Shown here: positions 1 to 64,000 of the stretch, one piece after another
Position numbering within the stretch: position 1 is the stretch's first letter
How the letters are laid out: each line of letters begins with the position of its first letter
Assembly (NCBI GenBank): GCA_963808625.1
Contig: CAWEHK010000004.1
Span: forward strand, 1 to 64,000
From: an uncultured delta proteobacterium
GTDB lineage: Bacteria; Desulfobacterota; Syntrophobacteria; Syntrophobacterales; Syntrophobacteraceae
Direction: 5' to 3'
DNA: 64,000 nucleotides
Position numbers and translations under genes: made by a program
Notes under the pieces: model-generated
The model's input: the letters and a program-made list of their open reading frames with translations, nothing else
Databases searched by the model: none
What the model was told of the DNA's origin: nothing

Positions 1-557
1 CCCACCAGTTTCTCCACCATCTGCCGCACCCGCACCGGAAAAGGTTGCGCCATCTCACGCAGGCGCGCGGTATCGAGCTCCTCCAGCTCCAGCTCATCGG
101 CAAATGGCGCCGTATTCCGATAATAGATACAGTCAAGCAGCGCCTTTTCCGGCAGTGCCAGATTGTATCCGTCCCGTGGCTCAAACCCGAAGTAGAGTCG
201 CTCACTCAGATGAGAGTACTCGATGGTGACGCCACGCCAGACGAGGTTGCGGGTAACGCCTACGGCGGTGCTGAGGGTGAGCACGGTGCAGACCGAGGGG
301 GCCTGAATAATGATCCCGTGTCGATGCAGGGCCCATTCGGCGCTGATGTACGAAGGCGTGCGGACGAAGCAGGCAGCCTCCTCCAATGACGGTTCCCCTT
401 TCAGCCAGGTGTTGACATAGACCCCGCGGGTCAGCCGCGTGATCAGGCCCCGCTGCAATGCGCGCGTGAGAAAGACATTGGCATTGCCGGTAAATTTAGC
501 CGCGTCGGCGGAACGGAACAGCAGAGGGAGGCTATGCAGAATGTCGAAGGTGCTCAT
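1..557 (-). CDS. AbiEi-like type IV TA antitoxin (runs off window start)
   Basis: Not in ORF track; hand translation from ATG 557 gives MSTFDILHSLPLLFRSADAAKFTGNANVFLTRALQRGLITRLTRGVYVN...PSYISAEWALHRHGII...ALPEKALLDCIYY. Overlaps the stop of the upstream gene (ATGA). Confidence 0.75.
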   Translation of the reverse strand, partial: MSTFDILHSLPLLFRSADAAKFTGNANVFLTRALQRGLITRLTRGVYVNTWLKGEPSLEEAACFVRTPSYISAEWALHRHGIIIQAPSVCTVLTLSTAVGVTRNLVWRGVTIEYSHLSERLYFGFEPRDGYNLALPEKALLDCIYYRNTAPFADELELEELDTARLREMAQPFPVRVRQMVEKLV

Positions 558-1402
558 GACGGAATCACCACCCCAGTCTCCCGCAGTTCACGGAATAGCC
601 CTTTCAGAGCATCGAGAAACGGGCGATAGCCATCCCTGCGGCAGGCTGCCATGACCTCCGGGGGGAGAAAACGGCCAAGATCGTTTTCCATCGCCTCTCG
701 CAGGTCGCTCTCGGCGTTCTCCAAGCCGTCGAGCGAACGCCGTGGCGTGAAAGGGACGGCATAGGCCGAAAATTTTCGCTCCACCACGTCCCGGACCGCC
801 GAGACGCCCAACCGTTCCCGTAGATGCCAGATGTCGTAGATGTCCCGTCCCTTCAGATAGGGGCGTTCCAGCAGGGCGCGCACCTTGTCGGAAAGGATCT
901 CTTCCAGCGTCTCCACCACCAGCACTGAATTGGGCCGGGGGATGCGGAAATCTCCCCTGGTGATCAGATACGATACCGCCGCCTGCATTCCCAGCACGCG
1001 GGGCTCGGTCGTCGGCGCCGCCCCCTCCCGCAGCCGTTCGCATTCCACCTTGACCATGATCCTCTCCCGCATGTTCTGCGGTTCAAAGGCGACGCGCCAG
1101 ACCATCCTTTCATCACTCCGGCCGCGGGAAGTCATGGCAAGGCGGCCCGGCCCGAAGTGGGCGATGGCCTCGCGTGCAACCGCCGGCTCAACCCCCTTCA
1201 GCAGACGTTCCAGCGCCGGCCTCTCGAGGTGGGTTACAAAATCGAGGTCTTCGGAAAACCGCCCGCTGTGGTGACACCAACGGAGGGCCGTGCCCCCTTG
1301 AAAAATCAGACGGGAGCTTTCCGGACGAGCGTAAACACTCTGGAGAAGAATGAGCTGGAAAAGCTCGGAACGGCGGATGTGGCGTTCGGTATAAGTTTTC
1401 AT
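554..1402 (-). CDS. AbiEii/AbiGii-family nucleotidyltransferase toxin
   Basis: Motifs IFQGGTALR, RFSEDLDF, EILSDKVRAL, GRDIYD. Confidence 0.9.
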   Translation of the reverse strand: MKTYTERHIRRSELFQLILLQSVYARPESSRLIFQGGTALRWCHHSGRFSEDLDFVTHLERPALERLLKGVEPAVAREAIAHFGPGRLAMTSRGRSDERMVWRVAFEPQNMRERIMVKVECERLREGAAPTTEPRVLGMQAAVSYLITRGDFRIPRPNSVLVVETLEEILSDKVRALLERPYLKGRDIYDIWHLRERLGVSAVRDVVERKFSAYAVPFTPRRSLDGLENAESDLREAMENDLGRFLPPEVMAACRRDGYRPFLDALKGLFRELRETGVVIPS

Positions 1403-1466
1403 ATGTTTAGCTTATAACACATAATCGTATTGAATTCTAAATAATTTCTTCACCCCCATATACCAC

Positions 1467-1590
1467 GGTGAGAACGCGACGAACGTCGACCTTGTCGACT
1501 ACTACTGACCGCGAGAAAAGGAAGGCACCCATGAAGATGCACAATCCGCCGCACCCCGCCGAAATCATCCGGGACCAGAGCCTTGAGCCG
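1467..1590 (+). pseudogene. higBA remnant (HigB C-terminus + HigA N-terminus)
   Basis: 1467-1508 reads GENATNVDLVDYY*, like a HigB C-terminus; 1531 onward reads MKMHNPPHPAEIIRDQSLEP (HigA HNPPHPGE motif), then breaks off. Confidence 0.7.
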
Positions 1591-1610
1591 CCGAGAAGCA
1601 TTACCGGATC

Positions 1611-1874
1611 GTGCCGCTCAATTCTCTGAGGCATCCCCGGTATCATTTGAAGGTCCCGATTTTCATTACTTTGGAAGCTGCTGACGATATGGTCATTGCC
1701 AGCTTCGATGATATTGAGGCTTTTTCCCATGCTGAGACTGAGTCAGAAGCCATCGACTTCCTTTGCGAGGAGATCGTCCAACTCTTCGAAGACCTGAGTG
1801 CAGATGCAGGCAACCTTGGACCTATGCCCAGGAAGTGGCTGGATTGTCTCACGGAGATCGTTGAATGCAAGTGA
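1611..1874 (+). CDS. HicB-like antitoxin fragment
   Basis: VIASFDDIEAFSHAETESEAIDFLCEEIVQLF resembles the HicB partial RNase H fold; N-terminus may be missing. Confidence 0.5.
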   Translation: MPLNSLRHPRYHLKVPIFITLEAADDMVIASFDDIEAFSHAETESEAIDFLCEEIVQLFEDLSADAGNLGPMPRKWLDCLTEIVECK

Positions 1875-1894
1875 AGAAAGCAGAAATGGAAAGG

Positions 1895-2151
1895 GTCGTG
1901 GTATTGCTCGGGGCTTTTCGTGAGTTTGAGCGAAGAACCGGAGAGCTCACGGAACGCCGCGGCGCCAAGCGGGAAATGATCGTGAATGTAATCGAGCGCC
2001 TTGCCGCCGACTTTCAGGTTGCCGACATCGAACGGGCCTGCCCTGGGGTCAGCCGTCCTACCATCTCAATAGGGCCCTCCGCGAACTCCGCCAGGCGGGG
2101 CGGATTCGATGCATGAAGGGTGGGCGTGATGCAATGTGGCAAAGAACATGA
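1895..2151 (+). pseudogene. C-terminal HTH fragment of a Fic-family protein
   Basis: FREFERRTGELTERRGAKREMI...ADIERACPGVSRPT, frameshifted into RALRELRQAGRIRCMKGGRDAMWQRT*. Confidence 0.5.
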
Positions 2152-2221
2152 TCAGGATCTTGTTAATGTGATCATTTGCTGAGACGTGATCATGTTTTCG
2201 CAAACTGCTATTTCCTCGAGA

Positions 2222-2300
2222 AGGGCAGGTTTGGGGCACGGCGCAAAGCGAGCTCATCTCTCCCGTCGACCCTTTCGCGGAGATGGAACCGGTATTCTGA
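2222..2300 (+). repeat. Second copy of the terminase-like gene 3' end (other copy ~5170-5248)
   Basis: gggcaggtttggggcacggcgcaaagcgagctcatctctcccgtcgaccc...gaaccggtattctga versus gggcaggtctggggcacggcacaaagtgagctcatctctcccgttgaccc...gaaccggtgttttag. Confidence 0.9.
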
Positions 2301-2378
2301 GATGCTGCCTGAAAATCCCCTCAATTCCCCTTTGTGAAAGGCAGGCTTGAGGCAAATGGGCTGTGATGAAACCACAGG

Positions 2379-2437
2379 GCCGAACCAGCCGCCCGAGGAT
2401 ACGCGCTGAGGCGCGCCCTTGAACGGCAGCGTTGGGC
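2379..2437 (+). mobile_element. attC-like integron recombination site (59 bp)
   Basis: Begins GCCGAAC, ends GTTGGGC, with an imperfect palindrome between (GCCG/CGGC, CGAGG/CCTTG, CGCGC-loop-GCGCG). Confidence 0.5.
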
Positions 2438-2525
2438 CTGAGCACTTGGAGCGAAGGCGATGATTCGTTATGATGCCAAAAAATCAGCCGCTCGCTGGAA
2501 ACCCATAGTAGAGAGGATCAATCCT

Positions 2526-2767
2526 ATGGAAACAGAAACAATCGAAGCCGTTTATGAACACGGTGGCTTTCGCCTCATTACTCCGCTTGATGCACATTTC
2601 GCGGAGGGCCAGAAGGTGCGCCTCGTGGTGGAGCCAATTGAAAACCGGACGATATACTTGCACTGGCAGCTCAGGTTTATGAGGATCTCAGCGACGATCA
2701 GATCGATTCCATTGACCAACATACTCGACGACGTGAGGACTTCTTCGGAGAAAGGACGTCCGCATGA
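2526..2767 (+). CDS. DUF104/AF2212-like antitoxin (1-nt frameshift near 2641)
   Basis: METETIEAVYEHGGFRLITPLD...EGQKVRLVVE; the corrected frame ends in an ATGA overlap with the PIN toxin. Confidence 0.75.
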
Positions 2768-3177
2768 CGGCACTGTCACTGGTTTTGCTTGATACTGACA
2801 TTCTGTATGCAGTCATGCGCAAGCATCCTTTGGCCACTGAACGAGCACGTTCCTACCTGGAAGAGCATCGACAGTTCACCTTCTCCATCATTACCCGATA
2901 TGAAGTGTTGCGTGGTGTACTTGCCAAAGGAGCGGCAAAACAACTTGCCGCTTTCAACAAATTGTGTACCACAAGCCGAGTGTTGCTCCTCACCGATTCC
3001 ATAATTGTGCAGGCAGCCACAATATATGCGGATCTTCACCGACGAGGTGAATTGATCTGTGACGCGGACATCTTGATCGCAGCCACGGCTATCACCCATG
3101 GATTGACTGTGGCAACCAACAACCAAGCCCATTTTCGTCGCATCCCAGATCTGCTGGTTGTTAACTGGCTTGAATAA
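2764..3177 (+). CDS. vapC: VapC-family PIN toxin
   Basis: LLDTDIL, ITRYEVLRG, DADILIAATAITHGLTVATNNQAHF. Confidence 0.9.
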   Translation: MTALSLVLLDTDILYAVMRKHPLATERARSYLEEHRQFTFSIITRYEVLRGVLAKGAAKQLAAFNKLCTTSRVLLLTDSIIVQAATIYADLHRRGELICDADILIAATAITHGLTVATNNQAHFRRIPDLLVVNWLE

Positions 3178-3309
3178 GTCCTGTCTTCCCAAGCAAACGG
3201 TCAAGCGGTCTCGAACCACGTCGGGCGCATTGGGTGGGGCTTTTTTCGAGATCCCTGGTGGCATGGTTCGAGCTGGTTGTCTCGGCGTTAGCTGAGTTGA
3301 GGTTGGCCA

Positions 3310-5248
3310 TGCTCCTCGTTCTTGCCGGCGAACACGAGCAGGCCACGGAAACCGGGGATTTCACCCTCTCCAGCGAGAAGCGCGACAGCACCGCCCTCAC
3401 CATCGTCTCGGTCGATCTCGCGACGCTCGGCGATCCGCTCATCAATGCCCCCACCTACCGCGTGGTGTTCCGCAAAGAATGAGTGGGCCACAAGCATTAC
3501 ACGCTCTACGCCCAACTTAGTGCCCCTGTTTCATAAATACGATGACGTATTATGTTGCATGATAAATTTCTATTTGGCGTAATCCTCTCCTGTGGAGGGT
3601 TCATATGCCGAGAAAGAGTCCTTATGTAATCGTGCTAAGTGAGAATGAGAAGGCAAGGCTTGAGAGCATCGCACAGAAGTATACGGCACCGTATTTTTTT
3701 GTGGTCCGTGCCAAGATCGTTCTCTTGGCTGCGCAGGAGCTCTCCAATGATCAAATTGCCGCCAAGCTCAACATGCCACGGCAAATTGTGAGTAAATGGC
3801 GCAAGCGATTTTTCGAGCAGCGTCTGGATGGGTTGTCGGATCATTCCAGATCCGGGCGGCCCGCCCGGTTTTCCCCCCAGAATCGTGGTGGCGGTTAAGG
3901 CGCTGGCATGCGAACTTCCCTCGCGACTGGGCATTCCCGTCTCGCGATTCAGTCGTGAGGATCTCAAAAGGCTCGTTTTGGAGCAGGGCATTGTTGCCAG
4001 TATCAGTGGGATCACCATTTGGAGATGGTTGAGTAGAGATGCTATAAAACCTTGGCAGTATCGTAGTTGGCTTTTTCCTCGTGACCCCAAGTTTGCCAGT
4101 AAGGCAGGGCCTATCTTGGACTTGTATCAGAAAAAGTGGATGGGGATTCCTCTGGGACCGACGGATTATGTCATTTCCACTGATGAAAAGACCAGTATCC
4201 AAGCAAGAAAGAGAAAGGCCGAGACGCTGCCACCCCAACCTGGTTCTCCGATGCGGGTTGAACACGAATATGAGAGAAAAGGCGCTCTGGCTTATCTTGC
4301 GGCTTGGGATGTTCATCGAGCAAGGATCTTTGGTCGATGCGAAAGAAAGACTGGCATCAGACCCTTCGAAAGACTGGTGGACCAAATCATGAGCCAAGAG
4401 CCGTATAAATCGGCCAGAAGAGTATTTTGGATTATGGACAACGGTTCTTCTCACCGGGGTCAAGCCTGTATTGATAGGCTTACGAAGAAATGGAAGTCCA
4501 TAATCCCTGTGCACACACCCGTTCATGCCAGCTGGCTCAACCAAATCGAAATCTACTTTTCTATCCTTCAAAGAAAGGTCCTCACGCCGGCGGATTCTGA
4601 ATCTCTGGTGGAGCTTCAGACCAGGATTCTCAAGTTCCAAAACTACTATGAAGCAATAGCAAAGCCTTTCAGGTGGAATTTCACCCGCGAGGATCTCAAT
4701 AAGCTGATGATAAAACTGGACGCCCGTTGTGAACTGAAGCAGGCGGCCTGACAGAGCAAAAAACGTCACCGTATTTATGAACGTGCCCACTTAGGGACCT
4801 CGCGCTTCAGTGGTAGGTCCGCTACATCGTATCCGATAACACCGGGATTGGGGCGGGCGTCACCTCGTTTCTCGAAAAAGCGCTTCCCGGAATTGTTTTA
4901 CCATTCACCTTCACCCGGTCCAGCAAGTCGACGCTGGGCTGGTCTTTCATTGCGATGCTCGAGACCGGAAGGTTCAAAGACTACGCGCCGGACCCCGACG
5001 ACAAGCTTCAGGCAAAATTCACCAGCCAACTCAAATACTGTGAACTGGAACCCCTGGTTGGCCCGGATCGCGCCATCCGCTGGGGCGTCCCGGACGGGAC
5101 CCGTGATGAAAACGGCGACCTCGTGCATGACGACCTGCTCATCTCAGCGGCCCTCGCCTCGGTGCTCGATGGGCAGGTCTGGGGCACGGCACAAAGTGAG
5201 CTCATCTCTCCCGTTGACCCTCTCGCGGAGATGGAACCGGTGTTTTAG
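3310..5248 (+). pseudogene. Phage terminase large subunit-like C-terminal remnant, interrupted by IS630
   Basis: Removing the IS restores one frame: LAGEHE...RDSTALTIVSVD...PTYRVVFRKE*VGHKHYTLYAQL|RDLALQW*VRYIVSDNTGIGAGV...HDDLLISAAL...EPVF*. DxTG-G and HDD motifs fit the terminase RNase H-like nuclease; two internal stops. Confidence 0.65.
3520..4791 (+). mobile_element. IS630-family insertion sequence
   Basis: Imperfect IRs (gtgcccctgtttcataaatacgatgacg / cgtcaccgtatttatgaacgtgcccac) with flanking TA(G) duplication. orfA 3605-3898 is an HTH; orfB 3828-4751 is DDE (DEKTSIQ, MDNGSSH, SWLNQIEIYF); slippery TTTTCCCCCC junction. Confidence 0.95.
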
Positions 5249-5298
5249 CCTCTTCGTCATTCCGGCATGCTTCTAGCCGGAATCCACCATGAGGACCC

Positions 5299-5574
5299 AT
5301 GTCCATGCCCAACGAGGAATTCTGGCTCGAAGCACTCAAAAGACCAGAACACTATGCCATCTTTATCGCCGTCCTCGGTCTTTTTGGCTCGTTCTACTTC
5401 ATCCTGGCTCTCGTCAAGATCATCAAGCACCGGGAGAGCGACTACGAAAAGCTCCTCGGTGAACTGGAAAAGGTTGCAGCATGCCAAGGCAAATTGATCC
5501 GTGCCTCGACTTCGATCTACTTGAAGATCCTGGAGATCTCAAAGCGCACCGGCGACTCCACAAGCCGCTCTTGA
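5299..5574 (+). CDS. Small hypothetical membrane protein
   Basis: RBS gagga; one hydrophobic segment (IFIAVLGLFGSFYFILALV). Confidence 0.4.
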   Translation: MSMPNEEFWLEALKRPEHYAIFIAVLGLFGSFYFILALVKIIKHRESDYEKLLGELEKVAACQGKLIRASTSIYLKILEISKRTGDSTSRS

Positions 5575-5975
5575 AATGGCTCTGTCGTCTCATGGGGATT
5601 AAGACCAGTGACAACCGCATCCCCCAAGTTGCTCATCAACTCGATACCAACTTCAAGGCGGCTGATGAATTGGAGCGCCTCATCAAGGCGGGACCGAACA
5701 ACGGCAACACCCCCACCATGTTTCCATAGTGCGGCTCGGTGTTAAAAGTGATCGGAGCCTCAGCCCCGTGCTTGTCGTACCTTTTCTGACTTCCGAAACT
5801 GAAGATAACGCTTTGAGATATGGAAAACAGGAAAGACAAGGAGGTTGTTGTTTGAATTTCGATGGATGGGGAACATCGGGCGGACTCCTTTGGTTGCACT
5901 TTCGGTTATGATTTGCCGTAATTTTCGGAGGATGTCCCGTCCTTTCTGCGATGGGTGGCAAAAAAGTGTCCGGTA

Positions 5976-6010
5976 GTAAACACCCCCAGCCAAAGGGCGG
6001 GGCTTTGAAT
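5976..6010 (-). mobile_element. IS200/IS605-family right-end hairpin remnant
   Basis: Minus strand ttcaaagccccgccctttggctgggggtgtttac resembles the AAGCCCCGCCCTTTAGGGCGGGG...TTCAC-type IS605 end. Confidence 0.5.
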
Positions 6011-6269
6011 TCACCCGCCATAGGGGAGCACTGGCCAAGAGCGTTGAGTCCCCAACTCGGTGGAGAAGTTGCGCAGCATACTTCGCTTCAATCCAGTGTG
6101 CTAACCAAAAACCGCTCTTTAGCTGGCAATGAGAAGCATATCGGCCTTCGGCCAACCCCATCCGGGGCAGACATAGGCAATCCCATATGGCCACGCACAT
6201 AGTGCGTAGGTTTCTACTTTCATCTAAGACATAACCGCTAGCGCCAGCTTTTTTGGATCAGTCCTGCTA

Positions 6270-7390
6270 ATTCTAATTCGCTTTCAAGATGAGATTAACC
6301 GTGGTACATTTGTATGTACTATGGCCAGACCACGAAAGATCGACGAAGAATTGGTGAAGAAAGCAAGGGACGCCGTCAGTAACCCTGAGAGCATGACGGA
6401 ATTGCGCAGTGCCCAAGCGGTTCTCTTGCCCGCCCTCATGGGGGCAACTCTTGAGCAGACTGCCGCGTTGCTTGGCGTTTCAAGAGCTTCGGTCCCTCGT
6501 TTGCAGGCACGATTCCGGCAGTGCATGCAGACAGTACAATCCCCGTCCGGCTGGGGAGGACGTCGTCGATCGTTAATGACGTTCGACCAAGAGAAAGAAT
6601 TCTTGCAGCCTTGGGCGCAGCAAGCAAAATCCGGTGGCATATTGGTCGCCTCTGTGATCAGGGCCGCATTGGCGCAGCATTTAGGCCGGCCCATAAAGCC
6701 ATCCGTTGTCTACAGACTTCTGGAGCGTCATGGCTGGAGAAAGGTGGCTCCTGACACTCATCACCCCAAAAGCGATCCGGCCGCACAGGAAGAGTGGAAA
6801 AAAAACTACCGGAAATGCTGGCGTCCCTTCTGACGCCGGAAAACCTTAAAGGACGTCGAGTTCGACTCATGTTCCAGGATGAAGCTCGATTTGGCCGCAT
6901 GGTTCGTATCAAGCGGTGCTGGTCTCCCGCTCCTCATCGCCCTTCCGTATCCAACGGTTATGAGCGAGAATTCGTTTACGTCTACGGCGCCGTAAGTCCC
7001 ATTGAGGGCGAACTGGACTGGATGATCAGCCGGAAAATGGACACTGAACAAATGAGCCACTTTTTGTCTCGGGTAAGCGCAGCCCATCCAGAGGACTTCA
7101 TTGTCATGGTCCTGGATGGTGCGAGCTCGCACAAGGCGAAAGATCTCCAACGTCCCGAAAACATCGCGCTCGTTGCCTTGCCTCCCTACGCCCCTGAGCT
7201 CAATCCACAGGAGCACGTCTGGGATGAGCTTCGAGAAAAAGCATTTCCAAACCGAGTTTTCAGTGATCTTGCCGGCGTCATCAGGCAGTTGGAATTCAGC
7301 TTACCCCGACTCAGTGCCGATAGTGAAACCATAAGAAGCCTGACTGCCTGGCCATGGATTATTAGTCTCAACTTGAACGCGAATTAGAAT
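6270..7390 (+). mobile_element. IS630-family insertion sequence (second type)
   Basis: IRs attctaattcgctttcaagatgaga / tctcaacttgaacgcgaattagaat with TA on both sides. orfA 6321-6833; orfB 6794-7387 (FQDEARFG, LDGASSH, PELNPQEHVW); poly-A frameshift site near 6797. Confidence 0.95.
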
Positions 7391-7638
7391 TAGATGCCTA
7401 TTCCCCTTGCCCAACATGGCAGTTTAAGCCGCAAATAGCGCGATTTTCAAGTACCATTTTTTGAGATGTCGCGCACTTGCCGTGGCCCGACCCGCCCGAC
7501 CGCCCGATATGCTTTTTTCACAGCCAGGAAGTTCAAGTGGGGTTCTTTGATCGGCTAACTCGCTCATCTTAACACCTTCCAGCTTTCTAATTCCTCAATT
7601 TCCTTTGTGGATGGCAGAGAACAGTTCAGAAGCCGTGC

Positions 7639-8076
7639 TCACTTTACGTGGAACGTGTTGATATTGACATCATTCGTCACCATTTTATTGCCATCCATAT
7701 TGTATTTCAGATGGCAGATTCCTCTCTTGCTTCCTGTTGTTTTAAAGGTCACATTGACCTGCAGCAAATTAGGATCAGATCCGGGTTTCGCCTCATAGGT
7801 AATGTAATTCGGCAATTTCGATGGGGCTCTTGCTTTGTGGTGCTCCATCGGAGAATCACTATCCACGTGTATCCAGCCAATGACAGCCCGGATATCAGTA
7901 GCTTTGGCTAGATCGCCTGAAACCCTTAAGGTCACCACGGAGCTCGTGCTAAACTCGGCCGGGATCTCAGCTCTTAAGAGAGTCAGCACTGCAGACCCCG
8001 GGTCCCCAGCGATACTGAAAATAGCTGGAAACAATAGGAAAAAACCGAGAATGGTAGAAATCAATGTCTTTCTCAT
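7639..8076 (-). CDS. Secreted hypothetical protein
   Basis: GGAGG RBS and signal peptide MRKTLISTILGFFLLFPAIFSIA; the longer track ORF starts inside IS sequence. Confidence 0.6.
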   Translation of the reverse strand: MRKTLISTILGFFLLFPAIFSIAGDPGSAVLTLLRAEIPAEFSTSSVVTLRVSGDLAKATDIRAVIGWIHVDSDSPMEHHKARAPSKLPNYITYEAKPGSDPNLLQVNVTFKTTGSKRGICHLKYNMDGNKMVTNDVNINTFHVK

Positions 8077-8105
8077 CGTAAAATCCTCCCGAGAGGTGTT
8101 GCTTC

Positions 8106-8316
8106 GCCTCCCTACGCCCCTGAGCTCAATCCACAGGAGCACGTCTGGGATGAGCTTCGAGAAAAAGCGTTTCCAAACCGAGTTTTCAGTGATCTTGCCG
8201 GCGTCATCAGGCAGTTGGAATCCAGCTTGCCCCGGCTGAGTGCCGATAGTGAAACCATAAGAAGCCTGACTGCCTGGCCATGGATTATTAGTCTCAACTT
8301 GAACGCGAATTAGAAT
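8106..8316 (+). mobile_element. Partial (3' ~210 bp) copy of the 6270-7390 IS630
   Basis: Near-identical to 7180-7390 including the right IR, with a few substitutions. Confidence 0.9.
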
Positions 8317-8326
8317 AAGTCTTTTG

Positions 8327-11300
8327 TTATTCTATTGTTATGTTGGCGCACTTAGACCACCCGGACAGAGCCCCCTTGTCATCTTTCGCTTGCGCTTTGA
8401 CGCAGTAAGTGTTGGCCTTCACCCACTTATGAGCCGCGGAGGACTTCGGCCTCCAACTGCTTTTGACGCCATCACCCCAGTCGAAGCGGTACTGCAGGGA
8501 ATCACCATCGGGGTCGGTGGCCTTTACCGTGAACGTGTAAGACTTATTCACCTTGCCGTGGCTCGGACCTGCCGGCGGCTCAACCGACGGGCTACTGTTC
8601 ACTAGCACGTAATTCAGCTTAATGACCAAATCGCTTCCCTCAGGTCCTTGGATGGTAAGACTAACCGTGTAGATCCCAGTTTTTTCGTAGATGTGAACAG
8701 GATTCTTCTCGGTGCTTGTCGTTCCGTCCCCGAAATCCCAGAGCCAGTTCGTGGGATTGCCGACCGAGGCATCATGGAATTTCACCTTCAGGGGTGGTTT
8801 TCCCTTCACGTTGGATGCCGAAAAGTCGGCAACTGTTGCTGTTTGATTGGTTACAAAAGTTGAGAGGAAACTCTCTGCTCCAGCGTTATCGATGGCGCTA
8901 ATCGCAAACACGCGCACCGGATTTTCCCACGGATAGCTCGTAGCGTACTGGGTGGCAGAAGCCGCGACGGTTTTCACCATCTTTAGCAAAGGCTCTCCTT
9001 CTTTTCGAGTGTACACCCGGTAGCCCGCAGGCCCCGGCTCAGCAACCGGAGCCCACGTCAGTTTCGTTTTCTTCACACCACTTACAGTCATTGGCACCGC
9101 TTTCAAATTCTGCGGCCTGGGTGGGTGCTCCTGGATGTTGATCGGGCGCTTGGCCGCTGAATCCAGCTGGAAGGAAAAAGATACGGCTTGTCCCGGATAG
9201 AAAAGGGCCACCTTCGTCTCGTAGGTGATGCCCTCTCCAAGGAAGCTGAGAGTCACGAACACCTCCCCCACCGATTTGCCAGTCAAGGTAACCGCAAAGG
9301 CCCCATTGGAAGGGTTCACCAGCCTAATTCCACCACCGCTAGGATCGCGAATGATATCGCACGCCCCCGGACTGTCGTAAACTGTTTGATTGCCGTCATC
9401 GATGCCACATTTGGTCCCAGCAGGCTCGATGATAAGGGGCGCCGCTCGGCCGCGAATTGACATGCCGAGCACGGTCGGCGGCGGGCCTGCACCTTTCAGA
9501 GCGCGGCTTCCAGTGATAGTGGCAAATGTACGATCTCTATCCAGAAACTCTGCTATGGCAGGTGTTAACCGTCTAATGAGGGACTTATGCTGCCCTCGAT
9601 CTTTCGGCGGCATATTTAATTCATCAATGTGATCAATGTCTTCAAAGATGGCGCTTTCCTTCCACAGCACCGTTCCGTCCCCTGCCTCCTCTATTGCGGG
9701 TTCGCCGCTGGGCTCGCCGTCTTCATAGAGATTATTGTCTGTGCTCGGCTTAACCTTGATCTGTTTGATAGTTTTCTCTTTATTGGCACCGAATATCTTG
9801 GTTTTCACCTCCTCGTTGGGTCCGGGCTTGATCCGCTTTTTGTTTGGGTCTTTATTCAGCTTAATGAGCCAATCATTCCTAGTTTTATTATCATCGATTT
9901 TAGTGTTGCTGCCACTTAGGCAGTTATCGAAAGTAGGCATTAGCTGGTTCACGGAACTCACGAAGAGGTGAAAAAACCCTCTCGCCCGCTCCTTGCTAAT
10001 ACGCCACCAAATTGGGCCGTTATCCCAGACCCAGTAGAACATTTCCTGGCCGCCCATCAGTTCCATGTAGTTTAAGTCAGCTACTACGGAATAAAGATAA
10101 CGAGGAAAGGACTTAGCCTCCTCGTCAAGTGTCTTCGGATCGCCACCCTCCCAGAGATAGTACGCATTGAGAGATCCATGATTGGGGGTCCCGACCATAG
10201 CAAATTTGTCGATGTCATGGTTGAAATCTTCGCTCTGGATATAGCTCCTGACCAGGAGTCCCCCCATGCTGTGAGCTACAACATCCACCTTGTCCCAACC
10301 GGTGTACAGTCTTGCTTGATTGATCACAGGCACAAGATATTTCTGATACGTATCTTTTGTTTTTCCCAGGTACACCCTCCAGTCGTATGGGCAAGCGTAA
10401 ATTTCGTAACGGTCCTTCAGGGCATTCCACAGTGTGCTCCAACCTACTTCTTCATAATGAACTGGACCGAGGTCGATATCGTTGTAAAGTTTCAAGTCAT
10501 CTTGGGATGCTGGATATTGAGTCGGAAGTGTGGGATATGCGCCTATGTAACTCTTTACTGTGGTACCCATGAAACCAGGAACGAAAATAACCGGTCTCTT
10601 TTTGGAACGCACCAATAGGCTACCTGGCTGACTGGTCTCACCCTCACTTACTGTGACCCGATGTTTACTACTCTGCCGATCATTGTATGTGGCCCAGACG
10701 TTGTAACTGCCGGGCGGGACTTGGAGGAACTCAAAGACTCCATTGTCTCCCGACTGGGTGGTCTGGACGATATTATCGGAAAAGAGGTCGGACAGGTTAA
10801 CGGTTGCACCCTGGAGCAGCGCCACATTTTGGCCGGATGAGTCGTACACGTGACTTCTTATACTCCCGAAGACCTGCACGGGTGCTTCAACTGCGAAGTC
10901 GTTGCTGTCACCATAGATGGCGCCGGACTGGGCATGAATATGAGTAGCCTGCGAGGGTTCGTTGATGGCCACTTTGAACGTTTTCTCCCCATTAGCCAAG
11001 GTCACCTGGTTGGGGTTAATCAATCCGGCGGAACCCGACAAAGAGAGATAGACCTTGCCATTGAAGCTGGCGACAGAGTTTTTTGCATAATCCTCCGCTT
11101 GGATTCTTACCTGAAAGGCTACATTGACCTTTTGGTTGGGGAAGGTATGGTTTCCGTCCTTCGAGACTTTAAGATGATCCAATTCGCCAGTTACACCTTC
11201 GATCACATAGCTCACCTCGTTGCTCTTCCCTCCGGTGGCGTCATCAATGGCCCACCAGCTGTAGGTGCCGGGTTCCTTGTTCCACGGGGCGGTGTAGGTG

Positions 11301-12695
11301 ATCTCGAAGTGCCCGCTCGGATCGAGCTGTATACGCATAGTCGGATACTCACTGCCGTCGGGTTTTCTGAAGTGGAGCGTGGCTGTGCTGTTGGGTGTGA
11401 AACCTGCGCCGGACTGGACAAACGAGGTGCCCGGCGGACCGGACATCGGGGTCTGGGCAATGGTGGGTTGAGGTGACCAAGTATCCGTAAGCGGATCATA
11501 TACTTCAACATTGCCTACATCATTCAAACCATTAAAGCCCCCAAACGTATATATTTTCCCATTCATCACTACGGCAGCCAAACCGGTTCTCGCCGTTGGC
11601 ATGGGAGATTTACTAATCCATATATTAGTGGAAGGGTTATACTCTTCTACTGTCGGAAGGACATCTCCATATTGAGGTTCTTGTATTCGAGGAGCCCATC
11701 CTCCAATTGCATAAAGTTTACCATTTGTTGCTACAGCAGCAAGGTCCCATCGAGCTGTAGGCATTGGTGCCAATTCATACCAATTGTTTGTGGATGGATC
11801 ATAACTTTCTAAAGCACGTGAGGGATTTACAATCTGCCATGGACAAAGGCAAGAACCTCCAACTACAAATATCGTCCCATTAAGCACGGCACTAGCTGCT
11901 CCCCACCTATGAGTTGGCATAGGGTTCTTATTTGTCCATATATTAGTAACTGGATAATATTCTTCAACAACTCCTGTTGACTGACATTGGTTTCCCGATG
12001 ATCCACCTCCTATCGTATAGATTCTTCCATCAACAACTGATGAAGTTAATTTCCATCTTGGTGTTGGTAAATAAGTTTTTACCACCCATGTGCCCGTATC
12101 GAAATCGTATTCTTCTACAGAAGCCATTGGCTGAGTGCCATAGGGATATGCACCTCCGATGACATACAGTTTTCCGTTAACTTCAGCTGCAGTATGGATG
12201 TAACGCTCTTGTTTTAATGGGGTTTTTTCGATACTGGCATTACTTAAGGGATTATATGCCTCGAACGGAAGTTGTTAGGTCCCCCCAGGCGAACATCCCA
12301 CACTGAAAGCTTTGTGTGCTTGGGCAAGGTGTTTCGCCGACTAAACCACCAACTAAATAAATCGTCTCGTCTATTAAAGTTGAACCGAACCAAGCCCTTG
12401 ATTTTATGGGTTGAACGGATGCTAAAAAGCCTTGACGAGTGGGAGAGGTAGTCGACTCCCATAGGTATGCAACGATCTGGCCGGCATTGTTGATCCCGGA
12501 AGCCCACGTATCAGTAGAACCGGGAAAGTCAATTGAGGTATATGTGTAGGCGTAGAGCGGTTGGGTCTGGAAAAATGGCGAGATGAAAAGGAACGTAAGG
12601 GTTAGGGTGGCAGTAAAAATCTGGCCAAAGATGCGGGACTTTGATGTACAAGTCGGGGCCTTGACAGATGTGCTGTACTGTTGCCTCGTTTTCAT
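8327..12695 (-). CDS. Large secreted Kelch-repeat / Ig-like / alpha-beta hydrolase (lipase-like) / FN3-like / PKD protein, frameshifted near 12220-12270
   Basis: Signal peptide at 12695; Kelch repeats (GKLYAIGG, VEEYNP); VIFVPGFMG and VVAHSMGG nucleophile elbow; GTPNHGS; PKD motifs WLWDFGDG and FDWGDG. Confidence 0.8.
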
Positions 12696-12783
12696 GGCGC
12701 TCCTCCTTTAATTGGAGTAGCCAATAAAGATAATGGTAAAGTTGGCTCTCCTTTCCCAATCGCACTACAAGGACCGTCCCGCG

Positions 12784-13296
12784 CTACTGTACCAGCTTAA
12801 GCTGATTAAGAATGGTCTCTACGCTTGGTCGATCTTCATTACTGGCTCCAATATATTTCCAGCGAAGCACACCCGTCTTATCAATAATAACAGTGGATGG
12901 CTGGGCTCGGCCTTTCTGGTAGTTATAAGCGCCATATTCCTTCATAAGCTCTGCATGTGGACCAGGAACCAAGAGAAAATCAATGTTTAATAATTTCTGT
13001 GTTTTTTCGACATCTTCTCTGCCACGGCTTGAAAAGGCAATGACCTCAGCTTGCATTGCCCTGATTTGTTCCAGGCTCCTCTGCAACTTCCCGAGTTGCT
13101 CCAAGCACGGGGCTCAGTCATGGTTGACGTAAAAGACCAAAACGATGTTTTTGCCCTTGAAGTCAGATAGGTTTATGAACTGTCCTGAAAGATCCATTAC
13201 CGTGAAGGCGGGAGCTGGCTGATTTACCGGCGCACGCTGCATTGTAGCGCACCCCATGAACGCGAGAATAAGTAAGAAAAGCACGGTTCTTTTCAT
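12784..13296 (-). CDS. AhpC/TSA (redoxin) lipoprotein with selenocysteine UxxC motif
   Basis: Two track ORFs in the same frame separated only by TGA 13116-13114: VFYVNHD-U-APCLEQ. Lipobox FMGC; a hairpin lies downstream of the TGA. Confidence 0.85.
13083..13099 (-). promoter_or_regulatory. Putative bacterial SECIS hairpin
   Basis: GCAACT-CGGGA-AGTTGC stem-loop starting 14 nt after the in-frame UGA, with G in the loop. Confidence 0.65.
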
Positions 13297-13319
13297 GGCG
13301 TCCCTCCATTCTGGTGGCG

Positions 13320-13712
13320 CTATGGCCGCTCCTTTTCGAGCGTAGCCTCGCCATCCGGAGCCTTGCCGTAAAGTTTATTCCCCTTTAGGGAAAACCTGAT
13401 GGTGCCATGAATCCCGATATAAAAGTAGGGAGAGCCATCCAATTCTTTCACATCAAGCTTATACTCTCTTGGCTCAGCATAGCTGAAAGGGGCGTGGTTT
13501 GCCAACGTGTATAAAGCCTTTAAGCCTTCGTCGTCTTTCCGTATAACTAGCACGATCGCCCTGCTTGGCGGTTTTATTCTTCCTTTCCAATCAAAATACC
13601 AACTGCTCTTCCAGACGCCCAAAAGGGGGCTCTCCTGGGCAGATGCAAAACCGGAAAAACTGAGGAACAGCAGGAAAACCGAGAGAGAAAAAAGGAATGA
13701 AATTCTTTTCAT
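13320..13712 (-). CDS. Secreted hypothetical protein
   Basis: GGAGG RBS and signal peptide; co-directional with the redoxin. Confidence 0.65.
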   Translation of the reverse strand: MKRISFLFSLSVFLLFLSFSGFASAQESPLLGVWKSSWYFDWKGRIKPPSRAIVLVIRKDDEGLKALYTLANHAPFSYAEPREYKLDVKELDGSPYFYIGIHGTIRFSLKGNKLYGKAPDGEATLEKERP

Positions 13713-14099
13713 AGTTTAGCCTCCCTAGTCTCTTCAGAGTCGTGTAGGAAAGCTAGGAGGAAGTGGGACATTTTGCCGAAGTTGCAGGTTTGAGCTGGAA
13801 GCTGAGTATGCTTATATTTTGCATTAAATTATATCAAAACCACTCGCCTCGGTTCAAGAAGGTGGGCTCGATTTTTTGAAACAACCCAGCAAAACGGTCA
13901 CGCCCGGATCATTTCGTTACCGAGGGCGAGTCCAAGAGTAGTTTGTCCGATAGGGAAGTCGCCCGCTAATAGGGACAACCCTGGGCTGCTTTCTCGGCCA
14001 AAGCCGAAGACCAAGATCATCCCCCAGATGTGGCTTTCCTTATGCAGAGCGCTTCAATGGATTTCCATTCCGCTACTTTGCCATCCGCTCCATCGCAAT

Positions 14100-14330
14100 T
14101 TTCTTGAAGGTTTCGTCAAATGGACCGGTGGCGTGGTACGCTCTCCGTCCGGCCTTGCCACCAGAGAGACGGCTTCTTTGGGGCAGGTTGGCACGCAGAG
14201 GCCGCAGCCGATGCAGCAGTGGCGCTGGACCTAAGCGGTCACCTCGAGTTGTACTGCCTCAATCTGGCACCGCTCCACGCAGACGCCGCAAGCGGTGCAG
14301 AGGTCCTCGTCGATCTCGGCGTAGTACGAT
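14100..14330 (-). pseudogene. 4Fe-4S dicluster ferredoxin-domain fragment
   Basis: Hand translation: YYAEIDEDLCTACGVCVERCQIEAV...*VQRHCIGCGLCVPTCPKEAVSL; internal TAG at 14233-14231. Confidence 0.75.
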
Positions 14331-14890
14331 TTATGGCTCTCTTCGGAGGTAATCAGCGTTTCGGAAAGGGGCGAGTGTGCCGTTGGCTCGAGTATGGATA
14401 CCCGCCTTGGAGAGCAGAGAATCAGCGGTCAAAAAATCTCTCGATAGGGAAACTATATCGTCAGTAATCCACCTGCACTGTCAAGATGCTGGAGATGTGT
14501 AACCGTTCGGGGGACTACCTAATCCATGAACAGATCAGGGCTTCTGTTTTGGCAACAGCGGGTAAGAGGCTGGGCCAGTCTCCCTGATCTCATTGAGCCT
14601 ACCAAAAGGATTCCGCGAAAAAATTCTTGCGCAACGGATTTTTGTCTGTATAGTGTTCGCGATAACGAACAATACTTTGCGCATTAAACCTGGATTGCCA
14701 ATTAAACAATGTCGATTCGATACCGTATTTACGAACGCATGGACGAATTTTGGAAGCCTTGATACTGCCGATGAAACCAGCCCCAAAAAAATTTTACGGA
14801 GCGCAACGCGACAACACCTTCGCCCTGCAGCACGGGTTTTACTCGCGTTGCCGCTAACCTTCACTTTTCACCTGTTTCCGGAGGGCGACC

Positions 14891-16131
14891 TTGCTTGAAG
14901 CTCTGAGAATCTACATCGCGCGCAAGCTGCTGCCGAAAACGCTGACCCTCGCGTCGGTTGCCGCGCAGGTTGACGATTCTCCTGGATGGGGAAATCTTAC
15001 TTCGAGCTCTCACGACTACGACCAGGGCACCATCTCCAAGCTCTATGCGGACTCGCTTACGGCCTTTCGCAAGAACCCCATCGCCCTCCGGATCATCGGC
15101 ATCACCACGAGCTTCGTGATCGGTGATTCCATCAAGATCTCCTCGCCGGACCCCAACCTGGATAAATTCATCCAGACGTTCTGGAACCATCCCAAAAACC
15201 GCCTGGCGCTCCGCCTCGAACCCATGTGCGACGAGCTCTCCCGGGCCGGTGACCTCTTCCCCATCCTCTTTCGCAACAACCAGGACGGCATGAGCACCAT
15301 CCGGTTCACGACCAAGGACCGCATCGTCAAAATCGATTCCGAACCGAATGACTGGGAAACCGAGCTCGCCTTCTACGAGCAGAACGGCACCGCCTCTAAC
15401 ACCTGGCTTTCGGTCCACAATCCGAAGGCCGAGTCGCAGGCGTCCGTCATGCTCCACTACTCGGTCAACCGGCCGCTGGGGGCGCTCCTTGGCGAATCCG
15501 ATCTCACCACCATGCTCCCCTGGCTGCAGCGCTACTCCCGCATGCTTGAAGATCGGGTGCGGCTGCACTGGGCGATCAGGGCATTCTTGTGGATCGTCAC
15601 GGTGCCGGCCGAGAAGGTCAAGGAGAAACGCGAGCAGTACAAGACCCCGCCCGAATCCGGATCGGTTGTCGTGAAAGATCCCTCCGAATCCTGGGAGCCG
15701 GTCACTCCGCTCCTGCGGGGCGCCGATGCCGAACCGGACCTTCGCGCCGTCCGCTGCATGGTCGATGCCGGCTCGGGATACCCGGCCCACTGGCGGGGCG
15801 AAGCCGGAGACGCCAACCTCGCTACCGCCAACGCCATGCAGGACCCCACGGAAAAACACCTGCTCCGCCGCCAGCAGTATTTCTGCCACATGCTTTGCGA
15901 TATCCTCTATTGGGCCTGCACCCGGGTCGCTCAGATCGGCAAGCAGGTGCCGCTCAAGACCGACGACTACAGCGAGCTCTTTACCATCAACACGCCGGAC
16001 CTCAGCCGGGGCAATAACGAAAGCCTCAGTCGTGCCGCCCTGGGGCTGGCGCGCGCCTTTCAGTCCATCTCGGAAGAGCTGCCGGGGCCCTCGACGAAAT
16101 TGGTTCGGCTCATGATGAAGAAGGTGTTTCA
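14891..16131 (+). CDS. Phage portal-like protein, 3' end truncated
   Basis: RKNPIALRII, FWNHPKN, HYSVNRPLGALLGESDL, SGYPAHWRGEAGDANLATA resemble portal proteins; lies downstream of the terminase-like remnant. Confidence 0.65.
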
Positions 16132-17313
16132 CCTCGTCAGCTTGCCGATACCCTCAAGAGAGCCATGCAGCAGTTTCCTGCTGTTCTGGTCACCGGTCCG
16201 CGCCAGGCGGGAAAGACCACTTTTCTGCTGAACGAGGCCGGTGAGGGGTTCGCTTACGTCTGCTTCGACGACCCGGTGGAACGGTCCTTCGCCCTGACCG
16301 ATCCTATAGGGTTTCTCGACCGTTTCGGCGACAAACCGGTCATTCTCGATGAAATCCAGTATGTGCCCGACCTGCTGCCTTCACTCAAACTCCGCATCGA
16401 CCGGCAGCGACAGCGCAACGGGCGCTGGCTGTTGACCGGCTCAAAGCAGTTCCATCTCATGCGAAACATCGGCGAATCACTGGCCGGGCGGATCGCGATC
16501 TTGGATCAGCTCCCGTTCAGCATCGGAGAGCAGAAGGATCGGCAGCCCCTGTCACTGGAGGCACTCTTCTGGAACGGCTGCTATCCCGAGCCGGCACTGC
16601 ACCCCGAAAAGCGTGACCCGTGGCTTCGCTCCTACATTCAGACCTACCTCGAACGGGACGTCCGACAGCTTCAAAACATCAGGGACCTGCGGGCCTTCGA
16701 GCAGTTTGTCGCCCTGGCCTGTGCCCGTCATGCTCAGGAATTCAACAGCGCCCTTTTCTCGCGGGAGACCGGCGTCACCCTGCCGACCGCCAAGTCATGG
16801 ACCGGCATCCTTGAAGCATCCTACCTGCTCTGCCTGCTTCCTCCATTTTTCAACAATCTCGGCAAACGAATCACCAAGTCGCCCAAGCTCTACCTGCTCG
16901 ACCCGGCCATCGCCTGCTATCTTACGCGTCAGCCGAGCGGCGAGGCAGCCCTGGCGGGAGCCATGGGCGGCGCGCTCTTCGAGGGCTTGATGGTGGTCGA
17001 GGCGGTCAAGGCTTTTGCCAACGCCGGGCAGAAACCGGCGCTCTGGTACTGGCGATCCCACGATGGTCTGGAGGTGGATCTGATCCTCCAGTCGGGCGCG
17101 AAACTTGTTCCCATCGAGATCACGCTCACCACGACCCCGGCCGTTCCGCATCTTGACAGTCTCAAGCGATTCCGCGCCCTGGCCGGTGAGGAGTCGTGCG
17201 AACCCGGCATCCTGGTTTGCCGGGTGGCAGAGCAACAGCCGCTGCCGTTCGGCATCACCGCTGTGCCGTGGCAGGATTTTCCCGAGTGGCTGGCTGAGAG
17301 AGTAGGCAGCTAA
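16132..17313 (+). CDS. AAA+ ATPase (AAA_14 + DUF4143)
   Basis: PRQLADTLKRAMQQFPAVLVTGPRQAGKTT, ILDEIQ, LTGS, YLERDV, KSPKLYLLD, EVDLI. Confidence 0.9.
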   Translation, partial: PRQLADTLKRAMQQFPAVLVTGPRQAGKTTFLLNEAGEGFAYVCFDDPVERSFALTDPIGFLDRFGDKPVILDEIQYVPDLLPSLKLRIDRQRQRNGRWLLTGSKQFHLMRNIGESLAGRIAILDQLPFSIGEQKDRQPLSLEALFWNGCYPEPALHPEKRDPWLRSYIQTYLERDVRQLQNIRDLRAFEQFVALACARHAQEFNSALFSRETGVTLPTAKSWTGILEASYLLCLLPPFFNNLGKRITKSPKLYLLDPAIACYLTRQPSGEAALAGAMGGALFEGLMVVEAVKAFANAGQKPALWYWRSHDGLEVDLILQSGAKLVPIEITLTTTPAVPHLDSLKRFRALAGEESCEPGILVCRVAEQQPLPFGITAVPWQDFPEWLAERVGS

Positions 17314-17362
17314 CAGCGAAGTCGCAGAAGGCGACGTGCCGCGATATCATCGAAGCGGTGGG

Positions 17363-17590
17363 TCAGTCGGCGGGAGTTGCCACTGCGTCCTGGGGTGGCA
17401 CCTGCGTTCGAAGTGCTTTCGCGGCCTTGCGCTGCTTCGCACGCGCACCGAGGCGGGCTGTGATGATGTAGAATACCGGTACGAAAGGGATGGCAAGCAG
17501 GGTCGAGGCGAGCATGCCGCCGAAGATGACGGTGCCGAGCGACTGTTGGCTGGCGGCACCGGCGCCGGTTGCCGTCAACAGCGGAAAGAT
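17363..17590 (-). pseudogene. Diverged duplicate of an RND permease 3' end
   Basis: [41 protein letters not shown] is almost identical to the end of the 19237 gene. Confidence 0.85.
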
Positions 17591-18114
17591 AGGCGTCAAG
17601 GCTAGCCGAAAACGTGCCGGCTGGAGCAACGACTACCTCCAGCACCTGCTGAGGCCGGCATGAATTTCGTGCGATTGCCCTGCACCATAGAGGAATCCAA
17701 TGCCACTATTGATAACCTGGCAGCCACTCGGCCTGTTGCGATGGCACAGGAGATTGGCGATGGGATACGGATGATGTTGGTTCGCCGCAAGGATGCAGAT
17801 CAAGCTGCCGGCAATTCACTCACCAAACTAAAAGGATTACCACAAAATATACCTCACGAATGTGCGGTGGCGATGGCTGCCGTGCATTTCACCGGTGGTA
17901 CCGGAACCGATATAGCGGCTGTCGGTAAGGCTTACGTGTCACCGGAGGTTCCAGCCTCGAAGCGAGCGGCGGTAGCAGGCAAGATTGCCTTGATATTCTG
18001 GAGGAAATGGCACCTGGGGTTGAGGGCAAGGGATCGTGTGAAGGGGACGGCGTTCATTCGGAATAACGAAGTAGCAGAGAATTATCCCTTTTGACATCCC
18101 CTGCCGGGGGGAGG

Positions 18115-18861
18115 TCACCCACCCCGACTATTTGAACGCCTGCGGCTGTCTTCTGATGAATAAAGAGCCACCAGACGGGCGATCAGAAACGTCACATAGA
18201 ACATGCCGGTCATCGCTTCAACGATGGACAACATCCGAGCCACTTTTGACACCGGTATGATGTCACCAAAACCAAGCGTGCTGAGAGTGACGAAGCTGAA
18301 ATAAAGGGCATTGAAGGCATCCATCGAGCGATCCAAAGCCGGTCCCGCATTGAAAACAAACGAACCGGGGAGTAACCTCCCCAAGAGCAGGTAAGCAAAC
18401 ATCCAAAGAATTCCAATCATCAGGTAATTGGAGGCGGCGGCACAGAGCACCTCGGTATTGATCTGCGGTGCGGTGAGGATGAAATGAAAGAGGTTGACCA
18501 CAACGAAGGCGACAAACAGCATGCCGGCCACGAGAAAAACTTCGGTCGGCATCGCGTCAGGCCGAAGCTGGTTGACCCATTTCCCCACGAACACAGGGGT
18601 TACCAGAACGCTCGCCAGCGCCAGTTTCCTGCGGTTGGCCCCGACCGCGAGCACCGCAGAAAACAGCACCAAAGTCAGGAGTACGGCGCCGATGAAGTCG
18701 CCATGCTGCAAGGCCTCGAAGAACGGCGTAGCGACAATCCACAGCACGATCGCTATGAGCAGCTGCATGGCCGAGAAACGCCGGACTCCGTCCAGGGCTC
18801 GATTAGCCCCTTCCGGGCCGGCTTCAGCACCTTTCGGCTCGGGGTAGCTTGTCTGCGGCAC
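18115..18861 (-). CDS. Potassium channel family (Ion_trans_2) protein
   Basis: Multiple TM helices; YFSFVTLSTLGFGDI selectivity-filter motif. Confidence 0.9.
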   Translation of the reverse strand: MPQTSYPEPKGAEAGPEGANRALDGVRRFSAMQLLIAIVLWIVATPFFEALQHGDFIGAVLLTLVLFSAVLAVGANRRKLALASVLVTPVFVGKWVNQLRPDAMPTEVFLVAGMLFVAFVVVNLFHFILTAPQINTEVLCAAASNYLMIGILWMFAYLLLGRLLPGSFVFNAGPALDRSMDAFNALYFSFVTLSTLGFGDIIPVSKVARMLSIVEAMTGMFYVTFLIARLVALYSSEDSRRRSNSRGG

Positions 18862-19074
18862 GGATGCTCCTCTGCTCTTGATTTAGGTTGCTCCCCCCCC
18901 CGATGGGCGAACGCCAAAAGAGACTATCGAATGACAACAAGGAAGATCGAATTATGAAGTTGTTTTGACGTTGGCGCGTGGTTTTACCGTCTGCCAAAAA
19001 TAGAAGGGAGCCGATCGTTTTCAATTACCAACAGCTCGCCTCGCTATTTCGGAGGCTGAGTCAGATTCCCCGTT

Positions 19075-19207
19075 CGGCATTCTGCGGTTCCTTGTTCGAT
19101 ATTCGATATTCGTTCTTCAACCAAATCTGCTTACCGACCCTTGAACGCGCTCCTTTTCGGCATTCTGCGGTTTCTTGTTCGATATTCGATATTCGTTCTT
19201 CAACCAA
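19075..19207. repeat. Two direct copies of a ~49-bp ttcgatattcgatattc element
   Basis: cggcattctgcggtt(c/t)cttgttcgatattcgatattcgttcttcaaccaa at ~19075 and ~19158. Confidence 0.85.
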
Positions 19208-19236
19208 GTCAGCTCATTGACCCTTGATCGCGCTCC

Positions 19237-22200
19237 TTAAGTCGACGGCACGGGCGGTGATACTGCTGAGGCTGCCGCTTTGGCGGCTTTGGTTGCCTTG
19301 CGCACTTTCCCTCGCTCTCCGACGCGGGCCATGATGATGTAAAACACGGGCACGAACGGGATGGCGAGCAGGGTCGAGGCGAGCATACCGCCGAAGACGA
19401 CGGTGCCGAGCGACTGCTGGCTGGCCGCGCCGGCGCCGGTTGCCGTCAGCAGGGGGACGACGCCGAGAATGAAGGCGAACGAGGTCATGACGATGGGCCG
19501 AAAGCGCCGCCGGGTCGCTTCGACGGCGGCATCGACGATGCTCATGCCCTCTTCCCGCAGTTCGCGGGCGAATTCCACGACCAAGATGGCGTTTTTGGCA
19601 GCGAGCGCAATCATCAGCACGAGGCCGATCTGCGTGTAGAGATCGTTCGGGAACCTGCGGATGATGAGCGCAACCAGTACACCGACCAGCGCGATCGGCA
19701 CCACCAGGATCACCGCTGCGGGATCGAACCAGCTTTCGTATTGGGCGGCAAGCACCAGGAACACGAGAATGATGGACAGGGCGTAAATAAAATAGGCCTG
19801 ATTGCCCACCAGTTTTTCCTGATAGGAGATCGCCGTCCAGTCGAAGCCTATGCCCTGGGGCAGGTTGTTGTTCGCCACCTGCTCCATCAAACTGAGCGCC
19901 TGGCCGGAGCTGAAGCCGGGTGCGGCGCCTCCGAACACGGCCGCTGCCGGATAGAGGTTGTACCGGGTGACCAGTTCGGAGCCAAGGGTCGGACGAATCG
20001 TGACGATGGCGCCGAGGGGCACCATCTCGCCAGCGCGGTTCGCGACGTAAAGATTGGCGATATCCTGCGACGCGCGGCGGAAGTCGGCGTCCGCCTGCAT
20101 CCGCACCTGGAAGCTCTGGTTGAACTTGTTAAAGAGATTGACGAAAGACGATCCCAGATAGGTCTGCAGCGTGTTGAAGACATCGTTCAGGGGGACGCCG
20201 AGCGACTGGGCCTGGGTGCGGTTGATGTCGAGGAAGTACTGCGGGCTGTTGGCGCTGAAGGTCGAAAAGACGCCGCGCAGGACCGACTGCGCGTTGGCCG
20301 CACGCGCGAGCTCGAGCGTCGACTTCTGCAGCTCGCCCAGGCCGAGCGCCCCACGGTCCTCGACCATCATCTGGAAACCGCCCGCCTGCCCCAACCCCGG
20401 AATCGAAGGTGGGATCAGGACGACGATCCGCGCCTCCTGGATGGCTGACAAGCTTCTGGTTCAGTTGGGCGATGATCTTCTCCTGCGGGTAGCCGGGGCG
20501 TTCGCTCCAATCCTTGTAAACCACGAAGATCGAAGCCATGTTCGAGCGGTTAGCCGAGTCGAGAACGGAATAGCCGCCGATCGTCACCCATCCGTCCACT
20601 CCCGGCGTTTCTTTGACCACCGCCCCGATTTTCTTCGTCACCTCTTCCACCCGTGGCTGCGAAGCCCCGTCCGGCAATGCCGCGGCGATGATGCAGTAGC
20701 CTTGATCCTCCGTCGGCAGGAACCCGGTCGGATGGCGCCCGAAGAAGTACCCGGCGACGGCAATGATGACGACAAAAACCACCACCATGATGCCCACATG
20801 ATGCGCCATCCTGCTGACCATGCCGATGTAGGCGTCTTCGACCGCCTGATAGACGCGGTTGAAGCCGCGGTAGAACCAGTTGATCTTCCTGTCCTTGGGC
20901 CGAGGCTTGAGATAGAGGGCGCACTGCGCCGGCTTCAGCGTAAGAGCGTTCAGCGCACTGATGACGGCGGTGGAGGCGATGACCAGGGCAAACTGCCGGA
21001 ACAATTGGCCGGTGATGCCCGGCATGAAGGCCGCCGGGAGGAACACCGCCGTCAATACGAGGGTGATGCCGACCACCGGACCGGTCAGCTCCCCCATCGC
21101 CTTGATCGCGGCGTCATGCGGCGAGAGCCCTGTCTCAATGTAGTGCGAGGCGTTTTCGACGATGACAATGGCGTCGTCGACGACAATCCCAATGGCGAGG
21201 ATGAGGGCAAACAAGGTCATCAGGTTAACGGTAAAGCCGAGGGCCAGCATCGCCGCGAAGGCGCCGATGATCGTGACCGGCACCGTCGTGGCCGGTACCA
21301 GCATCGCCCGGAAGTTCTGGAGGAACAGCGCAATGACGATCAAAACCAGGATGCCCGCTTCGAGCAGGGTCTGATAGACGGCATTGATGGACTGGTTGAT
21401 GAAGCGGGTCGTATCATAGAGTGCCTGGTACTTGAGCCCCTCGGGAAACGTCTTGCTCATTTCCGCCATTTGCTGGCGAACCTCCTCGGCCACCGTCAAC
21501 GCGTTGGCGCCGGGCAGGGAGTAGATGGCAAGATGGCCGGCCTTGTGGCCGCTGATCGTCGAGAACTGCGAGAAGGTCTGCTGGCTCAGTTCGACGCGGG
21601 CAACGTCCTTGACACGGACAATCTGGGCACTGCCGCTGCTCTGGCCGAACTTTGACTTGATAATGATGTCCTCGAATTCCTCAACTGTGGAAAGGCGGCC
21701 GAGGGTCGTCAGGGTGATCTGGAACAACTGGTCGGAGGGCACCGGAGGGCCGCCAAGCTGCCCGGCGGCGACCTGGGTATTCTGGTTCTTGACCGCTTCG
21801 AGCACATCAATCGTCGTCAGCCCATAGGACTGCATCTTGTTGGGGTCGAGCCAGATGCGCATGCCATAAGCGCCGGCTCCGAGAACGTTGACCTGGCCGA
21901 CACCGGGGAGGCGCGCGAGCGGCTGCTGGAGGTTGATGATGGCGTAGTTGCTGAGGAATTTATCGTCGTAGCGGTCGTCGTCCGAAAAAAGGCTGACAAA
22001 CATGAGGATGTTCGTCGACACCTTTTTGACTGTGACACCCTGGCTCTGCACTTCGGGAGGGAGCTGCGCCGTAGCCCCGTTGACGGCGTTCTGCACCAGC
22101 GACAGCGAGGTGTTCAGGTCGGTGCCGACATTGAATGAGACCGTCAGGATATAACTGCCGTCACTGCCGCTGGTCGATTGCATGTAGATCGAACCCTCAA

Positions 22201-22417
22201 CGCCGTTGACCGCCTGCTCGATGGGAATGCCCACGGTATTGGCGACGACCGTGGCACTGCCGCCGGGGAAGTTGGTCGTCACCTGGATGGTCGGCGGTAC
22301 GATCTCCGGATACTGCGCCACCGGCAAATTCATCAGGGCAACGGCGCCCAGGATGATGGTAACGATCGCGATGACGTTGGCGAAGATCGGCCGATTGATG
22401 AAAAAGGTTGAGATCAT
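19237..22417 (-). CDS. HAE1 RND multidrug efflux permease (frameshift near 20447)
   Basis: [53 protein letters not shown]. Confidence 0.95.
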
Positions 22418-23736
22418 GTCGCGCCTCCGGTTCGGCTGACTCCATCCGATCCCGGTGAAGCGCCTCCCGCTGAGGGCGCGGCGGCCGCTTTGCCGGCCTC
22501 TTCCGGGGTCACCTCGCGTCCGGGAACAGCCCTGAGCAGACCATCGACGATCACCCTTTCAGTGCCGGTCAGGCCTGACTTGATCACGCGCATCGCGCCC
22601 ACCTGTTCACCGATTTCCACCTGCTGGCGCTCGACCACGTTCTTATCCTTGACGATCAGTACGTAGTTGCCCAGTTGATCGAAGCCGACCGCATCGGCCG
22701 CCACCAATAGCGCGTTCTTGTTCTCCTGATAGGGTGCCTGAACCCGGGCGAAGAGCCCCGGCACGACATCTCCCTTGGGGTTTGGAAAGATTGCACGCAG
22801 CTGCAAGGTACCAGTCTGAGGATTGACGGTAATAGCCGCAAAATCGAGCACTCCCCGGTAGGGATAGCCGGTATCGCTGGCAAGCCCCATAAACACCGTG
22901 TAACCTTCACTCCGCTGAGTCTTCTCGCGGGCGCGACCCAAATCCTGCTCGCCGATCACTCGCAACAGGTCGCGCTCGTTGATCGTGAAATAGACATAAT
23001 AGGGATCAATCTGGTTGATCTCTGCCAAGACCGTATCCTGGCCCCCTCCGCCACCGCCAACGAGATTGCCCACATCGATCAGGTGGCGTCCCATCCGCCC
23101 ATCGAACGGCGCAGTAACGGTCGTGTAGCTGAGATTCAGTTTCGCCAGAGCTACCTGGGCCTGGGCATTCTCCAGGGCCGCCGCGGCGGATTCCATGGTA
23201 TATTTCCACTGATCGACGGCCGTTTCCGGTCCCGCCTTCTGTCTATAGAGGCTGAGATAGCGGTTGTATTCGGTCGTGGCGTTGTCGAGTTTCGCTTTGG
23301 ACGCCGCGACCTCGGCCTGGGCCTGCTTCAATTGCGCCTTGTACTGTTCCTGTTGAATGGTGAAGAGCAGATCGCCCTTTTTCACCCGGGCGCCATCGGT
23401 GAAATGAATCTTTTCCAGGTATCCCGGGACCCGCGCCACCAGCTTCACGGTATTGAACGCCGCAGTGTTGCCGGTGAATTCGAGATGTTCGGTAACCGTC
23501 CGCACTTCCGGCTTTGCCACCGTCACCTTGGGCGGCGGCGGCGCCACGTATTGGTTCTTGCTCTCTCCGCACGTCGTCGTAGCAAACAGCATCAGGGCCA
23601 CCAGGGTGATCTTCTGCAAACCGCGAAGCCCATGGGGCACACGAGGGAGTCTCTTCTGGTCCTTCGGTTGCTTCATACTGAAGAATGGTGGTCGATTCTT
23701 GGCCGGTTCCATATTCATCTTTCTCCTCCAACCCAC
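22414..23736 (-). CDS. RND efflux periplasmic adaptor (MFP)
   Basis: PPPPKVTVA, VARVPGYL, TVTAPFDGR, TGTLQLRAIFPNP; start uncertain. Confidence 0.93.
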   Translation of the reverse strand: MGWRRKMNMEPAKNRPPFFSMKQPKDQKRLPRVPHGLRGLQKITLVALMLFATTTCGESKNQYVAPPPPKVTVAKPEVRTVTEHLEFTGNTAAFNTVKLVARVPGYLEKIHFTDGARVKKGDLLFTIQQEQYKAQLKQAQAEVAASKAKLDNATTEYNRYLSLYRQKAGPETAVDQWKYTMESAAAALENAQAQVALAKLNLSYTTVTAPFDGRMGRHLIDVGNLVGGGGGGQDTVLAEINQIDPYYVYFTINERDLLRVIGEQDLGRAREKTQRSEGYTVFMGLASDTGYPYRGVLDFAAITVNPQTGTLQLRAIFPNPKGDVVPGLFARVQAPYQENKNALLVAADAVGFDQLGNYVLIVKDKNVVERQQVEIGEQVGAMRVIKSGLTGTERVIVDGLLRAVPGREVTPEEAGKAAAAPSAGGASPGSDGVSRTGGAT

Positions 23737-23771
23737 TTAAACTTAGTACGGCTCGTCGCCATAAAAGGACC

Positions 23772-23872
23772 ATGATCCCGATGCGTCATTCCGGTGAAAA
23801 CCGTAATCCAGAAGAGCCTCCTGGATACCGGCTTGGGCCGGTATGACGAAGGTGGTTTGGACACTTATTTCT
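23772..23872. repeat. GTCATTCC...GGTATGAC palindromic MITE-like element (related copies ~38620-38712, ~57655-57755)
   Basis: Shared double hairpin and gacact(t/c)attt end; the 57655 copy is the reverse complement. Confidence 0.75.
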
Positions 23873-23925
23873 GTGGCGGCGCACCCATTGCTCCAGCATG
23901 AACACAAAGCACGAGCCTGTCCCTT

Positions 23926-25563
23926 CTACCAGTCGGGGGCGCGAATCACACCGACCGGGGTCTCCGGCGCCGGCGGCCGGACCGCCGCAGGGGTCAAAAG
24001 ATTGCCCCAGTCCGTGCGTTCTTTCATGGTGTCCCTGATTTCAGTCGGGATGAAGTCGTGTCCTTCGCGGATCTCCCAGCCACCTCCAAGCGCCCGATAG
24101 ATGGCGATCAGGCTCTGCGGCGCTACGCCGTCGGCGTCGGCCAGGTTGAGCTGATATCTGAGCAAATTCTGCTGCGCAGTAAGCACCGTCGTAAAATCCG
24201 TCACGCCCTCGGTGTACTGAATCATCGCCAGATCCGCACCCTGCTTCGCTGCATTGACAGCCTCGGTAAGCGAGCCGATTTCTCCCTGGGCATTGAGGAA
24301 CGCGACCAAGCCGTTCTCCACTTCCTGTTGCGCCTGAAGCACACTGTTCTGATAACTGACGAGCGCCTCCTGGAACCGGGCGTCCTGCACCCTGACGCGG
24401 TTGGTAATCTGACCGTAATTCAGCACGTTCCACTGGAACGCAGGTCCAATGGCACCGGTCCTGCTTTTCCATGAGGTCAGGTCGCCAAGCTGGAACTGCC
24501 CCACATCACTGGCGAGAAATCCGAAGTTGCCCGACAAAGAAAACGCCGGGTAAAGGTCCGCCTTGGCGATGCCAATTTGCGCACAGAGTGCCATCGCCTG
24601 GTATTCCGCATTGCGAATGTCGGGGCGTCGGCGCAGAAGGTCTGCCGGAATGCCGACCGCAACTTGAAGGGGCGCCCTGGGAATCCCGGAGGTCCCCGAA
24701 AGCACATCATCCAGGCGGCTCGGCGGCAGGCCAAGCAGGGTGCAAAGAGCGTTCTTTGTCTGTCGCAACTGAGTATCATATTGGAACACGGTCGCTTCCG
24801 TGTTTTTCAGTTCGGCAATGGCCTGCTGCACGTCTCGATCGCTGGTGACGCCGGTTTGGAAACGCACCTTGGCAAGCTTCAGACTTTCTTTCTGGATCTC
24901 CACGTTTTGTTCGGCGATTCGCAAGCGGTCTTCCAGCGTTCGAATCAGCACATAGGTGCTGGCCACATCCCCGGTCAGCGTCACCAGCGCGCTGTCGTAG
25001 GCGGCGATGGAACTGAGCAGATTGGCGTCGGCAGACTGTATGGCACGCCGGTACTTACCCCAGAAGTCAAGCTCCCAGCTCGCTCCAACACCACCCTGGG
25101 CCTGCATGTAAGAAAAGCTAATCCCCGCGCCCTGTCCCAGCTGGGGCGCCGAGGGGGACGTTTCGCTGGCTCGATTGTAACTTGTTGATCCGAGTGCCTG
25201 TTGCGCTTGCGGATAGAATTCACCAATGGCGATCCCGAGCTGCGCGCGCGCCTCAAAAACCCGCACGCCGGCAATACGGAGGGAGAGGTTCTGTTGGTAG
25301 GCGGTCTGAATGAGGTTCTCGAGGACCGGATCGTGGAAGGCTTTCCACCATTCCCGGTAAGTCGCCGGTGCGGTTTCAATCCGGGGATCATTGGCCTCAA
25401 GCCATTGATCGGAAACTCTCACGGTCGGGCGCAGGAAATCGGGTCCGACCATGGTGCACCCGGTGAGCAGCGTGACGACTAGAAACAGAGCCGGCCAGAA
25501 CCTTGAAAATCGTTGCCTGGGGGCGGGCGTCGAAACGGGTGCTGACTCACAGACATCGGCCAT
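23926..25563 (-). CDS. Outer-membrane efflux lipoprotein (NodT/OprM family)
   Basis: Lipobox LTGC, WELDFWG, PADLLRRRPDIR, YRALGGGW. Confidence 0.95.
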   Translation of the reverse strand: MADVCESAPVSTPAPRQRFSRFWPALFLVVTLLTGCTMVGPDFLRPTVRVSDQWLEANDPRIETAPATYREWWKAFHDPVLENLIQTAYQQNLSLRIAGVRVFEARAQLGIAIGEFYPQAQQALGSTSYNRASETSPSAPQLGQGAGISFSYMQAQGGVGASWELDFWGKYRRAIQSADANLLSSIAAYDSALVTLTGDVASTYVLIRTLEDRLRIAEQNVEIQKESLKLAKVRFQTGVTSDRDVQQAIAELKNTEATVFQYDTQLRQTKNALCTLLGLPPSRLDDVLSGTSGIPRAPLQVAVGIPADLLRRRPDIRNAEYQAMALCAQIGIAKADLYPAFSLSGNFGFLASDVGQFQLGDLTSWKSRTGAIGPAFQWNVLNYGQITNRVRVQDARFQEALVSYQNSVLQAQQEVENGLVAFLNAQGEIGSLTEAVNAAKQGADLAMIQYTEGVTDFTTVLTAQQNLLRYQLNLADADGVAPQSLIAIYRALGGGWEIREGHDFIPTEIRDTMKERTDWGNLLTPAAVRPPAPETPVGVIRAPDW

Positions 25564-25832
25564 TTTTCCCTCCCTACAAACGGCTGGTCGGCTCTTATTG
25601 AAGATCTTCGAAGACTGGTCGTTACTCGAGACGCCCTATTCGTCTCGTCTCGAATGCCTAACTACCATATTCTCAAGGTGCACGAAAGCTTCAAAAAAGC
25701 ACAAATAAGGATCAACATCCCCGCCACACGAAAGGTGGGGCAGCGAGAACAAAAGCCTCGCAAGCATCGGTTTCGGGAAACTCGCCAAAGGGCGTGCGGT
25801 AGTAACAGAGTCGCCGGGGTTGTTGAATTAAT

Positions 25833-25962
25833 AATTCAGGGATTGAGGAATTGAGGGATTCAGGGATTGAATTTGCGGAATCAAAACAATCTTTGCCTCG
25901 CAACGTACAAATTCCTCAATTCCTAAATCCCTTAATTCCTCAATTCCTAAATCCCCTAATTC
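25833..25962. repeat. Inverted arrays of 8-mer repeats (AATTCCTC/AATCCCTA type)
   Basis: gggattgaggaattgagggattcaggga followed by aattcctcaattcctaaatcccttaattcctcaattcctaaatccc. Confidence 0.8.
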
Positions 25963-26007
25963 AACAGCATCACCAGGCGGCGTCGAGGCCGAAGGCTGGA
26001 GCCCTCG

Positions 26008-27208
26008 TCATCCTGACAACGCTTGCAGGGCTCTTTCCAGCCGGTCGAAGCCCTCTTTCAAGTCTTCCATGGAAAGAGCGTACGATATGCGGATACAGTC
26101 GTCTTCGCCGAAGGCGCTGCCGGGCACGAGCGCCAGATGGGCTGCTTCCATAAGGTATTCGGAAAGATCCAGTGAAGAGTTGATGATGCCGGTAGGAGTC
26201 TTCTTGCCATAATAGGCACTGCAATTGGGAAAGACGTAAAAGGCTCCATCCGGCGCGGGACAGGTGACTTGAGGCAGCGCCGCCAATCGCTCCAGGACAT
26301 AGTGACAGCGCTGCTCAAAGATCCGGACCATCTTCCCCGACCTCTTGCTGATCTCCATTCAAGGCCGCAGCTGCGGCAAATTGTGAAATGCTCGTCGGGT
26401 TGCTCGTGGATTGACTTTGGACATCGGTAGCCGCTTTCACCACCTGGGCATGCCCGATCAGGTAGCCAATCCGCCAACCGGTCATGCAATAGGTCTTGCT
26501 CACCCCGTTGACGATGAAGGTGCGCTCCCGCAATTCCTCGCGCACCATCGCCAGATTGGCCCACTCATGACCGGCGAAAAGAATCCGGTAATAGATGTCA
26601 TCGGAAGCAATGCTTACGTGCTCATGGCGGAGCAGCACGGCCGCGAGCGCCTCGAGCTCGGAACGACGATAATGCACCCCGGTAGGATTGGAAGGGCTGT
26701 TGAAGATGAGCAGGCGGGTGCTCGGGGTAATGGCCTGTTCCAGTTGTTCGGGCTGCATTTTGAAACCGTTGGCCTCGAGACAGGGCACCATCACGGGCGT
26801 ACCGCCGGCCAACGCCACCATGTCCGGGTACGAAACCCAGTACGGGGCCGGGATAATGACTTCGTCCCCAGGCCCGATGAGGGCTTGCAGAAGGTTGTAG
26901 AGAGCATGCTTGCCGCCGCAGGAGACGAGGATGTTTTCACGTTGATACGCGAGTCCGTAGTCCTTGTGCAAGGTTTGCAGCACGGCATCTTTGAGCTCGT
27001 CGACGCCGCTCACGGCGGTATATCGGGTCTGACCGTCGCGCATGGCCTGGATCGCAGCCTCCTGAATGTACTGCGGCGTATCGAAATCGGGCTCACCCAC
27101 GCCAAAATTGACGATATGTGCTCCCTGCTTCTTCAAGGCCTTGGCTTTGGCATTGATGGCCAAGGTTGCCGATGGTTTGATTCGCGTCACCCGTTGCGCC
27201 AGTTTCAT
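26008..27208 (-). CDS. aspC: Aspartate aminotransferase, class I/II PLP enzyme (frameshift near 26335)
   Basis: MKLAQRVTRIKPSATL, GEPDFDTP, NSPSNPTG, SKTYCMTGWRIG. Confidence 0.9.
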
Positions 27209-27228
27209 GATCAATCCTTCTTCCTTGA

Positions 27229-28006
27229 TCACTGCCCGGTGAGTCCTTCGTACCGGACAGAAACGAGATAGAGTCCATGGGCAGGAGCGGTCATGCCTGC
27301 CTGCCGTCGATCCCTGCTGGCAAGAATAGCGCGAAAAATCGTTCGGTGCAAGCTTGCCTTTTCCCACCTCCACCAAGGTGCCGACCAGGTTTCGCACCAT
27401 GTGCCTCAGGAAACCGTTCGCCTCAAACAGGAAAACCAGATGGTGCGCATCTGGAGCCTCGATCGCAGCCCGATAGAGGTCCCGCTCCGTCGAGTTCACC
27501 GGCGACCCGGCAGCCATGAAGGCTGAGAAGTCATGAAGTCCCACGATGCTTGCCAGGCATGCCCTCATCGCCGACCGGTCAAGGGGGTTGCGGATATGCC
27601 AGGCAAAATGCCTTTCGAGGGCAGACGGCGCCTCCCGGTTGAGAATGCGATACTCGTATCGCTTGCCTGCCGCAGAAAATCGGGCGTGAAAAGCGTGGTC
27701 GACTTCTTCCGCGTGCAGGACCACGATATCGGATGGCAGGAGACCGTTGAGCCCCCGTTGTATTTCTGCGGGCTCGAGCGCGGTATGCGCGTAGAAATTG
27801 ACCACCTGCCCCCGGGCGTGGACCCCGGCATCGGTTCGACCCGAAGCCCGCGTCCTCATCGGTTCCCCCAGGATGATTTCCAGTCGGGACTCGAGCACCT
27901 CCTGGATCGTCATTACGCCATGCTGGCGCTGCCATCCGTGATACTGCGAGCCGTTGTACTCGAGAGTCAGTTTGAAGTTGCGTTTTGGTTTAGCTTCGAA
28001 CGCCAC
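27229..28006 (-). CDS. truA: tRNA pseudouridine(38-40) synthase (frameshift near 27335)
   Basis: YHGWQRQ, SGRTDAGVHA, FHARF, GFLRHMVRNLVG; shifted C-terminus TAPAHGLYL. Confidence 0.93.
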
Positions 28007-29043
28007 TACGGCTGCCACGGGGCATAATTGAGTCCGAGCTCCTCCGCCATGCCGCTCATGAGGTTCATATTGCACACCGCCTGGCCGGACGCTCCCCGCG
28101 TCAGGTTGTCAATCACCGCTACCACGATCACCCGCCGGTTCCGTAAATCCACGCGCCAGCCGAGGTCGCAATAATTGCTGCCGCGCACCTGCAGGGTCGT
28201 GGGCAGGTCGCCGCGACCACAAAGTCGAACGAAGGGGGCCTCCCGATAAAAGGAAGCAAAAGCCTCGTCGATATGATCCGCCGTGGCCTCATCCCTCAGC
28301 GTGGCATAGACCGTGCTCAGGATCCCCCGGCTCATGGGCACCAGGTGGGGCGTAAAGGTGAGGCAAACCGGTTCCCCGGCAAGAGTGGTCAATTCCTGCT
28401 CCATTTCCGGAGTGTGTCGATGTTCCGTGACCTTGTAAGCCTTGAAGCTGTCGCTCACCTCGCAGAAATGGACGGACAAAGAAACCCCGCGTCCCGCTCC
28501 CGTTACCCCTGACTTGGAATCGGCAATCAGGGTCCGGTGTTCGATCAGGCCCTTGTCAAGAAGGGGGGCCACCGCAAGAATGACGCTGGTTGGGTAACAT
28601 CCGGGGTTGGCTACCAGGCGGGCGGTGCGGATGCGGTCGCGATGGAGCTCAGGCAGGCCGTATACAGCCTCCGGGAGCAGCTCGGGAGTTTTGTGCGCCT
28701 GGTACCATGCCTCGTACACCATGGGGTCCTTCAGGCGATAATCGGCGCTGAGATCGACGACCTTTACCCCCCGCTCTAACAGTTCCGGGACGATATCCAT
28801 TGCCGCCTGATGAGGGAGGGCCGTAAATACCAGATCGGCGTCGGCAGCCAGGATCTCGGGGTCGGTGTTGGCGAAAACCAGCTCACAATGACCTTTGAAC
28901 GCCGGATAGACTTCATCCAGGCGCAGTCCGGCCTGCTGCCGGGAGGTGATGGTGGTGAGTACCACCTGAGGATGATGGCTCAAGATGCGAACCAGCTCAA
29001 AACCCGTATAGCCGGAAGCTCCGGCAATAGCCACCCGTAACAT
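28006..29043 (-). CDS. argC: N-acetyl-gamma-glutamyl-phosphate reductase
   Basis: GASGYTG, ANPGCYPT, DNLTRGASGQAV. Confidence 0.97.
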   Translation of the reverse strand: MLRVAIAGASGYTGFELVRILSHHPQVVLTTITSRQQAGLRLDEVYPAFKGHCELVFANTDPEILAADADLVFTALPHQAAMDIVPELLERGVKVVDLSADYRLKDPMVYEAWYQAHKTPELLPEAVYGLPELHRDRIRTARLVANPGCYPTSVILAVAPLLDKGLIEHRTLIADSKSGVTGAGRGVSLSVHFCEVSDSFKAYKVTEHRHTPEMEQELTTLAGEPVCLTFTPHLVPMSRGILSTVYATLRDEATADHIDEAFASFYREAPFVRLCGRGDLPTTLQVRGSNYCDLGWRVDLRNRRVIVVAVIDNLTRGASGQAVCNMNLMSGMAEELGLNYAPWQP

Positions 29044-29270
29044 TTCCTGCCTCGCTTGTAACGGAAGTCAGAATTCAGAGGTCGGACGTCAGGAGAGCGG
29101 AAAACTTGTCACCCTGGTCCCGCCAAGACGGGCGCCCACACCCATTCCGTCCTCGGCTATGATAAATATAGGGGTACCAAACCATCCGCCTGGTACCCCT
29201 ATAGATATTCTTCAGCAGACCGAGGTCGCCTGCCAGCTTTCTTTCGTTGGACCGGTTCCCGCGATCAGCC

Positions 29271-29666
29271 TTACCGCTTCGAGTATTGGAAGCGAGCCCT
29301 CGCACCAGGTTGACCGTACTTTTTCCGTTCTTTCGCACGGGGGTCGCGGGTCAGGAACCCTGCCCGCTTCAAGACCTCGCGAAATTCCGGATTGAATTCC
29401 AGGAGGGCCTTGGTGATCCCATGCCGGATGGCGCCGGCTTGTCCCGAGGTGCCACCGCCATGCACGTTAACGGCCACATCCATCTTGCCGAAGGTACCGG
29501 TCAAGACCAGCGGCTGGTTGATCACCATCTTGGCGGTCTCGCGATCGACGTATTGATCCAGCGGCTTCTTGTTGATGGTCACCCGCCCGGCACCGGGCTG
29601 CAACCAGACCCTGGCTACTGCCGTCTTCCGCTTTCCTGTTGCGTAAAAACGTTGTTCCGCTATCAC
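29271..29666 (-). CDS. rpsI: 30S ribosomal protein S9
   Basis: [11 protein letters not shown]...[19 protein letters not shown]. Confidence 0.98.
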
Positions 29667-29693
29667 TCAAATCTCCCCATTCTGTGATCAGTC

Positions 29694-30122
29694 CTATAGC
29701 GACAACTGCTGCGGTTGCTGCGCCTCGTGAGGATGCTCGGCACCACGATAAATCTTCAGCTTTTTGATCAGCTTCCGGCCCAGCCGGTTCTTCGGCAGCA
29801 TACCCCACACCGCCAGCCGGATCATCCGTTCGGGTTTATCCTGGTTCAGCTTTCGCGCCGTGATTGCCCTGATTCCGCTCATATACCCGGTGTGCCGGTA
29901 GTATACCTTCTGGTCCCATTTCCTGCCCGTAAGCTGGACCTTCTCGGCATTGATCACGACGATAAAGTCCCCGAGGTCGACATGGGGGGTGAAATGCGGC
30001 AGGTGCTTTCCCCTGAGCCTCATGGCGATGTGGGATGCCAGCCTTCCCAGCACCTGATTTTCGGCGTCCACCAGGATCCATTTGCGCTGACCTGGTTCAA
30101 ATTTGGCACTAATTGTTTTCAT
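29694..30122 (-). CDS. rplM: 50S ribosomal protein L13
   Basis: [33 protein letters not shown]. Confidence 0.98.
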
Positions 30123-30384
30123 TAGAATATTCTCCACCTTCGAGGAAAATGTAAAACTCGAAGCTGTGATCTATAAAAGATCCCCCTGCGCTTGTCAAGC
30201 AAGACGTTCTCTCAGGCAGCAAATTCGTCGTTTTTTTTTCGTGGATCATCACGAATCAGGGTGATCTCCTCTGAACCATCCTCACGCGGAGACGCGGAGA
30301 ACGCGGAGCTTCTTCCGGTATTTCCGCGACTCTGCGCCTCCGCGTGAGTCTTGAGAGCGTTCGAGAGAAGCAGACGACAAGCCC

Positions 30385-32846
30385 TCACCAGCTCCCCGTT
30401 GCAGGATTGATCGAGCCGAGCGATCCCATACCATGAAGGCTGCCCAGAGAGCCGATTCCCAGGAGATTGAGCGAAACCAGGAAGCGGTTGTCACCCGCCT
30501 CCCTCTGAAAGATGAAACCAATTCCCCAACAACCGCGGATGTACCTGATGCCGTAAGCCTGGTTGAAGAGCTCCTGCTTATCGAAGGAATAGTCGTGATA
30601 GGTAGTGAGGTAGACATTGGACAGCAGCTTCAGGCCCACTTCGGCGATGACTTCGTCAATGGCGAAACCGTTACGATATTGATAGCCCAAGCGCAGGAGC
30701 TGGCCACGGCCGCTATCGAAACTCATAATGAAATCCTGCTGCTTCGACCGGCCCTCATCGGGAAGCAAAATGGCATCATAGGTCAGCGTCAGGTAGCTTT
30801 TGGGCATCAAGTCCAGGCGCAGGGAGAGGTCGGCAAGGCCCGTTTTGGGTTCGGGATTTAACAACGGGTCAAGCGGTGGTTCCTCAATGTTAAACTGTTG
30901 CAGGGCTTCAAACCTCACCGCTTCCCGGAAGCTGGTGACAGGGTTGTCTTCAGCATCTTTTCGGGTTTCCTTGGTGGTCAGAAAGGTCGAAAAGCCGAAA
31001 AGCACGTCATGACGCGCCTGGTCCTTATCCAACTGGCTGAAGCTCGGGATGTTTTCATGGTTGACCTCGGGTACGTATTCATAAATGAACTCAGGCCTTA
31101 TGGCATGCTGAACGGCCTGGTAATCGCCAACATTCATGGGATAGACGCGATTCAGGCGACTGCTTAATTCCAGGCGCAAATCGGAGAGCAGTCTTCCCTG
31201 CAGGGAGTTGCGCGAATTGTCCTGCCAGTCCACCAGGTAAGTGGTGGAACGCACCCCGGCCGATGGTTCCACATCCAGGAAGGAATTCCAGTGGAGGGGA
31301 TAGGCCAGGCGTGGAAAGAGGTCCACTCTGTTTCCCTTGGTCCCTTCAGAGCGCCAGTAGTCGGTCCAGGAACTTTCCATGGTGTAGTATAAAGGCAAAC
31401 CATCGATCCATGTAGGGGATGGCGTTGAAGCCAAGCGACGGAAGCCTTTGCAGAGTCAGGTCTCGCAGCGCCTTGTCAGTCTGGTCCCAGTAGCGGGTAT
31501 CCAGACTGAGCACGGTGGCTTCCGTGGGGCGCTCCAGATAAAGGGTGGATTCTCGACTCGAAACGGTGTTGTCATTGAGAATGCCGCGCCCGAATCGCTG
31601 CCGGAAAATGCTGTTGGAATGGTCATACGACGTAGAACCGTCCGACAAATTCCTTTAAGTAGTTGGAATCGCTGACCACATCGACATCGAGCTTGGCGCT
31701 GATCTGGCTGGGAAGATTCAGGTTATAGCGGGAACGCACCCAGAAGCGATTTCTGGTTTCCAGGGGATAGCCCTGCTCCGCCTCGTAAGCAGCATCTGCC
31801 TGGTCATTCAAGTAGTTGAACTGTAACGTCCCTTCCCCGAACTTCTCATTATTCAGGCGGTATTCCAGGCCGCTCATCCAGCCTCTTTTCTGCATCATGC
31901 GCCCGTAGAAAGTGGCATCCATATCCTGGCGGATCGCCCAGTAGAAAGGCAATTCGCCTTCGACGCCGTTGAGCGTAGACATGCCAAACCAGGGAAGCAA
32001 CAATCCCGACTGCCGCTCCTGCTTAACCGGCAGACCCAGCAAGGGGGTGTAGAGCAGGGGAACCTTGCGCGCCCAAAACGAGGTGTGCTTGATCCACGCA
32101 TAGCCACCCATCTCCACTTCCATGTGGCCGTACCTGATCTTCCAGTCGGCATCCGCGGGATTGCAGCTGGTGAGGAAGCCGTCCTTCAGGTCATAGGTAT
32201 TGGGGCCTGTCTTGGTAATGGATTTCCCCTCCACGTAAAAATGGTTTTCCGCAAAATAGACCATTCCGCCGTCCACCCAACCGGTTTCCGAGTCCAGGTT
32301 CCAGATGACGTGGTCGCCCTGAAGCCAGTTATTGCCGAATCGCATCAGGACCTTCCCTTTGAGCTCAACCTGCTGCTTCTGCGTGTCCAGGAGCGCCCAA
32401 TCCGCCTGGATTGAACGTTCCACGGAAGTCACCCGGACATTCTCGTCTGCTTCGTACACCTTCTTTTCGTAATCGTAAATGATCGTGCCCGCTTCCACCG
32501 TCCAGGTGTCTTGCGTGGAACTGATAAAGGTTTTCTGACTCAGCCCGCTTTTCAGTGTGGCGTCCGTGGCGGCGAGCCCGGGATTGCCGTGAAAGCATAG
32601 CAGGAAGGACCAGAAGCAAAGCGCAAGAAGCTTGGTGAGTGATGAAAAGCGGTTGATGGTTGATGAAAGGCGGTTGATGGTTGATGGTTGATGGTTGATG
32701 AAAGGCGGTTGATGGTTGATGGTTGATGGTTGATAAGTGCGGACCAATGATTCATGGGGAGGCACGCTTTGAGGGTGAGCCCCTTGGGGATGACGCGCAC
32801 GTGGCGTTTCGGCATGCCCCTTGGTCAGCCGGGGTAAAATGGCCAT
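30385..32846 (-). CDS. lptD: LPS-assembly protein LptD (frameshifts near 31630 and 31430; start uncertain)
   Basis: OstA-like N-domain, FLTSCNP, ERQSGLLLP, PFYWAI, C-terminal CWG and LNLLGIG beta-barrel end. Confidence 0.85.
32640..32735. repeat. Heptamer tandem repeat (GGTTGAT)n
   Basis: ggttgatggttgatggttgat...; translates as HQPSTIN repeats on the minus strand. Confidence 0.9.
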
Positions 32847-33025
32847 ATTCGTCGTCTTTCGCTGGCGATGACAACTGGTCGAACGACGCATGCAGCGGTC
32901 GAAGAAAAGCGCGCAATAATCACTATTGCTCTTCCTGATTTCCGTCTTCCGACTTCCCACCTTCGATTTCTGCCTTCTAATCTCCGCCTTCCGGTTCCTG
33001 ACCTCTGTTTCCTGACTTCTGTGTC

Positions 33026-34567
33026 CTATAGTGGACTGGCTTGCGAACTGTCACTCTTAAATTCGCGCGGCGGCACGGAGATCGCGGAGAAAGGCTTCGG
33101 ACAGAAATATCCTTGCGTCCTCTGCGGCTCTGCGCGAATTAATGAGACATTTAAACCTTTACGACAATAACTTCTGACTCCCGACTTCCGTCTCCTGACT
33201 CCTGACTTCTGTCTCCCGACTCCTGACTCCGTCTCCGACTCCTGACTCCTGTCTCCTGACTCCTGACTCCTGTAATAACCTGTCGGTTCCCCGAAGAGCT
33301 CCTTGATTTCGCCGGCGAAGTAAAGCGAGCCCGTAATGCAGATCACATCTTCCGGGGCCGCAAGGGATTGCGCCTGTTGGATGGCCAATTTCGGGTCCGG
33401 AACAACATATTGTTTGTGGATGTAGGGTTTTCCAAGCTGCCTCAGCAGCTCCGGGTCAGCTCTTCGCCCATATTTGGGCTGGGTAAATATGGCGGTCTCG
33501 GCATGCGGCAGCAGTCGGCTAAGGATACCGCGGATGTTTTTGTCCGCCATGATCCCCAGAACCAGGTGCAGGCGGCGCTTGGGGAAGAATTGTTTCAAGG
33601 CCTCACGCAAGCACTCAGCCCCCTGCGGATTATGGGCTCCGTCGAGGACGATGAGCGGCTTTTGCTGCAGGATCTCGAGTCGAGCCGGCCAGGAAACCTG
33701 AAGCAGGCCCTCCTCAATGACTCCAGGGTTCAGACTCAAGGCACCCTGCCTTTCCAGGACTTCGAGCGTGGCGATAGCGAGGGCCGCGTTACAGAACTGA
33801 TGCCAGCCCACAAGGTTGAGTTCCAGCGACGGGAAGCGCCGTCTCAGCCCCTGATAGCGCATGAACCCATCGGTATTGCGCCTCACCCGAAAGTCTTTCC
33901 CGAGGCGAAAGAGGGGCGCCTCCCGGCGCAGACAGGTAGCTTTGAGAATCGCCTGCACCAGCGGTTGACGGGTGCCGGTGACAACCGGGACCTGATGCTT
34001 GATAATCCCCGCTTTCTCGCGAGCAATGGCTGCCAGGGTTTTTCCCAGATACTCTTCATGGTCGAACGAGATGTTCGTGATCACGCTGACCTCAGGTCGG
34101 ATCACATTGGTGGCATCCAGCCGCCCCCCCATCCCGACCTCCACAATGGCCCAGTCCACCTCCTCTTCCGCGAAATATTGAAACGCCATGGCCGTTACGA
34201 TTTCGAAGAAGGTGGGCGGCTCCGCATCATCGACAACCTGTCGGACGCGGCCGTAAACCTCCAGGATGCGCTCGGGAGACACCTCCTCGTCGTTGATGCG
34301 GAACCGTTCGGTGAACCGCACCAGGTGGGGTGAGGTATAGAGGCCGACACGCAAGCCGTGCCGTTTCAGAATGGCGGACAGCATGGCCGCCGTGGACCCC
34401 TTGCCGTTGGTCCCGGCAACGTGGATGCAGCGCAGGCGATGATGAGGGTTCCCCAGGCGGCTGAGAAGGTTATCCGTGCAATTCAGGCCGAACTTGATGC
34501 CATACTTCTGGAGACCAAAAAGGTAATCGATGGATTCCTGATACCGGGATAAAAATGTGCTCTCCAT
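33026..34567 (-). CDS. folC: Bifunctional folylpolyglutamate/dihydrofolate synthase
   Basis: IHVAGTNGKGST, YTSPHL, EVGMGGRLDATN, LDGAHNP, TGSLY; the tail after ~33280 runs through repeats. Confidence 0.95.
   Translation of the reverse strand: MESTFLSRYQESIDYLFGLQKYGIKFGLNCTDNLLSRLGNPHHRLRCIHVAGTNGKGSTAAMLSAILKRHGLRVGLYTSPHLVRFTERFRINDEEVSPERILEVYGRVRQVVDDAEPPTFFEIVTAMAFQYFAEEEVDWAIVEVGMGGRLDATNVIRPEVSVITNISFDHEEYLGKTLAAIAREKAGIIKHQVPVVTGTRQPLVQAILKATCLRREAPLFRLGKDFRVRRNTDGFMRYQGLRRRFPSLELNLVGWHQFCNAALAIATLEVLERQGALSLNPGVIEEGLLQVSWPARLEILQQKPLIVLDGAHNPQGAECLREALKQFFPKRRLHLVLGIMADKNIRGILSRLLPHAETAIFTQPKYGRRADPELLRQLGKPYIHKQYVVPDPKLAIQQAQSLAAPEDVICITGSLYFAGEIKELFGEPTGYYRSQESGDRSQESETESGVGRQKSGVRRRKSGVRSYCRKGLNVSLIRAEPQRTQGYFCPKPFSAISVPPREFKSDSSQASPL
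33172..33270. repeat. Heptamer tandem repeat (TCCTGAC)n
   Basis: ctcctgactcctgacttctgtctcccgactcctgac... Confidence 0.9.
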
Positions 34568-35213
34568 TCCTGTTTTCCCTGAAACCGCTCATTGAAAGAT
34601 CGCGAAGAAATCTCACGCTCCCTCTTACCACACTTTGGGAAGACAAAAAATGGAGAAGTAAACCGGTAACATTCTCCTCTCAGGCAAAGACTTCTATTCG
34701 CGGATTTTCGTGCCGGGCGGCAGTGAATGTTGTTGAAATCAGCGGGAGACTCGCGGAGGGGAAGACCTGGAGAGCGGGAGACACAGCGCGGCATAGCCAC
34801 AACCAAAACTGGGTGGAAATTTTAACGATACCAACAGGTTCCAAAGAAAATCTTGTCAAATAAACAAGAAACTCGGCATTAGTATCACAGAGAGGGGAAG
34901 ACGGGGAGACACGAACAGTTGTTCAATCGGACAGGGTTAAACCCCAAATGCATCAAGCTGCCACACTGCCCTGAAGGGTTTCCTGGATTAGGTCTTTTTG
35001 CCCTGAAGGGGCTCCATAACTTAGCCCAGGGTCAGCGCTGGCGCCACCCTGGGTAACCAGGCACAACAACAATATCTACCCCGAAGGGGTTATATAAAAC
35101 ACGCCATCACAATGATTTGCCCAACCTTTTCATCACCTCAGCTCTTGTCGGGGCGGGCTTTAAGCCCGCCCGACGCTCCACAGGTTTCTGTAATGAATGT
35201 TTTTGGACGATTT

Positions 35214-36317
35214 CTAAGGGATCTTCTTTTTGAGCTGCTGAATCACAATGCTCGTAATGTTGTTGGTTTCGTTGAGCTCATCCACGGCCTTGCCAGCATC
35301 TACATAAACGAGGATGTATTTGCCATAAATGGCCGTCGAGAAAGTTTGGTCGAAGGTCAGGGTTTGGCTTTTTCCGCCGCCGAGACCATCCAATGGAAAT
35401 TCCTTGAATGGAGTCTTGGCTGGAGTAGTTCCATTTGTGGACAGATAGAAGCTTACGGTGAAGGGTCCGGCCGGCAGGATGCCGACGTTGCTCACCTCGA
35501 ATTCCATGTGGATTTGCCCGCCGCCTTTGGCAAATTCGTATTTCTGAACCCTGCCGATCAGGTCAGGATCATCACCGACTCTGATCTCGATAGTCTCCGA
35601 GGTTGCGTTGCAGTCCATATCATCGAGGACTTTGACCTTGGCGTAATAGACTCCGTCCTTGGTGTAAGGGTACGCGAGGGTGTTTTTGTTAGTTTTTTTA
35701 TCGGTAACGTTGTCGTCATTGACGTCCCACAAATACTTGACAATCTTGCCATCGGGATCTTTGGCACTGCAGGTGAAAGTCACCTTCAGAGGGGCAGGAC
35801 CGGAGATTGGGGTGGCTGTAAAGGAAGTGATTACAGGACACTTGTTCTCGAACTCGCAGACGAAGGGATAAGCAGCAGAAAAGTTCCTAGGCGGTCCCCA
35901 ATCATACCAGAGCCCGTTAGTTGCCCCCATTGCTAAATAATTCTCCCCAGGATGACTATTATCAGGGTAGCCGGCCCACCAATTTGTATAATCCCATGCC
36001 TCACCCGTCACCCACTTCCAGTCGCCTTCCTTCTTTTTATCCGTTCCGCCTAGCCAAATGTCGTCTTGGGCTTGAAGATAGACGAGTTCATTGAGAACAA
36101 AGCCATTCTCATTGGAAGAGGTGATGGTCGCGAGGTAACCCCCCAGACTTTCACATTTGTAGGTTGCCCCATCCCAGGGCAACGGCGAGTCGATCCGTTG
36201 ATAGAAGTGACCGTTGTCCGGAAACTGCACCTTCTCGGAGTCGGCATAAGACAACCCGCACAGCCCCAAAATCGCCAGAGCAACCAACAGACCACAGAAC
36301 AACTTTCGGCATCGCAT
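35214..36317 (-). CDS. Secreted C-type lectin + PKD + CARDB protein
   Basis: Signal peptide; CESLGGYLATITS, WLGGTD, WKWVTGE, FVCEFE; PKD (YLWDVND, YTKDGVYYAK); CARDB-like VDELNETNN. Confidence 0.85.
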   Translation of the reverse strand: MRCRKLFCGLLVALAILGLCGLSYADSEKVQFPDNGHFYQRIDSPLPWDGATYKCESLGGYLATITSSNENGFVLNELVYLQAQDDIWLGGTDKKKEGDWKWVTGEAWDYTNWWAGYPDNSHPGENYLAMGATNGLWYDWGPPRNFSAAYPFVCEFENKCPVITSFTATPISGPAPLKVTFTCSAKDPDGKIVKYLWDVNDDNVTDKKTNKNTLAYPYTKDGVYYAKVKVLDDMDCNATSETIEIRVGDDPDLIGRVQKYEFAKGGGQIHMEFEVSNVGILPAGPFTVSFYLSTNGTTPAKTPFKEFPLDGLGGGKSQTLTFDQTFSTAIYGKYILVYVDAGKAVDELNETNNITSIVIQQLKKKIP

Positions 36318-36585
36318 GATTTTCCCCCTCTTGAAACGTGTTGGACTGAACTGAAAGGTTCCGATACTTGGACAAAAAAGTGAACGCACTTTGTATCATG
36401 CCTTCGCAAATGTCAACCTCCTTGTGCCGACTTTCGCATGGATTTCTTGTCCGCAATCATCGCTGATTCCAGTTTATGACAGAGCGCCGTTGAGCCAGTT
36501 GACCATGCTGCTTGACCATGTTAAAAATTCTCGAAATTTATGGATACCCAATTTTAGCGATGTTGAGGGTCCGGTCACCGATCCG

Positions 36586-36655
36586 GGCGGGCGTAAAGCC
36601 CGCCCCTACGAGAGGCTGGCCAACCCACTCAGGGGGCGGGTTTATCCCCGCCCGC
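36586..36655. repeat. GTAG-type REP doublet
   Basis: gggcgggcgtaaagcccgcccctac and gggggcgggtttatccccgcccg; similar hairpins at ~35148, ~44478-44562 and ~55362. Confidence 0.7.
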
Positions 36656-36725
36656 GAAGAATCGGGGATTCTCCCACCCCGTGCAATGGAATCGCTCAAT
36701 TTAGAGGATAGTGAGGTCCTGTGTG

Positions 36726-36968
36726 ATGGAAGCCGTGCCCATTTCAAAGTTCAAGGCAACCTGCCTGGCTCTTTTGGATAGAGTGAAGCGGGCAGGACAG
36801 CCGATAACCATAACCCGAAAGGGTGAGCCCATTGCCCGGGTGATTCCCCCTCCGCCTCCCGAGAAGCCCGAATCCTGGTTGGGATTGTTTCGAGCCACCT
36901 GGAAGATTGAGGGAGACATTATTTCCCCGCTGATGGATGCACAGGAATGGGAGGTTCTGCAGCGGTGA
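36726..36968 (+). CDS. Phd/YefM antitoxin
   Basis: MEAVPISKFKATCLALLDRV...ITITRKGEPIARV. Confidence 0.9.
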   Translation: MEAVPISKFKATCLALLDRVKRAGQPITITRKGEPIARVIPPPPPEKPESWLGLFRATWKIEGDIISPLMDAQEWEVLQR

Positions 36969-37035
36969 GACTCCTCCTGGATACCCACATTTGGATATGG
37001 AGTCTCCAGAAACCTGCTCATATCACGAGGCAAGT
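36965..37035 (+). pseudogene. Truncated VapC PIN toxin
   Basis: GTG overlapping the antitoxin stop: MRLLLDTHIWIWSL; similarity ends at a MITE-like element. Confidence 0.7.
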
Positions 37036-37183
37036 ATACTCGTTTAGGCTGAGAACCTTCATTGTGGCACACTTGGGAATTAACCGCAGAGCACGCTGAG
37101 ATCGCAGAGAAAACCAATGATTCTCTCTGCGGCCTCTGTGTCCTCTGCGGTGGGAAAATAAACATTTGAACCTTAACGAGTAT
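37036..37183. mobile_element. MITE-like element with ATACTCG termini and CGCAGAG internal hairpin (related copy ~38437-38572)
   Basis: Left end atactcgtttagg, right end ccttaacgagtat; internal cgcagag...ctctgcg palindrome. Confidence 0.6.
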
Positions 37184-37210
37184 CGCTGCACAACTGGAAA
37201 ACCCGTCTAA

Positions 37211-38224
37211 GTGAAAATGACATCTGCATATCAAACGCTTTTACTCATCACTCATCACTCATCACTCATTACTTCATTCCGCACAACACCCCCGCGATGG
37301 CTCCAACCTGCTCTGGTCTTTCTCCTGCTTCTTTCGCTTCCCGCCATCCTTGGGGCCGACACCGGCCAGGGTCGTTTTTTCCTGATGGGCGACGGCAAGC
37401 TGCAGATCAAGAATATGCACACCGGGCGGGAAGCGACCGCGACCCTGGTCAACCCTGATGGCTCCCTGAACGAAGAGGGGTTTGCCAAGATCGATGAAGT
37501 GTTTGAGTTCCCGACCAGGGAGAAAGACGAACACATCTCACCGCGGCTGCTGTTCATGCTCGACTATTTTTCCGACCTGGTTGCCCCGGGCAAGCTGATC
37601 AAAATGGAGTCAGGCTACCGCAGTCCTGATTACAATACGACGCTCAGGGACAAGGGCGGCAATGTAGCGAAGGCGAGTATCCACATGGACGGGATGGCGC
37701 TCGATTTCGCCATCGACGGGGTGAACGGCAAGAAACTGTGGGAGCTCATCAAGAGCAAGGATTGCTGCGGCATCGGTCACTACGGCGGGGCGAGCGTCCA
37801 CCTCGATGCCGCAAGGCCGAGGTTCTGGGAGGCTGCGACCTCGAAGGTGAGAACCGGAGAGAGTGACTACAACCGGTACATTTATCTGTCCACGGACTAT
37901 GACCGGTACCGGGCCGGGGACATGGTGCGGCTGTCTTTTTGTTCGGTAAGTGATTTCGGCTTTGGGATCAAGCGCAACGTGGCCCTGGTCGATGATTCCG
38001 GCGGCAACAACACGATCACGAAGGCCCCGATCAAAGCACCGGAGGGCACCGACTGCATCGCCATACCCGATAGAAAGGCATCGCACTTCATTACCCTGAC
38101 GCTGCCCGCTAATTTGCGCGAAGGCAAATACCGGATTCGAGTCGATTTTTGTCGGAGGCCCTTCGAGCAGATGCCAGTCAAGACCGTATCGAACGAAATC
38201 GAACTTCTGAGGCCTGCGCCCTGA
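37211..38224 (+). CDS. YcbK/DUF882 (peptidase M15-like) protein with C-terminal extension; start uncertain
   Basis: ISPRLLFMLD, SGYRSPDYN, AKASIHMDGMALDF, VHLDA. Confidence 0.85.
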   Translation: MKMTSAYQTLLLITHHSSLITSFRTTPPRWLQPALVFLLLLSLPAILGADTGQGRFFLMGDGKLQIKNMHTGREATATLVNPDGSLNEEGFAKIDEVFEFPTREKDEHISPRLLFMLDYFSDLVAPGKLIKMESGYRSPDYNTTLRDKGGNVAKASIHMDGMALDFAIDGVNGKKLWELIKSKDCCGIGHYGGASVHLDAARPRFWEAATSKVRTGESDYNRYIYLSTDYDRYRAGDMVRLSFCSVSDFGFGIKRNVALVDDSGGNNTITKAPIKAPEGTDCIAIPDRKASHFITLTLPANLREGKYRIRVDFCRRPFEQMPVKTVSNEIELLRPAP

Positions 38225-38789
38225 TTATTGCGCAGCACGTCCTCCCTACTCGGTTCCGCACGGCAAAATAAAGTGTCCATTATCCCCGGTCGTCATTCTC
38301 GCATGCTTTTGGAAACTATCTCAAAATGGTCAAGACACTCTCAATCGTCATTCCGGCGAATGCCGGAATTCAGGATTTCCGTGGGGTTCTGGACCCCGGC
38401 TTCCGCCGGGGTGACGATATGAGCCGGTCTTGAGATATACTTATTTAGCTTGAGAAGTTGCCGTTTTTCCCTCACGCAGAGACGCGGAGACCGCGGAGAA
38501 AAGCCCTTGGTATAAAACTCTGCGTCCTCTGCGTCTCCGCGTGAAAATGAAGCTTTTGAACCTTCGCGAGTATAGTTTCTTGGTACAGCTCCGCACAATG
38601 AAGTGATCGAAATACTGCACGTAATTCCCGCATGCTTTTGGCGGGAATCCAGGAGAAAAAACTGGATGCCCGCCTTCGCGGGCATGACGACTGGAATTCG
38701 GACACTCATTTATGCTGCTCCATACTCAATAGCCTCACTGCACCACTTTCCCGACCCTGCCGAACCCTGATCCCTGAGGATGAACAGGA

Positions 38790-39125
38790 TCAGTCGCTGT
38801 TCTTCTTCAGCAAGGCTTCGAGCCCGGCGAACGGCTTGAACGTGGAGCGTGGCTCCTGGTCATCACCGGGCGTCACGTCGTCATACCATTCCCCGTCCAG
38901 CGACCGCGAGTGCTCATTGTCGTGACAGTAGAGGCAGAGCAGTTCCCAGTTGCTGCCGTCGGGGGGATTGTTCCGGTGGTTGTGGTCCTTGTGATGGACG
39001 GTGAGTTCCTTCAACCGCTTGCCGGTAAATTCACGCCCACACCGGGCACAGATCCACGGCAAAACCTTGAGCGCTCGCTCCCGATAGGTTTTTTCCAGCT
39101 CCGCCCGCGTATTCCTCGGCCCCAT
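38790..39125 (-). CDS. yajD: YajD-family HNH nuclease
   Basis: YRERALKVLPWICARCGREF, TVHHKDHNH, NWELLCLYCHDNEH. Confidence 0.93.
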   Translation of the reverse strand: MGPRNTRAELEKTYRERALKVLPWICARCGREFTGKRLKELTVHHKDHNHRNNPPDGSNWELLCLYCHDNEHSRSLDGEWYDDVTPGDDQEPRSTFKPFAGLEALLKKNSD

Positions 39126-39292
39126 GTGCCAACCCTCCAATGATCCGGTCTAGAAACAGCCTGATGGGGAAATATCCCGACGCAAATAATTCACCATCAC
39201 CTATCATCCCAGTATGCTGCGATGCAATTCAATTTAACCCAAAACTCACGTTTCCTCCAGCTCGGGAAACCCTCCCCTATACATCGAGCTGA

Positions 39293-39505
39293 TCTTTTTG
39301 CCCTGATAAGAGCCCAATGGATCAGCCCAAGGTCAGTGGCTGGTCTTTTTGCCCTGAAAGGGCTTAATAAATCAGCCCAGAGTCAGCGGCTGGTCTTTCT
39401 GCCATGAAAGGGGTTAATAGATCAACCCAGGATCAGCGGCTGGTCTTTTTGCCCTGAAAGGGCTCAATAGATCAGCCCAGGGTCAGCGATAGCGCCACCC
39501 TGGGG
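39293..39505. repeat. Four tandem ~50-bp REP-like units (related single copy ~34993-35055)
   Basis: Units start at 39293, 39344, 39394 and 39444: tctttttgccctgaaagggc...atcagcccagggtcagcggctgg. Confidence 0.85.
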
Positions 39506-39838
39506 ATGATGGCGCCAGCAAAAGTAATTACCCTGAAGGGGTTACATAAAGAATGCCCACACGGCGCCTTGTTCAGGCCTAAACACTTCCGATGCACGAG
39601 AAGGGAACAAGTATGATGCTGCGATGTTTCGCCTCCAAACGCTAAAGCATATCTGGTAGAACTAACTCTGTTGATCTCGGCCAGCCGGAAGATCGAGAGC
39701 GGATTCGCCCATGGGCGTCTTCCGGTTGACGCTGATGCGGTTAACAGGAGCCACGGCTGCGAACCCGCCGCAGCCTGAGGCAACACCTAATCAGGATAAT
39801 GCTCGATCCGTGATGTCGAAGAGGACACGTAAGCCCCC

Positions 39839-42103
39839 ATGAACGAACAGCATATTGCTTTTGTCGCCACCGAACTTCAGCTCCCGTCCCTTCAAGTCCA
39901 GGCCGCCGCCCGGCTCCTGGAAGAGGGGGCGACGATTCCCTTCATTGCCCGATACCGCAAGGAAGCTACCGGCTCCCTGGGTGAGACCGCCATCACGGCG
40001 ATTCGCGAGCGGCTCGGGCAGCTCGAGGCCCTCGATAAACGCCGGGAGACGGTCCTAAAATCCCTCGAAGACCAGGGGAAACTGACCGATGAGCTGAAGG
40101 CCAAGGTGCTCCAGGCTGAAACCCTGGCGGGATTGGAAGATCTTTATCTGCCCTTCCGGCCGAAGCGCCGAACCCGGGCCACCATTGCCAGGGAAAGAGG
40201 ACTGGAGCCCCTCGCTGACATGCTCTTACTCCAGAACGCCGCCACCGACCCGCCTGCCGAAGCCCAGCGCTTCATCAACCCGGAAATGGGAGTCGCTTCC
40301 GCCGAGGAGGCCCTTGCGGGCGCTCGCGATATCATCGCCGAACGGATTAACGAGAATCCCGAGGCACGGGCCAAGCTGCGAATGCTCTTCACCGATCGGG
40401 GAGTCATCCGCTCCCGGGTGATTTCGGGGAAAGAAAGCGAGGGCATCCAGTACCGCGACTATTACGAATGGGAAGAGCCTCTTCGGAAAGCCCCATCGCA
40501 CAGGATTCTAGCCGTGCGCCGCGGCGAGAAGGAGGGCTTTCTGAGCTTCCACATCACGCCGCCCGAAGATGACGCCGTTTCCATTCTTGAAGCGCTCTTC
40601 GTCAAGGGCGATTCAGCTGCCGCCCGGGAGGTCCGCGCTGCCGTCCAGGACGGCTACAAGAGGCTTCTTGCACCCTCCCTCGAAACCGAGGCGAAGCAAT
40701 GGTCGAAGGAGCGCGCCGACCATGAAGCCATCCTGATCTTTGGCGACAACCTCCGCCACCTCTTGATGGCGCCTCCTTTGGGCTCCAGGAAGTTCATGGC
40801 CATCGACCCGGGCTTTCGCACCGGGTGCAAAGTGGTCTGCCTCGATCGCCAGGGAAAACTCATCCACAACGAGACCATCTACCCGCATTCGGGGGCCCAG
40901 TCCTTAGCGAAAGCTGCTGAACGCATGGAGAAGCTTGCCGCCGATTTCGAAATTGAAGCCATCGCCATTGGCAACGGCACCGCCGGCAGAGAAACGGAAT
41001 CATTTGTCCGCAATCTCGAACTTCCGCAAGGCGTTCAGATCATTATGACGGATGAGAGCGGGGCCTCCGTCTATTCCGCTTCCAGCGCCGCCCGTGAGGA
41101 ATTTCCCGAGCATGACGTAACCGTTCGCGGCGCCATTTCCATCGGCAGACGCCTGATGGACCCCCTGGCAGAGCTGGTCAAAATTGATCCCAAGGCCATT
41201 GGGGTTGGTCAGTACCAGCACGACGTCGACCAGAACGCGCTGAAAAGAAGCCTGGACGACGCCGTCATGAGCTGTGTGAACGCGGTCGGCGTCGAAGTCA
41301 ACACCGCCAGCTCCCATCTCCTCGCCTATGTCTCGGGGCTGGGGCCGCAGCTCGCTAAAAATATCGTGACCTATCGGGATGAAAATGGCCCCTTTCCGTC
41401 ACGGGAGAAGCTGAAGAAAGTTCCCCGGCTTGGTCCCAAAGCCTTCGAGCAGGCCGCCGGCTTTTTGCGCATCCGCGAGGGATCGAACCCTCTCGATGCG
41501 AGCGCCGTTCACCCGGAAGCCTACCCCATCGTCGAGCACATGGCGCGGGATCTGGGCCGTGCGGTGAGCGAACTGCTGCGCGAGGCGACGCTCCGAAAGG
41601 CCATCGACCCCTCCCGCTACGTTACCGAAAAGGCCGGGCTCCCGACCCTCCACGATATCCTTGCCGAACTGGCCAAACCGGGCCGCGACCCGCGAAAGAC
41701 ATTCGAGGCCTTTTCCTTTTCACCGGGAATCGAAAAAATCGCGGACCTGAGACCCGGGATGAAGCTCCCAGGCATCGTAACCAACGTTACGGCATTCGGG
41801 GCGTTTGTGGACATCGGCGTCCACCGGGACGGCCTCGTCCACGTGAGCGAACTTTCCGACCACTTCGTCAGCGACCCCCGACAGGTGGTCCACGTTCACC
41901 AACAGGTCACCGTGACGGTTGTCGAGGTGGATCTGGAGCGCAGTCGCATCTCCCTTTCCATGAAGTCGTCTTCAACGCCCAAGGCCGAACAATCCAAAAG
42001 CGAGAAGCCGCCTTCAACCAAAGTCCGCCCTGAACAAAAGAAACATCCTGCCAATAGGACCGGATTCAATAATCCCTTTGAGGCAGCTTTAAAGAAGCCG
42101 TGA
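39839..42103 (+). CDS. tex: Tex RNA-binding transcription accessory protein
   Basis: TIPFIARYRKE, DPGFRTGCK, IGVGQYQHD, C-terminal S1 domain. Confidence 0.97.
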   Translation: MNEQHIAFVATELQLPSLQVQAAARLLEEGATIPFIARYRKEATGSLGETAITAIRERLGQLEALDKRRETVLKSLEDQGKLTDELKAKVLQAETLAGLEDLYLPFRPKRRTRATIARERGLEPLADMLLLQNAATDPPAEAQRFINPEMGVASAEEALAGARDIIAERINENPEARAKLRMLFTDRGVIRSRVISGKESEGIQYRDYYEWEEPLRKAPSHRILAVRRGEKEGFLSFHITPPEDDAVSILEALFVKGDSAAAREVRAAVQDGYKRLLAPSLETEAKQWSKERADHEAILIFGDNLRHLLMAPPLGSRKFMAIDPGFRTGCKVVCLDRQGKLIHNETIYPHSGAQSLAKAAERMEKLAADFEIEAIAIGNGTAGRETESFVRNLELPQGVQIIMTDESGASVYSASSAAREEFPEHDVTVRGAISIGRRLMDPLAELVKIDPKAIGVGQYQHDVDQNALKRSLDDAVMSCVNAVGVEVNTASSHLLAYVSGLGPQLAKNIVTYRDENGPFPSREKLKKVPRLGPKAFEQAAGFLRIREGSNPLDASAVHPEAYPIVEHMARDLGRAVSELLREATLRKAIDPSRYVTEKAGLPTLHDILAELAKPGRDPRKTFEAFSFSPGIEKIADLRPGMKLPGIVTNVTAFGAFVDIGVHRDGLVHVSELSDHFVSDPRQVVHVHQQVTVTVVEVDLERSRISLSMKSSSTPKAEQSKSEKPPSTKVRPEQKKHPANRTGFNNPFEAALKKP

Positions 42104-42389
42104 CACAGCAACGCCACAATGGGACTCCAAGAGGCTGCCTGAAGATTGTATTCTTGCATCTCGCTGAAGCGATGGATTTTACAGTACGGAATTGAGTATG
42201 GAATCAGGCTGGCTGAGCCACCATTTTGTCCCTGATGAGTCCTTGGTCGGCCGATTCTGAACCCTTTTGGCCTTTACAGTCATACAATCATCCTTTGGCA
42301 AAGTACGAAGGCCTGTAGTTTGAAAGGGAATGAATTTGGAAATGGGGCGTTGACTTTGAGTGACAATTGCGTATGCTATTGGGGGCGCA

Positions 42390-42702
42390 AATGGAGATCA
42401 AGACAATGAAATTTTTAAGTGTACGTGATTTGCGAGGCAAGTCGGGGCAGGTTTGGAAAGATCTGCCGAGGGAAAAAGAAATGGTCATCACCAGCAACGG
42501 GCGGCCCATCGCGATTCTCGCCGCGGTGAACGAATCAAACCTGGAAGAGGCCTTGTCGGCATTCCGGCAGGCGCGCGCCATCGAGGCGGTTGCGGCGCTT
42601 CAGCGCCGTTCGGTCGAACAGGGCACCGACTGCTTGCCGCCTGACGAAATCGATGCTGAAATCAAGGCCGTGCGCGACGAACGTAAGAAACGTATGAGAT
42701 GA
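42390..42702 (+). CDS. Phd/YefM-like antitoxin
   Basis: MKFLSVRDLR...VITSNGRPIAIL. Confidence 0.85.
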
Positions 42703-43136
42703 ACATTGTCCTCGACACCAACGTTCTCGTTGCCGGTCTTTTATCGCCGTTCGGGCCTTGCGCAGAGATTCTCCGCATGGTGTCGTCCGGGGTCCTGACC
42801 CCCTCTGTTGATGCCCGCATCCTGTCGGAGTACGATGAAGTTCTACGCCGCCCGAAATTCAGGTTTGAAGAAGACAAAGTCACTGCTCTCCTGGACCATA
42901 TCGAACACCGTGGACAAACGGTGGCCGCTGCGCCTCTCGCGCATCCCTTGCCTGACCCTGATGACGAACCTTTCCTGGAGGTGGCCATTACCGGTCAGGC
43001 AGCATGTCTGGTTACCGGAAATCAGGCTCATTTTCCTGCCAAGCTTTGTCACGGGGTTCAACTCCTTTCCCCTGCCGAGTTTTTGCGTTTCTACAAGAAA
43101 CGGCTCACCACAACTCGCCAAAACCTGCGGGAATGA
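42699..43136 (+). CDS. PIN_3-family toxin
   Basis: IVLDTNVLV, EYDEVLRRPKF, DPDDEPFLEVA, LVTGN. Confidence 0.9.
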   Translation: MNIVLDTNVLVAGLLSPFGPCAEILRMVSSGVLTPSVDARILSEYDEVLRRPKFRFEEDKVTALLDHIEHRGQTVAAAPLAHPLPDPDDEPFLEVAITGQAACLVTGNQAHFPAKLCHGVQLLSPAEFLRFYKKRLTTTRQNLRE

Positions 43137-43177
43137 CATGCCGAATTTCGGTCAACTGAATCTGCGCAGTTGTACTT

Positions 43178-43326
43178 AGCGCTTGTCAGAAAATAACTTG
43201 TTCTCATTTCGACCCTTTCTCAAACCACGAAGGGCACGAAGAACACGAAGTGATAAGTTGTTGACCCTCGTGACCTTCGTGATCTTCGTGGTAAAAGAAG
43301 GTGTCTTATTTTTGGACACCTCCTTA
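43178..43326. mobile_element. ~150-bp MITE-like element (related copies ~56757-56905 and ~58988-59133, the latter inverted)
   Basis: Termini gtccaaaaataa / ttatttttggac; internal accacgaag...cttcgtggt hairpin; conserved ctcatttcga. Confidence 0.8.
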
Positions 43327-43489
43327 GCCGCATGGGGTGGTGTGTTTTTTGCGAAAGCACCGGATTTTGAGGGTTGAAACCTTGACGAGAGAGAAATTTT
43401 AGGCTTGAAATGTTTTCTATTGTGGAGTTGCCGTTAACTCGATGGCTGCAGGAGCTATGCATCTTTAGTGAAAGGAACTCATCTGGACC

Positions 43490-44372
43490 ATGCTCGAGTC
43501 TTTGCCTGATCCCCTCCGCGGGGTTTTCTCCCTGGTTGTGGTTGCCGTGAATACGATTTTCTGGTGTTCGCTGCTGTTTTTGGTGGCGTCTGCTGAAGCT
43601 CGTTATCTCTATCAATGGTTGGCGCATTTTCTGTAGCAGATTATTGAATGCCCTCGGCCAGAACTGGATTGCCGTAAATAATTTGGGCTTGCGCTACACT
43701 AAAGACATTCACTGGGAGGTGGAAGGCATCGACACCCTGAATCCCAATAAGTGGTACCTGGTGGTAGCCAATCATCAGTCCTGGGTTGATATCGTTGTGC
43801 TACAAAAGGTCTTTCACGGCAAGGCCCCGATGCTGAAATTCTTCCTGAAAAGAGAACTGTTTTGGGTGCCGTTTCTGGGAATCGCATGGTGGGCGCTGGA
43901 TTTCCCCTTTATGCGGCGGTCGTCCTCGGTTCAGAAGGACTTCGAAACCGCCCGCAAGGCCTGTGAAAAATTCAAAGAGATCCCCACAACCGTCATGAAT
44001 TTCCTGGAAGGGACGCGATTCACCCGCGAAAAACAGCAAAAGCAGGATTCGCCCTTCACGCATCTGCTCAAACCCAAGGCTGCCGGCACCGCTATCGCGC
44101 TCGACACCATGAGGGAACGCCTGCACTCCATCCTGGATGTGACCATCGTCTATCCGGAAGGCGTTCCGGAAATTTGGGAGTTCCTTTGCAGTAAGTCCTT
44201 GACCGTCAAGGTGGTGGTAAGGGAGTTGCCGGTCACGAAGGAGCTGCTTGGGGATTATCTTTCCGACCGGGACTTTCGCCGCCGGTTTAATGACTGGTTG
44301 AATACCCTGTGGGCAGAAAAAGACAACTTAATCGAGACGATGCTCCAGCCCTCTGGTCCCTCGGTCAGGTAA
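43490..44372 (+). CDS. YihG-like acyltransferase (N-terminus frameshifted)
   Basis: ANHQSWVDI, KFFLKRELFWVP, NFLEGTRF, LLKPKA. Confidence 0.88.
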
Positions 44373-44635
44373 TCAGGTTTGTCGCCCCTTCAGCCGTCAG
44401 CCATCATACTCTGCATGCTCTTTCCGAAGAATGGCCAGCAGCCTGGTGCGTCTGGGCGAAACTTCGTGGGCGGGGTTGGTGGGCACGATAAAGCCGTGCC
44501 CACCCTACGATGTTTGAGGCTTTGAGGCAGAGTGTAGCGTGGGCACGTCTTTTTGTGCCCACGGGAACTGCGCAGGAACTTACGCCGACGTGCACTGGGG
44601 ACCCCACAAAAACCTGCGGTGAGAAGGTGAATGAA

Positions 44636-45572
44636 GTGGCTCTTAACCAGGGATTCGAGTATCGGGAGCAGGTCGACCATCGTGGTGTTGGACTTACGGT
44701 CCTCGCCTATCTGAGCCAAACCTATCGCCACTCTTCGGAGGAGCAATGGGAGCGGCGCCTCAGGAACGGTGACATCGCACTGGATGGTCTCAGGGCGCCA
44801 GCCGATGTTATTTTAAAACCTGGCCAATTGCTCGTTTGGCGACGCCCGCCCTGGGATGAGCCGGAAGTGCCGCTTGCCTATGCGGTGCTTCACGAAGACG
44901 AAGACCTGCTGGCGGTGGCCAAGCCCAGTGGGCTTCCGACCATCCCCGGCGGCGGGTTCCTCGAGCATACGCTCCTCACCCTGGTGCGAAAGCGCTGCCC
45001 TGAAGCCTCCCCCATCCATCGCCTCGGGCGTGGCACGTCGGGAGTGGTGCTCTTCGCCCGCACCGCACGGGCCCGGTCCATTCTTGGCGCAGCCATGCGG
45101 CGAAACGCCATGACCAAAGTCTACCTGGCCCTGGCCGGCGGCGTCCCGATCGAGGCCAGCTTTTGCATCGAAACGCCCATCGGGCCGGTGCCCCATCCGC
45201 GCCTGGGAACGCTCCATGCGGCCAGCCCCACGGGAAAGCGTGCCGCTAAGCAGGGTTCGGCTGGTGGAGCGGCGCGCCGATGCCTGCCTTCTGGAGGTCA
45301 CCATCGAGACCGGAAGACCCCACCAGGTCCGCATTCACCTCGCCGCCGCCGGACACCCGCTGGTCGGAGATCCGCTCTACACCATTGGAGGAGGATTCAG
45401 GGAGCGGGGACCGGCGCTTCCCGGAGACTGCGGCTATCTCCTCCATGCCGAGCGCCTTTGCCTGAGCCATCCGGCAACCGGATCACCCCTCACCATCTCG
45501 TGCTGCCCGCCCCCCGGGCTCAGGGCAGGCTTCGCCGTGGGTCCCGAAGAGTTGAAATCAACATGGCGCTGA
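44636..45572 (+). CDS. RluA-family pseudouridine synthase (frameshift near 45245)
   Basis: AKPSGLPT, IHRLGRGTSG, TGRPHQVRIHLA, LLHAERL. Confidence 0.9.
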
Positions 45573-47386
45573 TCAGCTTGCGAGACGTGAGTGTGAGCTT
45601 TGGGGGGCCGCTTTTGCTCGACCACGTGAATCTTCAGATCGAGCGCGGGGAGCGGGTGTGCCTTCTCGGCAGGAACGGGGCCGGCAAGTCTACCTTGATG
45701 CGGCTCATGCACGGCGATCTCATCCCGGATGAAGGCGAGATTGCGCGGCAACAGGGGCTGCGCATCGCTCTGCTCCCCCAGGAGGTCCCGCAGGGTCTGG
45801 ACGGTACCACTTTCGAAATTGTCGCCGGCGGCTTGGATGATGCGGCCATCACCCCGCCCGCCCCGGATGACGATGCGGAATGGCGCAGGCGCCGGCAGGT
45901 GGAAAAGACGCTCTCGCGCTTGCATCTGGAGCCTGATGCGCCGTTCGTCACGCTTTCCGCAGGGCTCAAACGCCGGGTGATGCTTGCCCGGGGCCTGGTG
46001 CGCGATCCCGATATTCTGCTGCTGGATGAGCCGACCAATCACCTCGACATCGAAGCCATCGGCTGGATGGAGGAGTTTCTCCTTCGTTACCGCGGCACGT
46101 TGCTCTTTGTCACCCATGACCGGATGTTTCTGCAGAAGCTCGCGACCCGCATCGTTGAGCTGGACCGAGGGAGCCTCATCGACTGGTCCTGCGATTATGC
46201 GAACTTCCTCAAGCGGAAGCAGGCGTGCTCTGGAGGCGGAAGCCGACCAGTGGGTTCAGTTTGACAAGAAGCTGGCGCGGGAAGAAGTCTGGATTCGGCA
46301 GGGGGTCAAGGCCAGGCGTACGCGCAACGAGGGTCGAGTGCGCGCGCTGGAAAGGCTGCGGGAGGCCCGGCGTGCGCCGGCGTGAGCGCACCGGGATCGG
46401 TGCGGATGCGTGCCCAGGAGGCTCGCCGTTCAGGGAAACTGGTCATCGAGGCGGAAGAGGTGAGCTTTCGGCTACAGCGGCGAGGCGCCGGTTATCCGTG
46501 ATTTCTCCACCCTCATCATGCGCGGCGACAAAGTTGGCATCATGGGTCCAAACGGTTCCGGCAAGACCACCCTGCTGCGCCTCCTGCTGGGGGAATTGCC
46601 GCCGCAGAAGGGCGGGCTGCGCCATGGCGTCCACCTGGAAGTGGCCTACTTCGACCAGCTCCGGGCGCAACTGGACGAGGACAAGTCGGTGCTGGAAAAT
46701 GTCGGCGAGGGAAACGACACCATCGTCTTCAATGGTAAGCCCCGCCACATCATCGGCTACCTGCAGGATTTCCTGTTTTCCCCGGAACGGGCCCGCTCCC
46801 CGGTTCGGATACTATCGGGCGGTGAACGGAACCGACTGCTGCTGGCGCGGCTGTTCACCAAGCCGTCCAACGTGCTGGTCATGGACGAACCGACCAACGA
46901 CCTCGATACCGAAACCCTGGAATTGCTGGAAGAGCTGCTCCTCGACTATCCGGGCACCGTGCTCCTGGTGAGCCACGACCGGGTCTTCCTCAACAATGTC
47001 GTGACCAGCACCCTTGTGCTGGAAGGTGACGGTCGTGTTGGCGAATATGTTGGGGGCTATGACGACTGGTTGCGTCAGCGCAGGCCGCCGGTTATCCGCG
47101 CCAGGTGCGGAAAAGCCCGCCGGCCCGAACGGCGAAGCAGCGTCCCCGCGCGAACGCCGCCAAACGTTGAGCTACAAGGAACAGCGCGAGCTCGAAGCGC
47201 TGCCGCCGGCCATTGAAACCCTTGAAGCAGAGCAGGCGCGGCTGTATGCAGCTCATGGCCGACCCATCCTTTTACCAGCGAGCCGGGGCCGAGATCGCCC
47301 AGGCCAAAGCTCGGCTCGCATCCCTGGAACAGGAGTTGGACGAAGCCTACGCACGCTGGGAGACCCTCGAGGCGCTCAATCGCTGA
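45563..47386 (+). CDS. uup: ABC-F ATPase Uup (several frameshifts)
   Basis: [57 protein letters not shown]. Confidence 0.9.
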
Positions 47387-47526
47387 GTCCCTGGGGGGGG
47401 GCCCCCCGAGAGGGCACACGATACACTGGTGGCGCTCTCATCCTGGCGTTTCTTCGTGTTCATTCGTGGATAGAAAGGACTTCGTGGATAACAAGAGAGC
47501 TCGTGGATTATCCTGGTGAAGCGGCG

Positions 47527-48660
47527 CTACGGCACCGAAAGATCGATGGGCTGAACCCGATCACCCTCGACGATGGCTTTCCCCGGGTTCAGAACCACCT
47601 TTTCTCCTTCCGTCAAACCCGCGCTCACATTGACCACCTTCCCGTCGCTTTCAGCAATGACGACCGGGCGGAAATTCACCCGGTTTTGATCAGTGAGAAC
47701 GCCGACGGTGGTCGTTTCCCCGCGAATCGCCAGGGCTTCCCCCGGGATTTGAACACCGGGTGGATTCCGCAAGGTCAGCGCAACGTTGACAAAGCTCCCG
47801 GCGACGATTCTCCCCCCCTCGTTGGCAACCTCCAGTTCCGTCAGGAGCGTCCGGGTCTTGGCGTCGAGTTCTCTGCTCGTGCGGCTCACCGTGGCGGGAA
47901 ACTTCGCTTCCGGCCGGGCCGCGTCGGAAATCTCGGCGCTGTCGCCCACCTGCACGAGACCGGCGTTTTTTTGATCCAGGTAGACGGAGACCCTCAACCG
48001 ATCAGACTGTGACAGCCCGAGCAGCGGCAGGGCCGTAGTCTGGGCCGTAGTCGCGCTCTGAATCAGGGCCCCCGGGTCTGCATACCGGGCGGACACCGTC
48101 CCCCGAAAGGGCGCACGAAGTATTTCGTAGTCCTTTTGGGATTGCAGCACGGCAGTGTTGGCCTCCGCCATCTGTGCTGCAGCTTCAGCCGCCTCGGCCG
48201 CCTGCTGCGAAGCGCCGCCCTGGGGGAGAAGCCTCCAGGCACGTTTGGCCTCCGCCCGCTTGTTCTTGGCATCAGCCAAAGCCGCATCGTATTGGCGGTC
48301 AATTTCAGGCGACTCGATAACGGCCAGGACCTGACCCTGAGTGACCGAATCGCCCTTGTCCACTCTGATTTCGCGAAGATATCCGCTGATTTTCGCGTAC
48401 AGCGTCACGTTGGCAAAGGGGCGTGCCTCCCCTACCAGTTCAATGCGTTTGGTGGCAGGGGCGCGTTTTGCTGCGACCACATGGGTGGCCGGACCCGCTT
48501 CGACAGAAGCCTGACGCTTCTCCTTTTCGGCCTGAACTTTGGCTCCCCGCATCCAGACCAAACCGCCAAGAAGGGCGGCCGCGGCCAAAACCGTAACCAC
48601 GCCGCCCAGGATGAAAAGAACTCCCCCTCGGCGCCGTTGCGCTAATGGGTCAGTGCTCAT
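47527..48660 (-). CDS. RND efflux periplasmic adaptor
   Basis: LYAKISGYL, LRAPFRG, TRTLLTE. Confidence 0.9.
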   Translation of the reverse strand: MSTDPLAQRRRGGVLFILGGVVTVLAAAALLGGLVWMRGAKVQAEKEKRQASVEAGPATHVVAAKRAPATKRIELVGEARPFANVTLYAKISGYLREIRVDKGDSVTQGQVLAVIESPEIDRQYDAALADAKNKRAEAKRAWRLLPQGGASQQAAEAAEAAAQMAEANTAVLQSQKDYEILRAPFRGTVSARYADPGALIQSATTAQTTALPLLGLSQSDRLRVSVYLDQKNAGLVQVGDSAEISDAARPEAKFPATVSRTSRELDAKTRTLLTELEVANEGGRIVAGSFVNVALTLRNPPGVQIPGEALAIRGETTTVGVLTDQNRVNFRPVVIAESDGKVVNVSAGLTEGEKVVLNPGKAIVEGDRVQPIDLSVP

Positions 48661-51600
48661 GAATCCCCTCCCGGCAGCTCATGGCCGCCCCTCTCGGCAA
48701 GGAACCGCTGGTCGAGCAAATACTTGGTCGGAACGTCTTTCCGCAGCAACGAATAGATCACCGGCACGACAAAGAGGGTGGCGACCGTCGCCATGAGCAG
48801 CCCACCGATTACCGCACGACCAAGGGGAGCATTCTGTTCGCTGGCTTCACCCATGGCCATGGCCATCGGGAGCATGCCCAGAGTCATCGCCAGAGCGGTC
48901 ATCAGGATTGGCCGCAAGCGCGTCTTCCCAGCCTCGAGCGCGGCCTCGCGGGCCGTCAGATTGCTCCGGACCCTCATATCGTTGGCGAAACTCACCAGCA
49001 GGATGGAATTTGCCGTGGCGATCCCGACGGCCATGATCGATCCCATGAGCGATTCCACATTGATCGTGGTGCCGGTCAGGGCCAGCCCCCAGAGAATCCC
49101 CACCAGGGCCCCGGGGACGGACATCATGATGATGAAGGGATCGAGCCAGGATTGGAAGAGCATGACCATCAGGAAATAGACGAGCAGGATCGAGAGGATG
49201 AGCCCCATCCCAAGGCTCCGAAAGGACTGTCTCATTACCTCATTTTGCCCGCGAACCTTGATGCGCGTCCCGGGAGGAAGCTGCCCGAGTTCAGCGATCT
49301 TCCTCTCCACATCCCTGGCAACCGAGCCCAGATCTCTTCCTTCGATGTTGGCATCGACCTCGATGATGCGTTGCACGGTGTAATGGTTGATATTTTCCGG
49401 GCTCACGCGATGATATGCCGAGGCCAGATTAGCCAGGGTCTGGGCCGGAGCGCGCGGCAGGTCGGTCGGCGGCGGAGGGGTTTCCGGTTGGAACAGGGCC
49501 GCGGCAGAGGGCGGCGTCACGGGGATCGAAAGCAGCCCCCACATCGAATCGACACGCTCCATGGGAATCTGCACCGCGACCGTGTAGTTGACGTTATTGG
49601 CGGGGTTCAGAAAAAATGATGGGGCCACGAGAACGCTGGAGGAGAGGGAAGTGAGCAGAGTGTTCGCCACATCCCGTTGGCTCATGCCCAGCATGGCGGC
49701 GCGCGAGCGGTCGACATCAACCTGAAGGGCAGGGTAATCCAGCACCTGGTTGATATGAACATCGGCCGCGCCCGGGACTTCCTGCACCGCACTCTGAAGC
49801 CGCCTGGCAAGGTCAAAGGAACGGTCGAGATCCATCCCTTCAATCTGGATGTTGATCGGCGAAGCCTGGCCGAAGTTCAAGACCTGGGTGACAATGTCAG
49901 CCGGTTCGAAATAGATGCTCGCGCCAGGGAATTTCCTTGCCAGGTAGCGGCGGAGATTCGCCCGGTATCCGACCGTTGGACGATGGCCTTTTTTGAGCGA
50001 GACGAGGAACTCGGCATCCATGCCACCCACGTTCTCGGTGGGTACGAATGCCAGGTTGTAGTAAACCGGCACTCCGATCATGCTATTGATTGTTTCGATA
50101 TCCTCCGGCGGTATCACATCCCGAATATGTTGCTCGATTTTGGCGACCATTTTTTCGGTCTCCTCGATGCGCGTCCCCGCCGGCGCACGAAAATGAAACT
50201 TCATCATGCCGGTATCGACAGCAGGAAAGAAATCGGTTCCCACGACCTCGATCAACCCTGAACTGATGAGGACGAAGATGCCTGCAATCACCAGGGTAAA
50301 AGTCCGGTGAGCGAGCACCTTTTCAAGCACCTGCCCATAAGTGTTCTGCAACCTCTCGAAGGCGCGCTCCCGTTTCTCATTCAAGCCGTGGAAAACGGCC
50401 CGCAACCCGCCGGGGCCGTCCGCGGGGCTGTCATTGCCGGACGCGTCGGCATGGTGTTCTTTTTCCATCAGGGCGCGTGCGAGCGTGGGAACAAGGGTGC
50501 GCGACAGCACATAGGATGCCAGCATGGCAATGACAACGGCCAGGGCGAGCGGGGTAAAGAGGTATTTGGCCGCGCCGTAGAGGAGCACCACGGGAAAAAA
50601 GACGATGCAAATAGCCAGCGTGGAGACGATGGCGGGCACGGCAATCTGGCTTGCGCCATCCAGAATTGCCACCGTCAAAGGCTTGCCCAGACCGCGATTG
50701 CGGTGGATGTTTTCGACTTCGACGGTGGCGTCGTCAACCAGCATCCCGATCGCCAGGGCGAGACCCCCAGGGTCATGATGTTGATGCTGTGACCCGCGAG
50801 GTTCAAACCGATAATCGAGCACAGTATGGCTAAAGGTATCGAAATACAGACAATCACCGTACTCCGCCAGCTGCCAAGAAAGATGAGGATCATCAAGGAA
50901 ACCAGAATGGAAGCCAGTATTGCCTCGCGGAGGACCCCTTCAATCGCCGCCCGCACAAAGATGGATTGATCGAAATCCACCTTGATTTCCAGCCCCTCGG
51001 GCGCCACCTCCTTGATCAGGGGCAGGACCTCGCGCGTGGCATCCACAACGGCCAGGGTCGAGGCGTCGGCATGCCGGAGGATGGCGAGGTAGGTGGCGCG
51101 CTTCCCATTCACCCGGACAATATTGGTTTGCGTTGCATAACTGTCAGAAACCTTTGCCACATCCCCCATGGTGACGAGCGCGCTCCCGACCGCCTTGATG
51201 GGTAGCGTGTTGAACTGTTCGACCGAACGCGGACTTGAGTTCATCAACACATTGTATTCGGTCTTCCCCATGCGCGCCGTACCGGCGGGAACAATGACGT
51301 TCGAGGACTGGAGGGCCGTGACCACGTCGGCCGGCGACAATCCTCTGGCATTCAGGGCAGCGGGGTCGACGTCGATCATGATCTGCCGAATCTTTCCCCC
51401 GAAGGGGGCGGGCGTAGAGAGCCCCGGGATGGTAAAGAGCCTCACCCGAACAAAGTAGAGCCCATAATCAAAGATCTCCTGTTCGGAAAGCTTCTCGCTC
51501 GAAAGGGTAAGTTGCGCGACCGGAACACTCGAGGCATCGAACTGGATGATGTTCGGAGGTTGTATGCCCGGCGGCATACTGCGCAGCACGGTGCTGGACG

Positions 51601-51934
51601 TTGCCGAGATCTGGGCGATGGCCGCCCCGATGTCGGCTCCCTCCTGGAAATAGATTTTGAGGAACCCGATCCCCGGGATGGATTGCGACTCGATCCGCTC
51701 GATCCCATTGACGGTGGTCGAGTAAGCCCGTTCGCTGAGGAGCACCACCCGCCTCTCCATATCCTCCGGAGACAGGCCGGGGTAGCTCCAGGTCACAACC
51801 ACCATGGGGATTCTGATCGCCGGAAAGATATCGACGATCATCCTGCTGGCGGAGAGGGTCCCCATGGTCAGGATGAGCAGCGCCATCACGGCCACCGTAT
51901 AGGGTCTACGCAGGGCTAGATAAACGATCCACAT
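48657..51934 (-). CDS. RND efflux permease (frameshift near 50765)
   Basis: MWIVYLALRRPYT, GMLVDDATVEVEN, RLRPILMTA. Confidence 0.93.
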
Positions 51935-51979
51935 GGGTTCCTCAGCTCACTCAGACGGCCTGAAAAACGGGATCATAGA

Positions 51980-52615
51980 TCACATGCCGGTGATGATTCT
52001 CCTGAACAGCTCAAGTTTCGAGTGTTTCCAATTCCACGCCCCGACTTTAGCGGCTTCTCCAATCTTTAGGCCAACGAAATCGCTCTTACCGGCGAGGTAG
52101 GCATGTACTTTGGTCTTATGCAGATGTCTCACCTCCTGCCCGCTGGCCTGGAGGCAGTCAACATACTGGTCAACACACACCAGAGTTACAGGATCTTCGA
52201 TGATCTCCAGACAGAGATCCTCCAGGGTGCCGGCACGCAGGCCTTTCTTGCCATCCGCATTCACGGCAAAACCAGGGAAAAGCATAAAAGCGACACGGGG
52301 TGCGCTGCCCGTAAACTCAAAAGGTTTGGCGGGAACAGGCAGTCCGGCGCTTTTAAAGGCACTGCCAACACTTTTAACGGCCGCCTCGGGATCTTGCTCA
52401 GCATCGCGCCCAATGACTATCGTCTCGACGTTTGCATAGCCTGATAAAAGGGGCAGTTGTTTCAAAAACAGGCGAAGTTTCTTGATTCCACCAAAGTCCA
52501 ACACTTGAATGCCGCTTGCTCCGAAGGCCTGGCAAGCCCAGATGTAAAAATAGTAGGCATCAGCACCTTCCACGAGCAGCAGCTTGGTTTCTTTGATCTC
52601 AATGGGAGGAGCCAC
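51980..52615 (-). CDS. DUF3226-like (TOPRIM-type) protein
   Basis: LLLVEGAD, DFGG, RDAE, GTLEDLC, KTKVHAYL. Confidence 0.75.
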   Translation of the reverse strand: MAPPIEIKETKLLLVEGADAYYFYIWACQAFGASGIQVLDFGGIKKLRLFLKQLPLLSGYANVETIVIGRDAEQDPEAAVKSVGSAFKSAGLPVPAKPFEFTGSAPRVAFMLFPGFAVNADGKKGLRAGTLEDLCLEIIEDPVTLVCVDQYVDCLQASGQEVRHLHKTKVHAYLAGKSDFVGLKIGEAAKVGAWNWKHSKLELFRRIITGM

Positions 52616-52617
52616 GA

Positions 52618-53694
52618 TCAGCGAACCTCCATGTTGGAATCGATTGCCGTTCTGAGCAATTCAAAGTCAAAACTTCTGGCAACTGTCTTGCCGTCAATCC
52701 TGTCGATGCGAATGTAGCTGAAGTCTTGCTCCATTTCCCCGGCAAAGCCCTTGTACGCAGACTGAAGACATTCATAACTGTGGGTGGTTCCAACGATCTG
52801 ACAATCGAATTCACGGGCCGCTCTGCCAATGCCTTCCCAAACTTTGGGCATAATCGAATAGTGGATGCCGTTTTCGCATTCATCGATGACTACAAGACCA
52901 TGGCTTGAGGTGGCCACTGCAAGAATAATCGAGAGCAAGCGGGAAACGCCTTCTCCCATGTATGTCACCGGGATCTTTCTGGTCAACCCGATGTCGCCAT
53001 GGATCATTGAAGTTTCGCCCATGGCAATTGTGGAAAGCCCCTTTAACTTGGGCTCAACTATCCGCAGGAACTCGACCACCTTTTCCTGCTTGCCGATAAG
53101 ATCCAACCTGCCAAAGCGTTCCGCGTCTTCGGACGGATTGACGGGTATTCTCGAAGCCAGGAACACCACATGCCTGGTGCTCATCTCAGCGTAGTCCACA
53201 TATAAGCCAATTCCTTCCGGACCCATCGAGAGATGAGACGACTGCTTTTTTCCTTTTTTACTTTCAATTGTAATATCCAGGGAGTAAGAGGGCCTGGGTT
53301 GCTGGTCTGTTCTGATCTGCAGAACCTTTTTCCCAGGTTTTGAGTTCCCCGCCGGAACAGCGGAGGGAATATAATTGGGGTTAAATCTTATCGTCATTTT
53401 TTCATTACTGTTGTCAACTGATGCTGCAATCGTAATTGGTTTGCTCATTTCATAATCATAGAAAACCGGGGCCCACATCGCATCCGCTTCAAAAGGGATA
53501 ACTCCAACACCCCGCCACGCAAGCTGCCGGAGGATCATCTGAGGATTCAGTCGGTCAAAGAACATGAACAAGGCTTCAAGAATTGACGTCTTCCCGACAT
53601 TATTGCGACCACCCAATAGGGTTACCCTTGAAAGATGCGGTAATTCAAGCTGTTCGAAACCCTTGAATCCCTGAATGCTCAGTTTAGTTATCAT
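52618..53694 (-). CDS. AAA_15/AAA_21 ABC-type ATPase
   Basis: IQGFKG, GRNNVGKTS, MGEG signature, VIDECENGIHY, TTHS. Confidence 0.9.
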   Translation of the reverse strand: MITKLSIQGFKGFEQLELPHLSRVTLLGGRNNVGKTSILEALFMFFDRLNPQMILRQLAWRGVGVIPFEADAMWAPVFYDYEMSKPITIAASVDNSNEKMTIRFNPNYIPSAVPAGNSKPGKKVLQIRTDQQPRPSYSLDITIESKKGKKQSSHLSMGPEGIGLYVDYAEMSTRHVVFLASRIPVNPSEDAERFGRLDLIGKQEKVVEFLRIVEPKLKGLSTIAMGETSMIHGDIGLTRKIPVTYMGEGVSRLLSIILAVATSSHGLVVIDECENGIHYSIMPKVWEGIGRAAREFDCQIVGTTHSYECLQSAYKGFAGEMEQDFSYIRIDRIDGKTVARSFDFELLRTAIDSNMEVR

Positions 53695-53699
53695 ACTTG

Positions 53700-53880
53700 A
53701 ATTCCTCCTCCAGCCACTATTTGCGCCAGCCCTCAGGCGCTGGGTTCATGCGGATTGTTGGTGCCAAGCTGGCCACGAAAAGCCCGGGTGAGGATGGACT
53801 CGGCGAGAGTGTTCAGCTTGGACCTCGCCTCCCGATACCGCGCTTCCATGTCATCGGCTTTCTCCCTACCGCAACGAATC
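53700..53880 (-). pseudogene. Type I R-M specificity subunit C-terminal remnant
   Basis: EKADDMEARY...LAESILTRAFRGQLGTNNPHEPSA resembles the HsdS C-terminal helix. Confidence 0.65.
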
Positions 53881-54049
53881 GCTACTGAAAGGTCCCACGA
53901 GGTATTATTTCCTGTATTTGTCAAATACCATGCCTGTTGTGCTTACTCAAGTTGATTAACGGATGAGGCATCAGTTGTTGGTTTTGAATGGCCTCTTTGC
54001 TATAGTTCATTTTTTCCTTTCTGTCTTCCATATCCCATAGGTGAACACC

Positions 54050-55340
54050 ATGACCAAAAGACGGCCACAAGCAACACTCATCTCCTGGGTTCTCTATGAT
54101 TTCGGAATGGCCTGGTTTTCCATGGTCATCATCACGGCCTACTTCATCCTCTATTTCAAGGAAGTAGTGGTTGGCGGCGACAAGGGGTACGGGGATTTCT
54201 TGTGGGGCATCGCGGTCTCGACGGCCATGCTGGTCTCGGTGGTGCTCTCACCGTTCCTGGGAGCCATGGCCGACATGCGACGCAATAAGAAGACCTTCCT
54301 GATCGCCGCTGCCGGGTTATCGATCATCAGCACGATCCTTCTCTACTTCACCGGGCCGAACCAGGTGTTCCCGGCAATGCTGCTGGTGGTCACCGGGTAT
54401 GCCGGCTACACCATCGCCATGACCTTTTACAATGCCTTCCTCCCCGAGATTGCCGGGACCGAATCCCTCGAGAAGATTTCCGGGATCGGCTGGGGCATCG
54501 GATACATCGGCGGCCTCACGGCACTTGTCTGCATGGCCTTCATGGCGCCGAGCGTTGCCGATGGGAAGCGCTGTTATCCTGCTCGCAGGGGCCATGTATG
54601 CGCTCTTTGCCCTGCCTTCTTTCATTCTGCTCAAAGATTCCCCCAGCACGGCCGACGCCGCGCCCGCTTCCATGGCTGACGGCTTTCGCCGTATCGTTGC
54701 AACATTCAAGGAAATTCGTTCGTACCGAACCGTCTTCGTGTTTCTCCTTGGATATTTCTTTGTTGCCGACGCCATGTCGACCATCATCGTTTTTTTCTCC
54801 TCGTATACCGTGGACACGCTTCACTTCAGCGTGCGGCAAAACGTCATGCTGCTCATGATCATCCAGCTTTCCGCGGCGGCCGGCGCCGTTGCTACGGGAT
54901 TTATCGCCAAACGGATCGGCGCCTTGCAGACGGTGATCCTGACGATCGTGGTGTGGATTGGGGCGCTCCTGGGGATCTTTGCGTTCTCGAGCACTTCCGC
55001 ATTCTATGTGATTTCCGTCTGCGCGGGGCTGGTTCTCGGCGGGACGCAGGCGACCGCGCGGAGCTTCATTGCCCGCGAATCGCCTGCGGATAAGCAGGGG
55101 GAGTTCTTTGGCTTCATGACCTTCGGCTCGAAGGTGGCCGCGATCTTCGGGCCGTTGCTCTACGGGGTCATCTCACAGCAGACGAATAACCCCCGCATCG
55201 CCATCGTCTCGCTTGAAGTTTTCTTTATCGCCGGGCTGCTCGTCATGCTCAGAGTACCCCGCGAGAGCGCCTCGATTAGAATCCACCGCAGAGACGCAGA
55301 GAGCGCAGAGAAAAACCAAGAATCAGCAGAGAACAACTAA
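54050..55340 (+). CDS. MFS transporter, UMF1/ATG22-like (frameshift near 54570)
   Basis: SWVLYD, SPFLGAMAD, FYNAFLP, GWGIGYIGG, EFFGF, IFGPLLYG. Confidence 0.85.
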
Positions 55341-55494
55341 AAATCATCGGTACGAACAACGGAGGGCGGGTTTTCTAACCCGCCACCGCGAGGAGCGCAG
55401 AGGATAACAAAGAATTCTCTCTGCGACCTCTGCGTCTCTGCGCTGAAATTATTGTCATCGACCACTGCATCAGACCGACCACCTCCGGCTACCG

Positions 55495-56722
55495 TCAGGC
55501 CAGCACGCGGGAAGCCTCGCGCATGAGTCTGGCGATGGCCAATCCCTGGGGGCAGGCTCGCTCGGCCTTCGCATAGTCCACTTCAGTCAGTCTTGCCCTG
55601 GCCTCCTCGGAAAGACCGGCAAAGACCTCCCGCGCCAGATCGCGGTCGCCGTAATCGCGGTAATACATGAGGCAGCGCATCACATCGCTCACCGGGACCG
55701 CTCCGCCTACGGCCGCCTGGCAGATGCGCCCGCAGCCGGCGCAATAACCCGAACAGGTCTCCCTGGCGAAACGGTCGAGGAGTTCGAGATCGCTGCGGCC
55801 CAGCTTCGTAAGGTCTCGGGCGGCGGCCACATTGGCCGAGAGGATGGTAAGACTGGGCATCTGGGAGCAGATGCATGGCGATGTTCGGGTTTTCCCACAC
55901 AGCCTTGAGCTTGGCCTGCTTGTCGGTGAAGCCGCGTTCGAGAAATCTTCCGGCGACTTGCAGTTCGGCCTCGCTGTCGGTCTTGACCGGTCCGCCGCCC
56001 TGGGTCTTCATCGCCACCAGGCCAATGCCGGAACCAACGCAGGCGGCCACCGCCTCCTTCATTTTCGGGGTGTCCATGAGGCGGAAATTGTAGGTAAACA
56101 TGATCGCATCGATCCAGTTCACCCTGGCCGCAGCCAGCAGGCAATCCTCCATGTTGGTATGGGTGCTGAACCCGAAGAACTTCATCTTGCCCGCCTTCTT
56201 CATTTGCGCCGCCCATTCCTTGATCGGCATCGTCGATCTCGTTCAAGGCGCTGATGCCATGGCAAAAGAAGAGGTCTACATAGTTCGTGTTCAGCTTCTT
56301 CAAGGATCGTCTCAAGGCTTTCGGTCATCTTCTGCGGGTGCACCGGGCCGGCTTTTCGTCACCAGGAAAATTTCCTTCCGGGCTTCGGGGTTGCGGGTGA
56401 AAAAGCGGCCCATGCCTTCTTCGCTCAGTCCGTTGCCGTAACCTTCAGCCGTATCCCAATAGGTCACTCCCCAATTGTAGGCCTGCCGGAGCAGCAACTG
56501 GTTGTTGACCGTATCGAACATCCCGCCCAATGACAGGATCGATACCTCGACCCCGGTTTTTCCCAATTTCCTCTTCGGTATGGATGGCGCTTTGCCCTCG
56601 CTGTCCGCCTGGGCGGCCACGGCCTTCGTCACCTCGAAGCTCGCTGTCGCCATCCCGCCAACCCCGACCGTCTTGATAAAGTCGCGGCGCGTCAACCCCT
56701 TTTGCTTTTCTCTCTCCGCCAT
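55495..56722 (-). CDS. Tat-signal aldo/keto reductase with C-terminal Fe-S motif (frameshifts)
   Basis: TRRDFIK, KRKLGKTG, WDTAEGY, AMKTQ, YCAGCGRIC, ACPQG. Confidence 0.85.
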
Positions 56723-56953
56723 ATGAACAACCTCCATAGGCCTGAATGCATTGCCATAAGGCTTCGTCCAAAAATAACCTGCTCTCATTTCGATCCTTTT
56801 TCAAACCACGAAGGACACGAAGAGCAGAAGAAATCACTTCCTGTCCTTCGTCATCTTCGTGCTCTTCGTGGTAAAAGAAGGGATCTTATTTTTGGACAAC
56901 TCCTGACTGTCCGAGTCTTATTTTCATCCTTTTGGGGGCCCCTAACGGGAACA

Positions 56954-57566
56954 CTACCTGGTCACCGCCTTGCCCTGCCTGAGGTCGTAGATCGGTTGAA
57001 ACTTCAATTCGCCCAGCAGGATGTCCTCGGGCTTTTGCAGGGACAGATCGCCATTGATTGCCAGGAAGCGCATTTCGGCGTCTACGGGAAAACCATTGGC
57101 AGCAGCCTGTTCGAAGCCCACCCTGGCGGCACCGTATTGCGGTTCGGCCTTGCTCTTGTGGAATTGCTGGCGCCATTGCATCCATTGGGCGACATTGGCC
57201 TGAGACCGGTCGACGAAGACATAAAAGGTGACCTTCCCCGGGCAGTCCTCTTCCAGATACAGGGTATATTCTATGGGACCGGATTGCTTATCCCAGGCAG
57301 TGACCCGCTTTCGTTCGCCCTCTTCGATCAGCCAGGCAGTCGCGCAGGAACGCGACTTGACGAAGTCTCGTCACCTTGCCGAAGATGAAGGCCGGTTCGA
57401 CCTCATCGGCCACGAAATTCCCGGAGAGAAAGGTGTCGGGAGGCGTGTACTCGGACAAGGCACTACCGGCTCGCAGTTTCAAGGCCTGCTCGCTTGCCGC
57501 CCCACTTACGGCAGCGAGCGCCAATACCAGGGAAAACCCCAAAAGCATTGAGCAAAGACGACGCAT
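56954..57566 (-). CDS. Secreted hypothetical protein (frameshifted)
   Basis: GGAGGG RBS, signal peptide; split across track ORFs 57288-57566 and 56954-57181. Confidence 0.6.
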
Positions 57567-57793
57567 AATCCCTCCTCTCCACGAGTTAATTTCTCAAACG
57601 CGCAGGCAAAAGCCTGCTCAGGATCATCCAGGGAACCGATTAGCACAGAACCGCATAAATAAGTGTCAGAATTCAGTTTGTCATACCGGCGAAAGCCGGT
57701 ATCCAGGTAGTTTTTCTGGATTCCGGTTGCCACCGGAATGACGCATAGGGATCAAGGTCACTTTATTGTGTGGATCTGTACTTAGCCTGGTTT

Positions 57794-58820
57794 TTACTCT
57801 ATCCAGGCAAGATGTTCCTCGAACATCGCATAATGTTTTCTGATCATTTCCGGAATGGGCAAGCCGTAGGGACAGCGTTCGATGCATTCGCCACAGTCGA
57901 TGCAGTTGGCGACCGACGCCATGGCTTTTGCCGAGAAGCGGGCCGCCGTACCGGGAGACATCCGGTGGGCAACGACCGGGTAGATCATGGACGGGGTGAT
58001 CATGACCCCTTGGGGGCACGGCTGGCAGTATTCGCAGCGGCGGCAGAAGTGCTGCCCAACTTCCGCCCGGCACCGTTCCATAGCCTCCAGATCTTCCGGC
58101 GAGACGATGTTTTCCGTACCATAAAGAGCAACAATCTCATCGACTCCCTCAACGGCATCGAAACCGGGCAAGGGGATGACATCGGGCCATTGGCGCAGAT
58201 ATTTGAAGCAGAGCTTCCCGTCCTCGAGCGCCCCGCCGCCGAAGGGCTTCATCGCCAGAATGCCCAGGTCGAGTTGCCTGGCCACGGGGTGGAGTTCCCC
58301 CTGCGCGGCCTCTTCAAGGAAATTGAAAGGGAACTGGACGGTGCTGAATAACCCGGTCTTGATGAGCTTCACGGCCATCTCGAGGCTGTGGGAAGTAAAC
58401 CCGATATGCCTGATCTTCCCCGCTTCCCGCGCCCGCACGACCGCTTCCATGGCCCCGTTCGGTCCCATCAGGGTTTGGTAGTCGGCTTCCTGAGAAACCT
58501 GGTGGAATTGAAAGAGATCAAGATAATCGGTGCGAAGCACCCGGAGGCTCTGTTCGATCTGGGCCTCCGCGCCCTCGGAATCCCGCTTTATGGATTTGGT
58601 GGCCAGGACCACTTGATGGCGCAGCCCCTCAAAGGCCAGGCCGATTTTCTCCTCGCTGTCGAGATACATATTGGCGGTATCATACAGCGTGATCCCCCGG
58701 TCATAAGCCCGTCGCAGCACCCTGATCGCTTCCTGGGGTGGAAAGGCGAATAATAGGAATACCGCCAAAGCCGACCTCAGAGACCTCGATGCCCGTTTTT
58801 CCCAGTATGCGATAGCGCAT
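57794..58820 (-). CDS. Aldo/keto reductase with 4Fe-4S domain (frameshift near 58745)
   Basis: MRYRILGKTG, YDTANMY, AMKPFGGG, CRRCEYCQPCP, CIDCGECIERCPY. Confidence 0.9.
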
Positions 58821-59141
58821 GGTGCTCCTCTCCTTTGTGCTTGACGAAAAGGCAATCAGCGAACGCATGATGAGCCTTACCAACCAAGAGATCTTACCTT
58901 CCCGCGCCGCCTGGGGCAAGTATTCATGGTTTGAAACCCTTGCCGACGGCGTAAGCCTTGCCGAAATACGTGCTCATTCCATCGCGTGTTAAGCAGATGC
59001 CTAAAAACAAACCTTTTTTACCACGAAGAGCACGAAGAAAACGAAGGACTGGAAGTGATTGCTTCGTGCTCTTCGTGCCCTTCGTGGTCTGAAATAAGGT
59101 CAATGAGAGCAAGTTATTTTTGGACGGACCCCAAGGGACCG

Positions 59142-60624
59142 CTAGGTCGCGCGGGGTTTGGCGGAAGAGGCCATCACGCTGGTCAGAAATTCGGCGAAGA
59201 GGTCAGGATTGGCCTGCTTCATCAGCCTTCGGACGTCAATGGGGTCAATTTTCTTGACCAGTCTCAGGCTTTCCTCGTTCTCACAGAGGATGATCCCCCG
59301 GAAGAAAAGCATTGCCAGCTTTACGGGACTTGCTTCTTTCGTCAGAGATTTCTTGAGGGATGAATAGCTGTCCACCAGTTCCTTCAAGCCGTCGTGGAGG
59401 CGAACTACTTTGCGTTCGAAGAGACCGTTGATCCGCGCGTGACTGGGCAGCCACGCGGTGGCGAGGTCCGCATCAAACCCATAGCCAACGAGGAGATCAT
59501 CCCTCAGGTCTTTGAGTTCATCATCCTTCAGGTGCTGCCAGTCGATGGCAGCAGAATCGATCAGGCACCCTTCCCGGTAGCACTGTCTGGCAGTTTTCCC
59601 ATCACCACGCAGCCAGTAGGCATCTCCGAGATACCCGTAGAGTGCGGCGTTGTGGGGCGCTGTGGGGATGGCGGCCTGAAGGTGCGTTACCGCCTGCTCA
59701 TCTTGCCCTGCTCGCAGGAAGAGATATCCAACCGGGATTTCGCCGCCGATCAATGCAGCATCAACAAGGCCATGCTGCTCAATCTCCCCGAGCATCGTTT
59801 CAAAGAACGCCTTCTGCAGTTCCGATATCAGCCTGTCATTCCTCCTCATTCCATGAGCTTGAACAGTGTCTTCAACCTCATTCCAAAAGCGGCACAGATG
59901 CGGGATGCGCTCATCGACGTCGACCGGAGCCTCCCGCAATCCCTCCAATAGGAACTCGGCCAGCGCTAATTTTGGGGACGACATCGTGCCCCTTGGGATA
60001 GATTCGCTGGTGCTTTCGGAACAACTCGATGGCTGATTCCAACTTCAGGGCCTTGAGGGCCTGAAGTCCCTGATTGACCAGGATCATGTCGTTCTGGGAA
60101 AAGAGGGAAAGCTGCCTGGTTTGGCCCGGAGCAGGGGTTCCTGGGGCGTCGAGGGGATTTCCTTCTCCAGCAGTTTCGCTGGTGGCTGATTCTTCGGCAG
60201 GCTGTCGAAGAATGCTTCGGAGGAGGCCTTCGCCCATCCGGGTTATCGCGGCAGCCTTCTTCACGTTGCCAAGGTCCCGTGCCAGGCGGTTGAGGTGCTG
60301 AGCAAAAGCGAAGGTTACGGGAGCATCGACGCCACCCAGGGGAGTCGCGATAGTCTGTTTTCCGTGTTCCGGGCAGTTCACCACCGGGAGCTTCGCAAAC
60401 AGGTGGGTTTGCTTCTGACAAGTATCCAGATGTCGCCAGGTCTTCTCTTCCGTGTGATCGCAAACCGGGCAGGTGCGAGCGCAGAGCGGGCAGGCGAAGA
60501 GCTCAGCCTCCGTGTGTTCCAGGTACACGCTAACCCTGGCCGCGTCATCTTCGGCGACAACGGCTTTCACATACCACGGGGGAACAAGATTCAGCAGCCT
60601 CTGATAAAGCTCTCCAGCTTCCAT
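59142..60624 (-). CDS. Chimeric ISL3 Zn-finger/HTH + QLSLF + TPR-like protein (probable frameshift near 59975)
   Basis: CPLC...DHTEEKTWRHLDTC...CPEHG (zf-ISL3); no DDE domain; QLSLF at 60100-60114; TPR-like AALYGYLGDAYWLRGDGKTARQCYREG. Confidence 0.7.
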
Positions 60625-60824
60625 GTTTCGTTCCTCGATGACCTAAAATTGAAGTCAGCTCTTCCCAAAATCCATCGCACTGGAATCTCCATTTCTGAAG
60701 AATCCTTTGGTTTTTCATTTCGAAATTCGCAATCGCAATCTTACTAGAAAGTCCATTGCCCTGCACACGTGCCATTGAGGCCTCTCATGTCAAGAAGAAC
60801 TTGATGGGCACGACTGGCTGGGTC

Positions 60825-62168
60825 TCATCCGCTGGCGCAGCAAAGAATCTCGCGGAATTTTCTGGTCAAGGGGTAGACAAAGACTGCTTTAGTGGGCACT
60901 TGCTTTTTTTGCTTCTTGCCATAGAGGCTGTAACCATCGGTTGTTCCCAAGCGAATCCAGTTGGCAGCCTTGTAACAAGTCCCGGTGAATCGGTCGAGCT
61001 GCACGAATGTCTCCAGCAGGATTGGTCGGTAGTGGTATCGTTCTTCCCAGTCATGGGGCAGACGTCGAACGATGCCGCCCAGAATTCGCGAAGCCAGATT
61101 CGGGCACCTGATCCACGGAAGGATAAGAAATCTTGCGTTACTGACAACGTACCTCAGGTTCGCAATTCGCTGCTCGTCGTTCCAACCGATGAACCGATCG
61201 CGGCTCGACAGCCGCCATGCACTGGAGGCAAAACCCAGCACAGCGAGCAGGATACCGTTTGGAGACTTGTCCGAGTCAGGGAAGGCTCTAATCCCGTGGA
61301 AGAGTGGGTCCACGCCACAGACAGGCTTGTCGCGATCAGATGGGGCCCCGGTTTTCCGGGCTGCCGAGTTTTCCGGCACGGGTTGAGGATCTGGCTTTTT
61401 GCTGCCATAGACGAGATATCGCACCTGCGGGCCAAACAGTCGGCTGCTCTTGATGTAATGATGCTCGCGGATCATGGCATTCCAGAGCCGAATATCCTCT
61501 TGAGATCTGACCACTACAAACCGCAATGCTTCCGTGTCGTGAGGAGCCGGTTCCATCGTTTCCGGGGGTGCAGCGAGTGGCTTCCCGATACGCATGCGGT
61601 GTGCGCGTTTATTTTGCGGTAACGGCGGCAGGGTGATGAGGTTGTCCATGTCCATCCGCTTCAGGATGTCACAAACGGTTTCATATCTCATTTTCCCGTT
61701 TGGCTGGTACAGCTCGTACCTGGCGCATATCTCCCGGGCAAGCTTGGCTCTAGCGTTCTGAGGGTTCGAGGCAATAAGGTCTCTGATGGTTTGGATCTGT
61801 CTTGCGGAAAAATAGATGCCGATGTAGCGATGCTTCAGGTTGTCCCAATCGCTGTCGCTGCGGTCAGGAGAATGTTCAAGGAAAGCAAGGAGGCGCTCGA
61901 TGACAGCTTCTCTGGCTGTGGGGTCGCGGTCAGGCTTGGAAAAATAGGCCATGCCTTCTTTTGCGAAATGCTGCTGGCACTTGATAATAGATAGAGGCGG
62001 CACACGAACATCAAAAACCAGCCTGTCCACGCTTCGCCCTTCGAGAGTCCCGAGGATGATTTTCGCACGCTTTATTCTCCAGATCCCGGCCGTGGTGCTC
62101 CGGGCAATCTGTCGCAGCTCCTCTTCTTGCTCCTGCGAACACAAAATAGTAGGGATTCCGCTATCCAT
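60825..62168 (-). CDS. IS630-like HTH fused to DUF4338 (Druantia DruA-like) domain
   Basis: N-terminal EQEEELRQIARS...RAKIIL; then LWNAMIREHHYI, RYLV, AWRLSSRDRFIGW, RFLILPW, NLASRIL, LLETFV, GTCYKAANW. Confidence 0.8.
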   Translation of the reverse strand: MDSGIPTILCSQEQEEELRQIARSTTAGIWRIKRAKIILGTLEGRSVDRLVFDVRVPPLSIIKCQQHFAKEGMAYFSKPDRDPTAREAVIERLLAFLEHSPDRSDSDWDNLKHRYIGIYFSARQIQTIRDLIASNPQNARAKLAREICARYELYQPNGKMRYETVCDILKRMDMDNLITLPPLPQNKRAHRMRIGKPLAAPPETMEPAPHDTEALRFVVVRSQEDIRLWNAMIREHHYIKSSRLFGPQVRYLVYGSKKPDPQPVPENSAARKTGAPSDRDKPVCGVDPLFHGIRAFPDSDKSPNGILLAVLGFASSAWRLSSRDRFIGWNDEQRIANLRYVVSNARFLILPWIRCPNLASRILGGIVRRLPHDWEERYHYRPILLETFVQLDRFTGTCYKAANWIRLGTTDGYSLYGKKQKKQVPTKAVFVYPLTRKFREILCCASG

Positions 62169-62200
62169 TTCCTGTCCTGCCACTAATCCCGTGAAGATGT

Positions 62201-64000
62201 TCAATTCGGGACCTTGCGCCCGCATAGCTGGGCCATGGTAGCGAGATAAAGTCCTTTCCTTTGGCGATTGTTATATCTGAAGATGGTGTCAACCAGCCCC
62301 TGATGGAGTCTCCCGAAGGTTTGAGCATAGCGTTTGCTGACCCAGCGATAGTAATTTTCCATGCTCTTCATGTTTTGCGTAAACTGGATTCGGATAAGCT
62401 CGTCGATCAGTTCGTCCGCACGCTCATCGAAGAAATCCTCCAGCTTTGCGGGCGGCCCGCCGGGAGCCGGCTGATATTCCTGGACGAAGACGTAAGCCCC
62501 CGGTAGGGAACGCAAAAAGCGGAAGCGTTCGACGTCTTCGGCAAGGGTCGTGTCGAATCCATACATGCAGATGAACTCAACATTGTCTCGCCGGGTAAAA
62601 TCAAACATCTGATATTGTTGGTGCACTTCCTCCAGGTTGCGACTGTCATTCAAACTAAAATGCATCACGCGGCGGGTGAAACGAAGATTGCAACAATGGA
62701 TGCGTTTCAGCAGCCGGACTTTTTCCTCATCCACCAAACGGAGATCCAACGTTTGGGTGAAGTTGACCTGCAGGTTGCGCACCGCCATTTCTTCGAGGAA
62801 ATCTCCGGCTCTGGGGTGCGCCAGGATATTATCGTCCAGGAGGAGGAGCTTTCGTCTACCGTCCGGAAGCAGTTCATCAAGATCAGCGACCTGCCGCGGC
62901 CGGCCTTCTTTGATGGGGACGACACAAAAAGGGCAGTGAAAGGGGCAGCCTCGGGTGAGGAAACCCATGGCGCGATCGCCGAGCTCCGGATAGAGACTGT
63001 AGTCGGCAGGCAGCTTTTCTATTTCCGCTGGCAGACGCTTCTCAAGGTCGATCCCGGAACCGCCGACGATGAGCGAATCTCCATAGTACCTGCGCAAATT
63101 AACCATCCGGTTTTGCGTTACCGGGCGGGAAAAGACACCGCTCGCATAGACGGCTTCAACCCCTTTCATGAACGCTTCATGCCGCGCCAGAATCACACGC
63201 CGTCCCTGTTCTTTGAAATGGCGGCTGAGTTTCATCAAGCGCCAGATTCGGCAGCCGACTGTCCACATCCACGAGCAGGATGGCGCCTTGGGGTGCGCGT
63301 GCTGGATGCTTGTTTGGCCGCTCGGTATCGATGGGAAGCTGACAGGTCCTGGCGAGGAGCTCGCCGGGAAAACGGAGGCGGGATTGATCGTCTACCAGCT
63401 CACCACAAATTGCATTTCAGGGAACAGCTCATCCATCAGCCTGGCCCAGCGGGGAAAAAGCTCTTCGGTGCACATTTGGTCAGGGCGGTCGAACAGGATC
63501 AGACCGGGGATATCCAAGGGCTTGCTGTGCTTTGGGTAGGCGTCAAGCAGGTGGCGTGCGGCATCCAGGGCCGGCAGGACGGTGCGTTGCTGCCATGGAG
63601 CAAGGCTCAGCCACTGGCGCTTGAAATCGCATGCTTCTTCCATCCAGTTCGTGGTGTCGATGGCAAAATGTTCCTTGAGCACGCGCGAAAGACGTTCCAG
63701 CGTGTGCCTCGACCCCAGACGCTTATGCTTGGCCCCCCGGTAGTGGATCCGGGTGAGGAATGCCACCGGGTCGGTTAACGGCGACCCGTCAAGGAACAGG
63801 GACTGAAAGCGGGTGAGGCGAAAAAGGGGATTCGTGAAATCAAAATCATCGGTCCCATCATGGTGTTTTGGTTCCGGTCCATAGCCAAGCAAGAACAGCC
63901 ACGAATCACCGATGCCGGTTTTGGCTCTCCTGATGGGCATGTCATAAGGGAGAAAACGGTATTCTTCGCGGCGTAAATTCCTGACCAATCCTTTCTCGTC
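62201..64000 (-). CDS. Degenerate ABC-ATPase-like domain fused to radical SAM domain (5' end off window; frameshifts near 63400 and 63240)
   Basis: GLILFDRPD...FPEMQFVV; linker; ILLVDVDSRLPNLAL|MKLS; GGSG; DYSLY; TRGCPFHCPFC (CxxxCxxC); LLDDNIL. Confidence 0.75.

Follow-up and report, generated by a model that had tools for sequence, protein, structure and literature searches.

Three minus-strand genes, referred to here as A, B and C, lie side by side at the end of the window, the 64,000-nucleotide stretch of DNA that was analysed. The earlier note had described three chimeric genes at this place; all are present, and every domain call was reproduced with tools. Gene A (62201-64378, minus strand) runs past the window end at 64000, and the contig (C4) ends at 65310. 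Its reading frame is split in the assembly into ORFs 63392..64378 (328 aa) and 62201..63268 (355 aa). The features are as follows, with the basis of each in brackets.

63392..64000, ORF continuing to C4:64378, minus strand: gene A N-terminal half, PtuA-like ABC-ATPase head without catalytic residues (PADLOC, profile, structure)
64178-64219, minus strand: degenerate P-loop of gene A (motif census)
63479-63502, minus strand: Walker-B-like LILFDRPD of gene A (motif census)
63269..63391, minus strand: gene A linker, VDDQSRL...RLPNLAL, readable only in another frame (three-frame translation)
62201..63268, minus strand: gene A C-terminal half, Rossmann-like (cobalamin-binding-domain-like) domain and radical SAM core (Pfam, phrog_9298, structure)
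62924-62947, minus strand: CxxxCxxC of gene A, sequence CPFHCPFC (radical SAM motif)
60825..62225, minus strand: gene B, 466 aa (Pfam, hhalign, structure model)
about 61866-62153, minus strand: IS630-type HTH of gene B (hhalign)
about 60837-61547, minus strand: DUF4338/DruA of gene B, a winged-helix-like part and a Mom-like GNAT domain (Pfam, structure model)
59911..60624, minus strand: gene C N-terminal part, ISL3-type Zn ribbon with HTH, linker and QLSLF (Pfam, NCBIfam, alignment)
60361-60492, minus strand: ISL3 Zn ribbon of gene C (PF14690)
60100-60114, minus strand: QLSLF motif of gene C (alignment of 10 relatives)
59142..59984, minus strand: gene C C-terminal part, a helical TPR-like domain, joined to the N-terminal part in relatives (TPR matches, relatives)

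The fusion of a PtuA-like head to a radical SAM enzyme in gene A is real, and the product is one protein of about 700 aa, because 26 of 33 related loci carry a single ORF of 694-803 aa; the linker region is continuous in relatives. PADLOC models of PtuA match the N-terminal half (best E 5.8e-7), and a profile comparison with solved structures matched retron PtuA across the ABC signature and Walker B segment (E 5.6e-8). The intact ortholog from genome G005 was modelled in place of the broken window copy (pLDDT 85). Residues 6-328 of this model resemble Septu/retron PtuA (8eea_B; Z 19.6, rmsd 3.9, 283 residues aligned), and across the PtuA set the N-terminal 330 residues gave Z 18-19.6 with approximately 275 residues aligned. 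Among the 27 full-length relatives, none has GK[ST] at the aligned P-loop, and the motif census found no H-loop histidine; the position of the catalytic glutamate after Walker B is occupied by R, Q, H or C. Since it has lost its Walker A lysine as well as the H-loop histidine and catalytic glutamate, the head cannot hydrolyse ATP. As modelled, the front half of gene A is a catalytically dead ABC-ATPase with the fold of PtuA, the Septu/retron effector.

This fold is common to the PtuA proteins of Septu and of type I-A retrons (Ec78/Eco7, Ec83; PDB 8eea, 8sux, 9vhe, 9e91) which, like gene A, are accessory genes in variable regions. However, PtuA is reported to require ATP hydrolysis, its E396Q substitution abolishing function (PMC12673091), while gene A lacks all three of the residues named above. 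Furthermore, the place of the effector is taken in gene A by the fused radical SAM enzyme, and none of 135 neighbouring ORFs is an HNH PtuB partner.

The back half matches Pfam Radical_SAM (PF04055; E 2.6e-6) with 28.1 bits, slightly below the cut-off of 29.5, and phrog_9298 over profile positions 18-259 of 305 (E 7.6e-45). Residues 345-685 of the G005 model resemble MgmA, MtaB, MiaB and TsrM (Z 16.6-14.6), with MgmA at Z 16.6 and MtaB, MiaB and RimO at about 15; CysS and AprD4 are, with TsrM, further structural matches. C460, C464 and C467 are invariant in 32/32 sequences and, together with C586, are the only invariant cysteines of the alignment. The back half is a class-B-like, cobalamin-domain-like radical SAM enzyme with an intact CxxxCxxC. 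Judged by its sequence, it is a member or close relative of phrog_9298, a stand-alone radical SAM family of phages and plasmids. Members such as Clostridium phage phiCT453B gp19 and Bacteroides phage BKO1-TP3 gp14 share 30-37% identity with it, but are approximately 290-330 aa in length and lack the PtuA-like head. The phage relatives are found among exonuclease, helicase-loader, RusA, RecT and DNA-methyltransferase genes, the plasmid relatives next to a ParB-family PRTRC gene and a coupling protein.

Gene B probably starts at 62168, giving 447 aa, as in the database copy, and a gap to gene A of 32 nt, in agreement with the 'about 30 bp' given previously. Pfam DruA/DUF4338 (PF14236) matches gene B with 125 bits against a cut-off of 27 (E 4e-36), as well as all 38 aligned relatives. 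By hhalign (probability 82%, E 1.1e-5), residues 25-120 resemble the HTH of a DDE_3 transposase from the IS630 family, and Pfam HTH_29 and HTH_32 were detected in seven and four of the 38 relatives, respectively. DUF4338 has been termed a GNAT (PMC10853773). When the GNAT domain of the gene B model (residues 227-463; pLDDT 82) was compared with 48,161 chains, phage Mu Mom (8bv8_B) was the top match at Z 13.8, with 168 of 202 residues aligned and 2.4 Z above the next GNAT; TmcA and NAT10 are among its other relatives. In structure, as predicted, this domain is closest to Mom, itself described as a GNAT which glycylates the N6-adenine of double-stranded DNA from Gly-tRNA (PMC13219725). Both are linked to DNA-binding elements. 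However, Mom (PDB 8bv8; Pfam PF25680) is a phage protein of 231 aa, gene B has neither a Pfam Mom match at E 0.1 nor a significant sequence match to Mom in profile searches against solved structures, and any likeness in substrate or donor is a prediction from the fold.

Gene B shares its DUF4338 domain with DruA of Druantia type I, but no DruB-E genes lie near it and the PADLOC DruA model reached only 11.6 bits. The earlier note had proposed a candidate new system; beyond this match and the weak PtuA match of gene A, PADLOC (2023) holds no model for A or B. Paralogs of DUF4338 in the window genome occur inside IS elements, alongside three kinds of transposase, and show weak Pfam Mom matches (E 5e-4). 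Gene B differs from these copies in its IS630-type HTH and in having gene A, and no transposase, as its partner. Database matches to DUF4338 number 2564, against 491 for gene A; being far commoner and riding with three kinds of transposase, DUF4338 therefore has a role of its own.

The pairing of A with B recurs well beyond the window. Of the loci where this can be judged, B immediately follows A in 13 of 27 from the genome collection (counting one remnant interrupted by an IS630 element), in four of six from relatives and in the window, or 18 of 34 with none counted twice. Across 11 loci the identities of A and B co-vary (Mantel r 0.93, a value reached by 0/5000 permutations). B is missing from the other 16 loci, including all five from Verrucomicrobiota and all five from Acidobacteriota; A therefore does not need B. 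Gene A was found in 8/60 relatives, in 3/300 genomes sampled evenly from the phylum, and in MAGs of at least six phyla (Thermodesulfobacteriota, Acidobacteriota, Verrucomicrobiota, Spirochaetota, Chloroflexota, Pseudomonadota) at 59-75% identity. Its neighbours vary and include HicA, PIN, AbiEii, Mrr, AAA_15/21 ATPases, NACHT, TOTE AEP, Schlafen and IS transposases as well as housekeeping genes, the most recurrent being present at no more than about six of 33 loci. Gene A is thus rare, patchy across phyla and located in variable regions, behaving as an accessory, mobile gene, and A-B is a conserved, horizontally spread gene pair.

On our best reading of these results, A-B is a cassette of conflict type, not described before, whose predicted activity is the modification of nucleic acid. 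In the full form of this reading, which we favour tentatively and with slightly less than even confidence, the two-gene cassette would add a chemical modification to nucleic acid, or remodel one already there, when hosts and mobile elements are in conflict; DNA bases would be the most likely target, and C would be a separate neighbour. The mechanism is drawn from fold resemblance and from neighbouring genes. Gene B would bind DNA through its HTH and acylate or aminoacylate a base in the manner of Mom, which draws on Gly-tRNA. The radical SAM domain of A may then methylate or rearrange the base or the appended group, and might act alone where B is missing, while the dead PtuA head could serve as a scaffold for oligomerisation or nucleic-acid docking. 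A precedent for the step proposed for A after B is gp53 of phage M6, a radical SAM isomerase reported to rearrange a glycyl group appended to a DNA base (glycyl-thymidine; PMC8989533). We claim no homology here, as gp53 resembles spore-photoproduct lyase whereas gene A resembles class-B/methylthiotransferase-type enzymes. A nucleic-acid-modifying role, already suggested in the earlier note, gains plausibility from the likeness of the B GNAT to Mom and from the kin of the A radical SAM half in phage and plasmid replication-recombination modules. The mixture of housekeeping with defence genes around A is a point against the conflict reading.

PtuA-PtuB complexes of Septu and Retron-Eco7 are reported to cleave tRNA-Tyr in their active form (PMC12673091, PMC13096335), and tRNA is therefore an equally natural target for A-B. 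A tRNA-directed abortive-infection system, in which the head docks tRNA, an MiaB/MtaB-like radical SAM domain modifies and thereby disables or alters it on infection and B uses or acetylates charged tRNA, would account for PtuA being the best structural match of A, for the resemblance of its radical SAM half to the tRNA enzymes MtaB and MiaB, for the kinship of the B GNAT with TmcA and NAT10 and the reported use of Gly-tRNA by Mom, and for the variable, defence-like neighbourhoods of A. We nevertheless consider it unlikely. Firstly, the three auxiliary-cluster cysteines which define methylthiotransferases are absent from A, and its match to NCBIfam MiaB reaches 15.6 bits where the cut-off is 355. 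Secondly, the ATP hydrolysis on which PtuA reportedly depends is impossible in the A head. Lastly, B carries two HTH modules of DNA type, and the phage and plasmid kin of A reside in modules for DNA replication and recombination.

Ordinary metabolism is a still less probable setting. Here A would be a radical SAM enzyme of cobalamin type in the making of a lipid, cofactor or natural product, and B, with its acyltransferase domain, would regulate the transcription of A. The best NCBIfam matches of A are indeed B12-type radical SAM models from lipid and oligosaccharide pathways, if weak (E 2e-5; 23 bits where the cut-offs are 360-400); CysS, AprD4 and TsrM are among its structural matches, and many of its neighbours are metabolic. 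However, a conserved biosynthetic partner is lacking, because no neighbour exceeds the recurrence given above, and A is rare and patchy (3/300 genomes of the phylum). Moreover, domains of the type fused in A are known from defence systems alone, and the family closest to its radical SAM half comes from phages.

The conserved A-B cassette leaves gene C to be placed. Its first 150 or so residues match the Zn ribbon and HTH of ISL3-family transposases (PF14690, E 4.2e-9, 37.1 bits against a cut-off of 25.5; NF033550, only over positions 2-117 of 370), but it differs from these in having no DDE domain, in being single-copy per genome and in its C-terminal 300 residues, a TPR-like domain kept in approximately 115 database proteins, nearly all of them named as coming from Syntrophobacteraceae. 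TPR matches in the window copy fall below Pfam cut-offs, while relatives carry TPR families. All ten relatives aligned are single ORFs of 478-566 aa and retain the Q and F of QLxLF. Gene C is present in 12/36 genomes of the family as compared to 0/24 outside it. A dispersed repeat abuts the window copy.

In the earlier note, A, B and C were proposed to form a single operon in which domesticated IS DNA-binding modules bring modification or surveillance to the replisome, here through the putative clamp-binding motif of C. The modules themselves were borne out, the N-termini of B and C being homologous to those of IS630-type and ISL3-type transposases and both lacking the DDE core, and the single-gene fusions are conserved elsewhere; a three-gene operon was not supported. 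Although the genes are co-directional and adjacent in the window, C comes straight after A in G005 and in G006 has an A remnant 3 kb upstream of it, the motif is kept, and large DNA enzymes (SNF2 helicase, UvrA-like ATPase, Cas3, DUF4011 helicase-nuclease) are often found beside C, we judge a three-gene system highly improbable. Among 913 ORFs at the 33 loci where other genomes carry A, the C profile had no match, and C is confined to one family while A spans at least six phyla. C usually has neighbours other than A, touching it in only two genomes (the window genome and G005); the two lie on different contigs in G003, G023 and G028, and C occurs without A in G001, G004, G006, G008, G015, G016, G019 and G026. 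The B-C gap is 200 nt. Gene C adjoins the A-B cassette as a separate gene of restricted lineage, not as a conserved member; it may be a domesticated DNA-binding protein of Syntrophobacteraceae-type genomes which merely lies downstream here.

The window copies of A and C are broken by three frameshifts within 5 kb. Two compensating 1-base frameshifts, near 63395 and near 63240, split the halves of A (three-frame translation, DNA), and one near 59968-59984 interrupts C. These are probably assembly errors, because relatives are single ORFs, because in related environmental contigs (run X3) the extra base is absent from two of the three sites (59968 and 63240), and because other genes of the assembly are similarly broken: matches to an SNF2 gene are scattered along 4.3 kb across three or more open frames, and an aldo-keto reductase ortholog is split into three frames relative to G001. 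Substitutions relative to the related contigs fall predominantly at third codon positions (32 of 40 listed), which bears on the question of selection raised in the earlier note. That the three genes are functionless debris, left by a decayed enzyme gene and by IS630 and ISL3 elements, is scarcely credible: the frameshifts, the transposase-type N-termini without DDE cores, the IS-borne DUF4338 paralogs and the repeat beside C speak for it, but all three architectures persist as intact ORFs in many genomes, the substitutions are biased as above, two of the three frameshift sites are in frame in related contigs, other genes of the assembly are broken likewise, and the 5-kb A-B-C stretch is single-copy in the genome. 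The absence of a DDE transposase, reported previously, extends from the ORFs of A, B and C through the 1.3 kb beyond the window to the contig end at 65310. This extension holds a MazE/MazF pair.

Genes A, B and C lie on the minus strand near the end of contig C4, which we followed beyond the window to its last position, 65310; the genome comprises 54 contigs and is 84.6% complete. The features of this region are as follows.

59003-59135: REP- or MITE-like dispersed repeat of ~115 bp; further copies at 56765-56881 and 43190-43310
59142..59984, minus strand: gene C, C-terminal part (ORF of 280 aa)
59911..60624, minus strand: gene C, N-terminal part (ORF of 237 aa)
60825..62225, minus strand: gene B (ORF of 466 aa)
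62201..63268, minus strand: gene A, C-terminal half (ORF of 355 aa)
63392..64378, minus strand: gene A, N-terminal half (ORF of 328 aa, extending beyond the window end)
C4:64544-65187 (L002 5544-6187), plus strand: MazE-like antitoxin and PemK/MazF toxin (PemK_toxin E 1.3e-27)

The MazE/MazF pair is divergent from gene A and just outside the window, and the contig ends 120 bp further on. The earlier note had described three chimeric genes with no catalytic transposase and had joined them into one system at the replisome. The genes as observed were confirmed, in that their ORFs and domains were reproduced and both A and C occur as one ORF in relatives; likewise, no DDE transposase was found from genes A-C up to the contig end. 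The three-gene unit itself was not borne out: a gene C profile found no match in the A-bearing loci and, within the genus, A and C are adjacent in two genomes only, that of the window and G005, the latter without B. At the corresponding place G006, syntenic with G005, holds an insertion sequence and a remnant of gene A, and in G003, G023 and G028 the two genes are on different contigs. Conservation extends to A, either alone or together with B, and not to A-B-C; the attractive three-gene picture is partly an accident of adjacency.

Gene A is a single gene, not two. Its halves occur on the same strand and in order in 33 of 33 loci from the genome collection, and in 26 of these the whole gene is a single ORF of 694-803 aa. 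Among database relatives of the radical SAM ORF, lengths of 580-622 aa are frequent, 622 aa being the upper limit set for that search, and the N-termini of these proteins align to the 328-aa ORF. In the window, the linker of ~50 codons is open only in a different frame and is flanked by compensating one-base shifts. At two of the three break sites, 59968 and 63240, one base is missing from contigs of a related organism in a public run. Contigs found in public runs, of which the best-matching contained at most 10% of the sampled words, cover parts of the stretch at ~88-99% identity and leave unbridged the site near 63395, the first frameshift in A. Elsewhere in the same assembly, an aldo-keto reductase (AKR) gene whose ortholog is whole in the related genome G001 is split into three frames, a 231-aa gene is split into two relative to G001 (both in window 55495-57593), and the matching segments of a SNF2 gene of ~1420 aa (G000:C48:14686-18975) fall in three or more open frames. 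These split genes point to frequent indel errors in the assembly, and such indels are the likeliest cause of the breaks in A and C. Third codon positions hold 32 of the 40 best-supported substitutions in the related contigs (binomial p 2e-9), a count confined to those 40, with a further 399 outside it. Relatives' contigs from run X12, an RNA library, cover A, B and C; assembled contigs give no proof of transcription, and the library may contain carried-over DNA.

Eight of 60 relatives carry gene A, as do 3 of 300 genomes sampled evenly across the phylum, yet MAGs assigned to six phyla have it, at 59-75% identity. Housekeeping genes are mixed around it with toxin-antitoxin, defence-type and transposase genes and, gene B apart, no neighbour recurs in more than six of the A-bearing loci. 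Of 27 judgeable collection loci, 13 have gene B immediately downstream of A, in one case as a remnant broken by an IS630 element; the six loci that end too close to A were left out. With four of six judgeable relatives and the window itself, the total is 18 of 34, each locus counted once. It was absent from all five Verrucomicrobiota and all five Acidobacteriota loci, and in the gene A tree the loci that bear it are dispersed among the Desulfobacterota clades. The identities of A and B co-vary over 11 loci (Mantel r 0.93, reached in 0 of 5000 permutations), as shared descent of the hosts would also have it. Two partial copies were seen: a fragment resembling the N-terminus of gene B upstream of A (L025 118-460) and, in NaphS2 (L043 9061-10404), the first ~40 codons of gene B followed by an IS630-family transposase, an arrangement in which the gene looks cut by insertion.

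The structure of gene A was modelled on the intact ortholog from G005, of the same genus (32-sequence alignment, pLDDT 85). Residues 6-328 of the model match the PtuA of Septu and retrons at Z 18-19.6 (best 8eea_B, Z 19.6, rmsd 3.9, 283 residues aligned), followed by AriA (Z 14.6) and Rad50/SMC heads (Z ~14), and the family profile finds retron PtuA by sequence (E 5.6e-8) over the signature and Walker B segment. The head has the ABC-ATPase (Rad50/SMC-like) fold of PtuA type, but differs from Septu and retron PtuA in lacking a functional Walker A, the Walker B glutamate, the H-loop and an adjacent HNH nuclease PtuB. In all 27 gene A sequences the aligned P-loop lacks GK[ST], the lone match to that expression being a chance one in an N-terminally truncated relative; the catalytic Glu, which follows the Walker B Asp, is replaced by R, Q, H or C; and a motif census found no H-loop His in the family. 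On these sequence grounds, the ATPase is dead across the whole gene A family. No HNH family was detected at E 1e-5 among the 135 neighbouring ORFs of the 33 loci, nor in the window. A language-model search with residues 1-335 of the G005 ortholog, encoded at L069:5809-7932, ranked first, at a score of 0.95 and above AAA_15/AAA_21 ATPase clusters, an unnamed 319-aa cluster (144 members, viral in 56% of the cases for which a record exists); this cluster is possibly a viral relative of the dead head that occurs on its own. A weak scan of viral contigs with the gene A profile, using two peptide patterns only, gave 27 pattern matches, none of which was confirmed.

The second half of gene A has the features of the radical SAM superfamily, namely the cluster motif and a partial TIM-barrel core. 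The CxxxCxxC motif reads CPFHCPFC (62924-62947), all 32 gene A sequences keep its cysteines C460, C464 and C467, and Pfam PF04055 matches at E 2.6e-6, with 28.1 bits just under the cut-off of 29.5. Model residues 345-685 resemble MgmA most closely (Z 16.6), then MtaB/MiaB/RimO (~15), then CysS, AprD4 and TsrM. Unlike the methylthiotransferases MiaB, RimO and MtaB, however, gene A lacks the three auxiliary-cluster cysteines of UPF0004, its Rossmann-like domain has no invariant cysteine, and TIGR01574, at 15.6 bits, stays far below its cut-off of 355. That Rossmann-like domain, N-terminal of the radical SAM core and aligning to MgmA, TsrM and CysS, may correspond to that of class B (cobalamin-dependent) enzymes, and NCBIfam models of B12-type radical SAM proteins give weak matches. 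This half also matches phrog_9298, a phage radical SAM domain family, at E 7.6e-45 (window half) and 3.8e-49 (G005 ortholog), PHROGs having no curated cut-off. Stand-alone relatives, at 30-37% identity, are found in phage replication/recombination modules and on plasmids, where a ParB-family PRTRC gene or a coupling protein adjoins them. This links a cellular cassette to an uncharacterised family that phages and plasmids carry in replication modules.

Gene B contains DUF4338/DruA, a domain whose part in Druantia type I is unexplained and which insertion sequences often carry. Pfam PF14236 (DruA/DUF4338) scores 125.1 bits on gene B against a gathering score of 27 and is matched by 38 of 38 of its relatives. 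The comparison with Druantia, raised in the earlier note, holds for this domain but fails for the system: the PADLOC DruA model reaches gene B at E 0.027 only and, in contrast to Druantia type I, neither DruB-D nor the DruE helicase occurs in window 54000-64000 or in the stretch up to the contig end. The N-terminus of an IS630 transposase is homologous to the first HTH (hhalign 82%, E 1.1e-5), and some relatives match HTH_29 and HTH_32, but the DDE_3 catalytic domain of that family is absent from gene B. Two helical DNA-binding-type modules precede a GNAT fold in the structure model (pLDDT 82), for which the top match among 48,161 representative chains is phage Mu Mom (Z 13.8, with 168 of 202 residues aligned), which exceeds ordinary GNATs by 2.4 Z. 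Foldseek returned NAT10, FeeM, TTR, Mom and TmcA, all with weak E-values; Pfam Mom (PF25680) gave no match at E 0.1, and a gene B profile gave chance matches only against sequences of solved structures. DUF4338 is called a GNAT in PMC10853773, and Mom glycylates N6-adenine in dsDNA with Gly-tRNA as donor according to PMC13219725, in which Druantia goes unmentioned. Five other DUF4338 genes of the window genome accompany transposases:

G000:C29:120599-124009 and 89266-92676: DUF4338 upstream of a DDE_Tnp_1 gene, two near-identical 2.5-kb units
G000:C24:170-3580 and C39:589-3999: DUF4338 upstream of a DUF4277-type gene, two near-identical 2.3-kb units
G000:C24:76026-79427: DUF4338 fused to a Tn5-like transposase, 788-aa protein

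Shorter DUF4338 paralogs of this genome give weak Pfam Mom matches (20 bits against a cut-off of 27.1).

We predict that A-B is an undescribed conflict-type cassette which would modify nucleic acid, either DNA or tRNA. To our knowledge, the only effectors so far paired with ABC-ATPase scaffolds like those of PtuA, OLD, Gabija and PARIS are nucleases; a dead PtuA-type scaffold fused to a radical SAM enzyme would be new effector chemistry for the class. Our literature search found nothing joining PtuA and radical SAM, and no such fusion by title or abstract. A more specific reading, which we consider improbable, would make A-B a cellular two-enzyme pathway of DNA hypermodification. Guided by its HTH, the Mom-like GNAT of gene B would transfer an aminoacyl group from charged tRNA to a DNA base, the dead PtuA head would dock the tRNA, and the fused phage-type radical SAM domain would then rearrange or methylate the base adduct, the resulting new mark serving as a self-label or anti-restriction shield for the island that bears the cassette. 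Precedents for the proposed steps are Mom, the radical SAM isomerase of phage M6, reported in PMC8989533 to act on a glycyl-DNA adduct, and active PtuAB, which handles tRNA-Tyr according to PMC12673091 and PMC13096335. The pairing of a Mom-like DUF4338 fold with a radical SAM partner suggests a testable idea, base acylation followed by radical remodelling. Under the broader prediction of a nucleic acid-modifying cassette, a two-gene unit with intact orthologs would offer a practical handle on a new DNA or tRNA modification.

Gene C is one ORF of 478-566 aa in all ten relatives' loci fetched, with an ISL3 Zn ribbon and HTH, a linker, an rQLxlFxQnD motif and a helical TPR-like domain, the last two conserved. 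The Q and F of the motif are kept in 10 of 10 relatives; motifs of the QL[SD]LF type are the consensus for binding the beta-clamp (DnaN). Gene C has the Zn ribbon of ISL3-family transposases (37.1 bits against a cut-off of 25.5) but neither their DDE domain nor their multiple copies, being single-copy, and NF033550 (ISL3 transposase) scores 46.5 bits against a cut-off of 180, covering only positions 2-117 of 370. The family has ~115 database members, with source names nearly all Syntrophobacteraceae, and was found in 12 of 36 genomes of the host family but in none of 24 from the order and class outside that family. The gene immediately upstream of C, in the same orientation, encodes in G019 (L074 5775-11837) a 2020-aa DUF4011 helicase with MTES_1575 nuclease and DUF3320, and in G004 (L068 5541-8147) an 868-aa UvrA-like ATPase; gene C is thus often accompanied by large DNA enzymes.

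A SNF2 helicase was considered as a system member and dropped, the ortholog in the window genome being on another contig. In G001, such a helicase of ~1400 aa, with an unknown N-terminal region of 940 aa, is two genes from C (L067 3760-8025); another adjoins gene A in a Desulfatiglandales MAG (L037 9171-13343) and is 48% identical to the G001 copy over its full length, and further relatives occur near gene A in L039 and L044.

The 6.3-kb stretch with genes A-C is single-copy in the genome except for the ~115-bp dispersed repeat, which is placed between the AKR gene and the end of gene C. The repeat has 48 further genome matches at 69-96% identity and contains a 27-nt imperfect inverted repeat (59020-59046 / 59062-59088) of CACGAAG-like units.

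Follow-up and report, generated by a model that had tools for sequence, protein, structure and literature searches.

On the minus strand of a 64,000-nucleotide stretch of DNA from an uncultured delta proteobacterium of the Syntrophobacteraceae (the window), two overlapping ORFs, ORF1 (59911-60624, 237 aa) and ORF2 (59142-59984, 280 aa), join the beginning of an ISL3 transposase to a TPR-like region, with the pentapeptide QLSLF between them. Has a mobile element decayed at this locus, or has it been turned into a cellular gene, and if so, what might the product do? Domain searches placed Zn_ribbon_ISL3 (PF14690) at residues 43-87 of ORF1 with a match above the cut-off (E 4e-9), and the ISL3 transposase model NF033550 matched residues 33-148, covering model positions 2-117 of 370 only (the match ended at 117-119). 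The DDE core (PF01610) was found neither in the fusion gene nor elsewhere in the window's genome (G000), where the fusion gene was a single locus. These matches bore out the sequence-only reading, which had recognized about 140 aa of an ISL3 N-terminus without the DDE core. The features of the locus were as follows.

60325..60624, minus strand: ISL3-derived N-terminal zinc-ribbon module, residues 1-100 (PF14690, E 4e-9)
60202..60324, minus strand: ISL3-derived helix-turn-helix region, residues 101-141 (NF033550 match up to residue 148)
60115..60201, minus strand: variable linker, predicted disordered, residues 142-170 (low pLDDT, dN/dS 0.73)
60100..60114, minus strand: QLSLF, putative sliding-clamp-binding motif, residues 171-175 (read from the sequence)
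59974..60099, minus strand: first helices of a family-specific helical domain, residues 176-217, in the frame of ORF1 (alignment A1)
59967..59973, minus strand: one-base frame break (close relatives are continuous at this site)
59142..59966, minus strand: remainder of the all-helical domain, in the frame of ORF2, to the stop codon (identity of relatives, conservation ranks, stand-alone model)
59544..59735, minus strand: two true TPR repeats, residues 297-360 of the fused relative P0002 (Pfam TPR hits, consensus TPR structures)

The zinc-ribbon ligands were C45, C48, C84, and H87, a WRHLDTC motif lay in the same module, and the start Met of the head corresponded to that of ISL3 transposases. 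For the HTH region the structure model predicted three helices (residues 105-151), and PF13542 (HTH) scored below its cut-off in P0006. The fused model of P0002 had pLDDT below 50 for residues 143-177, which cover the linker and the motif, and helices 177-191 and 195-208 opened the helical domain. The body had been described as TPR-like, which proved right for one segment: the two true repeats span only about 65 residues, and the rest is a family-specific all-helical fold. TPR hits were weak in the window (ORF2 residues 86-143, all below Pfam cut-offs); in P0002, TPR_1, TPR_2, and TPR_11 were at or above cut-off, and consensus TPR structures aligned with positions 297-359 (rmsd 0.8 over 60 columns to 2avp). 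The helical domain at 59142..59966 shared 47-74% identity with its 11 closest relatives, and column conservation ranks marked W, F, R, M, and F as conserved in the C-terminal helices. A stand-alone member of the family was modeled with a pLDDT of 91.7 and a pTM of 0.88. In fold searches, which barely covered the head, no Foldseek match reached E 0.001, and the highest VIA Z values were 8.0 and 8.3, all to generic helical repeats. No catalytic motif was recognized in the helical body, no solved relative of it was found beyond the TPR repeats, and the sequence search found no solved ISL3 transposase.

The reading frame changed at 59967-59973. Since close relatives read through the junction in one frame (P0002, P0152-P0154, P0156, and P0157, at 60-90% identity), the window's copy carries one base too many. 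Frame changes were frequent in this assembly: 26 of 86 orthologue-like genes compared with same-genus regions were affected, two of them being the fusion gene, which left 24 of 84, including AlaRS and MreB, both full-length in a relative. In the reverse comparison 16 of 86 genes changed frame in the comparison genomes, so that these also carry errors and 24 of 84 is best read as an upper bound. For the site itself, each of 20 public runs contained less than half of the sequence words and none was of RNA; among the 32 contig pieces listed from four runs (183 more were unlisted), none bridged 59967-59973 and no indel was listed there, so that these pieces do not bear on the break. As judged from these sequence comparisons, the break is likely an assembly error, and could conceivably be a true lesion of this strain alone. 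The sequence-only reading had placed an indel near 59975 and had missed this probable origin. Downstream of the fusion gene, an MFS transporter and a TAT-signal aldo/keto reductase (window 54041-56788) were likewise split over several frames, as part of the assembly-wide indel load.

In relatives, the fusion was one protein of 480-570 aa, and ten genomes of several genera held open frames of 484-582 aa. By profile search, 38 of the 81 family genomes, spread over 8 of 16 genera, carried the gene, and each had it at one locus, split pieces and 3' fragments aside. C45, C48, C84, H87, Q171, and F175 were invariant in 40 of 40 intact non-redundant fused genes. Pooled over ten independent pairs, dN/dS was 0.28 for the ribbon, 0.32 for the HTH, 0.73 for the linker, 0.17 for the motif, and 0.26 for the helical part, and the distances of head and helical part correlated with each other (rho 0.88). 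The ISL3-derived head is under purifying selection (dN/dS about 0.3), and the fusion is real and old. Intact fusions in eight genera, selection on the head, and invariant zinc ligands upheld the proposal that the gene reflects domestication and not decay. The gene is nevertheless accessory and dispensable, because it was not found in 43 of 81 family genomes and had suffered deletions in others, with the head lost and motif and body kept in G466, and internal deletions in G464 and G480. Among 131 candidates of 577-2000 aa no longer fusion of the C-terminal part was found, which is weak evidence; 13 pattern matches on viral contigs yielded no confirmed relative, and plasmids gave no full-length match.

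Representative and profile searches also recovered many proteins of 280-350 aa without the ISL3 head. From 137 rows, 12 were removed, of which 11 were TPR proteins of a generic kind and the last was a fused gene interrupted by a long insert. The remaining 125 family members comprised 102 stand-alone and 23 fused proteins. Searching for homologues with and without the zf-ISL3 part, as had been suggested from the sequence, returned both forms. In most stand-alone proteins the motif ended within the first ten residues (as in MQLDLF and MAEQLSLF). The pattern Qxx[LIVM]F was present in 110 of the 125 members and QL[SD]LF in 76; among the 71 members at less than 60% identity, the counts were 62 and 33. 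Of the other rows, six did not include this region, the motif was xxT[LI]F in seven, and two showed other deviations. The F, Q, and L of the motif were among the 15 most conserved columns of the family alignment. Stand-alone members with the degenerate xxT[LI]F (L029-L036, family f15) lay in a stable context of truA, bioY, the gene itself, and DUF488.

A quick tree of the TPR part, for which 14 loci were left out of the extraction, grouped 37 of 39 fused rows in one clade (SH-aLRT 99) nested among stand-alone forms. The divergent fused proteins P0021 and P0022 fell just outside this clade, so that a single origin of the fusion is not proven. The nesting of the fused clade among motif-bearing stand-alone forms indicates that a motif-bearing TPR protein captured a transposase head. 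By these sequence relationships, QLSLF derives from an older stand-alone TPR family and not from the transposase; the sequence-only reading had picked out the motif and missed this home, in which 102 of 125 members have no head. Stand-alone members occurred in other families and classes of the phylum, with 24 of 401 genomes matched, and group searches around G085 and G258 covered 2 and 13 genomes. Look-alike clusters in the Atlas extended to Spirochaetota, Myxococcota, and Bacteroidota, as leads only, and the metagenome loci were gathered with alignment A3 and are hence biased toward fused forms. Members share two TPR repeats with proteins annotated generically as "tetratricopeptide repeat protein" and were named either thus or as hypothetical proteins; no dedicated model for the stand-alone family existed in Pfam, NCBIfam, or PADLOC.

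The captured head was compared with ISL3 transposases. Residues 1-141 aligned at 33-44% identity with proteins annotated as ISL3 transposases (44% for residues 1-107 of P0002); the alignment began at the first Met and stopped shortly before the catalytic core. The likeness to this family (NF033550; PF14690, PF13542, and PF01610; for example ISTfe1 and an enterobacterial ISL3) consisted of the CxxC...CxxH ribbon and the WRHLD motif. Unlike ISL3 elements, the fusion gene has neither a DDE core nor IRs, is present in one copy per genome, and is co-inherited with the TPR part. Seventeen heads were separated from five close ISL3 transposases by a branch with 98/94 support. The HTH of the head kept its basic residues and lost a Trp present in 4 of 5 aligned transposases, and the start of its third helix varied among relatives; the lost Trp and the variable helix start suggest low sequence specificity instead of IS-end recognition. 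The clamp-type motif of the fusion is internal and comes from another family, whereas the clamp motifs of transposases are mostly C-terminal according to the available text of PMC3971601, in which the transposase motifs listed in table S5 might be relevant to where this one came from. The fusion gene is not an ISL3 element.

Two explanations would still tie the locus to ISL3 transposition. One is that an ISL3 element inserted recently ahead of an unrelated TPR gene and is decaying, with the window's copy a pseudogene; this would fit the out-of-frame copy, the real deletions in some relatives, and a GCTCTTCC octamer found 32 nt upstream of the start codon. However, the octamer has the wrong orientation for a left end, the best match to an ISL3 IR on either flank was 13-14/22, the same as in random stretches (49 homologous upstream regions scored 12-15, with one at 17, and random controls 12-16), frame changes abound throughout the assembly, and intact, selected fusions span eight genera. 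The ISL3-insertion part of this account is already refuted by the intact selected fusions and by the lack of an IR above random, and the account as a whole is extremely improbable; the lack of an IR above background, a point that the sequence-only reading had raised for 60650-60750, also supports domestication. Alternatively, the protein might have lost catalysis but still bind ISL3 ends, and act at the clamp to repress or target ISL3 transposition. Its head indeed includes all of the transposase N-terminus and stops shortly before the DDE core, peptides from ISL3 transposases bind the clamp (PMC3971601, available text), and ISL3 elements were present in 29 of 81 family genomes. Against this, the ISL3 DDE domain occurred in 14 of 38 genomes with the gene versus 15 of 43 without it, and was not found in the window's own genome. 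Carriage of the gene is thus unlinked to ISL3 elements. This speaks against a regulator of ISL3 transposition, a role that had been offered from the sequence and that these counts do not support. Since the third helix also lacks the transposase Trp and varies among relatives, and 102 of 125 family members work without any head, we regard an ISL3 end-binder as very unlikely.

QLSLF agrees with the canonical clamp consensus QL[S/D]LF and with the revised form Q[LIVA]x[LM][FL], as given in the accessible parts of 10.1101/2025.08.20.671105, where the latter is quoted, and of PMC3971601. The revised consensus was present in 103 of 119 members having the region versus 24 of 4841 ORFs of this genome, the latter counted over their first 30 residues. 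QL[SD]LF was rare in this genome (7 of 4841 ORFs), and the six other ORFs encoded MutS, a Y-family polymerase, three IS91-type transposases (one of the three was scanned, and the other two share its C-terminus), and a DUF3780 protein. This last protein (L219:153-731, contig C49 of G000) carries QLSLF at its end and is another candidate clamp partner. In both the fused and the stand-alone models the motif lay in a low-confidence coil (residues 1-10 of the stand-alone protein averaged pLDDT 56), in agreement with the expectation that such a linear motif sits in a flexible segment (PMC3971601, available text). Conservation of QLSLF, named in the sequence-only reading as a point to examine, was borne out by the Q and F kept in every intact fused gene. 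The DnaN of this genome was intact and kept GHRL, PEY, and MPM, which we take to be its pocket residues. Based on consensus, conservation, predicted disorder, and the in-genome control, it is probable that the protein docks on DnaN through QLSLF. Known clamp partners (MutS, Y-family polymerases, IS91 transposases, Hda, RecB, and MuC) likewise carry the consensus pentapeptide in a predicted flexible segment. Unlike them, the fusion has no recognized enzyme domain, the carrier of the motif is a TPR/helical scaffold, and its binding is a prediction. The published literature, searched mostly outside subscription journals, yielded no TPR clamp partner and no fusion of this architecture.

Gene neighborhoods were read in 39 non-redundant fused loci, obtained by reducing 68 loci to 53 clusters at 95% identity, keeping 41 with at least 2 kb downstream, and removing two stand-alone ones; three of the 39 were cut before the head, and their fused state was inferred. 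The domain scan covered 136 of 194 downstream ORFs and 7 others. No fixed operon was found across the loci examined. Type I-C cas genes lay downstream on the same strand in 12 of the 39 loci and upstream in none of the 32 loci with at least 2 kb upstream, and in L056 and L083 cas3 started within about 60 nt of the fusion stop codon. Seven loci had restriction-modification or toxin-antitoxin genes downstream, and one of these also belonged to the cas set. The position of the gene at the head of type I-C cas operons and further defense cassettes in other genera had escaped the first description of the locus, which covered the window alone. The neighboring Cas3 proteins fell into at least seven groups (24-45% identity), and identity of the gene did not track identity of Cas3 (96% versus 34% for L083/L159). 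The last 130-200 bp of the gene were duplicated downstream at 89-95% identity, directly before cas3 or cas5, in G483 and G468.

L159:7569-7764 and 8205-8374: displaced 3'-end copies
L160:6719-6847: displaced 3'-end copy

These copies, together with the untracked Cas3 identity, fit a hot spot of cassette exchange anchored on the 3' end of the gene. Stand-alone loci, read over wider flanks, lay inside a cas operon in 1 of 16 cases: in G085, of another class, the stand-alone gene was flanked by cas3 and cas1 within a type I operon (L111:1558-12941) with the order WYL, cas6, large subunit, cas7, cas5, cas3, stand-alone gene, cas1, cas2, and cas4. In its sister genome G122 the stand-alone gene preceded an HTH-S24 repressor and an anti-phage-like HerA. 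No consistent repair partner emerged, UvrA, RecQ/DUF488, RadA, Smr, and TatD each appearing in one or few loci, and the upstream regions had no shared palindrome by eye. In 7 of 41 representative loci (L164, L163, L088, L159, L161, L162, and L166), which differ in their upstream contexts, TTGAC(A/G) preceded the start codon by 22 nt.

Two further explanations accept domestication and differ on function. In one, QLxLF is a structural N-cap or binds another protein, and the clamp is uninvolved. The motif does abut helix 1 with almost no spacer and at a fixed distance in most members, so that it could pack on the domain, and a pLDDT of 56 is ambiguous in this respect; one stand-alone lineage of seven members keeps LF or IF and not Q, two more members deviate, and the neighborhoods contain no consistent replication or repair gene. 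However, substitutions in the motif follow the published consensus, with a fixed Q, an aliphatic residue, a free position, L, and F; the motif lies in low-confidence coil in both models, and the strict motif marks known classes of clamp partners in this genome. A motif that does not serve the clamp is unlikely. The other explanation makes the protein an accessory of defense that either regulates cas operons and other defense cassettes, with its DNA-binding head, a TPR sensor, and clamp-coupled transcription like that of MuC, or steers Cas proteins to clamp-loaded DNA. It draws on the one-sided placement of cas genes behind the gene and on the restriction and toxin-antitoxin genes in the same position, on the divergence of the neighboring Cas3 groups, on the contexts of the stand-alone genes in G085 and G122, and on the precedent of MuC, in which a clamp motif can serve transcription (PMC12867686, available text). 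At the genome level, however, no link was seen, Cas3_HD occurring in 21 of 38 genomes with the gene versus 23 of 43 without; Cas3_HD was not found in the window's genome, the cas-linked genome loci came from three genera, none of them the window's, and stand-alone genes contributed the single case in G085. None of seven family members matched a PADLOC family, and a cassette-exchange hot spot would account for the 3'-end copies and the untracked Cas3 identity. A defense accessory is doubtful, if slightly less so than a motif unrelated to the clamp.

The explanation that we prefer, at a probability of roughly 0.47, is a clamp-docked, DNA-binding scaffold of 493 residues, in which an ISL3 head and a linker precede a QLSLF-bearing TPR body that would recruit a partner. 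QLSLF would plug into the pocket of the DnaN sliding clamp, the captured zinc-ribbon/HTH head would grip nearby DNA with low specificity, and the helical/TPR body would recruit a partner for replication-coupled genome maintenance and hand the DNA over to it. DNA binding by the captured head is reasonably likely; that the partner of the helical domain serves replication-coupled genome maintenance is the weakest step. Against the scaffold stand neighborhoods that name no repair partner, a fold that gives only generic TPR matches (best Z 8.0-8.3), and the dispensability of the gene. RRNPP-type HTH-TPR regulators, such as NprR and PlcR, similarly join a DNA-binding head to a TPR body. Unlike in these regulators, the head of the fusion is transposase-derived and a clamp-type motif stands between head and body; NprR appeared as a weak Foldseek row only (E 0.016, TM 0.16).

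The fusion is real and domesticated, and its base is a TPR family with a clamp-type motif that has no earlier description; members occur across several classes of one phylum and may extend to further phyla. In the accessible parts of the cited literature, clamp partners are enzymes, transposases, or a phage transcription activator. If the scaffold is true, a non-enzymatic TPR protein with an N-terminal clamp motif would represent a new route by which partners are brought to the replication fork. The locus also offers a clean case of bacterial transposase domestication: the stand-alone ancestor and the donor domain can both be seen, as can selection on the part that was captured and a secondary loss. 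Whatever its function, the gene marks a hot spot of defense cassettes in three genera and is useful for finding defense systems. A bolder view, for which we see only a slim chance, is that a widespread TPR adaptor family rides the clamp and that its Syntrophobacteraceae form links clamp-loaded replicating DNA to defense, for instance by directing Cas3, or the uptake of spacers by type I-C CRISPR, to invaders that are replicating; this view would explain why unrelated cas operons repeatedly arrive directly behind the gene.

Several other elements were observed around the locus. A REP-like palindrome of CTTCGTG units (window 59020-59088) gave more than 100 BLAST hits across the genome, and in L082 the fusion gene was preceded by a REP-associated tyrosine transposase. 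A candidate defense pair (window 51980-53694), some 5 kb downstream of the fusion, consisted of DUF3226 and an AAA ATPase that matched the AbiLi and PDC-M38A models at E about 3e-50. Upstream of the fusion, an apparent AAA-ATPase and radical SAM gene was present in three loci (window 62201-64000 and beyond, L053:10812-12932, and L071:4486-5877); it encoded 707 aa in G005, was split in the window, gave a weak PtuA-like hit in L071, and matched no curated family over the whole protein. The ORF between this radical SAM gene and the fusion (window 60825-62225, 466 aa) appeared IS-like; it carried DruA/DUF4338 at its C-terminus (PF14236, E 4e-36), and other parts of the genome gave five paralogous hits to it at about 30%.
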